Virus record (IMG/VR): IMGVR_UViG_3300029554_000001
Strand: one strand, 5' to 3'
Origin: a virus
Length of the DNA: 64,000 nt
In this document: positions 1-64,000 of the stretch, in pieces
Layout: every line of letters begins with the position of its first letter
Numbering within the stretch: the stretch's first letter is position 1
Program-made: the position numbers and the translations under genes
Notes under the pieces: generated by a model
Told to the model about the DNA's origin: nothing
The model's database searches: none
What the model saw: only the letters and a program-made list of their open reading frames with translations

Positions 1-28
1 TTGATTATGAGACTATTATTTTTATAAT
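1..28 (+). promoter_or_regulatory. sigma70-like promoter
   Basis: TTGATT-N16-TATAAT at the window edge. Confidence 0.35.
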
Positions 29-39
29 AGAGGTGTAAC

Positions 40-558
40 ATGGACAATTTCTGGAAGACATCACTGGAAAATAAGAAGAAAGAATGGAAGACGGTTCTCG
101 AAAATAAGAAGAAAGAACTATCTGAGATTAACAAGGATTTAAATAATCTCAGAAGAAAATCTTATGATGAATATATTATGAAAGAACTCGCTCCAAAGCT
201 GATTGGGAATTGTTATATTCATCGGGGACATTATATTATGATTGTTCAACCTCCCAAGTTGTTAGAAGGAAGATGTGAGGTTAACTATTCTTCTTCATGG
301 GGTTGTATTGAGATTAACAATTTTGAAGATGAAACACCTTATGGTTGTTATACAGATTCAGAAATTGATGTAGCTCCTTATTATAATGAGGACATTGATT
401 TGTTTTTCCTTTTAAATTATCCGAAAAATTTTGACCATTTTCAGCCTATTTCTCGTGACGAGTTTTACGCCAAAATGGATGAAGCGATTTGCGAGTCTAA
501 AAAGAGGGTTGAAAATATGTTGAAAAAGGTAAATCCGCGCAAATTTTACAGGTTTTAA
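40..558 (+). CDS. hypothetical protein (172 aa)
   Basis: Open frame, SD-like AGAGGTG just upstream of ATG, TAA stop; no family recognised. Confidence 0.6.
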   Translation: MDNFWKTSLENKKKEWKTVLENKKKELSEINKDLNNLRRKSYDEYIMKELAPKLIGNCYIHRGHYIMIVQPPKLLEGRCEVNYSSSWGCIEINNFEDETPYGCYTDSEIDVAPYYNEDIDLFFLLNYPKNFDHFQPISRDEFYAKMDEAICESKKRVENMLKKVNPRKFYRF

Positions 559-602
559 TGTCAAAAATAGGTCAAAAACGAGTAAAAAGAGGTAAATAAA
601 AT

Positions 603-1631
603 ATGTTTTTTAATAAGTCTAAAAAAAACAATCCTGTCGAAAACAATCCTATCGAATATGAATCTTACCCTGCATCTGGTGTAGATTTTGAAGAATCTTC
701 CAGCGAATCTTACACGAATAATCTTCCTAATCATACAGTTATCAACAATCGTACTTGGGGATATGAAAAAATGGAAGATGTACCTTTTCCTGTTGGAGAA
801 GATTGGGAATGGATTGATTGTTACAAAGCTCTTTATAAGAACTATTATGTTTCTAATGACAAAGTAGAATATGTAGGTCCTAATCAAAACTTTGCATACG
901 AACTTAACAGAGTCTATTCTTTACCAGAAGAAGGAGAATTTAGTAAAATTGATTACTGTGGCAATGGCTTTCATGCTTGTTTAACTGTAAAAGATGTTTT
1001 AAATTGGTATAATTACATTTCTTATGATGCATTTGTTGTTGATAATTATGGGTATAATGTTGCTGTTAAATTAACTGTTGTTGCTAAAGCAAAACTTTTA
1101 ATTAATAAAAAAGATTTGGCAAATTGCTATGGTAAAACTGAACTTGACAATGGTAAAATTGTAGGAAAAGCTATTATCTTAACGGGGTTTGTTAATCCAA
1201 AAGAAGTTTATGATAACCGAAAAGAAGATAGATATTGGAGCCTTGACATTCTTAATGGCTACGCTTGTGATTATTTAAAAGCCATCTGCAAAAAAGAAGG
1301 CATTAATCTCAATGTTTTAAACAAGTTAATCAAAAAGCTTGCAATTACTTTCCCCTACTATGAGAAAATACTTGGCTTTATTGATGATAAAAATATCTCT
1401 ACAATGGCTTATATCAACGCTATGTTAGATGCATATCGTATTAATAGTAAAGAAATTTATCAAGTTTTAAATCAAAATTATGGTAAAGTATTGACGGAAG
1501 AAATCATAAATAACCTTGACTATCAATTTGCAATGCGTTTGGCTGACAATGATGATGCTTATAACAGAAGCTTATCTGTAGCTGAAAAAATGCAGATTCT
1601 TTATTCTCATCAGATGATTTCTAAAAAATAA
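603..1631 (+). CDS. hypothetical protein (342 aa)
   Basis: Long ORF with SD-like AGAGGT upstream; GNGFHAC motif that I cannot assign to a named family. Confidence 0.65.
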   Translation: MFFNKSKKNNPVENNPIEYESYPASGVDFEESSSESYTNNLPNHTVINNRTWGYEKMEDVPFPVGEDWEWIDCYKALYKNYYVSNDKVEYVGPNQNFAYELNRVYSLPEEGEFSKIDYCGNGFHACLTVKDVLNWYNYISYDAFVVDNYGYNVAVKLTVVAKAKLLINKKDLANCYGKTELDNGKIVGKAIILTGFVNPKEVYDNRKEDRYWSLDILNGYACDYLKAICKKEGINLNVLNKLIKKLAITFPYYEKILGFIDDKNISTMAYINAMLDAYRINSKEIYQVLNQNYGKVLTEEIINNLDYQFAMRLADNDDAYNRSLSVAEKMQILYSHQMISKK

Positions 1632-1643
1632 ATTAATAAGTAG

Positions 1644-1672
1644 TTGACAAATTCGAAAGAGTATGTTAATAT
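1644..1672 (+). promoter_or_regulatory. sigma70-like promoter
   Basis: TTGACA-N17-TAATAT. Confidence 0.55.
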
Positions 1673-1679
1673 AATAATA

Positions 1680-1805
1680 AGAACTGTGGTACAATTTACC
1701 TCCTTATAATAGACTGGATTTGCTAATAAGGCCACCTCCTTTTTCGTATTTTGTTCATGTTTGTTTCCTCTAAAAACAAATTTTGTACCACAGTTCTTTT
1801 TTATT
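1680..1805 (+). ncRNA. candidate ~125-nt small RNA or structured leader
   Basis: Promoter 1644-1672. The transcript would start at the 5' arm of a long-range stem (AGAACTGTGGTACAA 1680-1694 / TTGTACCACAGTTCT 1782-1796) followed by a T-run. Contains two CCTCC (anti-SD-like) motifs. Confidence 0.35.
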
Positions 1806-1826
1806 CCTTTGCAAAGGAGCTTACCA

Positions 1827-2036
1827 ATGAGATTGAATGATGTATCTCTAATAGGTTTTGCTCTTTATCTTTTATGTGGGCTTGCAGTAACATATAATGT
1901 TTATAATTGTCCTGCTAATAAAAATGATAAAGAAGTAACCTTGTTGCATTATTTAACTTTGATTTTTTGTTGGCCTATTGCTCTTGTTATGGCAGCAATT
2001 TATTGGGTTAAGATTCAGAGTGAAATAAGAAAATAA
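1827..2036 (+). CDS. small membrane protein (69 aa, two hydrophobic segments)
   Basis: ATG preceded by AAAGGAG. Track ORF 1761.. starts at TTG inside a hairpin-forming leader, so I shortened it to the SD-linked ATG. Confidence 0.5.
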   Translation: MRLNDVSLIGFALYLLCGLAVTYNVYNCPANKNDKEVTLLHYLTLIFCWPIALVMAAIYWVKIQSEIRK

Positions 2037-2056
2037 AAGAAAATTAAATAAAGCTC

Positions 2057-2085
2057 TTGACAACAGACTCTTTTTGGTTTATACT
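2057..2085 (+). promoter_or_regulatory. sigma70-like promoter
   Basis: TTGACA-N17-TATACT. Confidence 0.6.
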
Positions 2086-2122
2086 ATTAATAGTAAATTA
2101 GACTGAAAGGAGTCTTTTCTAT

Positions 2123-2716
2123 ATGTGCAAGTGGTGTGAGAATTATAGATTCACTATTAACGCTACAAGTAAAAAGAATCTTATTGACCATGGCAATTTT
2201 TATGTCCCTGCTAATTATTGCCCTGTATGTGGCACTTTGCTGAATGAAAATCTCAAAGAAAAGAATAAGTCAAGTAAACGTTACATTATTCGTGTCAAAT
2301 CTAATGTGAGACATAACCTTCCTAAAGATGGACAAAATTATTATTGTAGTGCTTTTGGTTTGCATTATGATGAATGTACTTTTGGTAAGAAGGAAGATGC
2401 TCGTCCTTTTAAGACACGCTTTGAAGCAAAGTGTACTGCTGACTGGTTCTTCAATGAAAATGATTATGAAATTGAAGAGATTGAAGATTTAACTCCTCCT
2501 ACTAAGAGGGATAAAAGAGAATTTAAAGAATCTAAACCTGAAAAAGAAAGCCTTAATGTTGCTCCTTTTAAGGAAGAAGAGTTTTGGTATGCTTCCGATT
2601 CTGGCTTGAAGCTGGCTTCTTTTTTACACGAAGGCAAACTTTATAAGTTCCCTGCTAATACAGTAAAACATTTAAATCAATTGGTTGAAGCAATTAACAC
2701 CATCGTGCATCATTAA
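2123..2716 (+). CDS. hypothetical protein with N-terminal CxxC...CxxC zinc ribbon (197 aa)
   Basis: ORF + SD AAAGGAG; Cys pairs CKWC / CPVC. Confidence 0.65.
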   Translation: MCKWCENYRFTINATSKKNLIDHGNFYVPANYCPVCGTLLNENLKEKNKSSKRYIIRVKSNVRHNLPKDGQNYYCSAFGLHYDECTFGKKEDARPFKTRFEAKCTADWFFNENDYEIEEIEDLTPPTKRDKREFKESKPEKESLNVAPFKEEEFWYASDSGLKLASFLHEGKLYKFPANTVKHLNQLVEAINTIVHH

Positions 2717-2737
2717 ACAAAATGAAAGGATGATAAT

Positions 2738-3232
2738 ATGATTAGTCCGACATATGGACGAGTAAATATGCGCCAAACAGCCGAAATTATTTTTGACTAC
2801 ATTAAAAGCCGTACAGATGTAGCAGAACATAATCATATTGTCATTGGTACTGATAGTCAAAATCACAAAGATGAAACAAAAGCCGTCATTGTTATTGCTG
2901 TCTATACCGATGGCAAAGGTGGCAAGTTCTTCTATGAGATTCAAAAATTACCTATTATCTTAAATTTGAAAGTTAAAATCCACAAAGAAACTGAATTAAG
3001 CATTGCTTATGCTGACCAGTTAATTGATGAATTAACAACTTTAGCTATTCAAGAAAATTTTGATTATGAAAAGTATACTAGCATTGGGATTCATGTAGAT
3101 GCTGGATATGCTGGGCCAAGTGGTCAAGTAATCCCAGAAATTGTTGGATGGTTGAAAGGTGCTGGTTATGAACCAACTGTTAAACCAGATAGTTTTGTAG
3201 CAAGTACGATTGCAGACAGGATTAGTAAATGA
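2738..3232 (+). CDS. RNase H-fold YkuK/DUF458-like protein (family assignment tentative)
   Basis: ORF + SD AAAGGA; IGTDSQ...ADRISK pattern resembles the DUF458/YkuK family as I remember it. Confidence 0.5.
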   Translation: MISPTYGRVNMRQTAEIIFDYIKSRTDVAEHNHIVIGTDSQNHKDETKAVIVIAVYTDGKGGKFFYEIQKLPIILNLKVKIHKETELSIAYADQLIDELTTLAIQENFDYEKYTSIGIHVDAGYAGPSGQVIPEIVGWLKGAGYEPTVKPDSFVASTIADRISK

Positions 3233-3351
3233 AAAATTCAAAAGATTTTTATTCTAATTGCGAAAAGCATAGCGGAGTTGATGGCATAGTTCAAAACCAA
3301 GAAAAACCGTTCTGCTCCAACTGCGGTGCGAAGATAGACGAAGGAGAATGA
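3229..3351 (+). CDS. small zinc-ribbon protein (40 aa)
   Basis: ATGA overlap with the previous stop; C-x3-H...CxxC. Below the track cutoff; lies in a GC-richer island. Confidence 0.35.
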   Translation: MKNSKDFYSNCEKHSGVDGIVQNQEKPFCSNCGAKIDEGE

Positions 3352-3354
3352 CCA

Positions 3355-3621
3355 ATGGACGTTGTTGGGCGAAAAGTTGTTAAAACGCGAGTACCTCATG
3401 TGTGCTTCGGTTGCGGGCGCAAATTTGAGCAAGGAGCTATGATGGAGCGCAGTTGCGTTTTCGATGGTACGCCGTGGACGTGCTATTTGTGCGAGAGCTG
3501 TCAGAAAGCATCTTCTGAGTTAGGATGGCAAGACGAGTATGGATTTGGAGACCTACGTGAACGTGCGATAGAGATAGAAAACATTAAGATGGACGGAGGA
3601 GAAAAACAAGATGGCAACTAA
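3355..3621 (+). CDS. Cys-rich zinc-binding protein (88 aa)
   Basis: ORF + SD AAGGAG; CFGCG...CYLCESC; visibly higher GC than its surroundings. Confidence 0.6.
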   Translation: MDVVGRKVVKTRVPHVCFGCGRKFEQGAMMERSCVFDGTPWTCYLCESCQKASSELGWQDEYGFGDLRERAIEIENIKMDGGEKQDGN

Positions 3622-3796
3622 ATGTTTTTGTGATAGATGCGGAATGCCTATTTCAAATCTTTTCAATATGAAGGTTTTAAAAATTAAAAGACATTTTGAA
3701 CGTGGCGGCGAAATTTGGGACGATTATCAATCTTATGATTTATGTAGTAATTGTTTAAAGAATGTGGAAGAATTTCTTCAAAAAAGCAATTCTTAA
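3611..3796 (+). CDS. zinc-ribbon protein (61 aa)
   Basis: ORF + SD GGAGGAG; CDRCG...CSNC. Confidence 0.55.
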   Translation: MATKCFCDRCGMPISNLFNMKVLKIKRHFERGGEIWDDYQSYDLCSNCLKNVEEFLQKSNS

Positions 3797-3811
3797 AAAT
3801 ACGTTCGAATA

Positions 3812-4129
3812 ATGGAAAAAGAAGCCATGAAAAATTTTAAAAATAAACTTCTTGGTTTTTGGTATTATATTAAATTCTATTATATTCATCCTAATAAACC
3901 TTATATGGATAAATTAAAGCGAGCAAGTGAAGTAATGAAAGCAAGTCCTTATTCATATAAGCAGTGGGCTGAATTTTTAAATAGGTCAGAAAAAGATGTA
4001 AGAAAGATTTTTCATAAGAGATTTTTCTTAACATGGAGAGATTACCTAATTATTGCAAATAAAACTAATACTACAGTAGCATATTTAATGCAAGAGACTA
4101 CTGCTAGTGTATATATTAAAAGGAGTTAA
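3812..4129 (+). CDS. hypothetical protein (105 aa)
   Basis: ORF on the dominant strand; weak SD; the start could be the ATG at 3827. Confidence 0.5.
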   Translation: MEKEAMKNFKNKLLGFWYYIKFYYIHPNKPYMDKLKRASEVMKASPYSYKQWAEFLNRSEKDVRKIFHKRFFLTWRDYLIIANKTNTTVAYLMQETTASVYIKRS

Positions 4130-4135
4130 TTTAAA

Positions 4136-4519
4136 GTGAATTTGAAGAAAAGCTATACTTATTATATTGTATATATGGGCTTGAAACCAGAAGCAACTAT
4201 TACAACTTATGGTAATGAAGAACGCACTCTTGATAAAGAGATTGACAGCATGGATGATATTACTGCAATTCAAACAAAGCTCAATGAAGAATACGGTTTT
4301 GCTGATTGCGTGATTATGTTTTATAAACTCCTTAGAACTTCTTATAACACTGTTCAGAATAATCCTAGTGGTATGGCTGATATGATGAGCGCTATGGCAG
4401 GAATGATGGGTAGTGGACTTCCTCAGACTGCTACAGAAAATTCTGCTGAGGCTGAAGTAAAGGATGAAGAAAATGTCGAAGAAACAAAGGAAGAAGATAA
4501 GGCAAGCGAAATTCAGTGA
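4136..4519 (+). CDS. hypothetical acidic-tailed protein (127 aa, GTG start)
   Basis: AAAGGAG 10 nt before GTG; alternative ATG at 4175. Confidence 0.5.
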   Translation: MNLKKSYTYYIVYMGLKPEATITTYGNEERTLDKEIDSMDDITAIQTKLNEEYGFADCVIMFYKLLRTSYNTVQNNPSGMADMMSAMAGMMGSGLPQTATENSAEAEVKDEENVEETKEEDKASEIQ

Positions 4520-4838
4520 TTATCAATATAATGATAATGACCCTCGTTTTAAAGTTCTATTCCGTAATGGAGACTGGCTTGTAATTAAATTTATCAATGA
4601 TGGAGCTTTTTATTCTTACTGCTTAAATTGTAGAGAATATCTTCATGCTACCTCCACTTTGTCTAATCCAGAATTTATTACAAGATACTCTCCTGAAAGA
4701 GAATTTACTTATTGCCCTTATTGCGGAAGTAAAAATCTTAAAAATTATTCTTATCTAATTGAAGAAAAAGCTATCCAATACAAAGACTTACCAGAAGAAT
4801 TAAAATTGTATCCTTATAAAATTGGGAAGAAAACTTAA
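4473..4838 (+). CDS. hypothetical protein with C-terminal zinc ribbon (121 aa)
   Basis: Track ORF 4464..; the ATG at 4473 has better SD spacing (AAGGA-8 nt); CLNC...CPYCG. Confidence 0.55.
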   Translation: MSKKQRKKIRQAKFSDYQYNDNDPRFKVLFRNGDWLVIKFINDGAFYSYCLNCREYLHATSTLSNPEFITRYSPEREFTYCPYCGSKNLKNYSYLIEEKAIQYKDLPEELKLYPYKIGKKT

Positions 4839-4845
4839 TAACCAC

Positions 4846-4874
4846 TTGACAACTCTCTTTGCTTGTAGTATTAT
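4846..4874 (+). promoter_or_regulatory. sigma70-like promoter
   Basis: TTGACA-N17-TATTAT. Confidence 0.55.
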
Positions 4875-4913
4875 ATAAATACAAATCGAAAAAGTAAGGA
4901 GAGTTGTTAAATT

Positions 4914-5450
4914 ATGTTTACTAAACAGGAATATCTTGAAGAATACAAGAACATTAATAAAAAAGCCAACATTACTAAACTTTTTGGCTATATCGAGGAA
5001 CGTCTTGACCATAATTCCAGCTTAGGTTGTAGCGTGGCTCGTTTTGAAAAATTTCACCTCAGTCCGACTTTATGGAAAATTCTAACTAATGATAAGCAAT
5101 TTAAAGTGCTTTGTAAATGTAGAGGATACGACCTTGTTTTTCAGAAGAATGAAGATGGTTCTTGGGTTGATATTACCAGCGCAAAAGCAAAAGTAGATGC
5201 AGAAATTTGGAATCAGCTTTTTAAAGATAACGATGTAAGTTATTTCTTTAATGTTATTATGGGGCGTCTTTTTGCTGTTGGTCGTGAAAAGAAAATCAAG
5301 CATCCTTATTACTTTATTCATAAAAATTGCTGTAGCCCTATTGTTTGGAAGTTAACAAACAGTAAAACTTTTCTTGAAAAAATTGTTGAAAATGGATGGG
5401 ACTTTGATTGTGGTCCTGATTCTATCCCTTACATTCAAATTAAGGGATAA
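4914..5450 (+). CDS. hypothetical protein (178 aa)
   Basis: ORF + SD AAGGAGA downstream of the promoter at 4846. Confidence 0.65.
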   Translation: MFTKQEYLEEYKNINKKANITKLFGYIEERLDHNSSLGCSVARFEKFHLSPTLWKILTNDKQFKVLCKCRGYDLVFQKNEDGSWVDITSAKAKVDAEIWNQLFKDNDVSYFFNVIMGRLFAVGREKKIKHPYYFIHKNCCSPIVWKLTNSKTFLEKIVENGWDFDCGPDSIPYIQIKG

Positions 5451-5475
5451 TTAAATAATGTGTGTAGGAGAAAAA

Positions 5476-5691
5476 ATGTATATTCCAAAAAGTGATAGAT
5501 AGATATCTTTACTTCCTTTTACTGGTTGTGATGAAAAGAAATGCCCATGGAAGGATTGTGTAAGACATCCTGAAAGTGGATTTACATATAATTCTATAGG
5601 GCATTTATCTTATCTTTGTAAAAAATTTAAAGAAGCCCCAAAAGAAGTTGAAGAAGTAAAGGAGAAAGAAACAAAAACAAATGATTCTTAA
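5476..5691 (+). CDS. hypothetical protein (71 codons) with in-frame TAG at 5500-5502
   Basis: AGGAGA-4 nt-ATG; the frame is open to TAA 5689-5691 except for a single TAG (codon 9). It fills an otherwise empty 230-nt gap. Confidence 0.5.
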
Positions 5692-6043
5692 AATTATTAT
5701 TAGCCTTTGGCGATTTGTTTTTATTTTAGATGTTTTGGTTTTCTTTTATCTTGTTAAAGAGATTACCAAATATGTAAACGACTTTTTTAATGCAAGGAAT
5801 ATTGATATTAAACTTTCCAGTGCTGGTACTGGTTCTGCAATGTCAATCATTCAAATTCTTATTCTAAGTGCTCTTCCAATCATTAATATTATTTTAGGTT
5901 GGACATGGATATTTAATTACGAAAAATTTATGAAATTAGCTTGCATTAAACTTAACAATCACATTCACAAGATGGGGTTAATTTCTGATGAATTAAAAGA
6001 TGAATTTTATTATAAAGTAATTAAAGATTTTGAAGGGTCTTAA
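5681..6043 (+). CDS. membrane protein (120 aa)
   Basis: ORF with two or three hydrophobic segments; overlaps the end of the previous gene. Confidence 0.55.
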   Translation: MILKIIISLWRFVFILDVLVFFYLVKEITKYVNDFFNARNIDIKLSSAGTGSAMSIIQILILSALPIINIILGWTWIFNYEKFMKLACIKLNNHIHKMGLISDELKDEFYYKVIKDFEGS

Positions 6044-6048
6044 TTGAT

Positions 6049-6537
6049 ATGAAAATTGAAAAAGAAACAATTCCTGCCCAAGAAAAAACATATTGGGTTG
6101 CAGAAGACGGTCGTAGATTCTCTACCGAAGAAGAATGTTTTGCTTATGAAAAAAGAGAAAGTATTCGTGATGTGATGAGGGAGCGTTTATTTTTGATTCC
6201 TAATCTTTACGAAGATGAAAAAGAATATTGGTTTATCATGGGTGAAGAAGCTACTCCTACTTATCTTATTAGTTATATCGAATATTTTTTAAGAATTTAT
6301 ATTAGCTCTTGGCAAAAAAAGACTTTGGCTCAAGCTTGCTTAGAACAGAAAAAAGACCAGAAGTATTATCTTATTGGATTGAAAATTGATAATGGCGGAG
6401 ATAATACTACTTTTGAAGTTCTTAATATTGATTCCGCAGAGGAAGAAACAAAAGAAGCTATCGCCGATTACGAAACAATCTTGAAAGAATATTCTGCTCT
6501 CAGAGAAAGACTTTCTATTTTCCCCGAAATAAATTAA
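6049..6537 (+). CDS. hypothetical protein (162 aa)
   Basis: ORF on the dominant strand, tight spacing to its neighbour. Confidence 0.65.
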   Translation: MKIEKETIPAQEKTYWVAEDGRRFSTEEECFAYEKRESIRDVMRERLFLIPNLYEDEKEYWFIMGEEATPTYLISYIEYFLRIYISSWQKKTLAQACLEQKKDQKYYLIGLKIDNGGDNTTFEVLNIDSAEEETKEAIADYETILKEYSALRERLSIFPEIN

Positions 6538-6544
6538 TAAATAC

Positions 6545-6573
6545 TTGACAACTCCTTTTGTGTCTGATATACT
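6545..6573 (+). promoter_or_regulatory. sigma70-like promoter
   Basis: TTGACA-N17-TATACT. Confidence 0.6.
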
Positions 6574-6613
6574 TTAATCATAAAGTAAATCGTTCTTGAA
6601 AGGGGTTGTTTAA

Positions 6614-6952
6614 ATGTATAATCGTAATTTTCATAATAAGATTGGTTCGGACAAAATCAAACTCACTTTCCACTCTCGTGACCGTGGCTTGGAAAGATTG
6701 GGTATTAAGAATGAAAGAGAGCTTCGTCAGTTAGCTTGTAATGCTCGTAACAAAGGTATCAATCTTGATGCCGTAACTATTTACAACTACGAAAAGATTG
6801 GGCTAACCAATGAGGAAATGTATACTTTTAAGCGTCGTTTTCGTACTAAGTCTAACAGTGAACGTATTTATTACCATAAAGGCTTTGTCTTTGTATTTGC
6901 TGGTAAAAATGCTTGTACACTTAAAACTGTAATCGAATTAAAAAATATTTGA
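6614..6952 (+). CDS. hypothetical protein (112 aa)
   Basis: ORF + SD AAAGGGG downstream of the promoter at 6545. Confidence 0.6.
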   Translation: MYNRNFHNKIGSDKIKLTFHSRDRGLERLGIKNERELRQLACNARNKGINLDAVTIYNYEKIGLTNEEMYTFKRRFRTKSNSERIYYHKGFVFVFAGKNACTLKTVIELKNI

Positions 6953-6961
6953 GGTGGTATT

Positions 6962-7366
6962 ATGATTTATAACGCTGGAGTTAACGGAAAAGAAAATAAA
7001 ACTGTTACCTACTATCCCGTTTTTGTGGTTGAATTTAACCAGTATAAGTGCGTTTACTATATCGAACGAAATATTTTTCATTTTGTTTTCAACTATTTCT
7101 TTGCTCAAGATTGTGAAGCGGACAATATTCTTTGCGCTCATTCCGCAGGAGGGGCGTTGGCATTTATTGGAGAATTTAAAGCTGACCCTAATAGCGAAAG
7201 ATTAATTAATAATTTTGTCAAAGCTGTTAAATCATACAACAATCCCTGTTCTAGTCCTAATGCCCCTCAATATCTCGACCACTATTTTTCTATTGTTCGA
7301 GATGAGCGTATTTTTAATCTTGCCCTAATGGATAATAAATATCGCACTTCCCCTGAAAACTTTTAA
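6962..7366 (+). CDS. hypothetical protein (134 aa)
   Basis: ORF + SD GAGGTGG. Confidence 0.6.
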   Translation: MIYNAGVNGKENKTVTYYPVFVVEFNQYKCVYYIERNIFHFVFNYFFAQDCEADNILCAHSAGGALAFIGEFKADPNSERLINNFVKAVKSYNNPCSSPNAPQYLDHYFSIVRDERIFNLALMDNKYRTSPENF

Positions 7367-7377
7367 GGAGGTTTAAC

Positions 7378-7887
7378 ATGGATAACTATGAAGCTATGAA
7401 GCCTTGGGAGCACGGAAAGATTGTTGAAATTCATCATGATATTAAGTCTATTTCTGTGTATCCTGTCGTTTATGAAAACAAAGATTTTTATGTCTGTCGA
7501 GTATCAGGTTCTACAGAAATAATTACAATTAGAAAAAATTCTTATCAAAATTATGTCTTTGAATCTTACGAAAAGTATATGAGTTGGAGACGAAACAACC
7601 CTCTTGCTAGTCTTAATAGCAGACATTTCTTTGTATATATCCCCAAGGATGAGAAAATTTCTTTCGCTGATAATTTTCCTGTTAGAGATTCTCTTGATGA
7701 AGCATTGGCTAAAGCTGAACACGCTTATGATGAAGAGGAGAAAACTTTTAAGCGTTTGCAAACCAGCTTTGAATATTATGCCAATAGAGTTGAAGACACA
7801 AAAGAAACTTTAAGACAGAAAAAGTCACGTATTGAAAATATTAAGGCTCAAATTGCGGAAAGGGATAAGAATAAAAATGGTATTTAA
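7378..7887 (+). CDS. hypothetical protein with C-terminal coiled-coil-like region (169 aa)
   Basis: ORF + SD AAGGAGG. Confidence 0.65.
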   Translation: MDNYEAMKPWEHGKIVEIHHDIKSISVYPVVYENKDFYVCRVSGSTEIITIRKNSYQNYVFESYEKYMSWRRNNPLASLNSRHFFVYIPKDEKISFADNFPVRDSLDEALAKAEHAYDEEEKTFKRLQTSFEYYANRVEDTKETLRQKKSRIENIKAQIAERDKNKNGI

Positions 7888-8209
7888 TATTACTGATAAC
7901 GGTCTTGCTCATTCTAATATGGAAACCTATTACTGCATTGGTATTCCTAGAAAGAAGCTTCCTCTTAACTATGGTGAATCACCTTCTTATGGTTTCGCTA
8001 ATAGAGGTTGGGCAAATATCCCTTATCTCATTGCAGAACAATTTACTCTTTCCTGTTATTCTTTTGATACCGAAAAAGATGCTAAGGAATGGTGGAGTAA
8101 GAACAAGAAGTTTTTCCTTGAAAACAAAACTTATACCAAGGAATATGACTTTAATTATGCGAAGATTATCAAGGTAGAAATTGGTAGTAAGTATACTATC
8201 ATGCATTAA
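7877..8209 (+). CDS. hypothetical protein (110 aa)
   Basis: Track ORF 7832.. begins at TTG; the first ATG (7877) overlaps the end of the upstream gene. Confidence 0.55.
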   Translation: MVFNITDNGLAHSNMETYYCIGIPRKKLPLNYGESPSYGFANRGWANIPYLIAEQFTLSCYSFDTEKDAKEWWSKNKKFFLENKTYTKEYDFNYAKIIKVEIGSKYTIMH

Positions 8210-8220
8210 AGGAGATTAAT

Positions 8221-8616
8221 ATGCTTCCTCTTAAGAATCACCCTGCTTACTATATTACTATTAATGCTAATCGAGATTCTGAAATTAAGACTCTTTTTGC
8301 AGGAGAAGATTATCTTGGTCTTGCTGGTTTCTTTGTTGATTTCGATAAGGCGAGACGTTTTAGCTGTCCTCTTTCAGCAGAAAAGTGGTTTAAATTCCAT
8401 TTTGATGATGAAACCCTTCCTCCTGCTTATTATGACTGGACAAGTATTACTATTGAAGAGCTTAAACTTGTTCCTGTTATGAACATCTATCTTTCTAAAG
8501 AAGAGACGGTTTCAAATTCTGTAACTCTTGAAACCACTACAAAGCGAGAAAAGCCTAAGCGTACTTATAAGAAGAAAAAGGTGGAAGATAAAATCGACAC
8601 CATTCCCGATACCTAA
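8221..8616 (+). CDS. hypothetical protein (131 aa)
   Basis: ORF + SD AAAGGAG. Confidence 0.6.
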   Translation: MLPLKNHPAYYITINANRDSEIKTLFAGEDYLGLAGFFVDFDKARRFSCPLSAEKWFKFHFDDETLPPAYYDWTSITIEELKLVPVMNIYLSKEETVSNSVTLETTTKREKPKRTYKKKKVEDKIDTIPDT

Positions 8617-8642
8617 TTCATAAAAATTTAACAACTTAAATA

Positions 8643-8671
8643 TTGACAGATATTCTTTCTTATGCTAAACT
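8643..8671 (+). promoter_or_regulatory. sigma70-like promoter
   Basis: TTGACA-N17-TAAACT. A 9-bp inverted repeat GACAGATAT/ATATCTGTC brackets it. Confidence 0.5.
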
Positions 8672-8747
8672 AATCATAGAAAAGGATATCTGTCCTTTAT
8701 TTTAATTTAAATAAATCTGTTGAAATACACAGAAGAATGGAGATAAT

Positions 8748-9779
8748 ATGGCAACTGTTTAGTATCATTATGGTAAAAATAATTCTTTGCTTCGTTGGTA
8801 TCATCCTATTGTAAGAGGCGTGACTTATAATAATGTGGTGGTAATTGATTGGCCTAAAAGCGAATTAAAGAGCGCAAGTATTGATATCTGTACTCAACCA
8901 AAGCTAAGTCCAGAAAAAATGTATAACCTTTATGGCTATAAGCCTGATATTGTAACAAATGCTTTCTTCTTTGATACTGCTAGCGGAACTTCTATCTGGA
9001 ATTTAAAAAGTAATAACACTGTTTATGCCAAGGATGGCAATTTCTCTAATGGCTGGGGTATTACAAATTCTGGAAAGATTATGAATGGCGTATTTAACAA
9101 TGGCGTTGGTTGGAGAGATTTTGGCACAGAATATCCTGCTTTGTTTAAAAATAAGCAGCCTCAATCTGTAAAAAACTATGCTGACATTGACTATGAAGCT
9201 AAAAGACAGATGTTCGGTTGGACAAAGACAGATGGCAATCCTAAGAATGAAAAGTATTTTATTGTTTCTGTTGTGTCTGGTGGTATGAAACTTTCCACTG
9301 CTCAAAACCTTATTAAATCTCTTTTCCCTGATGTAGACTATTGTTGCAATCAAGATGGTGGGAATTCTACTTATACAAACTTTGAAGGAAAACGCCTTTC
9401 TGCATCTGGTTGGTTAAGACCTGTTGATTCTATTCTCGCTTTCTGGCTTCGCTCTAACGCTGAAAGAGAAAAAGCAGAAACAGAAGAAAAGAAGCAAGAT
9501 AAGGCTAACAAGAAAGAAGAAAATCGTCCTAAGAAAACTGGTTATCGTTGTCAGTTAGGAGCTTTTAGTAATTCAACTCGCGCAATTACTTATAGAAATG
9601 AAATTAGAACTCTTACTGGCGTAATTGATTATTCAACTGCTTTTTGTATTCAAGACCCAAAAACTAAGCTCTATAAAGTTCAAGTAGGATTCTTTGCTAA
9701 AAAATCTGGTGCTGAAAAGGTTAAGGCAGATTTAGCTGAAAAGGGATATAATTGTTATATCTGCTATGTGGAGGAATAA
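8748..9779 (+). CDS. phosphodiester-glycosidase (NAGPA)-like domain + C-terminal SPOR domain protein; putative peptidoglycan-binding hydrolase; in-frame TAG at 8760-8762
   Basis: GGAG-5 nt-ATG at 8748; the frame joins track ORF 8787.. through TAG (codon 5). NAFFFD and NQDGGNST motifs (NAGPA-like). C-terminal YRCQLGAF...YKVQVGFF looks SPOR-like. Confidence 0.6.
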
Positions 9780-10156
9780 TGAAAATTTTTGATACTTGTC
9801 TTAAAATTGAAGAAATTTTAAAAGGTTATCTTATAGCTTCTAATAAAACAAACGACAAAAAGAAATCTGAATATTATAAACATGAAGCTTACAGGTTAAA
9901 TTTTACTACGAGAGAACTTGATTTATTTTATAACTGGGGCTTTTCTAATCTTATTTATGTACCCCATCTAAATCATTGGGCTTGTGTAATGCCTAAAGAC
10001 TATAAATATCTTAATTCTACTTCTTACCCCTATTCCAAAGAAGACCCTCCTATTATCTTTGTAAGTGGTAATGTTGATAGTGTATTAGATGAATATTTAA
10101 GCGAATTAGATGAATATTTAAACGAGGAAAAAAATAATGAACGAGAAAAAGTATGA
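9779..10156 (+). CDS. hypothetical protein (125 aa)
   Basis: TAATG overlap with the previous stop; the track start 9752 has no SD. Confidence 0.55.
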   Translation: MKIFDTCLKIEEILKGYLIASNKTNDKKKSEYYKHEAYRLNFTTRELDLFYNWGFSNLIYVPHLNHWACVMPKDYKYLNSTSYPYSKEDPPIIFVSGNVDSVLDEYLSELDEYLNEEKNNEREKV

Positions 10157-10442
10157 AGTAATTTCTGATATTACCTCTCCTATTGATTAGGAGATTGCAG
10201 ATTTTATTCAGCGTATTATTGACCAAGATGAAACTCTGGCTACTTTAACTGATACTTTCTTTATCAGTTATGACTATGAATATGAAAATGTTTATATTTG
10301 TACTACTTATCCACAATATTTAACTGTAATTAATCACCAGCTTTTTAAAGATTTATGTGATATAATTAATGAATATTACGGATTTTCTGTCTTTGTTAGA
10401 AAAATTGATTCAATTATTAGCATTAAATCTAAGGAAAACTAA
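10137..10442 (+). CDS. hypothetical protein (101 codons) with in-frame TAG at 10188-10190
   Basis: GAGGA-8 nt-ATG; open to TAA 10440-10442 apart from one TAG (codon 18). It fills a 365-nt gap in the ORF track. Confidence 0.5.
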
Positions 10443-10462
10443 CAATTTAATTTAATAAATAG

Positions 10463-10491
10463 TTGACAACACCTCTCTTTTATGGTATATT
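10463..10491 (+). promoter_or_regulatory. sigma70-like promoter
   Basis: TTGACA-N17-TATATT. Confidence 0.6.
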
Positions 10492-10521
10492 AAACATACT
10501 AAAAAAAAGAGAGGTGTTTTT

Positions 10522-11082
10522 ATGTTTGAAATTTTGTATATTATTAGCGGATTCTCTTTTATTGTATTTGTTATATTTGCTTTTTGTCTTACTCGTATTG
10601 TTTATAAAGATGAAGATGATGGATATAAAAACACAATAATTGATTGGATTAAAGAATATCACAAAGATTGGCGTAGTTGGACGCATTTAAAGTTTAACGA
10701 ATGGAAAAAATATTATATTTTAGCTCCTGATGAATGGAGATTAGCATGGTTTGCTCCCAAGCGAACTATTAGAGATAAACACGGAATTTGGGATACAATT
10801 TATATTAATTTTGGTTTTATTGGAAATATTAGATATGTCCTTTTTAAGCATAACATGGAAAATAGGCGCAGAAAGAATAAAGCTGCTCAAAGTTCTCAAG
10901 ATAATTTAAGATATGTTCTCGAAGCTGTTCAAGGAGATATTAATAAAATCCAAAAGAAAGCCGAAGAGGAAATCAATAAAGCCAAAGAAGAAACAGATAA
11001 GATTCGAGAATCTTATTTGAACGAAGAATCTTATTTAAATAAAGAAATTGAATTAAAATCTACTGATAAATGGGAGAATTGA
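10522..11082 (+). CDS. N-terminally membrane-anchored protein, paralogue of 11084-11722
   Basis: ORF + SD AGAGGTG. Shares YI(N/D)FGFIGN and LE(A/S)xQ(G/D)DI...EEEINKA with the next gene. Confidence 0.65.
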   Translation: MFEILYIISGFSFIVFVIFAFCLTRIVYKDEDDGYKNTIIDWIKEYHKDWRSWTHLKFNEWKKYYILAPDEWRLAWFAPKRTIRDKHGIWDTIYINFGFIGNIRYVLFKHNMENRRRKNKAAQSSQDNLRYVLEAVQGDINKIQKKAEEEINKAKEETDKIRESYLNEESYLNKEIELKSTDKWEN

Positions 11083-11083
11083 T

Positions 11084-11722
11084 ATGCCGCTATTAAAAAT
11101 TGCTCTGGTTTTACTTCTTGTTACTTTGATTGTATTTGCTATTTGGTTTCTTTGGTATCTTTTGCTTGGTCCACTTATTCTTAAAGGAATCTTTAAGGCT
11201 GATTTAGATGATATCAATGAAAAGCGCAAGCGGGAAGAATGTACCAAAATGGATTTTGATAAATGGTACGACATCTATTGTTTAAATACTAAAAAATGGG
11301 GTTTAGGTTGTCTTCCGCATTGCAGAATTGGCAAACATAATTACAAACAGGGAGATGTAGTAGTCCTTAGCAAACACTGGGACTTAGATTCTTTTTGTAC
11401 TAAAGATATTTATGTAGATTTTGGATTTATTGGTAATCTAAAATATTCTTTATGGAGACACAAATATCTTAAATCTAAAGAAACCAGAGAAACCCAAGAA
11501 AAAGAAGTAGAAAATCTCAGACTTATTCTTGAAAGCGCCCAAGATGATATTGAGATTCTTAAAAAGCAATCCGAAGAAGAAATTAATAAAGCAGCAGAAA
11601 CCTCTAAAAAAGTCAAAGCGAATCTTGACAAACAGGAATTACGTTGGTATCATAACACTTTTACGGGAAAAGATATTGTTGCCCCTGTAAAAATGCAAAC
11701 AGAAGCCGAAGTAGATTTTTAA
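11084..11722 (+). CDS. N-terminally membrane-anchored protein, paralogue of 10522-11082
   Basis: ORF + SD GGGAGA; conserved blocks shared with the upstream gene. Confidence 0.65.
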   Translation: MPLLKIALVLLLVTLIVFAIWFLWYLLLGPLILKGIFKADLDDINEKRKREECTKMDFDKWYDIYCLNTKKWGLGCLPHCRIGKHNYKQGDVVVLSKHWDLDSFCTKDIYVDFGFIGNLKYSLWRHKYLKSKETRETQEKEVENLRLILESAQDDIEILKKQSEEEINKAAETSKKVKANLDKQELRWYHNTFTGKDIVAPVKMQTEAEVDF

Positions 11723-11769
11723 ATAAAATATTTCCTTTATTTAGTTAAAAATTCTAAGGAGAATAATTA

Positions 11770-11991
11770 ATGTTTATTTGTTATGATAATTGTTTGTTTA
11801 ATTCCGATAATGTTAGCTTTATGAGAGTTACTGAAAGAGATGTCACAATTGGCTTGACGGGCGAAAATCATCTTTTGAAGTATGCAAATAAAGACCTTGC
11901 AAAAAAGGCTTTCTCTAAAATTCGTGTTGCTATTACAAAGAATTCTTCTATTGTAGATATCTCCGAAAGCAAACTTGAGGAGGTAATCTAA
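11770..11991 (+). CDS. hypothetical protein (73 aa)
   Basis: ORF + SD AAGGAGA; N-terminus MFICYDN resembles the next gene (MIICYDN). Confidence 0.55.
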   Translation: MFICYDNCLFNSDNVSFMRVTERDVTIGLTGENHLLKYANKDLAKKAFSKIRVAITKNSSIVDISESKLEEVI

Positions 11992-12309
11992 ATGATTATT
12001 TGCTATGATAATCAAATTATCAATTTATATATGGGTTGGAAAGCTATTCACCTTACTGTCTGTAGAGATTTTGGCTGGGAAATTTCTCCCTCTATTTATT
12101 CTCTTACTATTGAGCTTAATGATAAATCTTCTTGTAACTTGGGTGTTTTTACAGAAGATGAGTATTGTTTAGCAAAAATGGCAATGGACAAAATTAAAGA
12201 ATGTTTAGCGAACCACATTTCTTTCCTTGACCTTGATGAATATTTAGGTGTTTGGAAAAAGAAATTAGAAAAAGAAAAGGAAAAAGAAAAGGAAACTAAG
12301 AATGAATAA
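11992..12309 (+). CDS. hypothetical protein (105 aa)
   Basis: ORF + SD GAGGAGG. Confidence 0.55.
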   Translation: MIICYDNQIINLYMGWKAIHLTVCRDFGWEISPSIYSLTIELNDKSSCNLGVFTEDEYCLAKMAMDKIKECLANHISFLDLDEYLGVWKKKLEKEKEKEKETKNE

Positions 12310-12991
12310 CGGCTTTAATTTAAAAGAAGATAGAATTGCTTTTGACTGTATGCCGGAAGATATGCAGATGAGCGATGCAGGATTTAACACTCTTATTGGA
12401 TGTACTATTCTTTGGGGATTGATTTGTAATTTCTTCATCTGTATGTTCCTTGAAACACAGGTTTTTAACTTTGTATCGTCTCATCCTCTTCTCTTTATTC
12501 TGGGTTATTTTGCTTTGGCTTTTCTTGGAGCTATTATTATTAGTGGCACAGAAAACGCTGTAGTTGCTTTCCTCGGGTTTAATCTTATTTGTTTGCCCAT
12601 TGGAGCACTTCTAAGCGTTTATGTGAGCCAGTATGCAGCGTTGAGTATTAGTTATGTATGTCTTCTTACTGCTATTATTGTAGTAATTATGATTGTCGTT
12701 AGCACAGTATTTCCAGAGTATTTTTGCTCTCTTGGACATATCCTTCTTGTATCTTTAATTAGTATTATTTTTATTGAGGGAATTTTAGTGCTCTTTCTTG
12801 GATATGAAGGTCATGTAATTGATTATGCAGTTGTAGCATTGTTTTCTCTTTATATTGGCTATGATTGGTATTGTTCTCAGAGGTATGCGGCTACACCTTA
12901 TAATGCCATTAGTTGTGCAACAGACCTTTATCTTGATATTATTAATATCTTTGTTCGTTTGCTTGCAATTCTTGGTAAGAAAAAAGATTAA
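12302..12991 (+). CDS. BAX-inhibitor-1/YccA-family multipass membrane protein
   Basis: About 7 hydrophobic segments. C-terminal DLYLDIINIFVRLLAILG matches the characteristic BI-1/YccA C-terminal motif. Confidence 0.65.
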   Translation: MNNGFNLKEDRIAFDCMPEDMQMSDAGFNTLIGCTILWGLICNFFICMFLETQVFNFVSSHPLLFILGYFALAFLGAIIISGTENAVVAFLGFNLICLPIGALLSVYVSQYAALSISYVCLLTAIIVVIMIVVSTVFPEYFCSLGHILLVSLISIIFIEGILVLFLGYEGHVIDYAVVALFSLYIGYDWYCSQRYAATPYNAISCATDLYLDIINIFVRLLAILGKKKD

Positions 12992-12995
12992 ATAC

Positions 12996-13024
12996 TTGAC
13001 AACTCTTTATTCTTTTGGTATTAT
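12996..13024 (+). promoter_or_regulatory. sigma70-like promoter
   Basis: TTGACA-N17-TATTAT. Confidence 0.55.
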
Positions 13025-13055
13025 TTAAATATCAAAAATAAGGAGTTGTTTTTTG

Positions 13056-13451
13056 ATGCTGTATCATCTGTCTCAAGACCCTAATCTTACAATTTTAACC
13101 CCAAGAATTCCTAAGCACGCTGTTTCTTGGAATGAGGATGTTTCTATTCCAAGAGTTTGTTTTTCTCCTACTATTAAAGGTTGCCTTTCAGCTTTACAGG
13201 ACATTGGTATAGAATATTATGTATATACTCCTGTTAACCAAAAGTTAAAAGGCTATTCATGTAAAACCCGTGTAATTGATGCCGTTATTACCGGTGAACG
13301 TTGGATTAAAAAGCCTGTCCAAGTAAAGAAAATCGGTAAAATTAAATCTGTTTTTATCGGCATCGGAGAAAAGAGATTCATTAATTACAAAGGGCATAAA
13401 GAACTTATTTCTAAATTTATATATACTTATGAATGGAAGGAACGCTATTAA
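13056..13451 (+). CDS. hypothetical protein (131 aa)
   Basis: AAGGAG upstream; ATG immediately after the track's TTG start. Confidence 0.6.
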
Positions 13452-13765
13452 TGGAACGTATTAAAAAGGGACGCAGAGAACCCCCTCGCGACAAGAGAGA
13501 AAATTGCGGCGTTGTAACTTCTCTCCTCGATGCCAACGGTAATAATATTATCACTGGCAATCTTTACGAAATCAAGGGGAAGAAATATTCCTATATGGGA
13601 AGAGTGTTTTACAATAGATATCAGAAAGCCTTTGGCATTTTTATGGGTTGCTGGTATGGAGATAGGAATGCCTACAATCCTGACAGCTATGGTAAATTTG
13701 TAGCTATTCCTAAAGATAATGGTATGAAGAATCAAATTTTTCCTGTTGAAGAAATGGAGCTTTGA
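13451..13765 (+). CDS. hypothetical protein (104 aa)
   Basis: TAATG overlap with the previous stop; GGAAGGA 9 nt upstream. Confidence 0.55.
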   Translation: MERIKKGRREPPRDKRENCGVVTSLLDANGNNIITGNLYEIKGKKYSYMGRVFYNRYQKAFGIFMGCWYGDRNAYNPDSYGKFVAIPKDNGMKNQIFPVEEMEL

Positions 13766-13766
13766 T

Positions 13767-13973
13767 ATGAAAATTAAGCATATTAAATCTAAAGTTGTTT
13801 CGCCCGAAGAAAACCGTTGGTATGACATTGATTTTAACACAGAAATTGCAACTTGTTCTCGTTGTAAACGCAGAGGAAAAATTAGAACCACAATTACTAA
13901 ATGGGGTGGTTACGCAATTAGTAATCCTTATTGTCCCGCTTGTGGTGCTTTTATGAAAAACGGCTGTAATTGA
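13767..13973 (+). CDS. zinc-ribbon protein, paralogue of 14325-14558
   Basis: GGAG-7 nt-ATG; CSRCKRRGKIRTTI...CPACGAFMKNGCN. Confidence 0.55.
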   Translation: MKIKHIKSKVVSPEENRWYDIDFNTEIATCSRCKRRGKIRTTITKWGGYAISNPYCPACGAFMKNGCN

Positions 13974-13981
13974 GGTATAAT

Positions 13982-14293
13982 ATGTCAAAAATTGTTTGTG
14001 CTGCTATTAAATTTACTCCTAGATTTACCCCTGATAATATTAAAAAGGACATTATTCTTCCCTGTCCTCGTCATGGTGATGGTTATAGAAATTTTGCACA
14101 TATCAACAATATGTTAACAGGAAATTACAAACCTTTTGATTGGGACAAAGAAGAAGGTTTTATTGACGAAGCTGGAAACTTTTATACCAGAGAAAAGGCT
14201 TTTGAGCTTGTAAAAGATTCTCTTCCTGCTTCTCTTATTTACTTTAAAGAACAGCGTAAAGAAACAGAACTTTACTCGGAAGACTTGTACTAA
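13982..14293 (+). CDS. hypothetical protein (103 aa)
   Basis: TGAGGT SD then ATG 13982. Its last ~12 codons lie in the 40-nt sequence repeated at 14561. Confidence 0.55.
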   Translation: MSKIVCAAIKFTPRFTPDNIKKDIILPCPRHGDGYRNFAHINNMLTGNYKPFDWDKEEGFIDEAGNFYTREKAFELVKDSLPASLIYFKEQRKETELYSEDLY

Positions 14294-14296
14294 TGA
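14257..14296. repeat. 40-nt direct repeat, copy 1 (copy 2 at 14561-14600)
   Basis: TAAAGAAACAGAACTTTACTCGGA(A/G)GACTT(G/A)TA(C/T)TAATGA; 37/40 identical. The two copies bracket the zinc-ribbon gene 14325-14558. Confidence 0.8.
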
Positions 14297-14324
14297 CTAA
14301 CAAATGATGAGATGGAAATGTAAT

Positions 14325-14558
14325 ATGAAAACTAAATATATTAAATCTAAAATTGTTTCTTCCCCCAAAGCAAATTGGACTGATATAGATTTTTATTATG
14401 ATGTTAAGCCTTTTTATAAGACTCTTGCTATAGCAACTTGTTCTCATTGTAAAAAAAGAGGTATCATCCGAACCACTATTAACGACGTTGGAATTCATGT
14501 TGTTGCCAGTTCTTATTGTCCTGTTTGTGGAGCTTTTATGAAAAATGGTTGTAATTAA
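14325..14558 (+). CDS. zinc-ribbon protein, paralogue of 13767-13973
   Basis: Start chosen by alignment with the paralogue (MKTKYIKSK vs MKIKHIKSK); CSHCKKRG...CPVCGAFMKNGCN. Confidence 0.55.
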   Translation: MKTKYIKSKIVSSPKANWTDIDFYYDVKPFYKTLAIATCSHCKKRGIIRTTINDVGIHVVASSYCPVCGAFMKNGCN

Positions 14559-14560
14559 CA

Positions 14561-14600
14561 TAAAGAAACAGAACTTTACTCGGAGGACTTATATTAATGA
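14561..14600. repeat. 40-nt direct repeat, copy 2
   Basis: See 14257-14296. Confidence 0.8.
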
Positions 14601-14866
14601 ATAACAAAAAACATCCTGATATCGTTTCTTATGATGTCTATGAACAAGTTGCGTTTGAGAGAGACTTTGTAGAAGGCCAGTTAAATACACTTGGCTTTGG
14701 AGTAGGTAGTAAAGTAACATGCAGGAAGAAACTTGTAACTACATATCAAAAAGATGGACGCTATAATATTGCTCAAACCTTTGAAGTTTGTTCTGAATGT
14801 GGAGAACAGTTACATTCAGATATGAATTTCTGTCCTTATTGCGGAAGGAAAATTTTAGATGACTAA
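14597..14866 (+). CDS. zinc-ribbon protein (89 aa)
   Basis: ORF + SD GGAGGA; CSECG...CPYCG. Confidence 0.6.
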   Translation: MNNKKHPDIVSYDVYEQVAFERDFVEGQLNTLGFGVGSKVTCRKKLVTTYQKDGRYNIAQTFEVCSECGEQLHSDMNFCPYCGRKILDD

Positions 14867-15236
14867 TAATATTTTTGCTATGCCTATTGGTCTTAGAGGG
14901 ACAAGTACTGTTTGGCATGGTGACACTAAAATTGGAATTTGTTTAACTTCTAATAATTCTCCCTTGCTTGGAAACTTTGTTCCTTTGAATGAAATTTCTG
15001 TTATGGATAATAAAGGTGATAATCCTTTGTCTGAAAATGAACTTAAAACCATTACAGAAATTAGAACAGATATTTATGAAATTAACCCTGAACATGAGAG
15101 ATATATGTTGCTTGATGCAGACGAAGAAATTTATCTTGGAGAAAGAATAATTCGTTTACTTTATCTTTCTCATCGTGATGAATTTCTTGTAATTGGAATT
15201 CATTATTCTATTGATGACCCCGAAAAAATTTGTTAA
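14859..15236 (+). CDS. hypothetical protein (125 aa)
   Basis: ORF overlapping the previous stop; GGAAGGA upstream. Confidence 0.55.
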   Translation: MTNNIFAMPIGLRGTSTVWHGDTKIGICLTSNNSPLLGNFVPLNEISVMDNKGDNPLSENELKTITEIRTDIYEINPEHERYMLLDADEEIYLGERIIRLLYLSHRDEFLVIGIHYSIDDPEKIC

Positions 15237-15243
15237 TAAACCC

Positions 15244-15272
15244 TTGAAATAATCCTTTTATTTTGATATAAT
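15244..15272 (+). promoter_or_regulatory. sigma70-like promoter
   Basis: TTGAAA-N17-TATAAT. Confidence 0.55.
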
Positions 15273-15306
15273 TACCGTATCAAGATTGAAAGGATATAAA
15301 GATGAT

Positions 15307-16131
15307 ATGAGCTTTTATCTAAAAGAAACCACAACTAACTCTTATGTTCAGTTTGTTGGCAATCAGTACAGCTATATTTCAAATCCTGACAAGAAACATT
15401 TGTTTAAGGATGTTGACAAAGCTGCAAACATTGTTCTCAATCATTCTATTGTTGACAAGTTTTTGTCAAACCGTGTATTTTCCATCTATCACACCGAAAC
15501 TGGCAATCTGGTATATGATAAACTTGTCTCTAATGTAGCAAACAAAGGATTGATTCTTTTAAGTGTTTCTAAAGCAGTTCTTAGTTTGCAAGAAAGCTTA
15601 GGTGAAGCACCTGTCACAAATGGAAATCCTATCGAAATGGAATTTAAGGATTCAGTTTCACCTACTGTTTCCCATTCTAATTGCGCAAAAGCAATGATTG
15701 ATGGTGATGAACTTCCTGTTAAAGATTCAAATAAGAGATATCAGGCAAGTGAATATTCCAGAAATAAAATTCTTCCTTCTTTGGAAGCTATGTCAAAAAC
15801 TTTTGAAAATATCACTTCTGCTATTAACTCTCTTCCGTCTAATGAAGATTTAGCAACACAACTGGGTGATTACAATGCTCAAGTGGTTGATATTCTTCAT
15901 TACATTGAATTTTCTCACCTTGATGCCTGTAACGGTTATCTTACCTTCAAGAAACTTCAAGATGTTCTCATTGCAAGACGTACTGTTAAAGAACAGATGG
16001 AAATTATCAACAAGCTTGAAAATTGTGGCTTGATTGTTGAAAAGATTAATGCTGCTAATAATCGAGCTAAAAAGACACTTGAAGAGTCTCGTTCTTATTG
16101 CCCTCGTAGTGATATTGATATTTTTGATTGA
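15307..16131 (+). CDS. hypothetical protein (274 aa)
   Basis: First ATG in the track ORF (TTG 15286), downstream of the promoter at 15244. Start uncertain. Confidence 0.55.
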   Translation: MSFYLKETTTNSYVQFVGNQYSYISNPDKKHLFKDVDKAANIVLNHSIVDKFLSNRVFSIYHTETGNLVYDKLVSNVANKGLILLSVSKAVLSLQESLGEAPVTNGNPIEMEFKDSVSPTVSHSNCAKAMIDGDELPVKDSNKRYQASEYSRNKILPSLEAMSKTFENITSAINSLPSNEDLATQLGDYNAQVVDILHYIEFSHLDACNGYLTFKKLQDVLIARRTVKEQMEIINKLENCGLIVEKINAANNRAKKTLEESRSYCPRSDIDIFD

Positions 16132-16158
16132 TATTTTCTACTAAAATTTAATAAACAC

Positions 16159-16187
16159 TTGACAGCTTCTTTCTTACTTGCTATAAT
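16159..16187 (+). promoter_or_regulatory. sigma70-like promoter
   Basis: TTGACA-N17-TATAAT. Confidence 0.65.
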
Positions 16188-16219
16188 GCAGTTATAGTAA
16201 AGAAAGGAGCTGTTATTTT

Positions 16220-16462
16220 ATGAAAAAGATTGATAAAGTCCTCTGGTATTCTCAGGAAGATTTGAGAAAAGATATTGTCAAAGCTCTCTTTGGTGAGAAT
16301 GCAATTCTTGGCGGAGACTATGTTGATTTTCATTACAAACCTGAAAATGATGCTGGTCTTGTTGTTAAATTTTATGATAAAGATTCACCTTTTATATCTA
16401 AGACCTTTATCATTAGAATTGAAGATGCCGACAATAAGGAAGTTACTAAGGAGGAAATCTAA
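16220..16462 (+). CDS. hypothetical protein (80 aa)
   Basis: ORF + SD AAAGGAG after the promoter at 16159. Confidence 0.6.
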   Translation: MKKIDKVLWYSQEDLRKDIVKALFGENAILGGDYVDFHYKPENDAGLVVKFYDKDSPFISKTFIIRIEDADNKEVTKEEI

Positions 16463-16653
16463 TGGCTAATAAACTTGTATTGGGTATTATTGATTGTCCT
16501 TATTGCGGAAAACCTAACATTGTAGGTTGGGATGGGAATCATAAAACCCATTGTCTTTGTTGCAATAAAAAATTTACCATAAAGAGAACTCATATGCGTA
16601 ATACAAAGACGATTTCTAGTGATGAGACCACTATTTCTAAGGAGGAATTATAA
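16462..16653 (+). CDS. zinc-ribbon protein (63 aa)
   Basis: TAATG coupling; AAGGAGG; CPYCG...CLCC. Confidence 0.6.
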   Translation: MANKLVLGIIDCPYCGKPNIVGWDGNHKTHCLCCNKKFTIKRTHMRNTKTISSDETTISKEEL

Positions 16654-16994
16654 TGGATTGTAACAACACTCAAACTGAGGAGTTAACATACGCAAAGAAT
16701 AAAGACCCCATGTATGATGATGACCTTCTCAAGAATAATCATTTTAATGGTCTTTCTTATAAGGAACTTCTTGAGCTTTGGCTTGCTCTTAAGGACTTTT
16801 ACAAGCGTGGTTATATTCTGGATGATAGCCCTCTTGAACCTTATCGTAAAAAGTTTTGTGCAGAATGTTATAATGGCATCTTAGACATGGAAAATGAATT
16901 GCTTAAAATTCTTTCTGCTAAGTTTATTAATTTAGCTCTTACAGAAGATTATCCTCGCATAGTTATTAATTTTGGTGAAATTGAAAGGAGATAA
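16653..16994 (+). CDS. hypothetical protein (113 aa)
   Basis: TAATG coupling; AAGGAGG. Confidence 0.6.
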   Translation: MDCNNTQTEELTYAKNKDPMYDDDLLKNNHFNGLSYKELLELWLALKDFYKRGYILDDSPLEPYRKKFCAECYNGILDMENELLKILSAKFINLALTEDYPRIVINFGEIERR

Positions 16995-16997
16995 AAT

Positions 16998-17354
16998 ATG
17001 ATTGGTAAGCTTTATAATGCTAAATATATTGAAGAACATTTCCCATGGTCTGTTCAAAAGTATGAAGACCAATATGGAGAACCTGCGACTTCTCTTTTTG
17101 GTATTCTTGTAAACGAATTTACTAAGAAGTTTGTTTTTGGAAATTACCATACAATCGGTGGACCTATCAATGGCAATCCCATGTCTCCATATAAAGGGTG
17201 CTACGTCATGAAAACTACTTTTTCTCAGTTTAAAGACATTATTGTTCCCGCTGTTTTCTTTGAATGTATCAAAAGCAATTCTGAGGAAACTATTTCTCCA
17301 AAAGAAGAGAAAAAGTCTCATAAAGTTGCAATCCGCAAGGTAACAAAGAAATAA
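16998..17354 (+). CDS. hypothetical protein (118 aa)
   Basis: ORF + SD AAAGGAG. Confidence 0.6.
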   Translation: MIGKLYNAKYIEEHFPWSVQKYEDQYGEPATSLFGILVNEFTKKFVFGNYHTIGGPINGNPMSPYKGCYVMKTTFSQFKDIIVPAVFFECIKSNSEETISPKEEKKSHKVAIRKVTKK

Positions 17355-17359
17355 TATCT

Positions 17360-17626
17360 ATGGAATGGTATACATTTATAGAAAAAATGCCCAAAAGAAA
17401 CGAATCAATTTTTATTTGTATTTCAGGTGTAAATCGAGCGAAAGATAACAACGCTCCTGTTTTAAACCCAACGTATCAATGCGTTTTTGCAGGAACGTAT
17501 GATTCTGTTGTTTTTTTACAAAACCTAATTTTAATTTCAGAGAAATTTTCTCCTATCAAAAAAACTATTGTAAGGCGTGATTATACAATTTGGGATACCT
17601 TTGTTCACTGGGCAAGATTGGATTAA
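17360..17626 (+). CDS. hypothetical protein, tandem paralogue 1 of 3 (MEWY...WARLD)
   Basis: Shares its N-terminus (MEW(Y/F)xF) and C-terminus (WARL) with the next two genes. Confidence 0.55.
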   Translation: MEWYTFIEKMPKRNESIFICISGVNRAKDNNAPVLNPTYQCVFAGTYDSVVFLQNLILISEKFSPIKKTIVRRDYTIWDTFVHWARLD

Positions 17627-17629
17627 GTT

Positions 17630-17869
17630 ATGGAATGGTTTGATTTTGACAAGAAAAGACCTCATATTGGCGAAGAAATTTTCGTAATGCAAAGATTTTT
17701 TAATTACACCAAAATATTTATTGCTACTTATTTAGGAAGAGAAAGAACAGAAATTGAAGAAATATACGATGTTAAATTAGACAATTTCAAAAAATATTTT
17801 CAAGAAGATTATTCAAGCCCATATCATTCTTTTTTATCTTCCTGTTTACGTTGGGCGAGATTATATTAA
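17630..17869 (+). CDS. hypothetical protein, tandem paralogue 2 of 3
   Basis: MEWFDFDKKRPHIGEEIFV...RWARLY. Confidence 0.55.
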   Translation: MEWFDFDKKRPHIGEEIFVMQRFFNYTKIFIATYLGRERTEIEEIYDVKLDNFKKYFQEDYSSPYHSFLSSCLRWARLY

Positions 17870-17885
17870 AAAGGAATTAACAAAA

Positions 17886-18149
17886 ATGGAATGGTATAGT
17901 TTTGAAGATAGATAGCCACGTATCGGAGAAGAAGTTCTTATACTTGAAGATATTCGATTTACGGATGAAATTTTTGGTGGAAACTACGAAGTTTATTCAG
18001 CAATATTCCAAGGCAAAAAATTTGATTATTACGCAGATGAATATTTGATAACTTTAAGTAATTTTAAATCCTATCCTGACAAGTATCCTTGGGATTTTTC
18101 TCCTCGTGAGATTGATATAAATTTTGTTTTTTGGGCAAGATTGCATTGA
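17886..18149 (+). CDS. hypothetical protein, tandem paralogue 3 of 3, with in-frame TAG at 17913-17915
   Basis: MEWYSFEDR[TAG]PRIGEEVLI...FWARLH. Similarity to the two upstream paralogues continues across the TAG (codon 10); TGA stop. Confidence 0.6.
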
Positions 18150-18194
18150 AAGGAGAATTTTATTTTTAAAAAGATAGGAAAATTTAATAAACCA

Positions 18195-18223
18195 TTGACA
18201 AACTTTCCTTTGTTTGGTATACT
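18195..18223 (+). promoter_or_regulatory. sigma70-like promoter
   Basis: TTGACA-N17-TATACT. Confidence 0.6.
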
Positions 18224-18253
18224 TAGTATATCAAATGAGGGAGGTTTTCTTTT

Positions 18254-18442
18254 ATGACTAAGTTTCGTTGCATTGATAATTTCTATGTAAATGGTAAGCT
18301 GGAATGCTTGGCCGGTCGTTATTATCCTGTTGAATTTGCTGACGGGGATGATAAGGGTTATGTAACTATCCATAATACCGAAAGTAGCAAAGAAGTTTGG
18401 GCTACTTGTCTTGATTTGGGAGACTGCTTCGAAAAATTTTAA
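18254..18442 (+). CDS. hypothetical protein (62 aa)
   Basis: ORF + SD GAGGGAGG after the promoter at 18195. Confidence 0.55.
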   Translation: MTKFRCIDNFYVNGKLECLAGRYYPVEFADGDDKGYVTIHNTESSKEVWATCLDLGDCFEKF

Positions 18443-18455
18443 GGAGGTTTCTATT

Positions 18456-18803
18456 ATGAAGCTTACTCGTGAGGTTGATATTTACCAGTGTCCTGTTTCT
18501 ATTAAATATTGCTTTATATCATTCGGATGGTTAGAACCGAATACAGTTAAAATTACTGATTATGTGCGTGTTTGGCATGGAGAAATTGAGCTTGATGATG
18601 CTCCAGAAGGACTTGTAGAAATGGACATTCAAAAGGCTATTTGTGAGAAATGTTTCTGCCATTTCCAAAATGGTCGGGATAAAACCTTTTTTGGAAGAAG
18701 TATCTCAACTTCTGATATTATCAGTGTTAAAAAAGATAATACTGCTAGTTATTACTATTGTGATTCTATTGGTTGGGAGCTGATTAAAACTCAGGATAAA
18801 TGA
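18456..18803 (+). CDS. hypothetical protein (115 aa)
   Basis: AAGGAGG-8 nt-ATG 18456; the track start 18411 lacks an SD. Confidence 0.6.
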   Translation: MKLTREVDIYQCPVSIKYCFISFGWLEPNTVKITDYVRVWHGEIELDDAPEGLVEMDIQKAICEKCFCHFQNGRDKTFFGRSISTSDIISVKKDNTASYYYCDSIGWELIKTQDK

Positions 18804-18831
18804 ATAACTTTTTTGATTAAGGAGAAATATT

Positions 18832-19065
18832 ATGGCTGCTCAAAATATTATTCTAACTTTGTATAGCGATAATAATAACACATATCTTTGCTGGGATAGT
18901 GATAACAAGTATTATTACTTTGGTCAAAAAGATGATGATAATGTTATTTGCTGGTCTTCCCTTGAAGAGTTTAACAAGTTCTACGCTTTCGCTATTAAGA
19001 ATCTTTCAATTATGAAAGCTCCAAATCTCGCTCCTCGTTGTGCTCTTCTTTATAAGAACAAGTAA
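18832..19065 (+). CDS. hypothetical protein (77 aa)
   Basis: ORF + SD AAGGAGA. Confidence 0.6.
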   Translation: MAAQNIILTLYSDNNNTYLCWDSDNKYYYFGQKDDDNVICWSSLEEFNKFYAFAIKNLSIMKAPNLAPRCALLYKNK

Positions 19066-19104
19066 AAATATATAATAAGAGTCTTATTTGTTGAGATTAA
19101 ACCC

Positions 19105-19133
19105 TTGACAAATAGGACTTTTTGTTGTATTAT
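19105..19133 (+). promoter_or_regulatory. sigma70-like promoter
   Basis: TTGACA-N17-TATTAT. Confidence 0.55.
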
Positions 19134-19155
19134 ATTAAAGAATAGAGGTGAAAAT

Positions 19156-19950
19156 ATGTCAATGAAAGTAACGCCCCCTGACGCAAATGTTATTAACACA
19201 GTAGATGTAATTGAACATATTTTGGGTAAGGGTGGATTGATTGAACAAAATAAAGATGTATTGTTCAAACCAATTCTTTTTAATGAAATAACTCTTGATG
19301 TATTATTTCAATATCGTGAGTGGTTTTTTGCTTTTGTTCCTATTTATGAGTATCTTTTAACTTTAAAGCAACCTCGTAATTTTTACTCTTTTCCTACTAA
19401 ACAGTCAATTGTATTTAAAAGCACATTACTTGATTGTCAAAAAGAAAACTTTTTAGTTTCTCATACTAAAAATTACGATAAGGTTGTTCTTGATTATGGT
19501 TTACGTCCAGAACAATTAAACCAGAAATATCTTGAATCAGAAATCACTTTATTTGAAGACACTGATAAATTAATTATGAATTTAAAAAAGCAAGATAAAA
19601 AAGACCTTTTTGTTTTTTTATATTATATCATGGAACATGTTTGGGGAGCTATAACTGTAATTTGGGCTTTTAGAGATTTAATAAAAGAAAGCCATCCTAT
19701 AGCTACAATGCTTAACGGGCGGTGTTTTGGTACTCATATTACTGACCTTACTTATTATTCTACAAGTGAATTGAAAGTTTGTGAAAATAGCCTAAAGAAA
19801 AATAAATTTGATTACAACCTTTTTTATATTACACGAATTAGTAGAGACATGGAAAAGTGCATTTATTATCACGGTTTTAATGAACATGAGAATACTTTTA
19901 ATTCTACCCCTGATATTCCTAATGACGAGAATTGTGAGGATGATTATTAA
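19156..19950 (+). CDS. hypothetical protein (264 aa)
   Basis: GAGGTG-5 nt-ATG after the promoter at 19105. First of three translationally coupled genes. Confidence 0.65.
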   Translation: MSMKVTPPDANVINTVDVIEHILGKGGLIEQNKDVLFKPILFNEITLDVLFQYREWFFAFVPIYEYLLTLKQPRNFYSFPTKQSIVFKSTLLDCQKENFLVSHTKNYDKVVLDYGLRPEQLNQKYLESEITLFEDTDKLIMNLKKQDKKDLFVFLYYIMEHVWGAITVIWAFRDLIKESHPIATMLNGRCFGTHITDLTYYSTSELKVCENSLKKNKFDYNLFYITRISRDMEKCIYYHGFNEHENTFNSTPDIPNDENCEDDY

Positions 19951-20813
19951 TGGAAAATAAAACAATTACTTATGGGAATATTAGAAAACAATTTGCCTCT
20001 TTCTTAAAGATTCTTGTTGACATTCCTTTTAATTCTTTCTTTGACAATGAAAAGATTTGCCCTGATAAATTTGCTGTATTATTTAATTATCTTGAACCAA
20101 CTCTTCCAATGCTTCCTTATATTACCATGCTCAGAACTGAAAATCCAGATGTAACTGTTCCATTTTTCGTGAATAATCCTTTCTTTGACTATAAAAAGAA
20201 CAAAGATGGATTAAAAATAATTAAATTTAACTCTTGGGTTGGTTATTATGCTGAAATGAACACTTCTTTTAATGCAGATTTCATTGTTAAAAACGACGCC
20301 ATTAAAAATTATAGCCTAATGTATAAATATCTCAAGACTTTAAAAAATTGTGTCTCAATTATAGATGATTTTTTTCTTATGCTTGATGCACCAAAAAATT
20401 ATCTTAATCCTATTTATAAAAGTATTTCTGCAAAAACTATTAAGGTTTTAAATGAATTAATGGAATTTTATGGTAATTATATCTTGGTAAAAAAGAAGGG
20501 TGTAAGTCAGTATACAGCAAACAATAGGATTTATATTCATAACACTCAACCAGACACCCAAATTATTTATAATCCTTTTGTCCCTGTTACAGCCGTTGGT
20601 ACTAATAATCCTCTCTTCCCTGTTACAGCCGATTTAACTCTTGCTAGAGGTGGAGAAGAAACTAATTTGTTTGAAACCATTCCTCGCATTAATAATATTG
20701 CCGCTGAAATCATTGGGTGGAGAGAAATTGAAGGAGAATTTGACAGAACTTTGCGTGATAATGCTCATAGAACTGTTGCAAAATGTACTGAATTATTGAG
20801 GACAGCTACATGA
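19950..20813 (+). CDS. hypothetical protein (287 aa)
   Basis: TAATG coupling to the upstream gene. Confidence 0.65.
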   Translation: MENKTITYGNIRKQFASFLKILVDIPFNSFFDNEKICPDKFAVLFNYLEPTLPMLPYITMLRTENPDVTVPFFVNNPFFDYKKNKDGLKIIKFNSWVGYYAEMNTSFNADFIVKNDAIKNYSLMYKYLKTLKNCVSIIDDFFLMLDAPKNYLNPIYKSISAKTIKVLNELMEFYGNYILVKKKGVSQYTANNRIYIHNTQPDTQIIYNPFVPVTAVGTNNPLFPVTADLTLARGGEETNLFETIPRINNIAAEIIGWREIEGEFDRTLRDNAHRTVAKCTELLRTAT

Positions 20814-21634
20814 TTTGTTTAGATATGTATGGTATGGATGAATATCAAACTGAAAAGGCTAAAATTCTTTCTAAAGGAGAAAAGCCTAACAGACATAATA
20901 TTGTCCAATTTATTGCGGCTATGACTTGCTTAGTTAAGGATTTGGAAAAGGTAGATTTTGGAGAAGCAGTTTATAAAAAACCTAAGAGTAAAAATGATTG
21001 GATGATTCTTTGGAATATTTCTAAAAAATTTGATGTTATCCTTGAATATTACAATGAGTTGATTGTATGGCAACCAAGTTGGCTTGTGTCTCTTGTAAGT
21101 GATGCTTCATTATGGAATGCAAAAACAGGTGGAAAGCTGCCACAACCTTTTACTTATCTTAATGATGGTGCATCTTACAACAACCTATTAAATGGTAAAT
21201 CTTTCCATATTACTTGGTCTAGTATTATCGAAAGAAAAACATTTTTTGAAGAAAATGAGGTTGTTATTACTCAAGCATTTGAACGCGCATTAAACGGTAA
21301 AAACAAAAATTGTAACAATTATTTTGGAAGTTTAGGATTTTATATTACTCGTCATTGGCACGATTTACAATTTGCATTTGCTTTTTTAGATTATTTAACA
21401 ATTCGTATTACTTTTGATAAATATGAAAAAGAATCTTGTATTTGGCGCACCTTAAACCAACATAATATTATAAATAATCCAGAAAATTGTGATGAAATAA
21501 GACAAACAGTGGTTACAATTCACAAACTTCATTTGTCTATTAATGCAGTTAATTCAATATTAAATTTCAATTCTAATTCTATTGCTACCGAAAAAGAAAG
21601 AGTACATAATAATTATTATAATTACTGGATTTAA
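20810..21634 (+). CDS. hypothetical protein (274 aa)
   Basis: ATGA coupling to the upstream gene. Confidence 0.65.
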   Translation: MICLDMYGMDEYQTEKAKILSKGEKPNRHNIVQFIAAMTCLVKDLEKVDFGEAVYKKPKSKNDWMILWNISKKFDVILEYYNELIVWQPSWLVSLVSDASLWNAKTGGKLPQPFTYLNDGASYNNLLNGKSFHITWSSIIERKTFFEENEVVITQAFERALNGKNKNCNNYFGSLGFYITRHWHDLQFAFAFLDYLTIRITFDKYEKESCIWRTLNQHNIINNPENCDEIRQTVVTIHKLHLSINAVNSILNFNSNSIATEKERVHNNYYNYWI

Positions 21635-21665
21635 AATAAATTAATTTAAAAAGGAGATAACTATA

Positions 21666-22106
21666 ATGCCTAAATCTCGTATGGCACGCAATTTCAAAGC
21701 TCGAAAGGGAGCTTCTCTTAATTACACACTTCTTGCTCGTCAAAAGGAATTTCCTAAGTTGACTTGTAAGAAGAATCTTCCCACTCCTGATACTAAAGAT
21801 AGTGATAATCCTAATAATGTCAAGTACATTCTCAAGGAAAATGATACTCAATGTGCTATCTTCTCTACAGAGCTTAAGTCTCAAGATAATCACAAAGACC
21901 CTCTTTATTTGATTGTGGGTGCTCTTACTGGTGCTCTTCTTCTTACTGACAAGGAAATTGAAGAGTATTTTGATTTGACTCCTATGATTGATAAGAAGCT
22001 TACTCTTAAGGATGCTCCTTATAAGAACACTGGTGTTAAGATTGAGTACGACACCAATGATATTCCTACAGACATTGTTGATTTTAAGGGTACTCCTATT
22101 AAGTAA
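21666..22106 (+). CDS. hypothetical protein (146 aa)
   Basis: ORF + SD AAAGGAG. Confidence 0.6.
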   Translation: MPKSRMARNFKARKGASLNYTLLARQKEFPKLTCKKNLPTPDTKDSDNPNNVKYILKENDTQCAIFSTELKSQDNHKDPLYLIVGALTGALLLTDKEIEEYFDLTPMIDKKLTLKDAPYKNTGVKIEYDTNDIPTDIVDFKGTPIK

Positions 22107-22117
22107 AGGAGAATAAT

Positions 22118-23704
22118 ATGAAAAATAATGATTTCCCCACTAACCCAGTAGCTTTTGCTCAATATGTTTGGGAAAATATTGAAATTAAAGACATATTGGT
22201 TGATAGATTTCACAATTTTTGGAAAGTAACTTCTTATAAAATTTGCAATGGTCGTAAAATAAGAATTGAAATTCGTTGTATTAGTGACTCTGGCACAGAC
22301 TACAAAAATGGAGGTTGCAAAAAATTAACTCGTTATGACCTTGCTAGCAAATATTATTTTTATATTAATAATATTGCTGTTGAGATTCCCGATGTTGAAG
22401 ATTGGAATGCTGGAACTTTCGTTCAAAATTATAATACGCTTTGGTATATTCTTGATACAATGGTTCCCATTACAAAAGAAGAAACATCGGATATGGATGC
22501 TTTGTTTCTTTTAACCCAAGAAGCAGATAAGATTTACGAAGAAAATAACGAAAAAATTTCTACTATCAGGACTTTAAATGAATTAAAAAACAAATTTGAA
22601 AAACGTGATTATTATGATGGAGACAAGATTCGAGAAAAATGTGTTAACTGTCTCCCAAAAGAGGACAAAAAAATGACCGAAAACGAAAAAAATTACTTCC
22701 CTAAAAATAAGGGAAAAACGGGTGTCGATACCCAATTAAAATCCGCATTTTATTCGCAGGAAGAACTCGATGAAGCCATCAGAAAAATTGATGACTTCCT
22801 TGAAACCCATGCAAATACTGCTAAAAATAAGTGTAAAGAATCTGTTAAGAAATTTACAGACTTCTCCGACAAGGATTTGGATGAGATTTGTACACGAGTG
22901 GTGGACACTTTTTATTCGGCCTCTGATTTTTCTAAGAAAGCCTTTTGTGATTTTAGAAATTGGTGGAGAGAAAACCATAAAGATGATGAAGTTAAGGTAA
23001 AAGAATCTAAAAAAGAACCCGAAAATAAAACGGAAACTCTTAAAGTAAACAATAATTCTGTTATTACCGTTGATAATAATGAGGTTGATACTAAAAAGAA
23101 TAAAGTTAACAACACTGATGTAGAAAAGCCTAAGCCTGTCTTTAAGCTCGGTGATGTTGTCTATACTAAGGGAGAATCTGTTGGCTATATTTCTCGTATT
23201 GGATATACTGATAGATATTGTTATTATTATTGGACACCAATTATCATTTCTTCTAATGACAAGACACTTAAGGATGAAGAAATTGGCTTAACTTATCCTT
23301 ATGAAACCCATTACAAGCGTATTGGTAACTATCTTATGTCTGACCTTAATTGCGTTAAGAAAATGGCTCGTATTGATTCTGTTTATAAGTTAAGTGAAGA
23401 TAATCTTAAAAAGTTCCCTTATCTTGATAAGTATATAACCGACTTTGAAAATAATGAAAAAGATAATAACACACCTACAACAGATAGTGCAACACCTCCA
23501 CTCAGCAGAAAAACTGTTAATGCTAATTCACTCCCTAATTATCTTAATAAGCTTAATCTTACTGATTCTGCTTATCTTTGTGAAAGCAATACTGGTTTAA
23601 CTCATGCTAACGCATTAAAACTGAATGATGTTATTGATTCTCTTAATAGTATTATTCATTATCTTCAAGAAGAAGAGCGTAGAAGACAATTTGAAGAAAG
23701 ATAA
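22118..23704 (+). CDS. hypothetical protein (528 aa)
   Basis: Longest plus-strand ORF; SD AAAGGAG; followed by an intrinsic terminator. Confidence 0.7.
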   Translation: MKNNDFPTNPVAFAQYVWENIEIKDILVDRFHNFWKVTSYKICNGRKIRIEIRCISDSGTDYKNGGCKKLTRYDLASKYYFYINNIAVEIPDVEDWNAGTFVQNYNTLWYILDTMVPITKEETSDMDALFLLTQEADKIYEENNEKISTIRTLNELKNKFEKRDYYDGDKIREKCVNCLPKEDKKMTENEKNYFPKNKGKTGVDTQLKSAFYSQEELDEAIRKIDDFLETHANTAKNKCKESVKKFTDFSDKDLDEICTRVVDTFYSASDFSKKAFCDFRNWWRENHKDDEVKVKESKKEPENKTETLKVNNNSVITVDNNEVDTKKNKVNNTDVEKPKPVFKLGDVVYTKGESVGYISRIGYTDRYCYYYWTPIIISSNDKTLKDEEIGLTYPYETHYKRIGNYLMSDLNCVKKMARIDSVYKLSEDNLKKFPYLDKYITDFENNEKDNNTPTTDSATPPLSRKTVNANSLPNYLNKLNLTDSAYLCESNTGLTHANALKLNDVIDSLNSIIHYLQEEERRRQFEER

Positions 23705-23740
23705 TATGTAATTCAGTTAAATAATAACAAAAAATAACAA

Positions 23741-23770
23741 AAGAAGAGTCATTTTGGCTCTTCTTTTTTT
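23741..23770 (+). terminator. intrinsic terminator
   Basis: AAGAAGAG-loop-CTCTTCTT followed by T6. Confidence 0.6.
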
Positions 23771-23779
23771 ATTAAATAC

Positions 23780-23808
23780 TTGACTTCTGGTTTGCAATTT
23801 GCTATACT
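23780..23808 (+). promoter_or_regulatory. sigma70-like promoter
   Basis: TTGACT-N17-TATACT. Confidence 0.55.
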
Positions 23809-23840
23809 GTAAATACAAAGAAGAAAAGGAATGGTAATTT

Positions 23841-24110
23841 ATGACTTATTACGTTATTAAGTTTGTTTGGAAGGATTATCGCAACTTCGTTCAGACCACT
23901 TATGCTGGTTATAATTATAATATTTATCATAATTGGGGACCTTCTTTTTATTGTGACTTCAATGAAGCTGAAAAATTTGACAGTGTTGAAGCAGCTAAGA
24001 ATTTTTACGAAAAGTATAGTAGTTACTTTAAGGTTTCTATTGAAAGAGAAGATTCTTCTGTTTATATTTCCAAAATCGTTATTAACACAGAAGACGTGGA
24101 AAAAATTTAA
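23841..24110 (+). CDS. hypothetical protein (89 aa)
   Basis: ORF + SD AAAGGA after the promoter at 23780. Weak resemblance to 24126-24452 (YY(V/I)I...EEAK). Confidence 0.55.
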   Translation: MTYYVIKFVWKDYRNFVQTTYAGYNYNIYHNWGPSFYCDFNEAEKFDSVEAAKNFYEKYSSYFKVSIEREDSSVYISKIVINTEDVEKI

Positions 24111-24125
24111 AGGAGATTAAACATT

Positions 24126-24452
24126 GTGAAGAAGTCTTATTACATTATTAGAGTTACTCGTTCTGGAAAAAGCCTTTTTCATGGTAAAAAATATATCGGT
24201 GTTACTGAACATCTTGATAATACATCTACTTATTATTCTTTTGCTTCTGTTGACCAAGCTGTAAGATTTTCTACTTTAGAAGAAGCTAAAAATTGCTTAA
24301 TTAAAAATAAAAAAGACCTCTTTAACCCTGATGCTTTAACCTATCTTTATATTGAATCTATTGAGATTCTTCATATTGTTTACACAGAAGACATAGAAAG
24401 TGTATTTCATGGACTTCACTGTTTGGAAGATACTACTATCTGGATTAATTAA
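24126..24452 (+). CDS. hypothetical protein (108 aa, GTG start)
   Basis: AAAGGAG-10 nt-GTG; followed by the terminator at 24465-24509. Confidence 0.55.
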   Translation: MKKSYYIIRVTRSGKSLFHGKKYIGVTEHLDNTSTYYSFASVDQAVRFSTLEEAKNCLIKNKKDLFNPDALTYLYIESIEILHIVYTEDIESVFHGLHCLEDTTIWIN

Positions 24453-24464
24453 ATAACCTATTTT

Positions 24465-24509
24465 AAACTTGTTTATTTCATATCGGATAAACAAGTTTAT
24501 TTTTGTTTT
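24465..24509 (+). terminator. intrinsic terminator
   Basis: AAACTTGTTTAT-10 nt loop-ATAAACAAGTTT followed by ATTTTTGTTTT. Confidence 0.65.
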
Positions 24510-24532
24510 AAAATTTATTTTTGAAAAAGTGC

Positions 24533-24561
24533 TTGACAAGTTGACTGAGGTGTGTTATAAT
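24533..24561 (+). promoter_or_regulatory. sigma70-like promoter ahead of the GIY-YIG gene
   Basis: TTGACA-N17-TATAAT, TGT extension. Confidence 0.65.
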
Positions 24562-24602
24562 GTATATGGATTAATAGAATATTAAAGAAAGGAGATATTA
24601 TT

Positions 24603-25568
24603 TTGAAAGAATTTCAAGAATTTAAAGATTTAGAATAGTTTTATTTAAAAGCACAAGAAATATTTAAAGATAGAAAAAGAGTGGATAGTTACAAAGAAAT
24701 GTGTGAGCTTTTAGATGAACCTTATTATGCTTCACCTTCTCGCAAAGAGCGTCAAAAAATACAATTTACTACTTGGAAAAAATGTTTTACATGGCGCAAA
24801 TCAAAATAGAAGTTTATTAATATTAAAATGATTCCAAAAGAAATTTTTGACGAAAATCTTTAGGAATTAAAAAATAAACGAGAAGAAAAATCAAAAGCGC
24901 AATCTGAAAAAACTCTTCAAAATTATATTAAAAATTATAAACTTAATCATTTATTAACTGGAAGATGGCCTTCTCGTCCCTGCTCTTGGGATAAGAGAGG
25001 TGTATATATAGTTTATAATAAATCTAACAAAAATTCCTACAAAGGTCCTGTTTGTTATATCGGTAGTACTGCTATCGCTTTTTATAAAAGATTTAATAGT
25101 CATTTAAGCCCTTCTCAAACTATGTCTCAAGAAATAAGAGATTTAATGGAAGAGAAAGATACTCATATTAATTTTTTATGGTTCGCTCCTGATGATGCAA
25201 CAGAAGATGAAATACATGAGAAAGAAGCCGAGTTCTGGTCTATATATCAGAAAAAAGGATATCATATGCTTAATAAGCATATTCCTCAATATCATAGAAC
25301 TTTAAAAAATCCTAATAAAAAGAAAATTGCTCCCCATGGTTCTTATTTAACTGACGAAGATTGGATTAAATATAAAAAGATTAGTGCGAAAATTCCTTCT
25401 GATAAGATTCCTCTTTTAATTAAATTCTTGCAAAAAGATTTAAAATTAGAATTTTCAGAAGATTTTAATATGTGGACTGAACCTAATATGATTCCCAAAA
25501 TACAAAAGTTTGTTGAAGAAAATAAAAAGAAAGTGGAAATACGAGAGGTTGATAAAGATGACGAATAA
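24603..25568 (+). CDS. GIY-YIG homing-endonuclease-like protein with three in-frame TAGs (24636, 24807, 24861)
   Basis: AAAGGAGA-7 nt-TTG. GVYIVYN...CYIGST...R...E...N pattern (GIY-YIG) lies at 24996-25260. There is no ATG/GTG/TTG between TAG 24861 and the motif, so the catalytic domain can only be reached by reading through TAG. Confidence 0.6.
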
Positions 25569-26919
25569 TTAGCTTTATAGAAAATGCCAATAGAAATTAA
25601 AGGATGTTACAGAAGTAGAATCTTATAAAGCTATGTGTGCTTTATTAAACGAAGAATATTTCAAATATAAAAAAAGTAAAGATAGATAGCTTGAAGTTTG
25701 GAAAACTTGTTTTAGCTACGATTTACTTAAAAGTGGTAAGTTTATCAATATTAGACTTCTTTCAGAGTCAGAACATTTCCAGACTCTTACGGAACTGTTT
25801 AAAACAGATTCCATTTCTTACTCCCTTTGTGGCTTACTTAATCAATATAGTGATGAAACAAACGAAAGTATTGTTTATATAACTAAATCTGAATTAGCTT
25901 TTTGCTTAGGATTTTTTAATGAATCTTATAGCGCAGTAAAAAAATATCCTGAAATGTATTCTTATCAAGTTGAAAATGATATTTTAGCCCTTCGAAATAG
26001 CCGATATCCATTTATTAAAGAACATAAAGATTCTATTAAAGGTTGGAGAAAAGTAAAAAAAAATTCTTCTAAACCATCTAATGATACTCTTCAAAAAGTA
26101 GAAGATTTTACTACCCATTATTCATCTAATTATGAATATAAGGTCGAAAATGCTTTAAAGAACCTTGCTGATAGTGGTTATATTACTTTACATGAAGTCT
26201 ATATGGGTGCTTTTATTGATGATAACTTTAACTGGATTCCTAATATAGATAATATTTCAAATAAAGATGGTAGATATTACTTTAAAAGTGATGAAACAAC
26301 TACTTTAGTTATTCCTTATAAGGATAGAGAACTTACACCAGAAGAAGAAGTTAAATATATTCAAATTACCAATGAAATTTTCAGACAAATGAATCTTGAT
26401 GGAATTCAAGATGTTTTTAAACAAAATAAACAACTTAAATTTAGACAACAATTATTTCCTCAATTACTTTCTAACATGGGATGTTTATATATTTATAAAG
26501 CATACCGTATCGGATTTTCTTCTGAACATATTGGAGATAAAGAAACAAAAGTTAAAACTAAATTGCAATCTACTTTTGATATAGCTTCTTTAAAGAAAGC
26601 ATTAGCAGATAATAATAGTACAGCTACTAAAGCTAATCTTAAAAATGCCCAAAAACGTATTGAAGATAATATTTCTTCTAAGCATACTTTAGGTAATACT
26701 TTATCTGAAAGTCAAAAATTAGAACAAGAATATTCTACTTTTATATTAAAAAAGTTATCAAAAGAATTGCTTAATATAGATGTTGATTCCTATTTTCCTT
26801 CTACTTCTGATTCTTCTAATGCAATTCAATTCATTAATTCAAAGAAAAAAGCTATTTTTAATAATAGTTTACGACGTTTAAATAATAAAAGATAGTATGA
26901 TGAAAAATCTCAAAAATAA
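25558..26919 (+). CDS. hypothetical protein (453 codons) sharing an N-terminal module with the GIY-YIG gene; in-frame TAGs at 25570, 25591, 25687, 26893
   Basis: GAGAGG-9 nt-ATG. The frame joins track ORF 25954-26895. N-terminal YK(A/E)MC(A/E)LL...W K x CF...KFINI is shared with 24603-25568. If TAG is sense, the end moves to TAA 26917-26919. Confidence 0.5.
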
Positions 26920-26945
26920 ATTCCTTTATTTTACTACCCAAAATC

Positions 26946-27138
26946 CAAAAACGTACATTTTGAAAAATTGACGATTTTTTAAACCCTTATTTTATATGGC
27001 TTTAAACAAGGTCAGGTCAAAATTTGTCTATAGATATATTATATATTATTCTTAGGACAAATTTTGACCTGACCCTTTTAAAACCCTTATATTTACTGCA
27101 TTTAAAAATTTGCTGGAATTTCAAAATGTACGTTTTTG
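26946..27138. repeat. nested perfect inverted repeats (20-bp outer, 19-bp inner)
   Basis: Outer: CAAAAACGTACATTTTGAAA 26946-26965 vs its reverse complement 27119-27138. Inner: GGTCAGGTCAAAATTTGTC 27010-27028 vs 27056-27074. Flanking direct repeats TTTTAAA(A)CCCTTAT. Confidence 0.8.
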
Positions 27139-27300
27139 AAAAAAGTCCCTCAACAGGAGAGTTTCTAACTTCATACTTCGCTTACGCTCGTATTCACTAA
27201 GAAACTCTATCCTTTCTACAACTTTTATCTCAATATCTCTATAATAATAAGTAATACCTTCTTGTTTCATTTGAAAAAAGTACAGTCAAAAACTAGAAAA

Positions 27301-27535
27301 AGCATTAGAGTTTGTTGAAGTGAGCCTTGCGAACGATTACAAACTCTTATGCTATCTTTTTCTATTTTTGGCTGTAACCGCGAGAGGATGTTTGCATTAT
27401 GAAAGAGAGAGCATTAGCGACGGATGGAGCGTAATGCGACCATCTTTCATAATGATACAAACACCGCATCACGGTGGATTATCTGCGAAGCGCCTTCGTA
27501 ATGATAAATTATCGTAATGAAGCACTTTCGTAATT
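27301..27535 (+). ncRNA. GC-enriched, hairpin-dense segment upstream of tnpB (unclassified structured RNA or IS left-end)
   Basis: Stems 27301-27315/27339-27353, 27395-27406/27443-27454 (12 bp perfect, extendable) and 27462-27466/27472-27476. TCGTAAT occurs three times at 27496-27530. Confidence 0.3.
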
Positions 27536-27560
27536 ATTGAAACAAAATCTTATTAAACTA

Positions 27561-27589
27561 TTGACTTTTTATTTTATATCTGTTATTAT
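27561..27589 (+). promoter_or_regulatory. sigma70-like promoter ahead of tnpB
   Basis: TTGACT-N17-TATTAT. Confidence 0.5.
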
Positions 27590-27635
27590 ATTTACAGTAA
27601 GAAAGATGGAAATAATATTATTATAGAGGATTGAA

Positions 27636-28739
27636 ATGTTTAAGACCTACAAATATAGATTATATCCTAATAAAAAACAAACTGAACAAATTCAAAAAAC
27701 TTTTGGTTGTTGTCGTTTTGTTTATAATCAGGTTTTAAATTATAGAATTAATCTTTATGAAAATGAGAAAAAATCTATCAATAAATTTGATTGTAACAAT
27801 TATAAAAATAAAGTTCTTAAAGAAAAATATCCTTGGTTAAAAGAAGTAGATAAATTTGCTTTGGAAAATGCTATCTTTAATATGGATTCTGCTTTTCAAA
27901 AATTTTTTAAAGAACATTCAGGCTTTCCTAAATTTAAAAGTAAACATAATCACAAAAAATCTTATAAAACTAATTTTAGTAATAATATAAGAATTTCTTT
28001 TGAAAATAATAAAATTAAACTTCCTAAATTAAATTGGGTAAAAGTTAAATTTCATCGAATATTTTCAGGAAAAATTAAATCTGCTGTTATTTCTCAAAAT
28101 TCTTCTGGTAAATATTATGTTTCTATTTTAATTGAAACTGAAAATGAATCTACTTTTTTGCCATCTACAAATTCTTCTATTGGAATTGATTTAGGTATTA
28201 AAAATTTAATTATCACTTCTAATGGAGATAAATTTGATAATATTTATATTATTAAAAAATATGAAAAAAAGTTGGCAAAAGAACAAAGAAAATTATCAAA
28301 AAAAGTGAAGGATAGTAAAAATTATGAAAAACAGCGTAAAAAAGTTGCTGTAATATACGAAAAAATTCATAATAGTAGAATAGACTATTTACATAAAATC
28401 TCTCACAAACTCATTATCGAAAATCAAGTAATAGTTAGTGAGAATTTATCTGTAACTAATATGACTAAAAATCATAATCTTTCAAAATCAATTTTAGATT
28501 GTAGTTGGTACGAATTAACAAGACAGTTACAATATAAAACAGAATGGTATAACAAATCTTACATTAAAGTAGACCGTTTTTTCCCTTCTAGTCAAACTTG
28601 TCATGTTTGTGGCTATATAAATAAAAATGTAAAAAATTTAGCCGTCAGAAATTGGAAATGTCCTCAATGTAATACAATGCATGATAGAGATATTAACGCT
28701 GCAATTAACATCCTTAACGAAGGATTAAAATTATTATGA
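27636..28739 (+). CDS. tnpB: TnpB (IS200/IS605-family OrfB, RuvC-like RNA-guided nuclease)
   Basis: MFKTYKYRLYPNKKQ N-terminus; GIDLG (RuvC-I); SENL (RuvC-II E); CHVCG...CPQC zinc ribbon; HDRDINAAINI (RuvC-III). Confidence 0.85.
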   Translation: MFKTYKYRLYPNKKQTEQIQKTFGCCRFVYNQVLNYRINLYENEKKSINKFDCNNYKNKVLKEKYPWLKEVDKFALENAIFNMDSAFQKFFKEHSGFPKFKSKHNHKKSYKTNFSNNIRISFENNKIKLPKLNWVKVKFHRIFSGKIKSAVISQNSSGKYYVSILIETENESTFLPSTNSSIGIDLGIKNLIITSNGDKFDNIYIIKKYEKKLAKEQRKLSKKVKDSKNYEKQRKKVAVIYEKIHNSRIDYLHKISHKLIIENQVIVSENLSVTNMTKNHNLSKSILDCSWYELTRQLQYKTEWYNKSYIKVDRFFPSSQTCHVCGYINKNVKNLAVRNWKCPQCNTMHDRDINAAINILNEGLKLL

Positions 28740-28817
28740 TTTAATAAAATACGGCAGGAGTTGTCGGAATTTACGCTTGTGGAGATGGTAGGATGCGAAA
28801 TCAATGAAGCAAGAAAT
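28650..28817 (+). ncRNA. candidate TnpB omega-RNA (reRNA) scaffold
   Basis: GC-richer segment CGGCAGGAGTTGTCGGAATTTACGCTTGTGGAGATGGTAGGATGCGAAATCAATGAAGCAAGAAA directly after the tnpB stop, where omega-RNAs map in this family. The 5' limit is a guess. Confidence 0.4.
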
Positions 28818-28883
28818 TTTTTATAAAATATCTCACCTTAGAACTTCCCTTGTTTTATAATTAATAAAAAGGAAAATTAAATT

Positions 28884-29192
28884 ATGAAGTCTATGAAGCT
28901 TAACACATCTACTAAATATAAAAATAATAAGTTTCAAATTAAATACCTTAAAGCAAAAAAGAATGATATCATTCTATTTGCTGTTTACGCTGCTGAATGG
29001 GATGAAGAAGATAGTATCTTTTATAGAGCATATAATTTCTTTATCTATTTCAATAGAAATAAAAGAGCTGTTCATTATATTGAAAATAACTCTGTTTATT
29101 CTTATTATGGATTTATTTCCAATAATAACATGACTGCCTTTATGAATTCTTTTCAAAGAAATGCTTCTGAATTTTTAGATGAAGTAAGTTAA
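28884..29192 (+). CDS. hypothetical protein (102 aa)
   Basis: ORF + SD AAAGGA. Confidence 0.55.
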   Translation: MKSMKLNTSTKYKNNKFQIKYLKAKKNDIILFAVYAAEWDEEDSIFYRAYNFFIYFNRNKRAVHYIENNSVYSYYGFISNNNMTAFMNSFQRNASEFLDEVS

Positions 29193-29224
29193 AAATTAAC
29201 TGTTTAAGATAATAAAAAAGAAAA

Positions 29225-29485
29225 ATGATGAATAAGAAATTATGTTTTAATATTGAAAATCAATATTTGTATTTGGAACAAGTTTTGGTTGATTATATGG
29301 GCATTCCAATCTTTTTCTTGTGTAAAGACAAAAAACAATATTATATAGCGTTGTGTACAAACATTGATAAATTAAGTTACATTGTGACAAAGTTATCACT
29401 GTCAGACGTATATAATTTATTGGAAAATTCCAATGAGAGATGTTTTTTTGAAACAGCAAGAATATTGGGAGATAGTGTCAGGTGA
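29225..29485 (+). CDS. hypothetical protein (86 aa); possibly the 5' half of a split or frameshifted gene
   Basis: ORF with a weak SD. Overlaps the next ORF (other frame) by 53 nt around a T7 run. Confidence 0.4.
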   Translation: MMNKKLCFNIENQYLYLEQVLVDYMGIPIFFLCKDKKQYYIALCTNIDKLSYIVTKLSLSDVYNLLENSNERCFFETARILGDSVR

Positions 29486-29666
29486 TGAAGTTTGTATAGA
29501 TATGGTAACAAAGAAGAAAATTGACGCATTAGAACAATCTTTATTACCAGAAGCAGATGCTTATTTTAAAATTTTAACAAAACAAATTAAATTATATGTT
29601 CAGGAGGTTGATAATGAATACTTACAACAAACATACCGTCTTTCGCACTGTTCACTCTATTTATGA
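29433..29666 (+). CDS. hypothetical protein (77 aa); possibly the 3' half of a split or frameshifted gene
   Basis: No SD of its own; +1 frame relative to 29225-29485. Confidence 0.35.
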   Translation: MRDVFLKQQEYWEIVSGDEVCIDMVTKKKIDALEQSLLPEADAYFKILTKQIKLYVQEVDNEYLQQTYRLSHCSLYL

Positions 29667-30120
29667 ACATAACGATAATATTGTCCCTTGTGTTGTTGCT
29701 TTTACTCCTTGTAATGATATGACACTGACACCTAACCTTGCAGAGTATGAATTGCAAGATATATTTGATACTTTTGATTATCTTTTGAAAAATCAATTTG
29801 ACCTTTTTGCTAAATCAGCTATCTATAAAGGTAATTCTTTCCCTTTGAATATCTCTGGACTTGTTAGTGATGTTATTAATATCATGGAAAAGAATTATAA
29901 CTTTTATAGATGTTCTATTGAAATTGTAGAGTCTATTGAAAATGTTTACCTTGAAGAATTAACTGGTATTCGTGATATCAATGAGAAGAAAGAAATTAAG
30001 AAAGTCAATATTCAGTATGTTGACGGTATGGTTACTGATGCTGATAGAGAGAAGACTAAAAAATCTGACAAGTCCTTGTCAGGTCTTGAATTAGAAGAAG
30101 AATATAAAAAGAAAGGATAA
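29614..30120 (+). CDS. hypothetical protein (168 aa)
   Basis: CAGGAGG-7 nt-ATG 29614 inside track ORF 29596.. Confidence 0.55.
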   Translation: MNTYNKHTVFRTVHSIYEHNDNIVPCVVAFTPCNDMTLTPNLAEYELQDIFDTFDYLLKNQFDLFAKSAIYKGNSFPLNISGLVSDVINIMEKNYNFYRCSIEIVESIENVYLEELTGIRDINEKKEIKKVNIQYVDGMVTDADREKTKKSDKSLSGLELEEEYKKKG

Positions 30121-30130
30121 ATGATAAATT

Positions 30131-30622
30131 ATGATTACTTATTTTAAATTCAAAGATATGATTGATATTGCTTATCATAGTAATACCGATACTTTGTATT
30201 TTTCTTTTTCTGATGATTATCTTCAAGAACATTCTCCTTTTAAGAACTCTAAGGACTACATTCTTGAATATGAAAAGCGTACCACAGATAATCTTGAAGA
30301 TTTAGAAAATAATGTCGTTAGTATTATTCTTAAGTTGTATCATGATGATACCTTTGGTTATAACTCTGGTTGCTATATTGAACATTTTGTCAGTAAATTC
30401 AATAAGAAAATTGGTGTTAATGATTACGACTGGAATAGCTTTTTAAGAATTTTTAAAAAGGAACCATTGCTTAAGTTTACTAAACTTATGATTGATAACA
30501 GTGATAATATCAGTGATGAGTATGGTATTATTTCTGCTCTATATCTCATGTGTAAGAATCCTAACTTTGCTATATTGGGAGATGCAGGGTTTAAATTTAT
30601 TAATATGACAGGAGAGAATTAA
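30131..30622 (+). CDS. hypothetical protein, paralogue of 30625-31146
   Basis: Both end in ...(S/T)ALY(L/T)(M/L)C...GFK(F/L). Confidence 0.6.
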   Translation: MITYFKFKDMIDIAYHSNTDTLYFSFSDDYLQEHSPFKNSKDYILEYEKRTTDNLEDLENNVVSIILKLYHDDTFGYNSGCYIEHFVSKFNKKIGVNDYDWNSFLRIFKKEPLLKFTKLMIDNSDNISDEYGIISALYLMCKNPNFAILGDAGFKFINMTGEN

Positions 30623-30624
30623 AA

Positions 30625-31146
30625 ATGTCTGAACGTGTTTATAATTTTCAGGATATCCTTTATCTTAATTATTATACCGAAGAAGATAGTGAACATCATT
30701 TGATTGTTGATAATTTGGCTATTGATATGACTTGGGAGTATTCTCGTGAAAATGCTCCTTATGATTTACTTGCGCCCCGCAAGTGTGGCAATTTAAGCGA
30801 AGCTGTTGAATTTTGTAACCGTGTAGACAATGTTGTTTATAGAGGTTATAAGTATAATCAAGATAGCTATGTTACTTTTACTACTGGCGTTACTTTTTTG
30901 AATTTTACGCAGACTGTTCAAGATGCCATTGATAATAAGAATGGTTGGACTATGAAGGCTCTGGCTGAGTTATTTGAATCTCTTCCTTTGTCTAAGTTTA
31001 CTTCTCTTATTCAGGTTTATAGTGATGGATTTTTTCTTGATAGTACTTATGCTGTTATCTCTTGCCTATATACTTTATGTAATGGTTTGAGTGTTCCTTT
31101 GGTTACTGAGAGTGGGTTTAAATTGGAAAAGTTTACTATTTCTTAA
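30625..31146 (+). CDS. hypothetical protein, paralogue of 30131-30622
   Basis: ORF + SD AGGAGAG. Confidence 0.6.
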   Translation: MSERVYNFQDILYLNYYTEEDSEHHLIVDNLAIDMTWEYSRENAPYDLLAPRKCGNLSEAVEFCNRVDNVVYRGYKYNQDSYVTFTTGVTFLNFTQTVQDAIDNKNGWTMKALAELFESLPLSKFTSLIQVYSDGFFLDSTYAVISCLYTLCNGLSVPLVTESGFKLEKFTIS

Positions 31147-31169
31147 ATGGTACTTTATGAGGTAAATAT

Positions 31170-31244
31170 ATGAATTATGATATTGCACTTGCTATAGCAC
31201 TTGGAATGACAGTATTTGCTGTGGCTGTTTTGTTGTTTTTTTGA
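31170..31244 (+). CDS. candidate 24-aa hydrophobic peptide (MNYDIALAIALGMTVFAVAVLLFF)
   Basis: GAGGT-6 nt-ATG; single TM-like stretch; below the track cutoff; no paralogue seen. Confidence 0.3.
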   Translation: MNYDIALAIALGMTVFAVAVLLFF

Positions 31245-31258
31245 TAGGGTAAATGTAA

Positions 31259-31756
31259 ATGAATAAAAACGAATTTATTAAATATAAAAAAGAACAGTTT
31301 GCAAAAGGCTTAGAGAGCGCTTTTGACGAAAATAATTTATATGTAATTATTTTTACTGATAATCAACAGTCTTCTTGTTATGGTCATCATGAATACTGTG
31401 ATATGTATAGTGGTTGTGATAATACTTGGAGAGACAATATTAGAAATTTATTGACAGGAAAATTTAAATATTATAAAATGACTGTTAATAAGTGGATTAC
31501 TTATAAGTGTGATTGTGGCTGTAATACCTTTTATATTTATAAGGATTGGTTTGTTTGCTCTGAATGTTTTTCTGAACATATTATGAACAACTTTGTTATT
31601 ACTTATAAAACTAAGGAAGACGCTGAAAAAGTAACTATGCCAATGACTGAAACAGTTGGAATGAATACATGGCATAGATTTGGTTTAATTACTAAATATG
31701 AGTTTGATAAATTTATGAAAAATTGTACTAATCCTGAACAGGTTGTGTACTGGTAA
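31259..31756 (+). CDS. Cys-rich hypothetical protein (165 aa)
   Basis: ORF; CDCGC...CSEC. Confidence 0.6.
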   Translation: MNKNEFIKYKKEQFAKGLESAFDENNLYVIIFTDNQQSSCYGHHEYCDMYSGCDNTWRDNIRNLLTGKFKYYKMTVNKWITYKCDCGCNTFYIYKDWFVCSECFSEHIMNNFVITYKTKEDAEKVTMPMTETVGMNTWHRFGLITKYEFDKFMKNCTNPEQVVYW

Positions 31757-31798
31757 ATAAATTTACCAGAACAAGAAGTTTACTGGTGAGGTGAAATA

Positions 31799-31963
31799 AT
31801 GGATAAGATTACTTATTTGAAAAAAGCTAAAGAGAAAATTAATGAAGAGTATTTAGAAAAATTGCATGGAATAGATGAGATATTTAAGAGTGATAATGTC
31901 CAGATTGCAATTTGCGAGCAACGCTCGCGCGTTGATTTATGTCGGAAAGAATATTATTTGTAA
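31799..31963 (+). CDS. short ORF (54 aa) with good SD, overlapping the next ORF
   Basis: GAGGTG-5 nt-ATG. May be the true 5' end of 31875-32444, which would need a +1 shift; a GC-rich hairpin at 31914-31928 lies in the overlap. Confidence 0.35.
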   Translation: MDKITYLKKAKEKINEEYLEKLHGIDEIFKSDNVQIAICEQRSRVDLCRKEYYL

Positions 31964-32444
31964 TAATCTTTATCATGCTATTAAAAATGATGGGACTGTT
32001 TCTTTTGAAATTTATGAATTGAAGAGTTTGTTGAGAGGTAAACTTATTCATCCTTCTGATTGGTTTATTAGTAGATGTCCTAAGTGTGGATGCTATTTAT
32101 ATTACCCTTGTACAAGTACAAGTAAAGGTTATCCTGAATATAATAAACATGGTTTTGGTGGCGTATGTGCTAATTGTTTTGAAGAAAGATTAATTGAAAA
32201 TACTAAAGCTGCTAATTTTCCTATACGCGATAAACATGAATACCAACTTGTGAACTATAAATATTATATTAAAGCTGGTACTATGAATAGAAATGAACTT
32301 GAACAGTTTATGAGAGAACTTGGGAACAAAAAGTATTGCAATGGGACTTTAATGAGTATTGATAATGAATTGAATATATTAGAATTATGTGATACTATTG
32401 ATAGTGATACTGTTGATAGTGTTACTGTTGATAGTGTGGAATAA
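31875..32444 (+). CDS. Cys-rich hypothetical protein (189 aa) with C-terminal DS(D/V)TV repeats
   Basis: Long ORF but no SD at 31875 or 31896; CPKCGC...CANC; the 3' end carries tandem ACTGTTGATAGTG repeats. Confidence 0.5.
   Translation: MRYLRVIMSRLQFASNARALIYVGKNIICNNLYHAIKNDGTVSFEIYELKSLLRGKLIHPSDWFISRCPKCGCYLYYPCTSTSKGYPEYNKHGFGGVCANCFEERLIENTKAANFPIRDKHEYQLVNYKYYIKAGTMNRNELEQFMRELGNKKYCNGTLMSIDNELNILELCDTIDSDTVDSVTVDSVE
31913..31931. repeat. GC-rich 19-nt palindromic element, copy 1 (inverted copy at 33612-33630)
   Basis: TGCGAGCAACGCTCGCGCG. Its reverse complement differs from 33612-33630 (CGCGCGAGCGATGCTCGCA) only at one loop position. Confidence 0.75.
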
Positions 32445-32506
32445 AAAGTTTGAGTGTTGATTTTTATTTTTGATAGGAAAAATGAGGAGAAAAACATATG
32501 TAGATA

Positions 32507-32563
32507 CATTTTGGATAGGGTGTGCAGTTTTTGGACAGTTGTGTAAAGTTTTTGGTGTGGTAT
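32507..32563. repeat. three direct TTTTGG-N3-4-G(G/T)TGTG repeats
   Basis: ATTTTGGATAGGGTGTG / GTTTTTGGACAGTTGTGT / GTTTTTGGTGTGGTATG. Confidence 0.6.
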
Positions 32564-32609
32564 GAGATTAAGGCTTGAATTATATGGGAAAAATTGAGGT
32601 GTCTTGACA

Positions 32610-32649
32610 GTCGATATATCGGTAGTCGATATATCGGTAGTCGATATAG
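32610..32649. repeat. 15-bp tandem repeat x2.7, each unit containing the palindrome CGATATATCG
   Basis: GTCGATATATCGGTA GTCGATATATCGGTA GTCGATATAG; a TTGACA (32604-32609) abuts it. Confidence 0.85.
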
Positions 32650-32804
32650 ATAACAATATTCTTGTAACAGTTTGAATGAATAGTTGTAAAGTTATAAGTA
32701 TGATTGTTGTTTGACTGTGATTTTAAATAGGAAAAAACATAAGTGATATCACTTTGAAATCATTGTGCGTTCATTATATATTTATTTTAGATGTAGAGTG
32801 GTGT

Positions 32805-32862
32805 CAGTTTGATATCAGTTTGATATCATTTTGATATCATTTTGATATCATTTTGGAATCAG
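32805..32862. repeat. 11-bp tandem repeat x5 containing the palindrome TGATATCA
   Basis: CAGTTTGATAT x2, CATTTTGATAT x2, CATTTTGGAAT; the period is about one helical turn. Confidence 0.85.
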
Positions 32863-33069
32863 CCCTGACGTACCGAAGGCCAATTTTGGCCATTTTTCCC
32901 ATTCTGGTGCTCTTTTAGGTAAGGAGAGGTAGCCACAAGCACAATCTTTTTTCAAAAAAATTTACAAAAAATTCATAATTTATTCATAATCCAAACAAAC
33001 CACCCCTAAATGTTCAAAAATTCACATTTTTACTTTAATGCCCAAAAAGTAACAATATGTAATAACTTC

Positions 33070-33098
33070 TTGACAACCTTCCTCTCTTATGCTATAAT
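33070..33098 (+). promoter_or_regulatory. sigma70-like promoter ahead of the SleB-like hydrolase gene
   Basis: TTGACA-N17-TATAAT. Confidence 0.65.
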
Positions 33099-33124
33099 AC
33101 TCTCATGGTTGTATAAAGCTTCGT

Positions 33125-33163
33125 TAATGCTAACGCATTATTGTAATGCTAATGCATTATTGC
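33125..33163. repeat. two tandem small hairpins TAATGCTAA(C/T)GCATTATTG in the 5' leader of 33305-34357
   Basis: Direct repeat; each copy is self-complementary (TAATGC/GCATTA). Confidence 0.7.
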
Positions 33164-33304
33164 CAACGACCTAAGCGTTAAGGACATACAAACTTTTATT
33201 TAATTTTTATTTAACCCTTTTATCTGTAAAAGCAAGTATGTCAAATAAACTTAAGGAAGGAACCTTTGTCTTAACTAAAGTTAAAACAAAGAAGGTAACA
33301 AGAA

Positions 33305-34357
33305 ATGGAAAACAAGAAATATACAATTAAATATAGCAAGTCTAATCGACTTGAATACGCCAAGTCTAATCGACTTGAATATAGTCATAATAACACAAAC
33401 ACAAACACACCCACCCATGAAGCACAGCTCACAAATACACATCCTCTAATTAAGACAAGTGTTCGTAAAGCGATTGCAACTTGTCTCACATTCAGTTTAG
33501 TGGTAAGTGTAGTAGGATATGCTCAAGCCTTAAATAAAACAGGTGAAGATAACTTTTCTAAAGATAATCCTTCAACCCTGAGTGAAACTGAAATCTCATC
33601 TCCTCATTCATCGCGCGAGCGATGCTCGCATTATATTGCCATTAAAAACTTTCAAACACAAAAAGAAAATTATTGGAACACAAACAACATTGGAAATATT
33701 AGTCCTGATAGAATTTTTTATGTGGACATGAGTAAAATGGTTGAGAATAATGCTAAAAATAACGATGAGTCTGTTTATATTTTTTCAGACATGAGCGTAC
33801 AGTATTCCGAAGGTCAAACTTCTGGAAGTCAAAATTCCAAATCTGAACAGACAGAACCTAAAACCTCAACTTATCGCTACGCATATTTAATTCATCTGAC
33901 TGATTCTGAACGTCATGTAGTAGAAAGTATTGTAGCTGGCGAGAGTGGAAATCAGCCTTTTGTAGGAAAGAAACTCGTAGCACAGGCTGTTTATAATGGC
34001 ATGTTGAGAGACAATATGTCCCCCTCACAAGTAAGAAAACAATACTCCTATGATGGATATAAGGACATTGATGAATTTGAAAAAGAATGTCTTAAAGCCT
34101 ATGGCAACACAAATGCTGCTGATGAATGTAGACAAGCAGTAAAAGAGATATTTAATAATTATAGTATGCCTACAGATGATTTTGTATTATTCTTCTACGC
34201 TCCTGCACATAGTAAAGGTACATGGCATGAAAATGCTAAAACTTTAAAGCCCATTACTTATGTAAATGAAGATGGAAGCACTACTAATTATATTGGTGGT
34301 CATAAATTCTTTGCTTTGAAAGATGAACCTGTAATCAATTATACCAGAGAAGGTTAA
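33305..34357 (+). CDS. membrane-anchored SleB-like cell-wall hydrolase (Hydrolase_2-like C-terminal domain)
   Basis: TM segment AIATCLTFSLVVSVVGYA. C-terminal VVESIVAGESGNQPFVGKKLVAQAVYNGML...GGHKFF resembles the SleB/CwlJ-type hydrolase pattern. N-terminal duplicated SKSNRLEY. Confidence 0.55.
   Translation: MENKKYTIKYSKSNRLEYAKSNRLEYSHNNTNTNTPTHEAQLTNTHPLIKTSVRKAIATCLTFSLVVSVVGYAQALNKTGEDNFSKDNPSTLSETEISSPHSSRERCSHYIAIKNFQTQKENYWNTNNIGNISPDRIFYVDMSKMVENNAKNNDESVYIFSDMSVQYSEGQTSGSQNSKSEQTEPKTSTYRYAYLIHLTDSERHVVESIVAGESGNQPFVGKKLVAQAVYNGMLRDNMSPSQVRKQYSYDGYKDIDEFEKECLKAYGNTNAADECRQAVKEIFNNYSMPTDDFVLFFYAPAHSKGTWHENAKTLKPITYVNEDGSTTNYIGGHKFFALKDEPVINYTREG
33612..33630. repeat. GC-rich 19-nt palindromic element, copy 2
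   Basis: See 31913-31931. Confidence 0.75.
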
Positions 34358-34815
34358 CAAAGTTAAGGATTTATAATAATATAATTTATTTGTAAGCAAG
34401 CTTAGGACTTGAGTACGGTCTGAATATAGTTTGGATATATTTTGGATATATTTTAATTCTAAAATATGGTGAACTTAATTTAGACTGAAAAGTAATTATA
34501 ATTATAATTAAATTAAAAGAAAAGCAAAAAGAAATAGAAAAAAATAAAAATAAAAAGAAAATAAATAATTTAATTATAATACATTACAAATACAAAAGTA
34601 CAAAGCTACTAAAAATTAGTAGTATACTTTTACCTAAATGATGATGCAACAAAAAACAGAACGAAATTTATAAGTAATTAATATATAATTAATCCATAAT
34701 TTTGTTTAGTTGTATATCTATTGCTCAAATCTTTTTTTAAAGATTTGTATTTGCTCAAGTATGCTTTATACAACCGAAAAATGTCTGTAGTAAATCAAGA
34801 AAAGTTATTAAACCC

Positions 34816-34844
34816 TTGACAAGCTACAGGCATTTTGTTATAAT
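34816..34844 (+). promoter_or_regulatory. sigma70-like promoter
   Basis: TTGACA-N17-TATAAT. Confidence 0.65.
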
Positions 34845-34878
34845 AACTAATATAAAGAATGTGAAGAGAGGTATGTAT

Positions 34879-35349
34879 ATGCCAAGAGGTAGACCGAGGA
34901 AAAATCAACGACAACAGGAGTTGCCGAAAAATCCTCTGCCTGTCATTAAAGATTCTAAAACTGAACAAGTTGAAACTAAAACAACTAATCCTATGACAGA
35001 AATAAATACTTCCCCCTTGCCAACAAAAGAAATTTTCTCTTCTTCAAAAAAGAAAAAAGAGGATGACACACCTCGATGTGTATGTTGCAAAGAACCTGTT
35101 TATTCAGGGCGTAGATTAAATCTATCTTTACTTACAACACTTGCATCTTATCATTTTGCTATAGAGGAAATGCAGCCTTATATTTGTAGTAGGTGTGCTT
35201 CTGATTTAGGTGAGGTTATTAATAAATGGCTCATTAATCATGGAGCAGAAGTTAAGCCATACTATAAGCCAGAATACATGGCTAAGAGATATTATGAGAA
35301 TTTAAATAATCCAAACAAAAATTTAAAGGAGGATAATTCAAATGGCTGA
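34879..35349 (+). CDS. hypothetical protein with AT-hook-like N-terminus (MPRGRPRK) and Cys4 cluster
   Basis: GAGAGG-6 nt-ATG after the promoter at 34816. The track ORF begins at TTG inside the promoter. Confidence 0.55.
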   Translation: MPRGRPRKNQRQQELPKNPLPVIKDSKTEQVETKTTNPMTEINTSPLPTKEIFSSSKKKKEDDTPRCVCCKEPVYSGRRLNLSLLTTLASYHFAIEEMQPYICSRCASDLGEVINKWLINHGAEVKPYYKPEYMAKRYYENLNNPNKNLKEDNSNG

Positions 35350-35641
35350 GACCAGTATTGATTTCATTCATGGAGAAGATGTTGCAGTATGGAGTTCTGA
35401 TTATTTTACTGTAATTAGAACTATGGAGGAATATCTCAAGAATTATCCTGACGAAGTAAGCATTGTATCTGACTACAGTGACAGTGATGGACAGAACAGA
35501 TGTTTGACTATTAAGATTCCTGCTAAGTGGATGAGAAATCCCAAGCCTCCCAAGAGTCGCAATTTGACTGAGGAACAGAGAGCAGCCATGAAGGAACGTG
35601 GCAAGAGAATTGCTGCTTCAAGATGGGGAAATAAGGAATAA
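35342..35641 (+). CDS. hypothetical protein (99 aa)
   Basis: AAAGGAGG SD; last plus-strand gene before the terminator at 35669. Confidence 0.6.
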   Translation: MAETSIDFIHGEDVAVWSSDYFTVIRTMEEYLKNYPDEVSIVSDYSDSDGQNRCLTIKIPAKWMRNPKPPKSRNLTEEQRAAMKERGKRIAASRWGNKE

Positions 35642-35668
35642 AGATTTAAAAGAAAATAAAAATTTGAA

Positions 35669-35705
35669 AGACCTAACTTTTATAAGTTGGGTCTTTTTTA
35701 TTTTG
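35669..35705 (+). terminator. intrinsic terminator closing the plus-strand block
   Basis: AGACCTAACTT-TTAT-AAGTTGGGTCT followed by TTTTTATTTT. Confidence 0.7.
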
Positions 35706-35925
35706 AGGGTAGTTTGGCGAAATATTTGGAGTACTTATAAATAAATTATCTATATTTAAGTTTCAATTTTGTAAAGTAGGTGTGAAGTAGTATAATTTGA
35801 TGGGTAGGAAAGGAAATTGATTCTAAGATGAAATTTATAAAGAATTGATTATAATGAAATGGTGAGAATGAAATGGCGGGATATTTGCTGAATATTTCTT
35901 GGGGAGAGTTATGGGTAGCGAAGCG

Positions 35926-36215
35926 GGAAAAAGAATCGCCCCTTGTGGATTAAAAAGACTCCCCCGTTGCACTTTAAAAAGGGTGGGTGGGTTGGGAGAT
36001 AAAGTAAGAAAGAAACATAGTGGGACCTTCGCATCCGACGAACCTAAAAAAGTTTTGCCCTTTGATGAGGGTTTATTGAAAGGAAGGCGTTTTTCCTTTC
36101 GATTACCGATTTTTAATTTTCTGGGGTGGTGGTGGGGGAAACTAAAAAATCTCCCCCTTGGAAATTAGAAAAAATCTCCCATTGAACAAGGAAAAAATTC
36201 CCCATTAAAAGGGAA
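35926..36215. repeat. six dispersed A5-6-N2-4-C3-5-(A/T)TTG iteron-like motifs in a G/C-tract-rich island
   Basis: Examples: AAAAAATCTCCCCCTTGG, AAAAAATCTCCCATTGA, AAAAAATTCCCCATTAA, AAAAAGACTCCCCCGTTG, AAAAAGAATCGCCCCTTG, AAAAAAGTTTTGCCCTTTG. Also GGTGGGTGGGTTGGG and GGGGTGGTGGTGGGGG tracts. Confidence 0.6.
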
Positions 36216-36217
36216 AC

Positions 36218-36269
36218 AGATTCTCACTGAGTAAGAATCTTAACTTATAGCCACTGAGTAACTATAAGT
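36218..36269. repeat. two adjacent hairpins with the same loop sequence CACTGAGTA
   Basis: AGATTCT-CACTGAGTA-AGAATCT (36218-36240) and ACTTATAG-CCACTGAGTAA-CTATAAGT (36243-36269). Confidence 0.7.
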
Positions 36270-36308
36270 GCTAAGAAGTCTAACCCACCCTCCCTACCAA
36301 GACTTCAC

Positions 36309-36758
36309 TTAACAGACACGGATTGAACCAATGTCTTCATAACGAACGATTTTATATTCTTCTCGATTATTATCACGAAGATGAATTTCCTGAAGTCGTT
36401 CATTCCAAGTTACATAATCGCAACACATATCGGTGCCATCTTTAAGATAAATCTGAGTCACAGGATGTTCCCTCCTTATTTTCTTCCAAAAATATTTTTG
36501 TTGTTCACAGAAATGTTTATATTCATATTTTTCATCCATTCGACGGTATTCTTCATAATACTTTTTAGCCATAGCTAAAGAATCAATAGATTTACCATCT
36601 TTGAATTTTCTGGAATACAACATTGAGTCTGTATCCATTTTAGCAATTCCAATGAATGTGAGAATTGTAATAGGAATTACAATAAACCAAAACAAAGGAA
36701 CTCCTGCAAACAATCGAATCAAGATGGCAATGGGAAGACCAATTGCAAAATAAGGCAA
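36309..36758 (-). CDS. membrane protein (149 aa, TTG start)
   Basis: Two N-terminal hydrophobic segments; AAAGG 10 nt before TTG. Last gene of the minus block. Confidence 0.55.
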   Translation of the reverse strand: MPYFAIGLPIAILIRLFAGVPLFWFIVIPITILTFIGIAKMDTDSMLYSRKFKDGKSIDSLAMAKKYYEEYRRMDEKYEYKHFCEQQKYFWKKIRREHPVTQIYLKDGTDMCCDYVTWNERLQEIHLRDNNREEYKIVRYEDIGSIRVC

Positions 36759-36798
36759 AGTATCACAACCTTTCTTTAATTTTGATTACACTTAGGCT

Positions 36799-37113
36799 TC
36801 AGCAGTAATTTTTCCCCCCTCTCTTTTCTTTAACTACCTGAGCATAATCCATTTCATAACACCAAATAGAGCCATTATCATACAAAGGCTTGACAATGAC
36901 ACTATCAGGATTCTGCAACCTATCTCTGACATAATTTACTTCTTTCATAGAGAAGAAGTAACGACTGGTTTCATCCTTACGCTTACGCATACAAAGTTTA
37001 TTAAAATGACAGATGCACTCTGTAAAGTAAGAGTCAAGCATTTCAGACATAACTTCAGCAAAAATAACAGCAGAAGAGATAGGAGCAAGGTTATTGTTAA
37101 GATTCTTTTTCAT
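36799..37113 (-). CDS. hypothetical protein (104 aa), weak paralogue of 59458-59790
   Basis: ORF + SD AAAGGA; shared (D/K)xT(S/K)xRY(F/V)FS(M/L)K block. Confidence 0.6.
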   Translation of the reverse strand: MKKNLNNNLAPISSAVIFAEVMSEMLDSYFTECICHFNKLCMRKRKDETSRYFFSMKEVNYVRDRLQNPDSVIVKPLYDNGSIWCYEMDYAQVVKEKRGGKNYC

Positions 37114-37162
37114 GATAATAAATCCTTTCTAAAATAAATAGTTTAATTGTTAAGGTTAATTT

Positions 37163-37188
37163 GTAAGAAAGGGGAGATTTCTCTCCCC
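37163..37188 (-). terminator. intrinsic terminator (minus strand)
   Basis: Minus strand reads GGGGAGAGAAATCTCCCC followed by TTTCTT. Confidence 0.55.
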
Positions 37189-37322
37189 AATCTTATTTAG
37201 CTCTACCAATGAGCCACAAGATTGCGATTGCAATTTCGAAGCAAAGCAAGCAACCTTCGATGGTTATACGCCTCGCCTCCTTTCATTAGATTTCAAGGAA
37301 TCTACATATACATCACCTCCTT

Positions 37323-37904
37323 TCAGTCATCATCCTCATAATCTAATGCCTCTAATTCTTCATCAGACAACTTCCAATTATCAGGAAAATTATCCCAAAA
37401 GGTATAATTCCTATATTTGTCAAGAAGCCCGATTTTCTGAAGCTCTTTAGCTTCTACATCCGTATTACGTTCATAATACGTATACATGAGATATTTAGTT
37501 TGAGATTGGGTTTTACAGTACTCAGCATAATACTTTTCTTTAAGTTCTTTGTTATACCTCCAACTCCACATTTTTTGGTCATGTTCTCTTTTAGTTTCGT
37601 TAATAATGTTCTCTGTTAAGACATCACTATAACGATACTTATGAAGAGAATCCCAAAGAATCCTTTGCTGAGGAGTTAAATCATCTTCAAGATGACCTCG
37701 TTTAACTCTTTGTTTTCGTTCGAACTCTGCTTGACATTTTTGTTCTTCTTCTTTGCTTTCGTGGATTGCTCCACCAATTGCAAGGATGATGGGGATTGCC
37801 AGTAGAAAAACGACAGTAGTTGACAAAGCATTTCCGAACAAACCTTGGTTAAAGATTGCTGTTCCGAGTAAGCCCACGAAAAATGCGAATAAAGCATACA
37901 GCAT
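37323..37904 (-). CDS. membrane protein (193 aa)
   Basis: AAAGGAGG SD; two N-terminal TM segments. Confidence 0.65.
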   Translation of the reverse strand: MLYALFAFFVGLLGTAIFNQGLFGNALSTTVVFLLAIPIILAIGGAIHESKEEEQKCQAEFERKQRVKRGHLEDDLTPQQRILWDSLHKYRYSDVLTENIINETKREHDQKMWSWRYNKELKEKYYAEYCKTQSQTKYLMYTYYERNTDVEAKELQKIGLLDKYRNYTFWDNFPDNWKLSDEELEALDYEDDD

Positions 37905-37931
37905 TACACCACCTCCTTTCTTATTATAACA

Positions 37932-38633
37932 TTAATGCTGCTGAAACACAACAGTTTTTACTTTCTTATTCCAACATTTTTGGCAAACCGTGCATGTGAC
38001 AGTTTTATCATGCTGGTTAGGACAAGTCGTATAATTCTTGGGAAAATCAGGGTTCTTAGACTTGTCCTTAAAATCAACATAAGCCACAGGAAGATTATAC
38101 GGATTAGGAACAATCCAATCCTTATCCCATGCAGAGAAGATAATGTTTAAGTTTTTAGGAAGCTTTTCATTTTCAGAAAGCCACTCATTCACAATGAAAT
38201 ACTTCTTCGTAAATGCCATGAACTTAATTTTAGGATTCTTCAAAGCGATGTTAACCATTCCATCGAAGAAATCATAATCAGGAATATCACCAGCGTCGAA
38301 AAATCTACAAAGACCAAGACCAGAATGTTTGAGCTTAAAGTCAACCTGATTCCAGAAATCCTCGTGGTCATTATTGTAAATACGAAGGTTACGCAGATAC
38401 GAAGCCTGAACGACTGTTAAAGTCTGGGTTCCTTTCATGCAATAGCAACCATCTTTTTTACAAGGGGCATCTTCACGACAACAACAAGTCGGTACTGCCA
38501 AATCAATGACTCCCATACCAGTTTTGGAATTTTTGCTGGTCATATGAATCTCATTCGTTCTCATAGAAAGATGCTGAATGTATTCCTCACGAGACAGGGT
38601 GAATTCCTTCTTGTTGTTAACAGACTTAGCCAT
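37932..38633 (-). CDS. Cys-rich protein, possibly GP88-like (assignment from memory, tentative)
   Basis: ORF + SD AAAGGAA; KTG...VPTCCCREDAPCKKDGCYC...RN pattern. Confidence 0.5.
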   Translation of the reverse strand: MAKSVNNKKEFTLSREEYIQHLSMRTNEIHMTSKNSKTGMGVIDLAVPTCCCREDAPCKKDGCYCMKGTQTLTVVQASYLRNLRIYNNDHEDFWNQVDFKLKHSGLGLCRFFDAGDIPDYDFFDGMVNIALKNPKIKFMAFTKKYFIVNEWLSENEKLPKNLNIIFSAWDKDWIVPNPYNLPVAYVDFKDKSKNPDFPKNYTTCPNQHDKTVTCTVCQKCWNKKVKTVVFQQH

Positions 38634-38692
38634 AATTAAAACTTCCTTTCAAAAATAAATTTGTTAGTTAATGGGTGTTTAGGGACTATATA

Positions 38693-39223
38693 TTAACAGT
38701 ACTCATGGGCAGTTTTGTTTTCATCCATAGCACTGATTGCCTTAGTGGAAAGGCAGTAAAGGTCTTCACTTGTAAAAGAATGAAGCTGGTTTTGGGCTTT
38801 GTGTTTGGCATCATCAAAGCTTTTTGCTTCAACGACAACTTCGAGAGTGCCTTTAACTTCAAGATTAACTTCATACTTTTGAAGTTTAGAAGATAATTTA
38901 AGCTCTGTTGCATAATACTCTTTAAGAGTACTTATAGCTAAAATGAAACTAGACCTAAAAGCAAGACCAGACCAAAGAGTAATGTTGCTCTTAAGGTCAA
39001 CAATCCAATAAACAGGAGGACGTTCAAGTTCTTCTTTCATTTCCGACTGTTCCTTAAGATACTTCATAAAATCTCGAAGGTATTCATACATATAGGCTTC
39101 TTTAATATATTTGCCATCATAATGAGAAGTAGGCAAAGAAATGTTATCATAATATTCAGGGTCTCCAAAAGCAATCATGACAACAGGCTTATTGATATGG
39201 TCTCCGCAGAAATAAGTTAACAT
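38693..39223 (-). CDS. hypothetical protein (176 aa)
   Basis: AAGGAG-8 nt-ATG; TAATG overlap with the upstream gene. Confidence 0.6.
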   Translation of the reverse strand: MLTYFCGDHINKPVVMIAFGDPEYYDNISLPTSHYDGKYIKEAYMYEYLRDFMKYLKEQSEMKEELERPPVYWIVDLKSNITLWSGLAFRSSFILAISTLKEYYATELKLSSKLQKYEVNLEVKGTLEVVVEAKSFDDAKHKAQNQLHSFTSEDLYCLSTKAISAMDENKTAHEYC

Positions 39224-39549
39224 TACGCACACTCCTTTTCAATTTCTTTGATATGAGACAGCATGGAATTTACGATAGGAACAAAACTATGCGTATAAGA
39301 AAGCGCATAATGGTTTTTCCAATCACGACTATCCCAAATCCATTTGATAGAAAGCTTTTTAGTTTCAGGATTATAGATAGTCATAATTCCAAGACATCTC
39401 TCGGGACTTTCATCAAGAACGTCAACTTTGGAAGGGTAGAATTCGATATAATATCTATGTTCTACATTTGCCCAAGGGGTAAAGATTTTAAATTTGCCAT
39501 ACTCATTTTCGAGGTTGGTACGAACAGAACGAAGATTTAAGGTTGACAT
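39223..39549 (-). CDS. hypothetical protein (108 aa)
   Basis: AAAGGAG-8 nt-ATG at 39549 (the track start 39582 lacks an SD). Confidence 0.6.
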   Translation of the reverse strand: MSTLNLRSVRTNLENEYGKFKIFTPWANVEHRYYIEFYPSKVDVLDESPERCLGIMTIYNPETKKLSIKWIWDSRDWKNHYALSYTHSFVPIVNSMLSHIKEIEKECA

Positions 39550-39582
39550 AATTATACTCCTTTCAATTTTAAACGGTATCAT

Positions 39583-40143
39583 TTAAATGATATAAGATTT
39601 ATACTTTTCATTTGTAAGCACTTTCTTTTTAATTACATCCTTATAATTCATGATATAAGATTCAATTGGTTTATTCCACTGCCAACAATCCTTACGAGTT
39701 TCCTGACCGATGCAAGATTTTGTTCCCTCGTAAACAGTGATAAAGAAGGGTCTATACTGATTACGAAGCATTTGAGAGATTCGTTTCACTTCTGTCCAAT
39801 CACAGATTACATTAAGGACATTAGAACAGATAAACACATCTGCACTAGGAAAACCATAACCCTCATCGGGATAATTCCTATACCCATCAGGATACCAATA
39901 CGGGTCATAGCCAATGTATTTGATGTTCTTACACTTAAGGAAGTCTCCAATAACTTCGGGATAACGACCGCACCCCCAATCATAAATAATTAAAGGAGCA
40001 AAGTTTGATTCTGAATGACTAAAAGCGTTTTTACACCAAATTTTGTCATATTTCAACTGACTCCAATCAATATGATTGTAGATACGGGGAAGCTTAGAAC
40101 TATTAACGGATGTGAACTTAGAAGTGATAGGCTGGTTTTTCAT
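39583..40143 (-). CDS. class-I SAM-dependent methyltransferase-like protein
   Basis: IIYDWGCGRY (motif I-like) and ADVFICSNVLNVI; AAAGGAG SD before ATG 40143. Substrate unknown. Confidence 0.55.
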   Translation of the reverse strand: MKNQPITSKFTSVNSSKLPRIYNHIDWSQLKYDKIWCKNAFSHSESNFAPLIIYDWGCGRYPEVIGDFLKCKNIKYIGYDPYWYPDGYRNYPDEGYGFPSADVFICSNVLNVICDWTEVKRISQMLRNQYRPFFITVYEGTKSCIGQETRKDCWQWNKPIESYIMNYKDVIKKKVLTNEKYKSYII

Positions 40144-40175
40144 AGTTTGTACTCCTTTCAAATTTAAAAAGTTTT

Positions 40176-40820
40176 TTACTGTTTAAAGGTAAGCAGAAGA
40201 ACTTCGTAGCAATCTACTTGACTGGCTTCATAAAGTTCATCAATATAAATTCCTGCATCCATGATAGCTTTGCAAGCCTTTAATTCTCCCTTCGATAAAC
40301 AATCCTTATTAAAAAGAGTGTTTTCAGTGGGCATAGAAGCAATATAACACAGAGCCAGTTTTGGAAAGAATTCATATTTATGAACCTTAAAGCCAACCTT
40401 ACCTTCTTTTACTAAAGAATTAAAGGTGTCAGCGTCCATACAAACTGCTGCTCTCATATTTTCACAACTATTATCTTCAATACAAATATCCTCCCATGAA
40501 TTAATAGAATCTCCATTCTCATCGTAGTAGAAGGTTACTTCTAAAACGCAAGTAATGTCAAAGGGTTGAGGAAGACAAGCATTTTGAATTTGCGCTTGTC
40601 CATTGCAGCGTTCAATACAATATTCAATAGCACTATCATTGTCTTCTTCATCAATTCCTTCATCTTCTTTAATTAATTCTTTATCGTAGAAAAAGATTTC
40701 TTTCCCTTTTGCACAAAGCCAAGGATGAACAATAGGGGTAGATTTCTCTATCCCATATTCTCCATTGATAATAGGCTCAATAGCAGATTTGACGCAACCA
40801 TGGTATAAAGTGTAAGACAT
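40176..40820 (-). CDS. hypothetical acidic protein (214 aa)
   Basis: ORF + SD AAAGGAG. Confidence 0.65.
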   Translation of the reverse strand: MSYTLYHGCVKSAIEPIINGEYGIEKSTPIVHPWLCAKGKEIFFYDKELIKEDEGIDEEDNDSAIEYCIERCNGQAQIQNACLPQPFDITCVLEVTFYYDENGDSINSWEDICIEDNSCENMRAAVCMDADTFNSLVKEGKVGFKVHKYEFFPKLALCYIASMPTENTLFNKDCLSKGELKACKAIMDAGIYIDELYEASQVDCYEVLLLTFKQ

Positions 40821-40855
40821 AATTCATAACTCCTTTCAAATGTATGTTAATTTAA

Positions 40856-41131
40856 TTAACAATCAATGGTTACAGTTTCTTCAACGACAAGAAAATCGCC
40901 AACAAGTTCGCAAGCATAAACAGTGAACTCACTACCAGCGACACATTCGATAGGAATTTTATTGCTGTAGTAGCCAAGACGCTCAAGGATTTCATCTCCT
41001 TTACCCTCATCAAGCATAGCGCTGAGTTCAAGATATTCTTCTTCACTTTCAACCGCATAGATATGAAGTTGAGTTTTGGAGCCAGAATCACCACTGAGCC
41101 AATTGTATAGAGTAGAAGAATTGTATTTCAT
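40856..41131 (-). CDS. hypothetical protein (91 aa)
   Basis: ORF + SD AAAGGAG. Confidence 0.6.
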   Translation of the reverse strand: MKYNSSTLYNWLSGDSGSKTQLHIYAVESEEEYLELSAMLDEGKGDEILERLGYYSNKIPIECVAGSEFTVYACELVGDFLVVEETVTIDC

Positions 41132-41167
41132 AGTTAAACTCCTTTCAAATTAAAACGAATTGTTTTG

Positions 41168-41431
41168 TTACCAGTTGTAGTTATCGAAATGAAGGGTATT
41201 AGCCACATAGTTTTTTGCGGCCTTGAGCGAAGAGAATGCTTTGATAAAGGTGTAAACAACTACACCATCAATAACACTCCTTTTACTCAATTCCCAACCC
41301 TTACGAGAGAAAACAGGACGAGAAATATAATATTTCTCATCTCTAGACATATAAAAGTTTTCTCCTTTTGTGCCAGTTACAGGCTTCCAACGAACGATGT
41401 TGTGAGAATCAGTAAGAATGATATTAGACAT
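41168..41431 (-). CDS. hypothetical protein (87 aa)
   Basis: ORF + SD AAAGGAA. Confidence 0.6.
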   Translation of the reverse strand: MSNIILTDSHNIVRWKPVTGTKGENFYMSRDEKYYISRPVFSRKGWELSKRSVIDGVVVYTFIKAFSSLKAAKNYVANTLHFDNYNW

Positions 41432-41460
41432 ATAAGCACTTCCTTTCTTTTTTAATTAAT

Positions 41461-42021
41461 TTAACTCAAAAGCTTAAGAGTTCCTGTTTTACCACAGCCA
41501 CCACATCTCCAAACAGAAGGGTTAGACCTGATACCTTGAACTGTGTTACAATTACGCTGATAAGTTTTCACCACCTTTTTACAACAATCACAGTAAATTT
41601 TGTAATTGCTGTTATATTCAAGTCGCTGTTTAAGATACATATTATAGTTTTCATCAAAACTACATCTCTGAATATGTGTACCATAAACAGCATTGTATTT
41701 GGTAATGGCTTTATACCAACCGCCTGAATGTTCATGGTTTAGCCCATTGTTAACGCAATGAGCGACTTCATGAATCATAGTTCCTTGTACGTTCTTATCA
41801 TCTCCAATCTCAAAATATCTCTTGTTGAAATTCAAAACGAAATAGCGTTTACCATCAATCGAACGTTTAGGGCAGCACTGACCTAACCGATTCTTAGCTC
41901 TTGTATTCCATTCTACGACGATTTTTGTTTCAGATAATTCTGTGAATCCAAGCTTAATCAGATTTATTCTTGCCAGTTCAACGTAATTTTTGACAGCTTC
42001 AATGTTGGTATACTTAGACAT
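41461..42021 (-). CDS. SprT-like zinc metalloprotease with C-terminal zinc ribbon
   Basis: HEVAH (HExxH) followed by H...GGW; CDCC...CGGCG. ATG 42021 preceded by AAAGGA. Confidence 0.6.
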   Translation of the reverse strand: MSKYTNIEAVKNYVELARINLIKLGFTELSETKIVVEWNTRAKNRLGQCCPKRSIDGKRYFVLNFNKRYFEIGDDKNVQGTMIHEVAHCVNNGLNHEHSGGWYKAITKYNAVYGTHIQRCSFDENYNMYLKQRLEYNSNYKIYCDCCKKVVKTYQRNCNTVQGIRSNPSVWRCGGCGKTGTLKLLS

Positions 42022-42057
42022 AATTCTTAAATCCTTTCTTTTCGACAAATATTATTG

Positions 42058-42246
42058 TTAGTGTTCCAAAGTTTCTTGGTCTTTGATGTCCTGCATGGTA
42101 GTTTCGACTGTATTACCACATTCCCAAGGATAGAGAAGTTGACCACACACAGGACAAATGTAGTCAAATTCATCATCAAAGGTGAGATTCACCTCAATTC
42201 CACAATCGGGGCAACACTTACCAGTGCCATTAATAATTCGTAACAT
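42058..42246 (-). CDS. zinc-ribbon protein (62 aa)
   Basis: AAAGGAGG SD; CPDCG...CPVCG. Confidence 0.6.
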   Translation of the reverse strand: MLRIINGTGKCCPDCGIEVNLTFDDEFDYICPVCGQLLYPWECGNTVETTMQDIKDQETLEH

Positions 42247-42265
42247 ATTGTTTACCTCCTTTCAA

Positions 42266-42982
42266 TTAATCCATGTGACCACAGTACCATCCAATGTCAG
42301 TGCAACCAACGATGGATAAATAATTCTTGATTTTATCAACCCACTGTTCCCAACTCCATTCACCTTGCTTATTAGAACGAGGAATCATCTTGTATTTCTG
42401 ACCTTCGTATTTGAAAATCATACCGTATCCAATTGCACAACATCCCTTATCCTCAGACATTTTGCAAAGGTCTTCCCAAATCTGAGCAATTGCTTTAATA
42501 GCAGGGATTTTATTGTCATCATAATCTTCAGGGGCGAAGAGAATAATGGGATAATTCTTATGCTCTTCAGTATCATCAGTTTCATAATCACTCCAAACAT
42601 TGCAAGGAGCGAAATAGAAAAACCAGCTTGTTGCACATTCAATATACATGCCATACTTAAGAGCAAATTCCTCAAGCCATTCAGGAGCACCTGAATACAT
42701 ATAATCACACAAAGTTCCCTCAGAAGAGAAACTGATGATATTGGTAGAAGGAGCATACTCGCAATACTTAGTAGGATGAACACCTTCAACATCATCAATC
42801 CAAGTATTCAGGGGGACATATTTCTTTTCTTCCTTATCCCACAAATTACGAATATAACGAGTACGTTTGTTGTTGTAATAAATACAAACATCATCAACGC
42901 ATTCATGCTCGGCAAGTAATGCCTTAAATTCTTCAACGATGTTGGCAATATCGGACTTGCTGTAATCATACTTCTTAGACAT
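42266..42982 (-). CDS. hypothetical protein (238 aa)
   Basis: ORF + SD AAAGGAA. Confidence 0.65.
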   Translation of the reverse strand: MSKKYDYSKSDIANIVEEFKALLAEHECVDDVCIYYNNKRTRYIRNLWDKEEKKYVPLNTWIDDVEGVHPTKYCEYAPSTNIISFSSEGTLCDYMYSGAPEWLEEFALKYGMYIECATSWFFYFAPCNVWSDYETDDTEEHKNYPIILFAPEDYDDNKIPAIKAIAQIWEDLCKMSEDKGCCAIGYGMIFKYEGQKYKMIPRSNKQGEWSWEQWVDKIKNYLSIVGCTDIGWYCGHMD

Positions 42983-43021
42983 AATCGTAATTCCTTTCTA
43001 AATAAAAAGTTTTAAAAGTTA

Positions 43022-43050
43022 TTGACAAGAATGAATTTGTATGTTACAAT
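43022..43050 (+). promoter_or_regulatory. plus-strand sigma70-like promoter inside the minus-strand gene block
   Basis: TTGACA-N17-TACAAT. Confidence 0.55.
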
Positions 43051-43051
43051 A

Positions 43052-43300
43052 CACATAGAGTTAAGAGACCAGTAACCTCTTAACCCTATGTGTTATGTTT
43101 TAATTTAATGTTTAGACTTCCATGAAGCCAGTCAAGACAATCACAGAATAATAAACATTAAATCTGTAGTTTATCTGTTTGATTTTCTACATGGTCTTTC
43201 ATCTCCTTTCTTCCTTAAGACAAGGGTTTCATTTATATGAACAGCTTACGGGGCTGGAGTTTTAGACAGGAACAGGATTATTCCTGTTCCTTTTCTTTTT
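43052..43300 (+). ncRNA. predicted antisense RNA covering peptide ORF a
   Basis: Promoter 43022-43050; 5' hairpin 43052-43094; terminator hairpin 43269-43290 plus T-run. Confidence 0.4.
43112..43192 (-). CDS. ATG-TAG small peptide, member a: MXKIKQINYRFNVYYSVIVLTGFMEV (X=TAG)
   Basis: AAAGGAG-10 nt-ATG TAG; 26 sense codons then TAA. Homologous to 52148-52228. Lies inside the antisense unit 43052-43300. Confidence 0.45.
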
Positions 43301-43742
43301 CTTTGTAAGGCTTAAGGGGAATACGATTACGAGTAGAATATTCGCCAGTATCGTTGTCCATGAGGAATTCGTTTTCACATTCGTCACAGAAGAATTTGGT
43401 TTCAGTTTTAAAATCATCAACTCCTGTTACTCCCCAATTTCCACAATAAGGACAACGAGGTTCACGATACTGACCAAAGTGAATATCTTTCTGATACTCT
43501 TCAGACCGAGGTTCACTCCAAACCTTGACAGAGAAGGTATTGCCAGACTTGTCATCAGGGTCAATCTCTGCCATACAGATATCCTGTTCAACATCCTGAC
43601 CATCACGGACAAAGACGATGTTTACACCATGATATCCTTCCTCTTGCTCGCAATAAATTCTAAATTGACCATTAGGAGTATCAACGAAAGCATGAGTGAA
43701 GCCATTAATCGTGCTCAAACCAATCTTGTTGTACTGTTTCAT
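43278..43742 (-). CDS. hypothetical protein with CPYCG...CDEC zinc ribbon (154 aa)
   Basis: GAAGGAG-9 nt-ATG 43742. The C-terminal KEKEKEQE codons overlap a plus-strand terminator hairpin. Confidence 0.6.
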   Translation of the reverse strand: MKQYNKIGLSTINGFTHAFVDTPNGQFRIYCEQEEGYHGVNIVFVRDGQDVEQDICMAEIDPDDKSGNTFSVKVWSEPRSEEYQKDIHFGQYREPRCPYCGNWGVTGVDDFKTETKFFCDECENEFLMDNDTGEYSTRNRIPLKPYKEKEKEQE

Positions 43743-43827
43743 AATATAAATCTCCTTCAATTAAAAATAATTTTTTAAAAAACTCTTGACAATATGAGCA
43801 AGTAAGATTGTAGACCTACCTACTTTT

Positions 43828-44376
43828 TTACCAGCCGTAAACATTGCAAACTTGTTTACCAATAGCTCGGGTATACTTGGTAATATCTTTGGGAGTTGCT
43901 TTACCATGATACAATTTCCAACAGAAATTATCAAGCTGGTCAGAAGAGATTTCAGGTTTCACTTCCCTATATAAAGTGTAGTTTGTTCCGTCATGATGAG
44001 TTTGCATAGAGCGAAGATTGTTGTGAGAATCAACCCACCACTTACCATACTCACTACCCATTTTGAAGTTAAGACAGGCTTTAATATTATGCTCATCGAG
44101 AAGAGTATATCCCATTCTACGCCCATTCCAAAGACCAACATCAGCAATCTCGATGATACGACCTTCTGTGGAAATATCGAGGTTACATATTTCATCCTTA
44201 AAGTACATATCATTAAGGTCTAACATCTCTTCATGGAACTTATATTCTTCCCACTCAGAGTAATCAACTCCACATTCATCAAGTCTTTCCTTGATGTCAT
44301 CAATCCAATCATCGAGGTTCAGGTCGTAGTTGCTCCAAACGATACGAGAATTGCTTTTATTATTCTTGGTAGCCAT
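43828..44376 (-). CDS. hypothetical protein (182 aa)
   Basis: AAAGGAA-8 nt-ATG 44376. The track's longer N-terminus overlaps the upstream gene and lacks an SD. Confidence 0.6.
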   Translation of the reverse strand: MATKNNKSNSRIVWSNYDLNLDDWIDDIKERLDECGVDYSEWEEYKFHEEMLDLNDMYFKDEICNLDISTEGRIIEIADVGLWNGRRMGYTLLDEHNIKACLNFKMGSEYGKWWVDSHNNLRSMQTHHDGTNYTLYREVKPEISSDQLDNFCWKLYHGKATPKDITKYTRAIGKQVCNVYGW

Positions 44377-44437
44377 AATCATAATTCCTTTCTTTTTTAT
44401 CATAATTAGAATGTTTTGATATAGAAAAAGCTGGAGA

Positions 44438-44989
44438 TTATATCCCAGCAAATCCTTTATAAGTTTCAACAATCTTGTTTTTTTCTTCAATGATGTCCTT
44501 AGTTGCTTTTTTTATACTGTAAATAAGATTGTCTCTCAATGTAGGATAGATTTGATATTCATCCCATTTAGCAAGCCAACCATCTTTATCTTCAAGCAAA
44601 GGTTCGGGACAGCATTCAGGAGAAGCATTAAGTGCAATAGAGTCAGTATAACTACCACTTCTCCAAGTGATATAATAACAACCACCCTGTTTGCTAATTG
44701 CGACACTTTCATCATTACCATAATCTCTGTAATAATGAGCATAAAGATTTGTTCTTGAAAAAAGATTGGCTTCTTCAGCGATTTTTACCAAAGAGAGAAT
44801 CTGATTAACAACTACAGTCCACTTAGCTCTACCGATTGCTTCTGTACGAGGAATGTAATATTCCTTAGTATTTTCATGAACAGTCTTAGCATCCTGATAA
44901 CGCTGAAGAAGTTCCATCATTTCGGTATCTTCGGTTTCTTCGCAAGAAATGGTGACGGTCATGCCCTTGTAAGTATTAGTGTTAGTCAT
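44438..44989 (-). CDS. hypothetical protein, paralogue of 45056-45631
   Basis: MTNTNTYKGMTVTISCEETEDTEMMEL vs MTNTKTYENMTVTVTCKENEDTEMMEL. Confidence 0.65.
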   Translation of the reverse strand: MTNTNTYKGMTVTISCEETEDTEMMELLQRYQDAKTVHENTKEYYIPRTEAIGRAKWTVVVNQILSLVKIAEEANLFSRTNLYAHYYRDYGNDESVAISKQGGCYYITWRSGSYTDSIALNASPECCPEPLLEDKDGWLAKWDEYQIYPTLRDNLIYSIKKATKDIIEEKNKIVETYKGFAGI

Positions 44990-45055
44990 AGTTATGTTTC
45001 CTTTCTTTTTAAGTTGAAGTGTGAATAGGTGCTTAGTATATAAGAAAACTGGGGA

Positions 45056-45631
45056 TTATTCCCCAGTAATCTCAGAATAATTTTCTTGGATGGAACGAAT
45101 TCTATCCTCGTCAACTTTAATTCTGCGCTCAATTTCTTTCATAAGAGCAGAACGGAAAAGATTATAAATGTTATAATCATCCCATTTAACGAGCCAACCA
45201 TCTTTGTCCTCACCCCATTCAGAAGAATAATACTCTTCATCAGGATTTAAGAAACAGGTACTTGCGATACCCCCGTTTATTGAGCACTTAAGGAAGTAGC
45301 CTTTGTCTTTACCAACGGAGCTATAAGAAAGCCACATGCGGCAACGTTCACCAGTATCGTCCCTACAAAAAGAAATTCTCAAGAAATTATCAATCGTACC
45401 CCTCATATTGAAACTTGTAGCTGTCTCACACAACCCGAGAAGCTGATTGCAAATTTCAGTCCATTTAGCAGAACCAATAGCTTTAATACGAGGAAGGTAA
45501 AATTCCTCAGTGCGCGAGAGTGTAGCCTTAGTGTCATTCATCTTTTTAATGAGTTCCATCATTTCGGTGTCTTCATTCTCCTTGCAAGTAACAGTAACGG
45601 TCATGTTCTCATAAGTCTTAGTGTTAGTCAT
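45056..45631 (-). CDS. hypothetical protein, paralogue of 44438-44989
   Basis: ORF + SD AAAGGG; shared N-terminal and C-terminal (DKDGWL(A/V)KWD(E/D)Y) blocks. Confidence 0.65.
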   Translation of the reverse strand: MTNTKTYENMTVTVTCKENEDTEMMELIKKMNDTKATLSRTEEFYLPRIKAIGSAKWTEICNQLLGLCETATSFNMRGTIDNFLRISFCRDDTGERCRMWLSYSSVGKDKGYFLKCSINGGIASTCFLNPDEEYYSSEWGEDKDGWLVKWDDYNIYNLFRSALMKEIERRIKVDEDRIRSIQENYSEITGE

Positions 45632-45704
45632 AATACAACCCTTTCTCCCCGTATAGCCGTTAGGTCAGCTTAAATATTAGTTGCTTGTTGTTGCTTAAGG
45701 TTAA

Positions 45705-47321
45705 TTAGTCACGAGGAGTAACACGAACTTTGAGCTTGTTTTTCTTGGCATACTCACAAATAGCTTTGTACTCGTCCTCAGTGATACTACGGTTGGAAGC
45801 TCCTCTTGCCTGAACAATAGCTTCGTTTTCAATTTCAATAGTAACAAGAGACTTGTCAGTATCTTTAGTCTTACGAAGTAAAACAATCAGACAATTTCTC
45901 TTGATTATTCTGCTCAGGTAACTATACACACAATGATTCAACTCAGAACCTTCGCGTTTAACATCATCTGCATTCTTAGGACGAACAATACTGTATGTCT
46001 TATCCTCTGTAACAAAAGGCTTGAAATCTTTATAAGCCTTTTCAAACATCTCAGCCTGTTCCTCGGTAAGCTTGATTTCATAGTTGCGAGAAGTGATATC
46101 ATGAGTCTGCTTAAGGTAAGAGCTGTAAAGAGTAGGCTTGATATCCATGGAAACGCACATATCAAGATAATCACGAAGTTCGCCCATAAACGAGTTTAAA
46201 CTCTTAAAACCTTGGTTGACAGCCTCTTCACAAACATAATCCATAAACTTACCAAAAGTATAGAACTGATAGAATTTGGAATTTCTATAAGAAGTATAAT
46301 TCCTAAGATAAGCAGATAGAGTGCTAGTGAAAACATTTCCACCATACCCACCAATCTGGACATGGTTGAATTGAAATTCTTCGTCCCAATACTTAGCTTT
46401 TTCAATGATATCAAACCATTCCTGATTCGTGTAATGGCAGAAATCCTCTAAAGTTTGTCCACCGTTGTAACCATAATACTGAGTATCCTCGTCTTTCTTA
46501 AAAGCGGAACCAACAATAGACTGCAAATTCATCCAATCATCAAGAATGTTTCTGTCATTGGCTTCTTTATACTCTGCCTTGGTAAGATGAACAAGTTTGT
46601 AAACAGGTTCAGCAGTTTCAATCTTAAGACTAAGAAGAGCGTTTTGAATAGATTTGGGAGCAGTACGGAAGATGATTTCAGCAGATTTATTTCTACTTAA
46701 TGCGAATCTCAATTCTCTGAAAGTATAGTTAACGCCAATATTTTCAACGGGAATATCCCAAACTTGAGAGATAAAAGAAACTGCACTGTCACCCATTCCA
46801 GCTTCATAAACAGGAGCATTACCATCACTAACAGGTTTTGCATTAGGTTCAAGAATAGGAATTAACTGTTCACCATCCATGATAAAGTTGCAAGAGGAAT
46901 TGTTGGTGGCAATTCTATATCTGTAATGACGAGATACAATAGCACCAAGAGGGAAGCAATAGCCAACATTGACCCAGAAATCACCGCCTTTCAAATTAAT
47001 TTCTTTAATGATAAAAGTGTCGGGTAAAAGACAGTCACGATTGACAGGAGCACCAGTGAATAAATCAAAATACCACTGAAAATCAGAACGGTTCGAACTG
47101 TAATGAACAATGACTTTCTTTCCAAGAGGAGTAAAATCACTATTATAGCGATTGTTCTGAACCTTGGTCATTTCAACTCTTGCTTCTTCAAGCTCATCAG
47201 AGAGCTTTTTAATACGAGCGTTAATTTCTTTCTCTTTGGCAGAGATTTCATAGTTGTTGAAAAAGCTCTCATAATCATGAATGGAGGACTTGTAGAAGTT
47301 AGCAATAGCAGTGTTAGACAT
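45705..47321 (-). CDS. PcfJ-like domain protein (538 aa)
   Basis: C-terminal EGSELNHCVYSYLSRIIKRNCLIVLLRK...VTIEI...QARGASN resembles the PcfJ-like domain. AAAGGAAA SD before ATG 47321. Confidence 0.55.
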   Translation of the reverse strand: MSNTAIANFYKSSIHDYESFFNNYEISAKEKEINARIKKLSDELEEARVEMTKVQNNRYNSDFTPLGKKVIVHYSSNRSDFQWYFDLFTGAPVNRDCLLPDTFIIKEINLKGGDFWVNVGYCFPLGAIVSRHYRYRIATNNSSCNFIMDGEQLIPILEPNAKPVSDGNAPVYEAGMGDSAVSFISQVWDIPVENIGVNYTFRELRFALSRNKSAEIIFRTAPKSIQNALLSLKIETAEPVYKLVHLTKAEYKEANDRNILDDWMNLQSIVGSAFKKDEDTQYYGYNGGQTLEDFCHYTNQEWFDIIEKAKYWDEEFQFNHVQIGGYGGNVFTSTLSAYLRNYTSYRNSKFYQFYTFGKFMDYVCEEAVNQGFKSLNSFMGELRDYLDMCVSMDIKPTLYSSYLKQTHDITSRNYEIKLTEEQAEMFEKAYKDFKPFVTEDKTYSIVRPKNADDVKREGSELNHCVYSYLSRIIKRNCLIVLLRKTKDTDKSLVTIEIENEAIVQARGASNRSITEDEYKAICEYAKKNKLKVRVTPRD

Positions 47322-47386
47322 AATCAATTTTCCTTTCTTAATTAGACAAAATGTTTGTAGTGACTATATATTAAAGGTAGGAGGGA

Positions 47387-48061
47387 TTAACCCTCCTTTA
47401 CCTTTTTACAGAAAGCTTTGTATTTCTGACTATTGAGGACCCCAAGAATCTTATCTTTAGCTTCGGGCTGACTCTTATAGTAGTCGGAGTTATAGCCAAA
47501 GTGTCTCTGATAAATCATATCAGGATTTTTCTCCAGTAATGCTTCAAGAGGACAATACAGGCTTACAGTAACTTTTTCGCCGTTGTACTTGTAAGGCATT
47601 TTGATATAGATATCACATGAACCATAGCCGCACGTAGGAACATAAGCACTGAATTCGTATTTCTTCAGATAAGGATAAGCCATGAAAATTGCCTCTCTGA
47701 AACTCTTAATAAGATGGGCATTTTGATATTCAAGAGGGACAACATACTGGTAAGCATCTTCGTAATGGTCTCTTTTCCAACCATTACGTTCTTCTGTGAA
47801 TCTAAAATTTCTCTTGATTTCAGGGAGACGTGTGTAATGGGTTTCATAGTAGCTAACATTATTCGAAGATATAGGGATATACTTAATACCACAGACATCT
47901 TTCATTTTGATTTTCTCAGTCACAAGCCAGAGAAGGACATGGGTAGGGAAGCACTTTTCCCACACATCCCATTCTTGGATGAATTTCTTAGCTCTTTCGT
48001 ATCCAACAAATTCATCATTGCGATAAGTACCCTGATATTCAGCATAAATAGCCATAGTCAT
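47387..48061 (-). CDS. hypothetical protein (224 aa)
   Basis: ORF + SD AAAGGAA; the start could be the second ATG (48055). Confidence 0.6.
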   Translation of the reverse strand: MTMAIYAEYQGTYRNDEFVGYERAKKFIQEWDVWEKCFPTHVLLWLVTEKIKMKDVCGIKYIPISSNNVSYYETHYTRLPEIKRNFRFTEERNGWKRDHYEDAYQYVVPLEYQNAHLIKSFREAIFMAYPYLKKYEFSAYVPTCGYGSCDIYIKMPYKYNGEKVTVSLYCPLEALLEKNPDMIYQRHFGYNSDYYKSQPEAKDKILGVLNSQKYKAFCKKVKEG

Positions 48062-48131
48062 AATTCCTTTCTTTTCAATAGATGTGTTGTTGTTTATGTT
48101 TGTTATTTATATTTGAGTTTTGTTCTCTTTT

Positions 48132-48335
48132 TTAATAAGTGGGATTAGCTTTAGAAAGTTCCCAAGATTCTTTTTTCAGCAATGCATGAGCTTCTTCATA
48201 AGCAGTAAAAAATTCTTGGTCAGTTTTGTAATCACCCATGCTATGAACCATTTCTCTGATATAGTCATCCATGAAGGGAATAGATGCTTCAAAATCGACC
48301 AAAGCGCCACTGAGATTTTCTACTAAAGTAATCAT
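48132..48335 (-). CDS. hypothetical protein (67 aa)
   Basis: AAAGGAG-8 nt-ATG 48335. Confidence 0.55.
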   Translation of the reverse strand: MITLVENLSGALVDFEASIPFMDDYIREMVHSMGDYKTDQEFFTAYEEAHALLKKESWELSKANPTY

Positions 48336-48354
48336 TGTTATATCTCCTTTCTTT

Positions 48355-48549
48355 TTAAGTGTCAATAGCCAAATTCTTTACACAATATCCATACTTTTCT
48401 TCAAGGTTTTCACAAATAGAGTCTTCTATATCTCTTAAAAAACTGGTACAAAGGTCATCGTACTCAAGGTCAACTTCAGATGGAAGGCTTTCACTGGGGA
48501 TATCGTTTTCATCAGTGTCCCATTCAATATTGGTAACGTGAATAATCAT
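48355..48549 (-). CDS. hypothetical acidic protein (64 aa)
   Basis: AAAGGAG-7 nt-ATG 48549. Confidence 0.55.
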   Translation of the reverse strand: MIIHVTNIEWDTDENDIPSESLPSEVDLEYDDLCTSFLRDIEDSICENLEEKYGYCVKNLAIDT

Positions 48550-48623
48550 ATTCAATCTCCTTTCTTAAATGAGAGGGAGAGATATTTCGCTCTCCCTCAT
48601 GTTGATTGTTTGAACAGTTGAAA

Positions 48624-49115
48624 TTAAACAGAGGGTCTACCAAGCCATTCAATGTTGTCTGCCTTGATAGTCATACAACCAGTCTCATTGGAAGACGTGA
48701 AATAACTATCAGGAACAAAACCAGTCTTACGAAGGTCTTCCTTAGAAATAGGCTTCCCATTGAGATAGTGCTGGACCTTGGGCTTATTGGGCGTATCGTA
48801 CACACGGAGATACTCATTATACTCACCCTTCTTATTGGTGTGGCAGATGATACGATTGCTGTTATCCTTCCACTGACCCCAAGGAAGCTTAGAAGCAGTA
48901 TCAATAGGGATATTCTTCTCAGCAGCCTTTGCGATTGCCTTCTTGGTATGCTTGTAGTTGACACCGATACGGTAAGTACCGATAACACGCTTAAGAACAG
49001 AGACACCAGCTTTACGACCGAGAGCAGAGAGAGTCACATCGGAAACGTAAGCCATCTTGAAGAACTGACCAGCGGGGATAGAGTTGACCTTGAGGTTGAA
49101 ATAAGTGTTATTCAT
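48624..49115 (-). CDS. hypothetical basic protein (163 aa)
   Basis: ORF + SD AAAGGAAA; GC-richer codon usage than the plus block. Confidence 0.65.
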   Translation of the reverse strand: MNNTYFNLKVNSIPAGQFFKMAYVSDVTLSALGRKAGVSVLKRVIGTYRIGVNYKHTKKAIAKAAEKNIPIDTASKLPWGQWKDNSNRIICHTNKKGEYNEYLRVYDTPNKPKVQHYLNGKPISKEDLRKTGFVPDSYFTSSNETGCMTIKADNIEWLGRPSV

Positions 49116-49194
49116 GATATTTCCTTTCTGCCCGTAAACCCGATAGCACAGGATAATAAATTGGTTTATTGTGGATTGTTATGTGAGAAAACGA

Positions 49195-49497
49195 TTAGAT
49201 GTCAATTTCGATGATTTTACCATCCCAGTTATCGTGATTGTAAGTCTCAGCCCATGCAGATGTATCATTGAAGTTGTTTTCATCATCAAGAATATCATCA
49301 TCTACAAGAGACTCAATAGCTTCTTCCAGCTCGTCCATCGTAGAGATGTTGCAAAAGTTATAATTATCTACATCAATATGCCGACAAGCTTCGATAAACA
49401 GCTCAAATAAATGAATCTGAGCTTTCTCCATAGTGTCGAAGAACTCAGGTTCACCAATTTCACGCTCACAGCAATCAATAACCATAAACTTCTTCAT
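49195..49497 (-). CDS. small acidic protein, paralogue of 56918-57220
   Basis: MKKFMV(I/T)D(C/T)CEREIG...NHDNWDGKI(I/F)EI(D/E)I; roughly two-thirds identical by eye. Confidence 0.65.
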   Translation of the reverse strand: MKKFMVIDCCEREIGEPEFFDTMEKAQIHLFELFIEACRHIDVDNYNFCNISTMDELEEAIESLVDDDILDDENNFNDTSAWAETYNHDNWDGKIIEIDI

Positions 49498-49536
49498 AAT
49501 TTTTATTTCCTTTCTTCAATCAAATGTTGTTTGTTG

Positions 49537-49686
49537 TTACTCGCCTTTAATCACATTTACAAGCAGATGATAAATCATTTCATCCGCAGCTTCGGCATCC
49601 TGCATCATAACGGTTACTTCATCGAAAGCAACATCGTTAATCACTCTGAATGTAGCTCTATCCTTATTCTGGATAATTGTAATCAT
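49537..49686 (-). CDS. hypothetical protein (49 aa)
   Basis: ATGA overlap with the upstream stop; fills a gap below the track cutoff. Confidence 0.4.
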   Translation of the reverse strand: MITIIQNKDRATFRVINDVAFDEVTVMMQDAEAADEMIYHLLVNVIKGE

Positions 49687-50024
49687 TTATTTGCGCCTCC
49701 TTCAAAATAATATTCAGAACAATGAAAAGCTTTTTCAAGCGCGTTCTTGATACTCATGAGCTTGTAGCCACATTTTCTTTGCTGTTCTGCCAGCCCTTCG
49801 TAATACATAGATTCTGCCTGTGTGTTAGAACCTAATGCCCAGATATGTTTATTACGAGCATCAGCAAAGTGCTCCCCAATTGCACCATCAAGCGCATGAT
49901 AGAGAGCTAGAACTTCATCAAGAGTATCAAACTCAAGGATAGCTTTCCAACTACCGGGACATGCTTTCTTAATCATGTGTTCGTCAATGATTTTGTTAGT
50001 GGGCTTGTAAGCGATAGTGTTCAT
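49683..50024 (-). CDS. hypothetical protein (113 aa)
   Basis: ORF + SD AAAGGAA. Confidence 0.6.
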   Translation of the reverse strand: MNTIAYKPTNKIIDEHMIKKACPGSWKAILEFDTLDEVLALYHALDGAIGEHFADARNKHIWALGSNTQAESMYYEGLAEQQRKCGYKLMSIKNALEKAFHCSEYYFEGGANK

Positions 50025-50080
50025 AGTTAAATTCCTTTCTTAATTAAGTGTGTTGTTTGTAGGTATTATGTGAGTGTGGA

Positions 50081-50506
50081 TTACGGAGTCGCAATCCACA
50101 CAACAGCAATGTAGTCATCAGATGTTTCTTTAGTCCCATTATTATCCATGGTGAGAATATAAGGAGCATCTTCGTATACAGCCATATTAGTTTCAAGAGT
50201 ATAAATACCATCGAAACCTTCATCCTGAGTTACATTGAGAACTCTGAAACGATATTCTCCATGTTCTACATCAGAATCTACAAGTTCTGCATAAACAGGA
50301 TAAGTGTTTTCTTCAAACTTTGCTTCGGGAAGGTTGCTGGGAGGGATAGGAGCGTTAGTCTTAGCTAACTGTTCCTGTAATTCTTCCACTTGCGTAAGGT
50401 AATCCTTCACAGAATCACCCAAAGCTGCAACTCTTTCTCTGCTGTTGAGATACATAAAGGTCATGAGGATTGCGATGATGAGGACAAACAAATTAATCTT
50501 CTTCAT
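50081..50506 (-). CDS. secreted or membrane-anchored protein (141 aa)
   Basis: AAAGGAG-8 nt-ATG 50506; N-terminal MKKINLFVLIIAILMTFMYL signal/anchor. Confidence 0.6.
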   Translation of the reverse strand: MKKINLFVLIIAILMTFMYLNSRERVAALGDSVKDYLTQVEELQEQLAKTNAPIPPSNLPEAKFEENTYPVYAELVDSDVEHGEYRFRVLNVTQDEGFDGIYTLETNMAVYEDAPYILTMDNNGTKETSDDYIAVVWIATP

Positions 50507-50525
50507 TTTTTTATTCTCCTTTCGA

Positions 50526-51536
50526 TTAAGCGGCAATACGATTCCAAACAGAGTTCAGAATAGGCATGGTGTTAACTGCAACAGCCGTGAACGCTCCCGT
50601 AGTGGTAGACTTAGAAGATTTACGCATCTGAGTGGGATGACTCTCAAAGTCAGAAATTGCATTCAAAGCTTTCCAAGCTGTGTTATTGAAGTTCTGAAGG
50701 TCATCCTGATTGTAAGCTGTCATAAGCTTTTCAATCATAGCCAAATTACGAATCTGGATAATCTCAGAATCCTCAGTCTTAACAGGGAAGAGCTCACGAG
50801 CAAGAGCTTCGAATGCTTCCTTGGAATAAGGAGTGACCGCAAGCTTTTCAGCCTCAACCTTAAGACGCTCAAGATAGTTGGTATTCTGAAGCAGAATAGT
50901 TTTAGCCTGTTCCAACTTGGCCTGCATGGAATTGCTGTGACGAATACTTACACGGTTCTCTGCTCCCTTGGTTGCACGAGCGATACAGTTGGAACAGAAG
51001 ATACGGATGCTGATGAACATCGCCTGAATTGCCTTAGAACCATCATGGCTATTAAGGAACATCATGGTGGGCAAGAACTCATCATCCAGAATCTTCATGG
51101 GCTCGGTAGACATGGTGATGAAGCTCTTGGCTCCATTGGGCCCATAGCTACCAGCAGTTTCAAACTTAGCACCTCCCAAAGCAAGAGAGTCCAAGAAGTC
51201 AAAAGCCTCACGATTCTGAAGAATGTTGTAGTTCTTACCAACAATACCCAGAGGTGCATTGGTATCAGTACGAATGGTTGCAAACTGGTCAGGGATGATA
51301 AAAGGAGTATCAACCAGAATCTTCTGGTCATTCCATTCCTGTTCAACCTTGTTCACAAACTGGATAGGACGCTTTTCGACGGAGTAATCCAGACCACTGA
51401 GCTTGAGAGCAGACTCAAGAGAGGTTACGTTCTCAAGAGTGATACCCATATCTTCGTAGTACTTCTTACGAGGAGTGTTCTCAACGGCTTCCAGAACAGC
51501 ATTGACCTTTTTAGTGTCATAGTTAGCGATTCCCAT
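50526..51536 (-). CDS. DUF932-domain protein (phage/plasmid-like protein, TIGR03299-type)
   Basis: NYNILQNREAFDFLD...ETAGSYGPNGAKSF...MFLNSHDGSKA...RIFCSNC...SIRHS matches the DUF932 pattern. AAAGGAAA SD before ATG 51536; minus promoter at 51603-51631. Confidence 0.75.
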   Translation of the reverse strand: MGIANYDTKKVNAVLEAVENTPRKKYYEDMGITLENVTSLESALKLSGLDYSVEKRPIQFVNKVEQEWNDQKILVDTPFIIPDQFATIRTDTNAPLGIVGKNYNILQNREAFDFLDSLALGGAKFETAGSYGPNGAKSFITMSTEPMKILDDEFLPTMMFLNSHDGSKAIQAMFISIRIFCSNCIARATKGAENRVSIRHSNSMQAKLEQAKTILLQNTNYLERLKVEAEKLAVTPYSKEAFEALARELFPVKTEDSEIIQIRNLAMIEKLMTAYNQDDLQNFNNTAWKALNAISDFESHPTQMRKSSKSTTTGAFTAVAVNTMPILNSVWNRIAA

Positions 51537-51602
51537 AAAAATTTCCTTTCCGAGCATTAGCTCTAAACAAATGTATTGTGTTGTTTGATTTAAGATGAGA
51601 TT

Positions 51603-51631
51603 ATTATAAATCCCAAATCCGTAAATGTCAA
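51603..51631 (-). promoter_or_regulatory. minus-strand sigma70-like promoter upstream of the DUF932 gene
   Basis: Reverse complement reads AATACTTGACA-N17-TATAAT. Confidence 0.6.
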
Positions 51632-51658
51632 GTATTTAAACCAAATAAAGTAAATTAT

Positions 51659-51823
51659 TTAGTAAGAATACTTCCAAAGTAAGTCAAAGAGTTCCTTAAT
51701 AAGCTTTTCAGCTTCATCATGGTCTGCTTTGGGCATACAACTATCGGAATTAATATCCTCTTTTAACTTAGCGAGGATGTCGAGATAGCTAAGGTCAGTT
51801 TCGACGGTGGTTTTAATTTTCAT
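51659..51823 (-). CDS. hypothetical protein (54 aa)
   Basis: AAAGGAAA SD; below the track cutoff. Confidence 0.45.
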   Translation of the reverse strand: MKIKTTVETDLSYLDILAKLKEDINSDSCMPKADHDEAEKLIKELFDLLWKYSY

Positions 51824-51851
51824 TTTGTTTCCTTTCTGTACTAAAAAGTAC

Positions 51852-51880
51852 TTGACAAGATTGATGTTATGTGTTAATAT
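51852..51880 (+). promoter_or_regulatory. plus-strand sigma70-like promoter inside the minus block
   Basis: TTGACA-N17-TAATAT with upstream TGTGT. Confidence 0.55.
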
Positions 51881-51952
51881 ATGTATAGATGATAAGAAGA
51901 ATCCTATACTTCTTACTTACCATCTATACATCTTCGTAATTAATGTGTGAGA

Positions 51953-52024
51953 TTAATTACGGTTATAGATAATCATTATCTACATGAGATTGTAGAAATA
52001 ATTAACGTAGAAGATTCTCTACAT
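51953..52024 (-). CDS. ATG-TAG small peptide, member b: MXRIFYVNYFYNLMXIMIIYNRN
   Basis: AAAGGAG-9 nt-ATG TAG; second ATG TAG in frame at 51985-51980. The C-terminal IYNRN is shared with member e. Confidence 0.4.
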
Positions 52025-52147
52025 GGCTTTCAACTCCTTTCCTCCTTAGACAAGGGACAATTATATAACAGTTTATAGGAACTGATTATATTAGAATAAG
52101 AGAATCGCCTATACAATTCTCTTAGTGAATTATTTTAGTTTAAACTA

Positions 52148-52228
52148 TTAAAGTTCGTATGCTCCGCCAAGAACAATAGAACAATAATAAACATTAAACT
52201 AATAGTTTATTTGTTTGACTGTCTACAT
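52148..52228 (-). CDS. ATG-TAG small peptide, member c: MXTVKQINYXFNVYYCSIVLGGAYEL
   Basis: AAAGGAG-7 nt-ATG TAG; homologous to member a (KQINYxFNVYY). Confidence 0.45.
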
Positions 52229-52304
52229 AGACATTCTCCTTTCCATTTAGCACTAATATATAAACAGTTTATAGGAACTGATTATATCAAGAAAGAGCAG
52301 GATT

Positions 52305-52484
52305 TTATTCCTGCTCTTTTTCTATTGTGTACAAATACTGCTTTCGCTTTTCTTTGTACTGCTTATTGATTTTGTACCGATAATTGCCATGAGTCTTACG
52401 CTGGATTCCTTCACAGCGGTCATAGTACATACCATCGTACTGGGGATACTCTGTGATAGCATTGTTAGGTGTACGTTTAGACAT
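52305..52484 (-). CDS. hypothetical basic protein (59 aa)
   Basis: GGAGGG-8 nt-ATG 52484, ATGTCTAA overlap with the upstream stop. The C-terminal EKEQE codons overlap a plus-strand terminator hairpin. Confidence 0.5.
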   Translation of the reverse strand: MSKRTPNNAITEYPQYDGMYYDRCEGIQRKTHGNYRYKINKQYKEKRKQYLYTIEKEQE

Positions 52485-54816
52485 AACTTTTGCCCTCCAA
52501 ACCATATTCTTTAGCATCAAGTTTACTGCTACTTGCACTATAACCTTGACCTTTGTTGAGTACAATGTTTACAGGACATTTAATTCCCTTCTCATGAATC
52601 CAGTTAATTACAAACTTAACTGCATCAGGTTCGTTTCCAAGCCAACGATTGTAAAGTCCATGAATTTGAATGACTTCATTGTGGGTGTTGACTTCAATCG
52701 TAAAGAAAGGAATATCAATATTTTCATTCTTTCTTAAAAATAGAATGTTTGTTCTACCTTCTGCAACACGACTAATATAACCACCAACACAATGATGAAG
52801 ATATACACCTTCTTTCGTAATTTTGTTCATCTCTTCAGGAACAACGATAGAGAAATTATCATCAGCATACTCAAACTTTTCTTTGCGTTGGTCATAAAGT
52901 TTAGCTGCTAACTTATTTAACCTCTCTTGTTCTTCTTTGTTTCTTGCTTCTTTGTCTGTAATGTTGATTTCAATCAGCATATTGTGATAACGATGAAGCT
53001 CATTCACATCTTTACAGGCGTACAAATCAATATTTGGTCTGTTAGTGTTTGAAATTTGCTTAAACAGGTTGAGAGCATCAGAAAAGATTCTGAACACGTC
53101 TTCTTGCTGACCTTTCTTATCGGTTTTTTCCTGAAGACGCATAAGCTTGAGAAGATTCTTTTTATTCTTTTCATTTTGTTCAGGAGTTAATGACTGGATA
53201 TCTCTTTCTTTGTTTATATACAAGCTTTCTTTCCAAGAATTTCTTCTACGAGAATCAAAAGTGTACACACTGTTATTTACTCCAACAAAATACAAAAACT
53301 CACGATAGTTAGAATGAACATTATTCATTCTTTTTGCCATGGTAAAGTAAAAGTCGGAATCTTTGTCAGTAATAGAAGAAAGATTTTTAACGCCAGCAAC
53401 AAATTGAACGATTTCAATTACACATCGAGGAGTATAGGTCGCGCCTGTGTAAATATAAGTTGGACTGTTAGGGCTCTTTTTCTTTTCCTCAAACATCTTA
53501 TCCACCAATTCAAGCTGGTGCTTGTTCATGCCACTAAGCTCATAAATGTTTGCAGATTTAGAATATTTTCTAAATCCAAAAAGATGTTCAATATCAGATT
53601 TTGCAGATGCACTCATGAGATAATTGGCGATGTATTTATATCTAGCTTTGTAAAATTGTTCGATGGCAGGACATCTAAGAGTGTAAATAATCCTGAGAAT
53701 TAAGGAATTTGTTTTAGTCATAATGTCACTATCATTGATGATAGAAGAGATATAAAACAATCTCTTAAACTTAAACATGTCCTCAAAACCTTTGAAGAAA
53801 CAGACATTATCAGAAGGAATTCCAATATCTGAAGAACTGGACACTCTAAATACAACATTTTTACTAAGAGTTGAAGCGGGATTGAAGATTGTTACTTTTC
53901 CCTTGTTGTCAATGAGAATTCGTGTCTGTTCTTCGAACTTGAAATAACCACCAAACTGACGAATGACACAGTAATTTTCATTTAAAATATTAAATGTCCA
54001 AATTGTATCTTTGTATTCAGTGTGGTACTCATTATTCCAAGAGTTTTTAACATCAATGGCCTTCTTAGGATATAACTGACGAAGTTCGTCTAAATTAACA
54101 GTTGGTAAACTATTAACAATTTCAGAAATATCCGCTGATGATTTGGAGACGGTACGAGGATACGCCATTTTATAATAATCAGCGAATGTATAAGGAGTCC
54201 ATTGTGTCCATCTGATTCTCGGATTGCTTTCCTTTTCGGTAAATTCCTCAATTGCTTGAGAAAAATGGAAATGGTAAACAGCCTTATACAAATCATGTTG
54301 AAGGAAATGAACAAATCCTAAACTATAGAATTTACCTCCTTTAGATTTAAATGCGATGTCTCCATTAACATCAAATGGAGCAGGGCAATTCTTGAAAAGG
54401 AAATAACGCTCCATAAAATAGTAGTTTCTTTTCTCTTCAGGAATCTTTCTAATGTTGATTGTCATTATGCCAAATACAAGCATTTCAAATTCAGGGTAAT
54501 ATTTGGCATAAGCAACTTTTGCATTTTTACCAGAACCAACCACAATTGTGTGGGATTGAATATTACTCACATTGAAATGACCAGTTACTCCTTTACGATA
54601 CTGTCCAATAGTATCATTATGCTGAATAATTTCATACTCTCCTCTCAGCAAGTGGAAAGCTTTACCATTTGCTTTCTGTTGCCAATATACAGTGATATCA
54701 GGGCAACTATTAAGATTGGGATTAGCTCCTTCTTTAGTTGAGAGGAACTTTTTTACAGTGGCTTTGTTCTTTTCAATGATTTCGTTGGGAATGTTGTCAA
54801 TGTAAGTGGTGTTCAT
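52477..54816 (-). CDS. PcfJ-like domain protein (779 aa)
   Basis: C-terminal EGVYLHHCVGGYISRVAEGRTNILFLRK...FTIEV...QIHGLYN (PcfJ-like); AAAGGAAA SD. Confidence 0.6.
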   Translation of the reverse strand: MNTTYIDNIPNEIIEKNKATVKKFLSTKEGANPNLNSCPDITVYWQQKANGKAFHLLRGEYEIIQHNDTIGQYRKGVTGHFNVSNIQSHTIVVGSGKNAKVAYAKYYPEFEMLVFGIMTINIRKIPEEKRNYYFMERYFLFKNCPAPFDVNGDIAFKSKGGKFYSLGFVHFLQHDLYKAVYHFHFSQAIEEFTEKESNPRIRWTQWTPYTFADYYKMAYPRTVSKSSADISEIVNSLPTVNLDELRQLYPKKAIDVKNSWNNEYHTEYKDTIWTFNILNENYCVIRQFGGYFKFEEQTRILIDNKGKVTIFNPASTLSKNVVFRVSSSSDIGIPSDNVCFFKGFEDMFKFKRLFYISSIINDSDIMTKTNSLILRIIYTLRCPAIEQFYKARYKYIANYLMSASAKSDIEHLFGFRKYSKSANIYELSGMNKHQLELVDKMFEEKKKSPNSPTYIYTGATYTPRCVIEIVQFVAGVKNLSSITDKDSDFYFTMAKRMNNVHSNYREFLYFVGVNNSVYTFDSRRRNSWKESLYINKERDIQSLTPEQNEKNKKNLLKLMRLQEKTDKKGQQEDVFRIFSDALNLFKQISNTNRPNIDLYACKDVNELHRYHNMLIEINITDKEARNKEEQERLNKLAAKLYDQRKEKFEYADDNFSIVVPEEMNKITKEGVYLHHCVGGYISRVAEGRTNILFLRKNENIDIPFFTIEVNTHNEVIQIHGLYNRWLGNEPDAVKFVINWIHEKGIKCPVNIVLNKGQGYSASSSKLDAKEYGLEGKSYV

Positions 54817-54864
54817 TTTCTGAATTTCCTTTCATTTTTAAATTAGTTGATTATGTTGGCTGAG

Positions 54865-55215
54865 TTATTCTTCATCTTTCCATTTGTCATATTCGGGCAT
54901 AGGTTCAACTCCTTCCATTTCTTTTGTTTTTGGATTCCAATAAATTCTTTTGCCACACACACTAGGAGAATAAAAATTATTGCGCCACTCCTTAGTTGCT
55001 TTGTGTTCTGCTCCCATTTTTACAATTAAAACAGGTAAAACAATGAAAATTAATGTGAATAAGTCCACAACGGTAATAGCAATTACTGGGGTAAAAACAA
55101 TGATTACTGGAATATTATAACCGCCAATGTATTTGATTATACACATAACAACTGTAGCTACAACAAGGATGTAATTAAATGTAGCTCTGATATTATTGTT
55201 ATTATTGTTATTCAT
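54865..55215 (-). CDS. membrane protein with poly-Asn N-terminus (116 aa)
   Basis: AAAGGAAA-8 nt-ATG 55215; three hydrophobic segments. Confidence 0.55.
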   Translation of the reverse strand: MNNNNNNNIRATFNYILVVATVVMCIIKYIGGYNIPVIIVFTPVIAITVVDLFTLIFIVLPVLIVKMGAEHKATKEWRNNFYSPSVCGKRIYWNPKTKEMEGVEPMPEYDKWKDEE

Positions 55216-55312
55216 TTCTAAATTTCCTTTCTTTAAAGTGGAGAGGGTATATTTCAACCCTCTCCTATTTTGTTGTTAATCTGATGAGAATTTATAGATA
55301 AGTAATTAAGAA

Positions 55313-55825
55313 TTACTCATAATCTTCCTCACAATCCTCATCTTCATCCTTGAAATCATCATACTTACCTGCTAAGTCCTTACGAAGAGCATTGACTGCA
55401 CGAGCTTCAAGGAGAGCCTTAAGAGCCCGTTCATCGAGTTCACAATCAATATCACGAGTGTTGCAGATTTCCTCACCAGCTTCGTCAAACAAAGCTTTCT
55501 TTTCGTAGCTGAGGACACAAGGATAAGTGATACCATCAACCTTAACTTCGAGGACTTCATCAGGGTTGATTTCCTTCTCATTCATAGAGGACTCAAACTG
55601 GGCCTGAGCCATAACCTCCATGACGAGAGCCATGCCAGTCTTGTCACTGTTATTAACAATACGCTGAATAACAGCAAGACCAGCTTCACGGTCGCGGTCA
55701 TTGACAGAACCCATGCAGCCGCATTTAATTCCGTCGATATAAAGGAATTCCATGTTAGTGCTGTTTTCCTTCATGAGCTGGACGCGATTGAGGGACTTCT
55801 TGGTGTTGATGTTGATGTTAGCCAT
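55313..55825 (-). CDS. hypothetical protein with highly acidic C-terminus (170 aa)
   Basis: AGAAAGG-8 nt-ATG 55825; the track N-terminal extension lacks an SD. Confidence 0.6.
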   Translation of the reverse strand: MANININTKKSLNRVQLMKENSTNMEFLYIDGIKCGCMGSVNDRDREAGLAVIQRIVNNSDKTGMALVMEVMAQAQFESSMNEKEINPDEVLEVKVDGITYPCVLSYEKKALFDEAGEEICNTRDIDCELDERALKALLEARAVNALRKDLAGKYDDFKDEDEDCEEDYE

Positions 55826-55934
55826 AATAGACCTTTCTCTCGTGGGTTTTAATGTCTTTTTCCTTGACAAATTTATTGAGCTTAAAGGCTCATTAAAGTG
55901 CAGGATATATTTCAATCCTGCGCTCTATCAACCT

Positions 55935-56141
55935 TTACGGCTTTTCAATCAGGTCTTTTATTTGAGCTCTTAAACAAATTAAAGTGCCGATTCTTGTGCA
56001 ACAATAACTAATATCTGCATTATTACCTTGGGATTTAGCTTCTTTTGCATTTTCAATTTCAATGTCCATCGCTTGTAACAACTCATACCTTGCTTGCTTG
56101 AGGAAATAGTCTGCTCTACCCTGATGAGTCTTGTTATTCAT
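55935..56141 (-). CDS. hypothetical protein (68 aa), paralogue of 56157-56342
   Basis: AAAGGAG SD; shared CT(R/E)IG(T/V)L(I/V)..(R/K)...(I/L)I(E/K) block. Confidence 0.55.
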   Translation of the reverse strand: MNNKTHQGRADYFLKQARYELLQAMDIEIENAKEAKSQGNNADISYCCTRIGTLICLRAQIKDLIEKP

Positions 56142-56156
56142 ATTAATTGTTCTCCT

Positions 56157-56342
56157 TTAGAGTTCTTTGATGATATCATTTGCATAATTTTTCAGTGCTA
56201 CAAGAACACCGATTTCCGTACAAATTGGCTCGATATTACTCTCAGGATTAAAAGCGATACGGTCTTTCAATCTCTGAGTTTCCTCTTCGATTGCTTTCTG
56301 AAGAAGATATTCAGTACGGTTGGTTAGATAAGTTTTATCCAT
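56157..56342 (-). CDS. hypothetical protein (61 aa), paralogue of 55935-56141
   Basis: AAAGGAA SD. Confidence 0.55.
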   Translation of the reverse strand: MDKTYLTNRTEYLLQKAIEEETQRLKDRIAFNPESNIEPICTEIGVLVALKNYANDIIKEL

Positions 56343-56388
56343 AATTTTAATTCCTTTCTTAATTAAAATGCAAAATATATTTTAACCT

Positions 56389-56715
56389 TTAGAAGTTAAG
56401 AGCAGGGACAGTAAGCAGATACATATTCCAGTAATCCCAATTTTTGTTAAGTTCTTTTAAAAGATGAGAAGGGCTGATTCTCCAATCAGGAGATGTAGGG
56501 ACACCATTATCTTCCAATTGGTCAACAAGTTTAATCTTGTTAAGAAGAAGAAATTCTTCCAGTTTCTCCTTATTGATTTTATTGAAGCCATCTTTCTGAA
56601 TACATACAGCCCACATAATATTCTCCACAACTGTTCTATGGTTGGAAGAATAAACAGGGTAGAAATTGACTCCATCATGGGCAACGAGGACGTAGTTATA
56701 AGTCTGATTAGTCAT
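56389..56715 (-). CDS. hypothetical protein (108 aa)
   Basis: GAGGAGG SD within the end of the upstream gene. Confidence 0.6.
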   Translation of the reverse strand: MTNQTYNYVLVAHDGVNFYPVYSSNHRTVVENIMWAVCIQKDGFNKINKEKLEEFLLLNKIKLVDQLEDNGVPTSPDWRISPSHLLKELNKNWDYWNMYLLTVPALNF

Positions 56716-56717
56716 AG

Positions 56718-56882
56718 TTAAAAATCCTCCTCTTCCTGAGCGTCAGTAGCTTCAAAATCATCAGACCAAGTAATATCTTCTTTACCATAGCCCTCGACCT
56801 TGGCAAAAGCATCATTTTCAGATTCGGCTTCAACCTGAACAAAGCCATAACGAGCAAACGTGACATTGTAAATCTTTTTCAT
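56718..56882 (-). CDS. hypothetical acidic protein (54 aa)
   Basis: AAAGGAAA SD; below the track cutoff. Confidence 0.45.
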   Translation of the reverse strand: MKKIYNVTFARYGFVQVEAESENDAFAKVEGYGKEDITWSDDFEATDAQEEEDF

Positions 56883-56917
56883 AGTATTATTTCCTTTCTT
56901 AATTCAGATGTTTAAAA

Positions 56918-57220
56918 TTAGATTTCGATTTCAAAGATTTTGCCATCCCAGTTATCATGGTTAGTAGTTTCAGCCCATGCACAAGTACCCTCGAAGTTGT
57001 TCTCGTCATCGAAAATGTCATTATCAATGAGAGAATCAATAGCTTTTTCAAGCTCTTCTTTTGTAGTGACAACATACTTATTATAATCATCTGCATCAAG
57101 ATGCCGACAAGCCTCAAGAAACAAATTGAACAAGTGAATCTGAGCTTTCTCCATGGTATCAAAGAAATAAGGATGACCAATCTCACGTTCGCAAGTATCA
57201 GTGACCATAAACTTCTTCAT
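56918..57220 (-). CDS. small acidic protein, paralogue of 49195-49497
   Basis: AAAGGAAAG SD; first gene after the minus promoter at 57312-57340. Confidence 0.65.
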   Translation of the reverse strand: MKKFMVTDTCEREIGHPYFFDTMEKAQIHLFNLFLEACRHLDADDYNKYVVTTKEELEKAIDSLIDNDIFDDENNFEGTCAWAETTNHDNWDGKIFEIEI

Positions 57221-57311
57221 AATTTTCTTTCCTTTCTTAAATCACAAATGTTGTTTAGTTCTCATCAATGCAAAAGCAACTTGTATCAGAATCAACTTTA
57301 TTATTGGTTAT

Positions 57312-57340
57312 ATTATACTTTCCTTTCTTAATGGTGTCAA
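57312..57340 (-). promoter_or_regulatory. minus-strand sigma70-like promoter upstream of 56918-57220
   Basis: Reverse complement reads AATACTTGACA-N17-TATAAT. Confidence 0.6.
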
Positions 57341-57368
57341 GTATTTAAAAAGAAATTTTACAAACTAC

Positions 57369-57397
57369 TTGACAAGTGTTGTGATTTGTGTTATATT
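57369..57397 (+). promoter_or_regulatory. plus-strand sigma70-like promoter inside the minus block
   Basis: TTGACA-N17-TATATT, TGT extension; divergent from the minus promoter 57312-57340. Confidence 0.55.
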
Positions 57398-57398
57398 A

Positions 57399-57640
57399 CA
57401 CTCATCAAGCAAGGTATGTAACTTTTACTTGATGAGTGTAGGTTTTACAATACCTGTAACTGTGGATTAGTTACGATGGTACACGATACGAACGACCGAG
57501 ATTTGTCTATCCATATCAACATGTAAAATTTTCTACATATTAATTTCTCCTTTCGTGAGTAATTATGTAAACAGGCTTTACAGGAGTCTGGTGTCTTAAG
57601 TAAGACTGGTAGTTAGTAGCTACCAGTCTTTTCTCTTTTA
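57399..57640 (+). ncRNA. predicted antisense RNA covering peptide ORF d
   Basis: Promoter 57369-57397; 5' hairpin ACACTCATCAAG...CTTGATGAGTGT; terminator 57603-57629 plus T-run. Confidence 0.4.
57467..57538 (-). CDS. ATG-TAG small peptide, member d: MXKILHVDMDRQISVVRIVYHRN
   Basis: AAAGGAG-8 nt-ATG TAG. Aligns with member e but is less hydrophobic (possibly decayed). Confidence 0.35.
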
Positions 57641-58570
57641 CTTCTTATAAACCATAAAGGTGAGAAGATAATCACGAATCTTTTCAGCGGGATGTCCTTC
57701 ATGCTCTTCAATCTTGTCCTGAGCAACACGAACAAACTCATCACAGCTCTTATACTGCTTAAGGTTCAGCAGAAAATAGTTGAATGCTTTGGTATCCTCA
57801 CAGTGCTTGTAGCAAGCAGAAATTCCTGCCAACATGCGCTGAGTATAAACCATATCATCCTTCCAACCAGTCCCCTGAAGAACAGCGAACACAAAACGAA
57901 GAGCGTTTTCACCATCGCGTTTAACAATACGATACAGCTCTTCAATTGCATTGATATTGTTATAGCGGTTAATGGTGCTATTGCGATTGGTCTTAACAGT
58001 CAGACCAAATTCCTTTGTGACCTGATTGATAATTACTGCTGTAGGCTTCTTGGCACAAAGTTCAGCTTTATATCTTTCATAGCCACGAAGATTGGTCTTA
58101 CCCTCGTTCTGAGTAGCAAACAAATCTGCTTCTTCTTCCAGAGTAAGATTGATAAATACTTTGCAAGTGATAGCATAGATGGGGAAGCCTTTACTCTGCA
58201 TATAAAGCAGAGCACTCAAGGTATGAGCCCCATCCATAAGAAACAGATGCCAAGTATTACCAACTTTACGAATAGAAGCCGCTTTAATTTCAACCTTGTT
58301 GATATTAAAGTTGTTGGTAATTTTAGCTACTTCATAGTTTTTGGGTTCGCGCTGATAGTGCAAGTCAATTTCAGGCATAAAAAGAGGAATGTCTCTAATA
58401 GCCCAGTTACGACCATCTTCTCTCTTTTCAATCTCCCTTTCCACAGAGAGCTTAAAGGCATAAACGGTCTTGGACTGTTCATTGGTGATTGCTTTGGGCT
58501 TAAGTGCATCGAACAGGACTTCACTGACGGACTTTTCGTTCTTGATGTTGGTGAGATTAATCTTCTTCAT
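57638..58570 (-). CDS. ParB/sulfiredoxin-fold (ParB-like nuclease / DGQHR-like) domain protein
   Basis: YQREP...FLMDGAHTLSAL resembles the ParB N-terminal-domain core (DGxHR-type); AAAGGAA SD. Tentative. Confidence 0.45.
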   Translation of the reverse strand: MKKINLTNIKNEKSVSEVLFDALKPKAITNEQSKTVYAFKLSVEREIEKREDGRNWAIRDIPLFMPEIDLHYQREPKNYEVAKITNNFNINKVEIKAASIRKVGNTWHLFLMDGAHTLSALLYMQSKGFPIYAITCKVFINLTLEEEADLFATQNEGKTNLRGYERYKAELCAKKPTAVIINQVTKEFGLTVKTNRNSTINRYNNINAIEELYRIVKRDGENALRFVFAVLQGTGWKDDMVYTQRMLAGISACYKHCEDTKAFNYFLLNLKQYKSCDEFVRVAQDKIEEHEGHPAEKIRDYLLTFMVYKK

Positions 58571-58613
58571 GATTCTAAATTCCTTTCAAGTTAAAAAAGT
58601 TTGTAGTTATCAC

Positions 58614-58642
58614 TTGACAGATATTATCAAGTGTGCTAAGAT
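58614..58642 (+). promoter_or_regulatory. plus-strand sigma70-like promoter inside the minus block
   Basis: TTGACA-N17-TAAGAT. Confidence 0.5.
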
Positions 58643-58643
58643 A

Positions 58644-58885
58644 AACACAAGTAGAAAGCCTACACTCTCTACTTGTGATGCAATTAATACGGATTAATTA
58701 CGATTGTAAATGATGAAGACTATTATTATAGACCAATAATAGTCAACTGCTAAGATTTTCTACATAGCAAAACTCCTTTCTAATTTAATAATACATTAAT
58801 TCATTGTAGGCTAAATTAATGTGCGAGTGAATAAGTTGGGCTTAAACACTCTATTGAGGGATGGAAGTTATTTTCCATCCCTCTA
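58644..58885 (+). ncRNA. predicted antisense RNA covering peptide ORF e
   Basis: Promoter 58614-58642. 5' hairpin CACAAGTAGA-loop AAGCCTACACTC-TCTACTTGTG. Distal hairpin 58856-58883 has no clear T-run. Confidence 0.35.
58694..58765 (-). CDS. ATG-TAG small peptide, member e: MXKILAVDYYWSIIIVFIIYNRN
   Basis: AAAGGAG-7 nt-ATG TAG; hydrophobic core SIIIVFII. Confidence 0.45.
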
Positions 58886-58892
58886 ACAATGT

Positions 58893-59087
58893 TTAAACTC
58901 TTTCAACCTTATAAGGCTTGCAAGCAACAACATCGAAATTGTTTACAAGCCAGTCAGGTTTGGTTTCTTTAGTATTAAGGAATTTACAAACAATGTTTGC
59001 AAGCACTTCACTGTTAAATACAGTTTTTTCCTTCATACTCATTGTAACTGTTACGGATTTTCCGTATTTGTTTGTAATCTTAAACAT
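58893..59087 (-). CDS. hypothetical protein (64 aa)
   Basis: GGAGG-7 nt-ATG 59087, overlapping the upstream stop (ATGTTTAA). Confidence 0.5.
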   Translation of the reverse strand: MFKITNKYGKSVTVTMSMKEKTVFNSEVLANIVCKFLNTKETKPDWLVNNFDVVACKPYKVERV

Positions 59088-59394
59088 GCCACACCTCCGT
59101 CTTGATGCCCTTACCGTTATAATAACGACGAGCACCATAATTGGCTCTGTCACTGAAGCACTCAGCACAAGGAATTAATTCCTTACGCTTTCCCTCCTTG
59201 ATTTCCTTGAGTGAAAGATTGAAGCACTGTTCAACCTCACACTTATCACACATCTTACAGGATTTACCCTTGCAAATGTTTTCGCAGAAGTTGTTCTTAA
59301 CTTTGCAGAGATGCTTAATACCCCAAGAGGAATTCATCTCAGCTAAGGTCTGGTCGAGAGTGTAGTTATGACCTATAACACTAATCTTTTTCAT
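59080..59394 (-). CDS. Cys-rich protein (104 aa)
   Basis: AAAGGAG SD; CKVKNNFCENICKGKSCKMCDKCEVEQC. Confidence 0.6.
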   Translation of the reverse strand: MKKISVIGHNYTLDQTLAEMNSSWGIKHLCKVKNNFCENICKGKSCKMCDKCEVEQCFNLSLKEIKEGKRKELIPCAECFSDRANYGARRYYNGKGIKTEVWHV

Positions 59395-59457
59395 TTTACT
59401 TTGACTCCTTTCAAGTCTGTATTAAATTTAATTTTAAATTTGTCTTAAGCTATATGG

Positions 59458-59790
59458 TTAGAAACAAATACGTTTCTTTTTGATTTTGGTAAGCATCCAA
59501 CACCAAGGATTTCCAAAATCATCTTCAAGAGGAGTAACCTTAATGGTTACAAGCACCTCAGTACTAAGATGCTCAAGGATATAATCCAAATTCTTAAGAG
59601 AGAAAACATATCTTTCTTTTGTATCATCTTTAGTGCTTTTTGCGCACCATTTAATGATTTCTTTCAAGCCCGAATCAATCAGGCAGTTCAGGTTCCCATA
59701 AGTGTCAAGCGTTTTATTAAGAGAAGGTGCTTCTAAATGGGTAGGATTGTTGGTGAGAGAGCGAACGGTGTTTTTTAATTTCTTGGACAT
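59458..59790 (-). CDS. hypothetical protein (110 aa), weak paralogue of 36799-37113
   Basis: AAAGGAAA SD. Confidence 0.6.
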   Translation of the reverse strand: MSKKLKNTVRSLTNNPTHLEAPSLNKTLDTYGNLNCLIDSGLKEIIKWCAKSTKDDTKERYVFSLKNLDYILEHLSTEVLVTIKVTPLEDDFGNPWCWMLTKIKKKRICF

Positions 59791-59826
59791 TTTCTTTATT
59801 TCCTTTCTTTTGTTGATTATTGATAT

Positions 59827-60018
59827 TTACACTTGCTTAAGATACTTAAGGTTTAATTCTAATTTGGAATCCATTGTTAAGCCATTTTCGCGCTTGATTC
59901 TGCCACACAAGTTATTCAAAGCTTGTTTCTCAGAAGAAGCCGTGGTATAACCAGAAAAATGGCAATAATAGTTATACCATCTGGTTACGGGACCATCGTA
60001 GTAATATTTGAGTTTCAT
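59827..60018 (-). CDS. hypothetical protein (63 aa)
   Basis: AAAGGAGG-7 nt-ATG 60018. Confidence 0.5.
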   Translation of the reverse strand: MKLKYYYDGPVTRWYNYYCHFSGYTTASSEKQALNNLCGRIKRENGLTMDSKLELNLKYLKQV

Positions 60019-60037
60019 ATATACACCTCCTTTCAAC

Positions 60038-60283
60038 TCAAATAAAATTGAAAACTTTACACTCTTCATGGACATAGCCTCCAAGAACTTCAGGACAGGA
60101 CTGGAAATAACCAGATGCATCCTGAATGTGGATGAGAATGGTATCGTCCATATTTAATGAACCTTTGCGCACTTTTGCTCTAAGCGAGCGACGAATTCGT
60201 TCCCAAATGTTGCACTTTTCTTCGAATACATCATAGATGACTTTGCCATCCTTTTTGACATATCCACTATACCATCTTGTCAT
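60038..60283 (-). CDS. hypothetical protein (81 aa)
   Basis: AAAGGAGGG 12 nt before ATG 60283. Its SD/5' end overlaps the plus-strand promoter at 60290-60318. Confidence 0.5.
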   Translation of the reverse strand: MTRWYSGYVKKDGKVIYDVFEEKCNIWERIRRSLRAKVRKGSLNMDDTILIHIQDASGYFQSCPEVLGGYVHEECKVFNFI

Positions 60284-60289
60284 AACTAC

Positions 60290-60318
60290 TTGACACCCTC
60301 CTTTTGTTGTGTTATAAT
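60290..60318 (+). promoter_or_regulatory. plus-strand sigma70-like promoter inside the minus block
   Basis: TTGACA-N17-TATAAT, TGT extension. Confidence 0.6.
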
Positions 60319-60319
60319 A

Positions 60320-60655
60320 CCTAATAAGAAAAGTGGTTGACCAATCCACTCTTCTTATTAAATTGATTAGTCTAAGTCTAACTTAGATATATCTATCTGG
60401 AAGAATTCAATCAGCTATTCAACACTTAGGTGTTGCATGTACCAATTAAATTCAAACTCAGAAGTGATATACTACTTCAGAATAGAACCAATCTTTGCTT
60501 TATTACTAAGACTATCCTACATGAATTCCTCCTTTCTTTTAACTCGTTAGTGTTGTGACTAACTTGTTATTCGTTATCTTATTGGTCAGATAAGATAGAG
60601 TCTTAGCTGCAACTAAGCACTCTATGAAGGGTAGGAGCATATGTTCCTACCCTTT
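60320..60655 (+). ncRNA. predicted antisense RNA covering ORF f
   Basis: Promoter 60290-60318; 5' hairpin ~60324-60359; distal hairpin 60629-60652 followed by TTT. Confidence 0.35.
60367..60522 (-). CDS. ATG-TAG ORF, member f (51 codons; TAG at codons 2, 17, 36)
   Basis: AAAGGAGG-5 nt-ATG TAG. Same module architecture as the small peptides, but the product is longer and not hydrophobic. Confidence 0.35.
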
Positions 60656-60663
60656 AACAATGC

Positions 60664-61005
60664 TTAGATGTTATCCCACTGATTAGTGATGAAATTAAAG
60701 CATCGAACAGTTCCACCAATCTTTTTCTCCCAGCGGGGGTTGTTTTTGTTCAATGTATAAGTGGCAAGGCGACTTTTAGCAGCCGTGACAATAATATCAT
60801 ACTGACCGAGTTCCTGAAGAGACTTGATATAGTTCATGAGTTTGACATCATTTTCAAATTCGATGTCAATTGTTCTGGAAGCACTGACAATATCAGTGCA
60901 ATGGTCATCCACACCTTCAGGTTTCCACCCCTGTTCAAAGTGGCTGATAATAGAATCAATATCATAGATGCAGATGCGTTTAACAAACTTAACAGTGTAA
61001 TTCAT
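60664..61005 (-). CDS. hypothetical protein (113 aa)
   Basis: AAAGGAAAA SD. The stop is followed by the conserved GCATTGTTA-hairpin-ATAGAGTGCTTAG junction. Confidence 0.6.
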   Translation of the reverse strand: MNYTVKFVKRICIYDIDSIISHFEQGWKPEGVDDHCTDIVSASRTIDIEFENDVKLMNYIKSLQELGQYDIIVTAAKSRLATYTLNKNNPRWEKKIGGTVRCFNFITNQWDNI

Positions 61006-61034
61006 TTCTTTTTTCCTTTCTGTTTATAAAAGTC

Positions 61035-61063
61035 TTGACAAGCACAATTTCATGTGTTATACT
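61035..61063 (+). promoter_or_regulatory. plus-strand sigma70-like promoter inside the minus block
   Basis: TTGACA-N17-TATACT, TGT extension. Confidence 0.6.
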
Positions 61064-61064
61064 T

Positions 61065-61295
61065 GTTATTAGAATAAGAGAAGTGCCTACACACCTCTCT
61101 TATTAATAAGCTTTTATTCTTCTTAGAAATTATAGTTCTTTAGAATTACAACTACAACGACGTTTAAAGAATAATTGACTGAAATAATCTTCTTCATTGT
61201 TTTACCTCCTTAAGAAGATAAAAGCAAACAAGGATGTAGGTCCTTATTCACTACAGAGGAGAGATGTGGGGATATCTCTCCTTCTGTTATATTTG
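61065..61295 (+). ncRNA. predicted antisense RNA covering peptide ORF g
   Basis: Promoter 61035-61063. 5' hairpin AATAAGAGA-loop AGTGCCTACACACC-TCTCTTATT. Terminator 61258-61282 plus TTCTGTTATATTT. Confidence 0.4.
61123..61197 (-). CDS. small hydrophobic peptide, member g (no TAG): MKKIISVNYSLNVVVVVILKNYNF
   Basis: AAGGAGG-7 nt-ATG AAG. Closest relatives are members h, i and j. Differs from i by 11 synonymous and 4 non-synonymous codons. Confidence 0.5.
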   Translation of the reverse strand: MKKIISVNYSLNVVVVVILKNYNF

Positions 61296-61326
61296 AGTAG
61301 TTTAACGACTTGCTCAGGTCGAGAGG

Positions 61327-61728
61327 TTAGTTCTGATAATCGTCAGAAACTAATACCCATTCTTCCCCATTACTATCAATAAGATGAATGGTTGTTCTAT
61401 CCTCACTGATAGTTACATTCTGAAGATTAGAGAACCAATCCTCAGTTGTTGTGTAGCTATCCTCAACTCCTTTGTTATAACCAGCGTTATATGCACCAGT
61501 TACGTCTTCGTTAGTGAAGACTTCTGCTGGTGCACTTTTACTGTAATCAATATGGTCAAGAATAACAGCGATTCCAATCGCAAGGACAACTACCAGAATA
61601 AACATAGCTCTGGGATTCATGCTCTTATTTTGAGCTATTGCTTCAAGATTAATAACAAGACCGTACACAATCATGATAGCAACAATAGCAATAGCAACAA
61701 TGGTAACATTGGTAATATTGATAAACAT
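61327..61728 (-). CDS. membrane protein (133 aa)
   Basis: The second ATG (61728) has proper SD spacing; the track start 61734 is 1 nt from the SD. Two N-terminal TM segments. Confidence 0.55.
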   Translation of the reverse strand: MFINITNVTIVAIAIVAIMIVYGLVINLEAIAQNKSMNPRAMFILVVVLAIGIAVILDHIDYSKSAPAEVFTNEDVTGAYNAGYNKGVEDSYTTTEDWFSNLQNVTISEDRTTIHLIDSNGEEWVLVSDDYQN

Positions 61729-61762
61729 CTTCATTTCCTTTCTGGTTTTTTACGTCTTTTCC

Positions 61763-61791
61763 TTGACAAACAATTATTTATGTGTTATTAT
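61763..61791 (+). promoter_or_regulatory. plus-strand sigma70-like promoter inside the minus block
   Basis: TTGACA-N17-TATTAT (TATAAT 3 nt further), TGT extension. Confidence 0.55.
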
Positions 61792-61837
61792 AATGATGAG
61801 AAGGTTGCCTACACAACCTCCTTAATGCATAATTATC

Positions 61838-61912
61838 TTAGAAGTTGTGATTCTTCAAGATAATCATACTAACTATGCCGAGAACATAGTCAATAAATGT
61901 TATTTTCTACAT
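61838..61912 (-). CDS. ATG-TAG small peptide, member h: MXKITFIDYVLGIVSMIILKNHNF
   Basis: AAAGGTG-5 nt-ATG TAG. Confidence 0.45.
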
Positions 61913-62056
61913 TTTATCACCTTTTCATAATTTAATACTTAATTATAAATTATGTAGGTAATCTATAATTAAGCAGACTGCTTATTGCGACTAAGCACTC
62001 TATAAGATAGAGGAAGATACTCTTATCTTCCTCTACCCTAACAATGCTTATTATGC

Positions 62057-62131
62057 TCAGAAGTTATAATTCTTCAGTATGGCAACTGTTACAACATTAA
62101 GAGCATAATTTACGGAAATCGTTTTCTACAT
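62057..62131 (-). CDS. ATG-TAG small peptide, member i: MXKTISVNYALNVVTVAILKNYNF
   Basis: AAAGGAGG-8 nt-ATG TAG; in tandem with member h. Confidence 0.5.
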
Positions 62132-62219
62132 GATGATTTCCTCCTTTCCGAGTGCGATTTGGATTACTAAGCACTCTATTAAGCCCACCATCAATTACGA
62201 TGATGGGCTTTAACAATGC

Positions 62220-62390
62220 TCAGATAGGGATACAAATAACATATCCATCATCCAAGAATCGGGGATAAAGCTTATTCTTATTGAGAAGCTTATCTCCAAT
62301 CTCTTTTGCTTCCTCCTCATTAGAGGCAGACACGAATACTGTATCACAACCACTAATGATGGAAGTGATATATTTGACTTTGTATGTCAT
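62220..62390 (-). CDS. hypothetical protein (56 aa)
   Basis: AAAGGAA SD; below the track cutoff. The stop is followed by the conserved junction motif. Confidence 0.5.
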   Translation of the reverse strand: MTYKVKYITSIISGCDTVFVSASNEEEAKEIGDKLLNKNKLYPRFLDDGYVICIPI

Positions 62391-62417
62391 TTTCTTTTAT
62401 TCCTTTCTATAAAAGTC

Positions 62418-62446
62418 TTGACAAATACAACTTTATATGTTATACT
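62418..62446 (+). promoter_or_regulatory. plus-strand sigma70-like promoter inside the minus block
   Basis: TTGACA-N17-TATACT, TGT extension. Confidence 0.6.
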
Positions 62447-62447
62447 T

Positions 62448-62680
62448 GTTGTTGTAGTAAGAAAGATGCCTATACACCTTTCTTACAAAAAGAGTGATTA
62501 TTAACCTTATCAGAAGTTATAATTCTTTAGGACGAGAATCGTAACAACATTTAAAGTATAATCTATTGTAATTATCTTCTACATTTATTACCTCCTGAAG
62601 ATTGATAGAAGTACTTATCAATATAGGTTAATAAGCACTACAAAACATTGGGACACTTGTTCGGAAGTGTCCCTTTTGCT
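62448..62680 (+). ncRNA. predicted antisense RNA covering peptide ORF j
   Basis: Promoter 62418-62446. 5' hairpin GTAAGAAAG-loop ATGCCTATACACC-CTTTCTTAC. Strong terminator GGGACACTT-GTTCGG-AAGTGTCCC 62650-62673 plus TTTT. Confidence 0.45.
62510..62584 (-). CDS. ATG-TAG small peptide, member j: MXKIITIDYTLNVVTILVLKNYNF
   Basis: CAGGAGG-6 nt-ATG TAG. Confidence 0.5.
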
Positions 62681-62739
62681 TTGTTTGGAGAAAGGCTATT
62701 TGTTTATACTCGTTAACCTTCCAGAACGAGTTGGATGAG

Positions 62740-62880
62740 TTAAATGTGGCGAATGTACCACATGAAACCCTTCTTACCTCCTGTGCATCTGTAGATGATG
62801 TACATGGAAGTAAGGCTGATAACACCAGCGATAGCAATGATACTACCAATGATGCTAACAATGAAGATAGCTTCCATCAT
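62740..62880 (-). CDS. small single-TM protein (46 aa) with basic C-terminus
   Basis: AAAGGAGG-10 nt-ATG 62880; MMEAIFIVSIIGSIIAIAGVISLTSMYIIY then RCTGGKKGFMWYIRHI. Confidence 0.5.
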   Translation of the reverse strand: MMEAIFIVSIIGSIIAIAGVISLTSMYIIYRCTGGKKGFMWYIRHI

Positions 62881-63003
62881 GTTCTTTCTACCTCCTTTCA
62901 TGATGGACTGCTGACTTTGGTTTCCCATCATCAGTGCCGTAGTAACCAACTACGACAGACAAGAGAGATTATTAGTCTCTCTTGTTTCGGGGTTGTGGAG
63001 AGG

Positions 63004-63327
63004 TTATTCCTTAACAGGAATAAGACCTCCTTCGATGGTGTAATAGGCGTACTCCTTGTCACCATCCTTATCAATATTGACAAGGTAGCGGACACGGGTA
63101 ACAACATCGTTGTCAGCCCACACACGGAATTCTTCCACGGAAGAGCAATCGTCTTCCACGCAGATTTCCACGTCAACGTAACCCTTGCGAGTAACATTGT
63201 TGTTGATGCGAACAGTGATTTCATCCACAGAATAGCCACCAATCGCTTCATCAGCGAAAGTGATGTCCATGTTGTTGAGGATGTTGGCGATAACACCAAA
63301 AATATTAAGAACGAGACGGTTTTCCAT
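63004..63327 (-). CDS. hypothetical protein (107 aa)
   Basis: AGAAAGG SD; first gene of the minus block within the window. Confidence 0.6.
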   Translation of the reverse strand: MENRLVLNIFGVIANILNNMDITFADEAIGGYSVDEITVRINNNVTRKGYVDVEICVEDDCSSVEEFRVWADNDVVTRVRYLVNIDKDGDKEYAYYTIEGGLIPVKE

Positions 63328-63710
63328 AATTTGCTACCTTTCTGGTTTTAACGTCTTATAACCTGACGAAATTATTGAGATTTATTAATTTCTTAACCAT
63401 TGAAAAAATGACCAAGAGATTAATTTTGAATGTTTGTGTAAATTAATTCTTAACTCTTCAGGATGAGAAGAAGCAAGGATTAATTTACACTGATGATTGA
63501 CTATTTATTCGAATGAGAACAAACAGTCAATATGCAAACCAAATGTACAAATGAATACACTTGAATTTACATTTACCTCTTAAGAAAGATTTAAGAAGTA
63601 CATAAAATCAGTTGGAAGTAGAGGTAGAAATAAAAAATTAAAAAAATTTTTCAAAAAATAAAAAAATTAAAAATTAAAAAAAATAAAAAAATTAAAAATC
63701 CCCACCCCGA

Positions 63711-63745
63711 CAAAAAAAGGATAGAAGCTATCACAGCCTCTATCC
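63711..63745 (-). terminator. intrinsic terminator (minus strand) after the partial right-edge gene
   Basis: Minus strand reads GGATAGAGGCTGTGATAGCTTCTATCC followed by TTTTTTT. Confidence 0.6.
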
Positions 63746-63753
63746 TTAAAATA

Positions 63754-63792
63754 TATTCAATTATATTATTCAATTACATTATTCAATTACAC
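63754..63792. repeat. 13-bp tandem repeat x3 (TATTCAATTA(T/C)A(T/C))
   Basis: TATTCAATTATAT TATTCAATTACAT TATTCAATTACAC, immediately after the stop of the right-edge gene. Confidence 0.75.
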
Positions 63793-63797
63793 CCTAC

Positions 63798-64000
63798 TTA
63801 CACATGCCCATCACTTATAACCCCAAGTAAATCATTCCAAAATGCCGATTCCCATTTTTTACTTCCGACATCCTTTTTACTCAATCCAATGCCATTTCTC
63901 TTGTTCGCAACATAATCTTTCATTACTCTCATTATTTTTTCGTTAATAACAAGACTTACTTTATCATTCCATAAAAATCCTTTGTATCTCTTACCTTTGT
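63798..64000 (-). CDS. 3' end of an unidentified gene continuing beyond the window
   Basis: Frame open from the window edge to TAA 63800-63798 (…KDVGSKKWESAFWNDLLGVISDGHV*). Followed by the minus-strand terminator 63711-63745. Confidence 0.45.
   Translation of the reverse strand, partial: KGKRYKGFLWNDKVSLVINEKIMRVMKDYVANKRNGIGLSKKDVGSKKWESAFWNDLLGVISDGHV

Follow-up and report, generated by a model that had tools for sequence, protein, structure and literature searches.

About ten small genes on the minus-strand arm of an uncultured phage may be kept off until late in infection by an amber codon directly after the start codon combined with a cis-antisense RNA, a reading for which the chances are about even. 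The window analysed is a stretch of 64,000 nucleotides from a genome of ~215 kb. The phage is probably a lytic jumbo phage, and its clade is known from metagenomes only. Genes between 36 and 64 kb of the window lie on the minus strand, in agreement with an earlier note on this DNA that had assigned minus-strand coding to the 36-63 kb region. All parts of the units described below are conserved in more than 40 related loci (viral contigs of 108-221 kb).

Eight plus-strand promoters that run against this coding direction had been proposed, and all were found (43022, 51852, 57369, 58614, 60290, 61035, 61763 and 62418), with 10-12 of 12 hexamer matches, a spacing of 17 nt and, in every case, TG at -15/-14. 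The strict pattern TTGACA-N14-TGN-TANNNT has 19 matches in the 64-kb window, every one on the plus strand (0.12 expected; ≤1 in 100 shuffles). Eleven matches precede the SD and start codon of plus-strand genes, which indicates that this promoter class is the working promoter type of the phage, and eight point backwards over small minus-strand ORFs. Judged by their sequence, the backward promoters are of the consensus host type with an extended -10 and belong to the same class as the promoters of the plus-strand genes. They were thought to lie just 3' of peptide ORFs; each is located 45-100 nt 3' of a small minus-strand ORF, one of which encodes an acidic protein of 51 aa. The window and 83 loci together contain 144 strict promoter sites, including 87 antisense to an SD-ATG-TAG ORF, 15 antisense to an SD-ATG-AAG ORF and 22 that are ordinary gene promoters. 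A lack of conservation of the boxes in homologous modules would have spoken against the promoters; across at least seven paralogue classes and distant relatives, TTGACA, TAnnnT and TG are invariant while the spacers diverge. The promoter is retained even in the most distant units (L008, L028, L065, L068 and L079).

Nine of the ten mini-ORFs of the window begin with SD-ATG-TAG. The "peptide ORFs" of the earlier note are therefore start-stop frames in the standard code in nine of ten cases, and are ORFs only if TAG is a sense codon. Read through, the mini-ORFs encode peptides of 23-26 aa, and the ORF of one unit encodes 51 aa. Coding evidence indicates that TAG is read as glutamine in this phage (code 15), because codon periodicity is retained, TAG is exchanged with CAR codons and terminator TAG is nearly absent. 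The entropy order through TAG is pos3 > pos1 > pos2 (1.18/0.69/0.37 and 1.38/0.96/0.59), orthologues swap TAG with CAA/CAG at matching positions (MDRQ/MDRq, KQINY/KqINY and IVQV/VIqV), the paralogous N-domains of two plus-strand genes align across TAG codons (E = 2e-11), and TAG serves as terminator in one of ~100 coding-strand genes. Codon 2 is an exception, since TAG is aligned there with AAG (Lys) and not with glutamine codons. Among 58 distinct related genes, codon 2 is TAG in 49, AAG in nine and CAR in none, which argues that the amber codon itself is selected. The conserved peptide sequence and clear codon periodicity suggest that the product is also under selection. Neither the amber codon at position 2 nor TAG recoding in the phage formed part of the picture drawn in the earlier note.

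Two hairpins flank the mini-ORF on the sense mRNA, with HP-U upstream of the SD and HP-B after the stop codon. The unit at 62418 contains an antisense promoter (TTGACA-17-TATACT with TG extension, 62418..62446, plus strand) that fits the strict pattern and is conserved in relatives. It is followed on the minus strand by HP-B (62457..62486; sense hexaloop UAUAGG, plus-strand CCTATA at 62469-62474), the complement of which is the predicted 5' stem-loop of the antisense RNA, a mini-ORF (62510..62584; ATG-TAG and 22 codons, MqKIITIDYTLNVVTILVLKNYNF; SD GGAGG at 62591-62595) and HP-U (62614..62635; sense hexaloop CCUAUA, plus-strand TATAGG at 62622-62627), whose loop complements that of HP-B. The intrinsic terminator of the plus-strand RNA (GGGACACTT..AAGTGTCCC then TTTTGCTTTG) is located at 62650..62673. 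Two long minus-strand hairpins with conserved flanks, 62165..62225 (sense AAGCAUUGUUA ... AUAGAGUGCUUAG, with a wobble pair on the sense strand) and 61985..62050, enclose an ATG-TAG mini-ORF on the same strand (62057..62131; MqKTISVNYALNVVTVAILKNYNF) without its own promoter. The unit at 61763 consists of a plus-strand promoter (TTGACA-17-TATTAT with TG, 61763..61791) and, on the minus strand, HP-B (61798..61823; sense hexaloop UGUAGG, plus-strand CCTACA at 61808-61813), an ATG-TAG mini-ORF (61838..61912; MqKITFIDYVLGIVSMIILKNHNF) and HP-U (61938..61973; sense hexaloop CCUACA, plus-strand TGTAGG at 61953-61958).

In the unit at 61035, codon 2 of the minus-strand mini-ORF (61123..61197; MKKIISVNYSLNVVVVVILKNYNF) is AAG instead of TAG. 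This unit contains a plus-strand promoter (TTGACA-17-TATACT with TG, 61035..61063), HP-B (61073..61104, minus; sense hexaloop UGUAGG, plus-strand CCTACA at 61086-61091), HP-U (61224..61251, minus; sense hexaloop CCUACA, plus-strand TGTAGG at 61235-61240) with an 11-bp stem that includes three sense G.U pairs, and a plus-oriented terminator (61256..61283; GAGGAGAGAT..ATCTCTCCTT then CTGTTATATTT). The unit at 60290 has a promoter that matches the hexamers at 12 of 12 positions (TTGACA-17-TATAAT with TG, 60290..60318, plus). It is followed on the minus strand by HP-B (60323..60359), with UUGGUCA in the sense loop complementing the HP-U loop, the 51-aa ORF (60367..60522), HP-U (60575..60597; UGACCAA in the sense loop) and a long hairpin with conserved flanks (60604..60660). 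The 51-aa ORF has an ATG-TAG start and two further in-frame TAGs, and with its three TAGs it is conserved among relatives; it is acidic and unrelated to the peptide family, yet has the same unit layout.

The remaining units are located at 58614..58895, 57369..57630, 51852..52321 and 43022..43291. The first contains a plus-strand promoter (58614-58642), HP-B (58646-58677), a minus-strand ORF (58694-58765), HP-U (58793-58822) and a long hairpin (58830-58895). The second contains a plus-strand promoter (57369-57397), HP-B (57398-57439), a minus-strand ORF (57467-57538) and a plus-strand terminator (57602-57630), and lies back to back with a sense promoter (57340-57312, minus). The third is a double unit with a plus-strand promoter (51852-51880), a hairpin (51881-51931), a minus-strand ORF (51953-52024), HP-B (52095-52124), a second minus-strand ORF (52148-52228) and a terminator (52290-52321). 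The fourth consists of a plus-strand promoter (43022-43050), HP-B (43051-43093), a minus-strand ORF (43112-43192) and a plus-strand terminator (43268-43291). The ORFs 62131 and 52228 have no promoter of their own and could be covered only by the transcript of the neighbouring unit.

These elements support a discrete predicted plus-strand transcription unit (promoter, ~225-440 nt and plus-strand terminator) overlapping each small ORF and its SD, so that the proposed transcript antisense to ORF and SD, with its cis-antisense layout, is borne out as an arrangement of promoter, terminator and full overlap. The transcripts were also expected to end at a hairpin followed by a T-run. This holds for five of the eight units, where the five terminators named earlier were recovered, whereas a T-run terminator is missing from the units at 60290, 58614 and 61763, whose predicted transcripts enter long hairpins flanked by conserved sequence instead. 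Across 45 distinct units of the window and its relatives, the sense strand contains on average 6.1 A in the 10 nt before the terminator hairpin and 3.6 T in the 10 nt after it; as A before the hairpin on the sense strand is T after it on the plus strand, the terminators appear by composition to be oriented for the plus strand.

A hairpin does occur 5-14 nt past each -10, as expected if the antisense transcript begins with a stable hairpin, but it is more stable on the minus strand. HP-B at 62457..62486, for example, has -16.5 kcal/mol on the minus strand versus -11.4 on the plus strand, and the minus strand gives the more stable hairpin in ~40 of 47 distinct cases. The stems contain 452 Watson-Crick pairs, 50 sense G.U pairs and five sense A.C pairs. 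Read on the sense strand, the wobbles are thus G.U, and read on the plus strand they are A.C (50 vs 5), which argues against the loop hairpin being mainly a 5' element of the antisense RNA; the hairpins are predicted to fold better on the sense (minus) RNA. Since the hairpins are selected on the sense strand, no selection is visible on the antisense RNA itself beyond its promoter and terminator. No Rfam match was obtained at the gathering threshold or at E ≤ 0.5, except for an unrelated hammerhead.

The shared loop motif described earlier is present as CCTAYAC at 58659, 61086, 61808, 62469 and 52108; one more copy, the sixth, lies at 51903. It had been taken for a possible kissing-loop site, and a loop-loop pair was found, but the partner is another hexaloop of the same strand, located upstream of the SD. 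The loop appears to be conserved because of this pairing; a kissing contact between cis-antisense RNAs would need no conservation at all. The HP-U/HP-B loop pair occurs in eight complementary versions, and 66 of 79 distinct units are concordant in loop pairing. Covariation analysis of the hairpins, suggested earlier as a check, gave 93% of cells paired and a covariation greater than in all 500 shuffles. Unit L058 combines CCUACA with UAUAGG, loops that are mismatched (C.A) on the sense strand but can pair (U.G) on the antisense strand. These comparative data give good support to the predicted loop-loop contact as a long-range interaction within a phage mRNA.

According to the preferred reading, about ten small genes of the minus arm would be silent early in infection through two locks. 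The first lock would be translational. With a strong SD and an ATG followed by TAG, ribosomes would start and immediately stop before the suppressor tRNA is active, and once it is active the peptide of 23-26 aa (51 aa in one unit) would be made. A search for the suppressor tRNA that covered the 64-kb window and 46 related loci, all but ~150 kb of each genome, gave no tRNA of this or any other kind. In the second lock, the backward promoter downstream of a gene or gene pair would produce a non-coding RNA of 225-440 nt that is complementary to the entire ORF, start codon and SD and ends at a terminator of its own strand. With this RNA, the SD would be masked, the duplex would become a target for cleavage and transcription from the sense side would be met by a collision. 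The HP-U and HP-B hexaloops would pair on the sense mRNA and close the cassette, and the complement of HP-B would double as the 5' stem-loop of the antisense RNA. Consensus promoters are also present on the sense strand, upstream in relatives and at 57340 and 51631 in the window, so the minus-strand arm is probably early as well and a timing of early antisense and late sense is an assumption. The three of eight units without a plus-strand T-run terminator, and peptides that are not clearly membrane toxins, count against the two locks, as do the negative tRNA search, the selection of the hairpins on the sense strand and the loop combination of unit L058.

Conceivably, though this is unlikely, the backward promoters act by transcriptional interference or insulation, as DNA-bound polymerases and not via an RNA. 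Convergent initiation in a ~250-bp unit would block or delay read-through of sense transcription towards the gene beyond, making the eight units timed checkpoints along the minus arm, and the short RNA would be a quickly terminated by-product. Interference would predict the position of the promoter, always between a mini-ORF and the gene that follows, and its absence exactly where another mini-ORF, not a gene, comes after HP-B. It is also in keeping with just two consensus sense promoters in 20 kb of the minus arm, from which most genes would depend on read-through, with terminators that stop plus-strand transcription and are poor in the sense direction, and with the absence of selected structure on the plus-strand RNA. 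Interference does not account for a covered segment that is in every case an amber-gated ORF preceded by a strong SD, or for a dedicated terminator that confines the RNA to this ORF exactly. Antisense pairing could operate alongside interference.

It is rather improbable that the ATG-TAG mini-ORFs are built-in sensors of the code switch, each a regulatory leader with a product of secondary importance. As long as TAG acts as a stop, ribosomes would leave at codon 2 and the HP-U/HP-B ring would stay closed; once TAG is decoded, read-through by amber suppression would open the kiss-closed ring, free the peptide and reprogram the cassette (stability, antisense access and downstream expression), with processing, termination at HP-B or stability altering expression of the downstream gene. 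Backward early promoters would hold all of this off before the switch. A codon 2 that is TAG or AAG and never CAR would suit such a sensor, as would an ORF enclosed on the sense RNA by the covarying loop-loop pair, a third hairpin holding the stop codon in NRN-type units, the U-rich tail after HP-B in some units (58677-58646 and 60359-60323) and the use of the same layout for the unrelated 51-aa ORF. Against it, the peptide is conserved with codon periodicity, no pairing that could serve as an alternative antiterminator was found, most units have no U-tract at HP-B, and the nine genes with AAG at codon 2 would be constitutively "on". The stop codon lies 13-25 nt before HP-B, and a terminating ribosome would thus not melt this hairpin.

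That the block is primarily a mobile regulatory cassette, a recombination substrate shuffling accessory genes between related phages, with incidental promoter activity in this orientation, is very doubtful. Related genomes are mosaic exactly at the units, with the genes between them swapped; one peptide has an exchanged body between flanks that are conserved, and paralogous units are 70-80% identical over 75-95 nt. In T4-type phages, PeSLs are described as composite early-promoter/stem-loop repeats flanking variable genes (PMC2839356, PMC4122927). Recombination alone would not hold the hexamers and TG invariant as the spacers drift, nor orient the terminators or keep coding periodicity and loop complementarity. 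Shuffling is more likely a by-product of the units than their purpose.

The peptides are moderately hydrophobic (GRAVY -0.24 to 0.88; uncharged runs of 5-19 residues), and most copies combine a net basic charge with a core of 11-19 uncharged residues. The core of the 57538 copy contains four charged residues, and neither this copy nor the 60522 ORF is hydrophobic. Five peptides and the 51-aa ORF gave no match in Pfam or PHROG at E ≤ 1 other than a marginal one of the 43192 copy to phrog_30833 (unknown function, E = 0.14). The layout resembles that of type I toxin-antitoxin loci, of which the units may or may not be members, and the antisense RNA expected of such systems is predicted in silico from a consensus promoter and plus-strand terminator, both conserved. 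A classical type I system, with host-killing membrane toxins and labile plus-strand antitoxin RNAs serving addiction or host shutoff, would account for the small ORF, full cis-antisense overlap, convergent promoter, shared terminator, hok- and aapA1-like long-range mRNA contact and basic peptides with uncharged cores, but is highly improbable given the lack of likeness to any toxin family in Pfam or PHROG, cores short for a membrane helix and charged in the 57538 copy, the acidic 51-aa product of the 60522 ORF, ten copies in a probably lytic jumbo phage, and an amber gate without counterpart in known type I systems.

The code switch of phages has so far been studied mainly by mapping genes with recoded codons. 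An amber at codon 2 with its own antisense promoter and a defined RNA fold would be a compact, portable reporter of the switch, and one 300-bp unit could be moved into a test host with and without suppressor tRNA. The two locks would be the first cis-antisense, type-I-like control combined with codon reassignment; if the mini-ORFs do sense the switch, they would be the first known cis-regulatory device reading out stop-codon reassignment. Provided that the peptides act on the host, the presence of ten diversifying paralogues in each genome suggests a role in an arms race.

Type I loci (ibs/Sib, par Fst/RNA II, hok/sok and aapA1/IsoA1) share with the phage units a tiny ORF with its SD and start under a convergent small RNA, a shared or bidirectional terminator region and multiple paralogous copies. 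The phage units differ in their putative toxins, which are peptides of 23-26 aa without toxin homology and not clearly transmembrane, in the acidic 51-aa ORF of one unit, in the jumbo phage replicon and in the amber gate added at codon 2. The long-range contact of hok mRNA is the fbi element, and aapA1 has a long-distance interaction. Like these two mRNAs, described as closed by a long-range contact (PMC5416894), the phage unit mRNA is predicted to be closed by a 5'-3' contact; this contact is a hexaloop-hexaloop kiss and not an end-to-end helix.

In gut phages, TAG to Gln recoding (code 15) has been described as a brake on late and lysis genes (Borges et al., 10.1101/2021.08.26.457843; Peters et al., PMC9523058). 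In-frame TAG in part of the genes only, near-absence of TAG terminators and a proposed role of recoded codons in preventing translation of a gene before the code switch are common to those phages and this one. Here, the amber is fixed at codon 2 across a mini-ORF family, a position selected for TAG, and it comes together with an antisense promoter and an RNA structure around the ORF. When the Borges et al. preprint (10.1101/2021.08.26.457843) was searched by term, neither "second codon" nor "antisense" occurred in it. The T4-type PeSLs (PMC2839356, PMC4122927) are likewise repeated promoter/stem-loop elements between small variable genes with mosaic breakpoints at the repeats. PeSL promoters point with the genes, whereas all eight minus-arm promoters are antisense to them, and the phage units enclose a conserved mini-ORF and a loop-loop pair; the plus-strand arm of the window is closer to the PeSL arrangement. 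The kissing loops of ColE1 RNA I/RNA II, HIV-1 DIS and the 3'CITE-5'UTR of plant viruses are also fully complementary, covarying loops of 6-7 nt, but in the phage a single mRNA carries both loops, one on either side of a 75-nt ORF. Two-codon minigenes and start-stop ORFs (lambda bar minigenes; AUG-stop uORFs) have the same strong SD, ATG and immediate stop that an uninfected host would read in the phage units. Unlike in those minigenes and ORFs, the frame downstream of the stop is conserved as protein in the phage, which suggests that the stop is meant for later read-through.

The genes of the window form two convergent arms that meet at ~36 kb, one on the + strand (from position 1) and one on the minus strand (from 64 kb). 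The eight promoters that an earlier note had placed against the genes of the minus arm were all recovered: each matches 10-12 of the 12 hexamer bases, has 17-nt spacing and carries a TG extension. Within the 64 kb, TTGACA-N14-TGN-TANNNT was matched 19 times, always on the + strand (expected, 0.12; at most one in each shuffle). Eleven copies lie in the + arm, and since most of these stand 20-45 nt ahead of an SD and start codon, the TG-extended consensus is evidently a working promoter class of the phage. The remaining eight are in the minus arm, opposed to the direction of its genes. The + direction is thus common to all 19 copies, those in the minus arm included, and none is reversed. Sense-direction promoters with a 12/12 consensus are found in the minus arm only at 57312-57340 and 51603-51631 (minus strand), both without TG; the former is back to back with the antisense promoter 57369 and carries an SD-like AAGAAAGGAAAG within its spacer. 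At many + arm promoters (such as those at 4846, 6545, 10463, 12996 and 16159), the SD region, 35-45 nt downstream, repeats the -35 box and spacer in inverted orientation (e.g., TTGACAACACCTCTCTTTT ... AAAAGAGAGGTGTT). This looks like a promoter-embedded anti-SD, by which the SD would be masked in read-through RNA from upstream and unmasked in RNA begun at that promoter.

Seven IMG/VR viral contigs of 108-221 kb were found via the ParB-like gene; they have the region in common at 70-97% nucleotide identity, and their gene order is mosaic. A pattern search added ~35 further loci on the same kind of contig. No megablast match was obtained among 50,697 phage records, and protein matches to cultured relatives are distant (<32% identity). 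Given the size of the related contigs and the absent or distant matches to cultured phages, the source element is, as judged from sequence, a member of an uncultured jumbo phage lineage. The window encodes two PcfJ-like proteins, a DUF932 protein, a ParB-like DUF6551 protein and, inside the phage at 27636-28739 (+ strand), a TnpB (IS605 OrfB-type) with OrfB_IS605, Cas12f1-like TNB and HTH domains. A small-gene pair is duplicated in the minus arm (49194-49512 and 56917-57235, offset 7,723 nt), each copy with two ~150-nt blocks that are 78-80% identical and identically spaced.

Across the window and 83 loci, 144 TG-extended promoter sites were counted: 87 run antisense to an SD-ATG-TAG ORF and 15 to an SD-ATG-AAG ORF, another 22 serve as ordinary gene promoters, and the other 20 are of unclear type. 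Units, each composed of a small minus-strand ORF (mini-ORF), flanking hairpins and the backward promoter, were aligned by the neighbouring hairpin rather than by the promoter (38 distinct units). In all units with a gene next in line, TTGACA, TG and TAnnnT do not vary; the promoter is absent only where another mini-ORF comes next, and it is kept in the most distant units (L008, L028, L065, L068 and L079). The earlier note had let its promoters stand or fall with the conservation of their boxes in homologous modules; they stand, since boxes and TG are invariant while the spacers differ among at least seven paralogue classes.

The covered ORFs begin with SD, ATG and TAG in nine of the ten window copies, the remaining one having AAG at codon 2. 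Translated with TAG as sense, they form a family of 23-26 aa, M-q-K-I-x-x-[VI]-[DN]-Y ... I-[ILV]-[KY]-N-x-N(F), represented by 58 different nucleotide sequences when window and relatives are taken together. Column entropy falls from codon position 3 through 1 to 2 (1.18/0.69/0.37 in the 24-aa group, 1.38/0.96/0.59 in the 23-aa group), and internal TAGs are exchanged for CAA or CAG at equal positions among orthologues. At 24603-26919 (+ strand), two adjacent genes with three and four in-frame TAGs have a common N-terminal domain that aligns across the TAGs (E = 2e-11); this stretch appears nearly gene-free under the standard code, and its first gene has, by eye only, a GIY-YIG-like segment. 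TAG is the terminator of one of ~100 coding-strand genes. Judging from the entropy pattern, the TAG/CAR swaps, the alignment across TAGs and the rarity of TAG terminators, TAG is read as Gln in this phage, as in code-15 phages (10.1101/2021.08.26.457843; PMC9523058). An ORF-length test of recoding over the whole window was uninformative because most of its genes have no TAG. No tRNA, amber suppressors included, was found within the 64-kb window or any fetched locus.

Codon 2 is TAG in 49 mini-ORF versions, AAG in nine and CAA or CAG in none. As only TAG or AAG is found there, the amber codon itself is selected, which speaks for a gate and not for a requirement for glutamine. An acidic ORF of 51 aa (60522-60367, minus strand) with TAG at codons 2, 17 and 36 has the unit layout of the peptide family, so this layout does not depend on any one peptide. 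Retention of the codon-2 TAG for RNA pairing was considered, since AUGUAG resembles the loop UGUAGG of HP-B, the hairpin after the mini-ORF stop adjoining the antisense promoter, and could pair with the loop CCUACA of HP-U, the hairpin upstream of the SD; it was rejected because TAG is kept where the loops are CCCGUA, UCCGUG, CCUGUAA or UGACCAA.

The centre of the peptide gene at 58694-58765 (MqRIIFVDLINq...) is replaced in L004:9807 and L007:9804 by an unrelated sequence of equal length (MqKILAVDYYWS...), while the 5' leader, ATG-TAG, last five codons, both hairpins and promoter are identical. This exchange within a 72-nt gene is cassette-like in its sequence pattern. NRN-type units (58694-58720, 51953-51975 and relatives) have a third hairpin (CGUAAUUAAU ... 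AUUAAUURYG), whose loops vary and whose wobble pairs are on the sense strand. Its 5' arm includes the final three codons together with the stop, and for that reason part of the constraint on the conserved C-terminus may act at the RNA level.

The promoter-adjacent hairpin, with which the predicted antisense transcript had been said to begin, does exist. In ~40 of 47 distinct cases, however, it is more stable on the minus strand, and it is not in the first place part of an antisense RNA. Folding energies of HP-B on the minus versus the + strand are, for example, -25.7 versus -15.8 and -19.2 versus -13.1 kcal/mol. HP-U lies ~45 nt upstream of the ATG; its stems vary from paralogue to paralogue, the changes being compensatory and the wobble pairs again on the sense strand. 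In the stems of alignment A2, 452 pairs are Watson-Crick; wobble pairs are G.U on the sense strand and A.C on the + strand in 50 cases and the reverse in five. Paired cells amount to 93.2% versus 73.7% in shuffles and the covariation score is 0.58 versus 0.23, with no shuffle or slid register near. Both strands of a unit are unusually structured (z = -4.5 for sense, -5.9 for antisense).

The loop motif reported earlier (+ strand GCCTAYAC) is complementary to the HP-B hexaloop URUAGG, and HP-U has CCUAYA on the same strand as this hexaloop. The variable loop position covaries perfectly in A2 (19 C-G, 18 U-A). Divergent units have other complementary HP-U/HP-B loops, namely CCCACA/UGUGGG, CCCGUA(A)/(U)UACGGG, UCCGUG/CACGGA, CCUGUAA/UUACAGG and UCAUUC/GAAUGA, and the 51-aa unit has UGACCAA/UUGGUCA. 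Loop pairs were counted by motif cross-tabulation, as RNAfold under-called them where U.G closing pairs shrink hexaloops to tetraloops. Loops are concordant in 66 of 79 distinct units and discordant in one, the others having one side missed by the motif list; because the related genomes are close to one another, such counts overstate the number of independent events, and the independent evidence is ~8 loop versions and at least seven paralogue classes. Sense and antisense strands are complementary by nature and could make contact without loop covariation, so the predicted pairing must be within one strand or between like molecules. The bias of wobble pairs says that this strand would be the sense RNA; the sole discordant unit (L058) would have a U.G pair on the antisense strand. 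An origin of the complementarity in MITE-like terminal inverted repeats or inverted duplication was rejected because the HP-U and HP-B stems are unrelated and only the loops match.

Several other roles for these hairpins were rejected. A 5'UTR-3'UTR helix closing the ORF reaches -18 to -21 kcal/mol in the 61197 type and is strong in no other, the own-pair mean over all units being -9.6 versus -8.6 for cross pairs. HP-B as a sense-strand terminator has U-tails in few units only, and the antiterminator pairing of a classical HP-A/HP-B attenuator was looked for and not found. TACAAT, TATATT and TATAAA overlap the HP-U loop, which was considered as the -10 box of a sense promoter; no conserved -35 box accompanies them, and the G.U-rich stems argue that HP-U is transcribed.

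Of the terminators claimed for every unit, five were recovered as G+C-rich hairpins with a T-run on the + strand, but units 60290, 58614 and 61763 have no T-run and continue into long hairpins with conserved flanks. Counted on the sense strand over 45 distinct units drawn from every genome, the terminator hairpin is preceded by a mean of 6.1 A in 10 nt (7-9 in canonical types) and followed by 3.6 T in 10 nt. From this A-rich, T-poor arrangement, the terminators are predicted to be made to stop + strand RNA and to be poor in the sense direction. Predicted antisense RNAs measure ~225-245 nt from promoters 62418, 61035, 57369 and 43022, and ~440 nt, covering two ORFs, from promoter 51852.

The long hairpins (60604-60660, 61985-62050, 62165-62225 and 58830-58895, minus strand) replace the terminator upstream of some units. 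In them the upper stem varies, the internal loop is conserved and the outer helix covaries (sense AAGCAUUGUUA ... AUAGAGUGCUU; AAGCA/UGCUU to AAACA/UGUUU). They matched no Rfam family and could be candidate RNase III-type processing sites, by analogy with T7 and SP82 early mRNAs. No known RNA family reached the Rfam gathering threshold in the window and six relatives; relaxed thresholds gave only a hammerhead, outside the units. This type II candidate (62916-62992, minus strand) reached 31.2 bits, below the gathering threshold of 37 bits (E = 1e-4 when 300 nt were searched). The gene whose 5' leader contains it has its ATG at 62886 and encodes a membrane protein of 48 aa. The CUGAUGA, GAAAC and GUC cores of the candidate are intact, and L002, L004 and L034 conserve it, one stem having paired insertions.

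The most economical account that leaves none of these parts unused, to which we give about an even chance, is a mini-gene expressed only late and held by two locks. The first would be the amber codon at position 2 and the second a cis-antisense RNA from the early-type promoter. The sense mRNA segment would be closed by the loop-loop contact, which may serve stability, the blocking or guiding of antisense access, or ribosome recycling. The rival explanations overlap in part. Transcriptional interference, in which opposing promoters act and the RNA itself has no role, seems unlikely. A leader peptide that senses the code switch through its amber codon is a rather unlikely reading. It is quite improbable that the units are shuffling cassettes like PeSL, the early promoter and stem-loop cassette of T4-type phages. 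A true toxin-antitoxin module is very improbable: the layout does resemble that of type I loci, as the earlier note had it, but no family match was found for the peptides, which are not all hydrophobic, so that membership is not claimed and the likeness of the units to type I toxin-antitoxin loci is one of layout.
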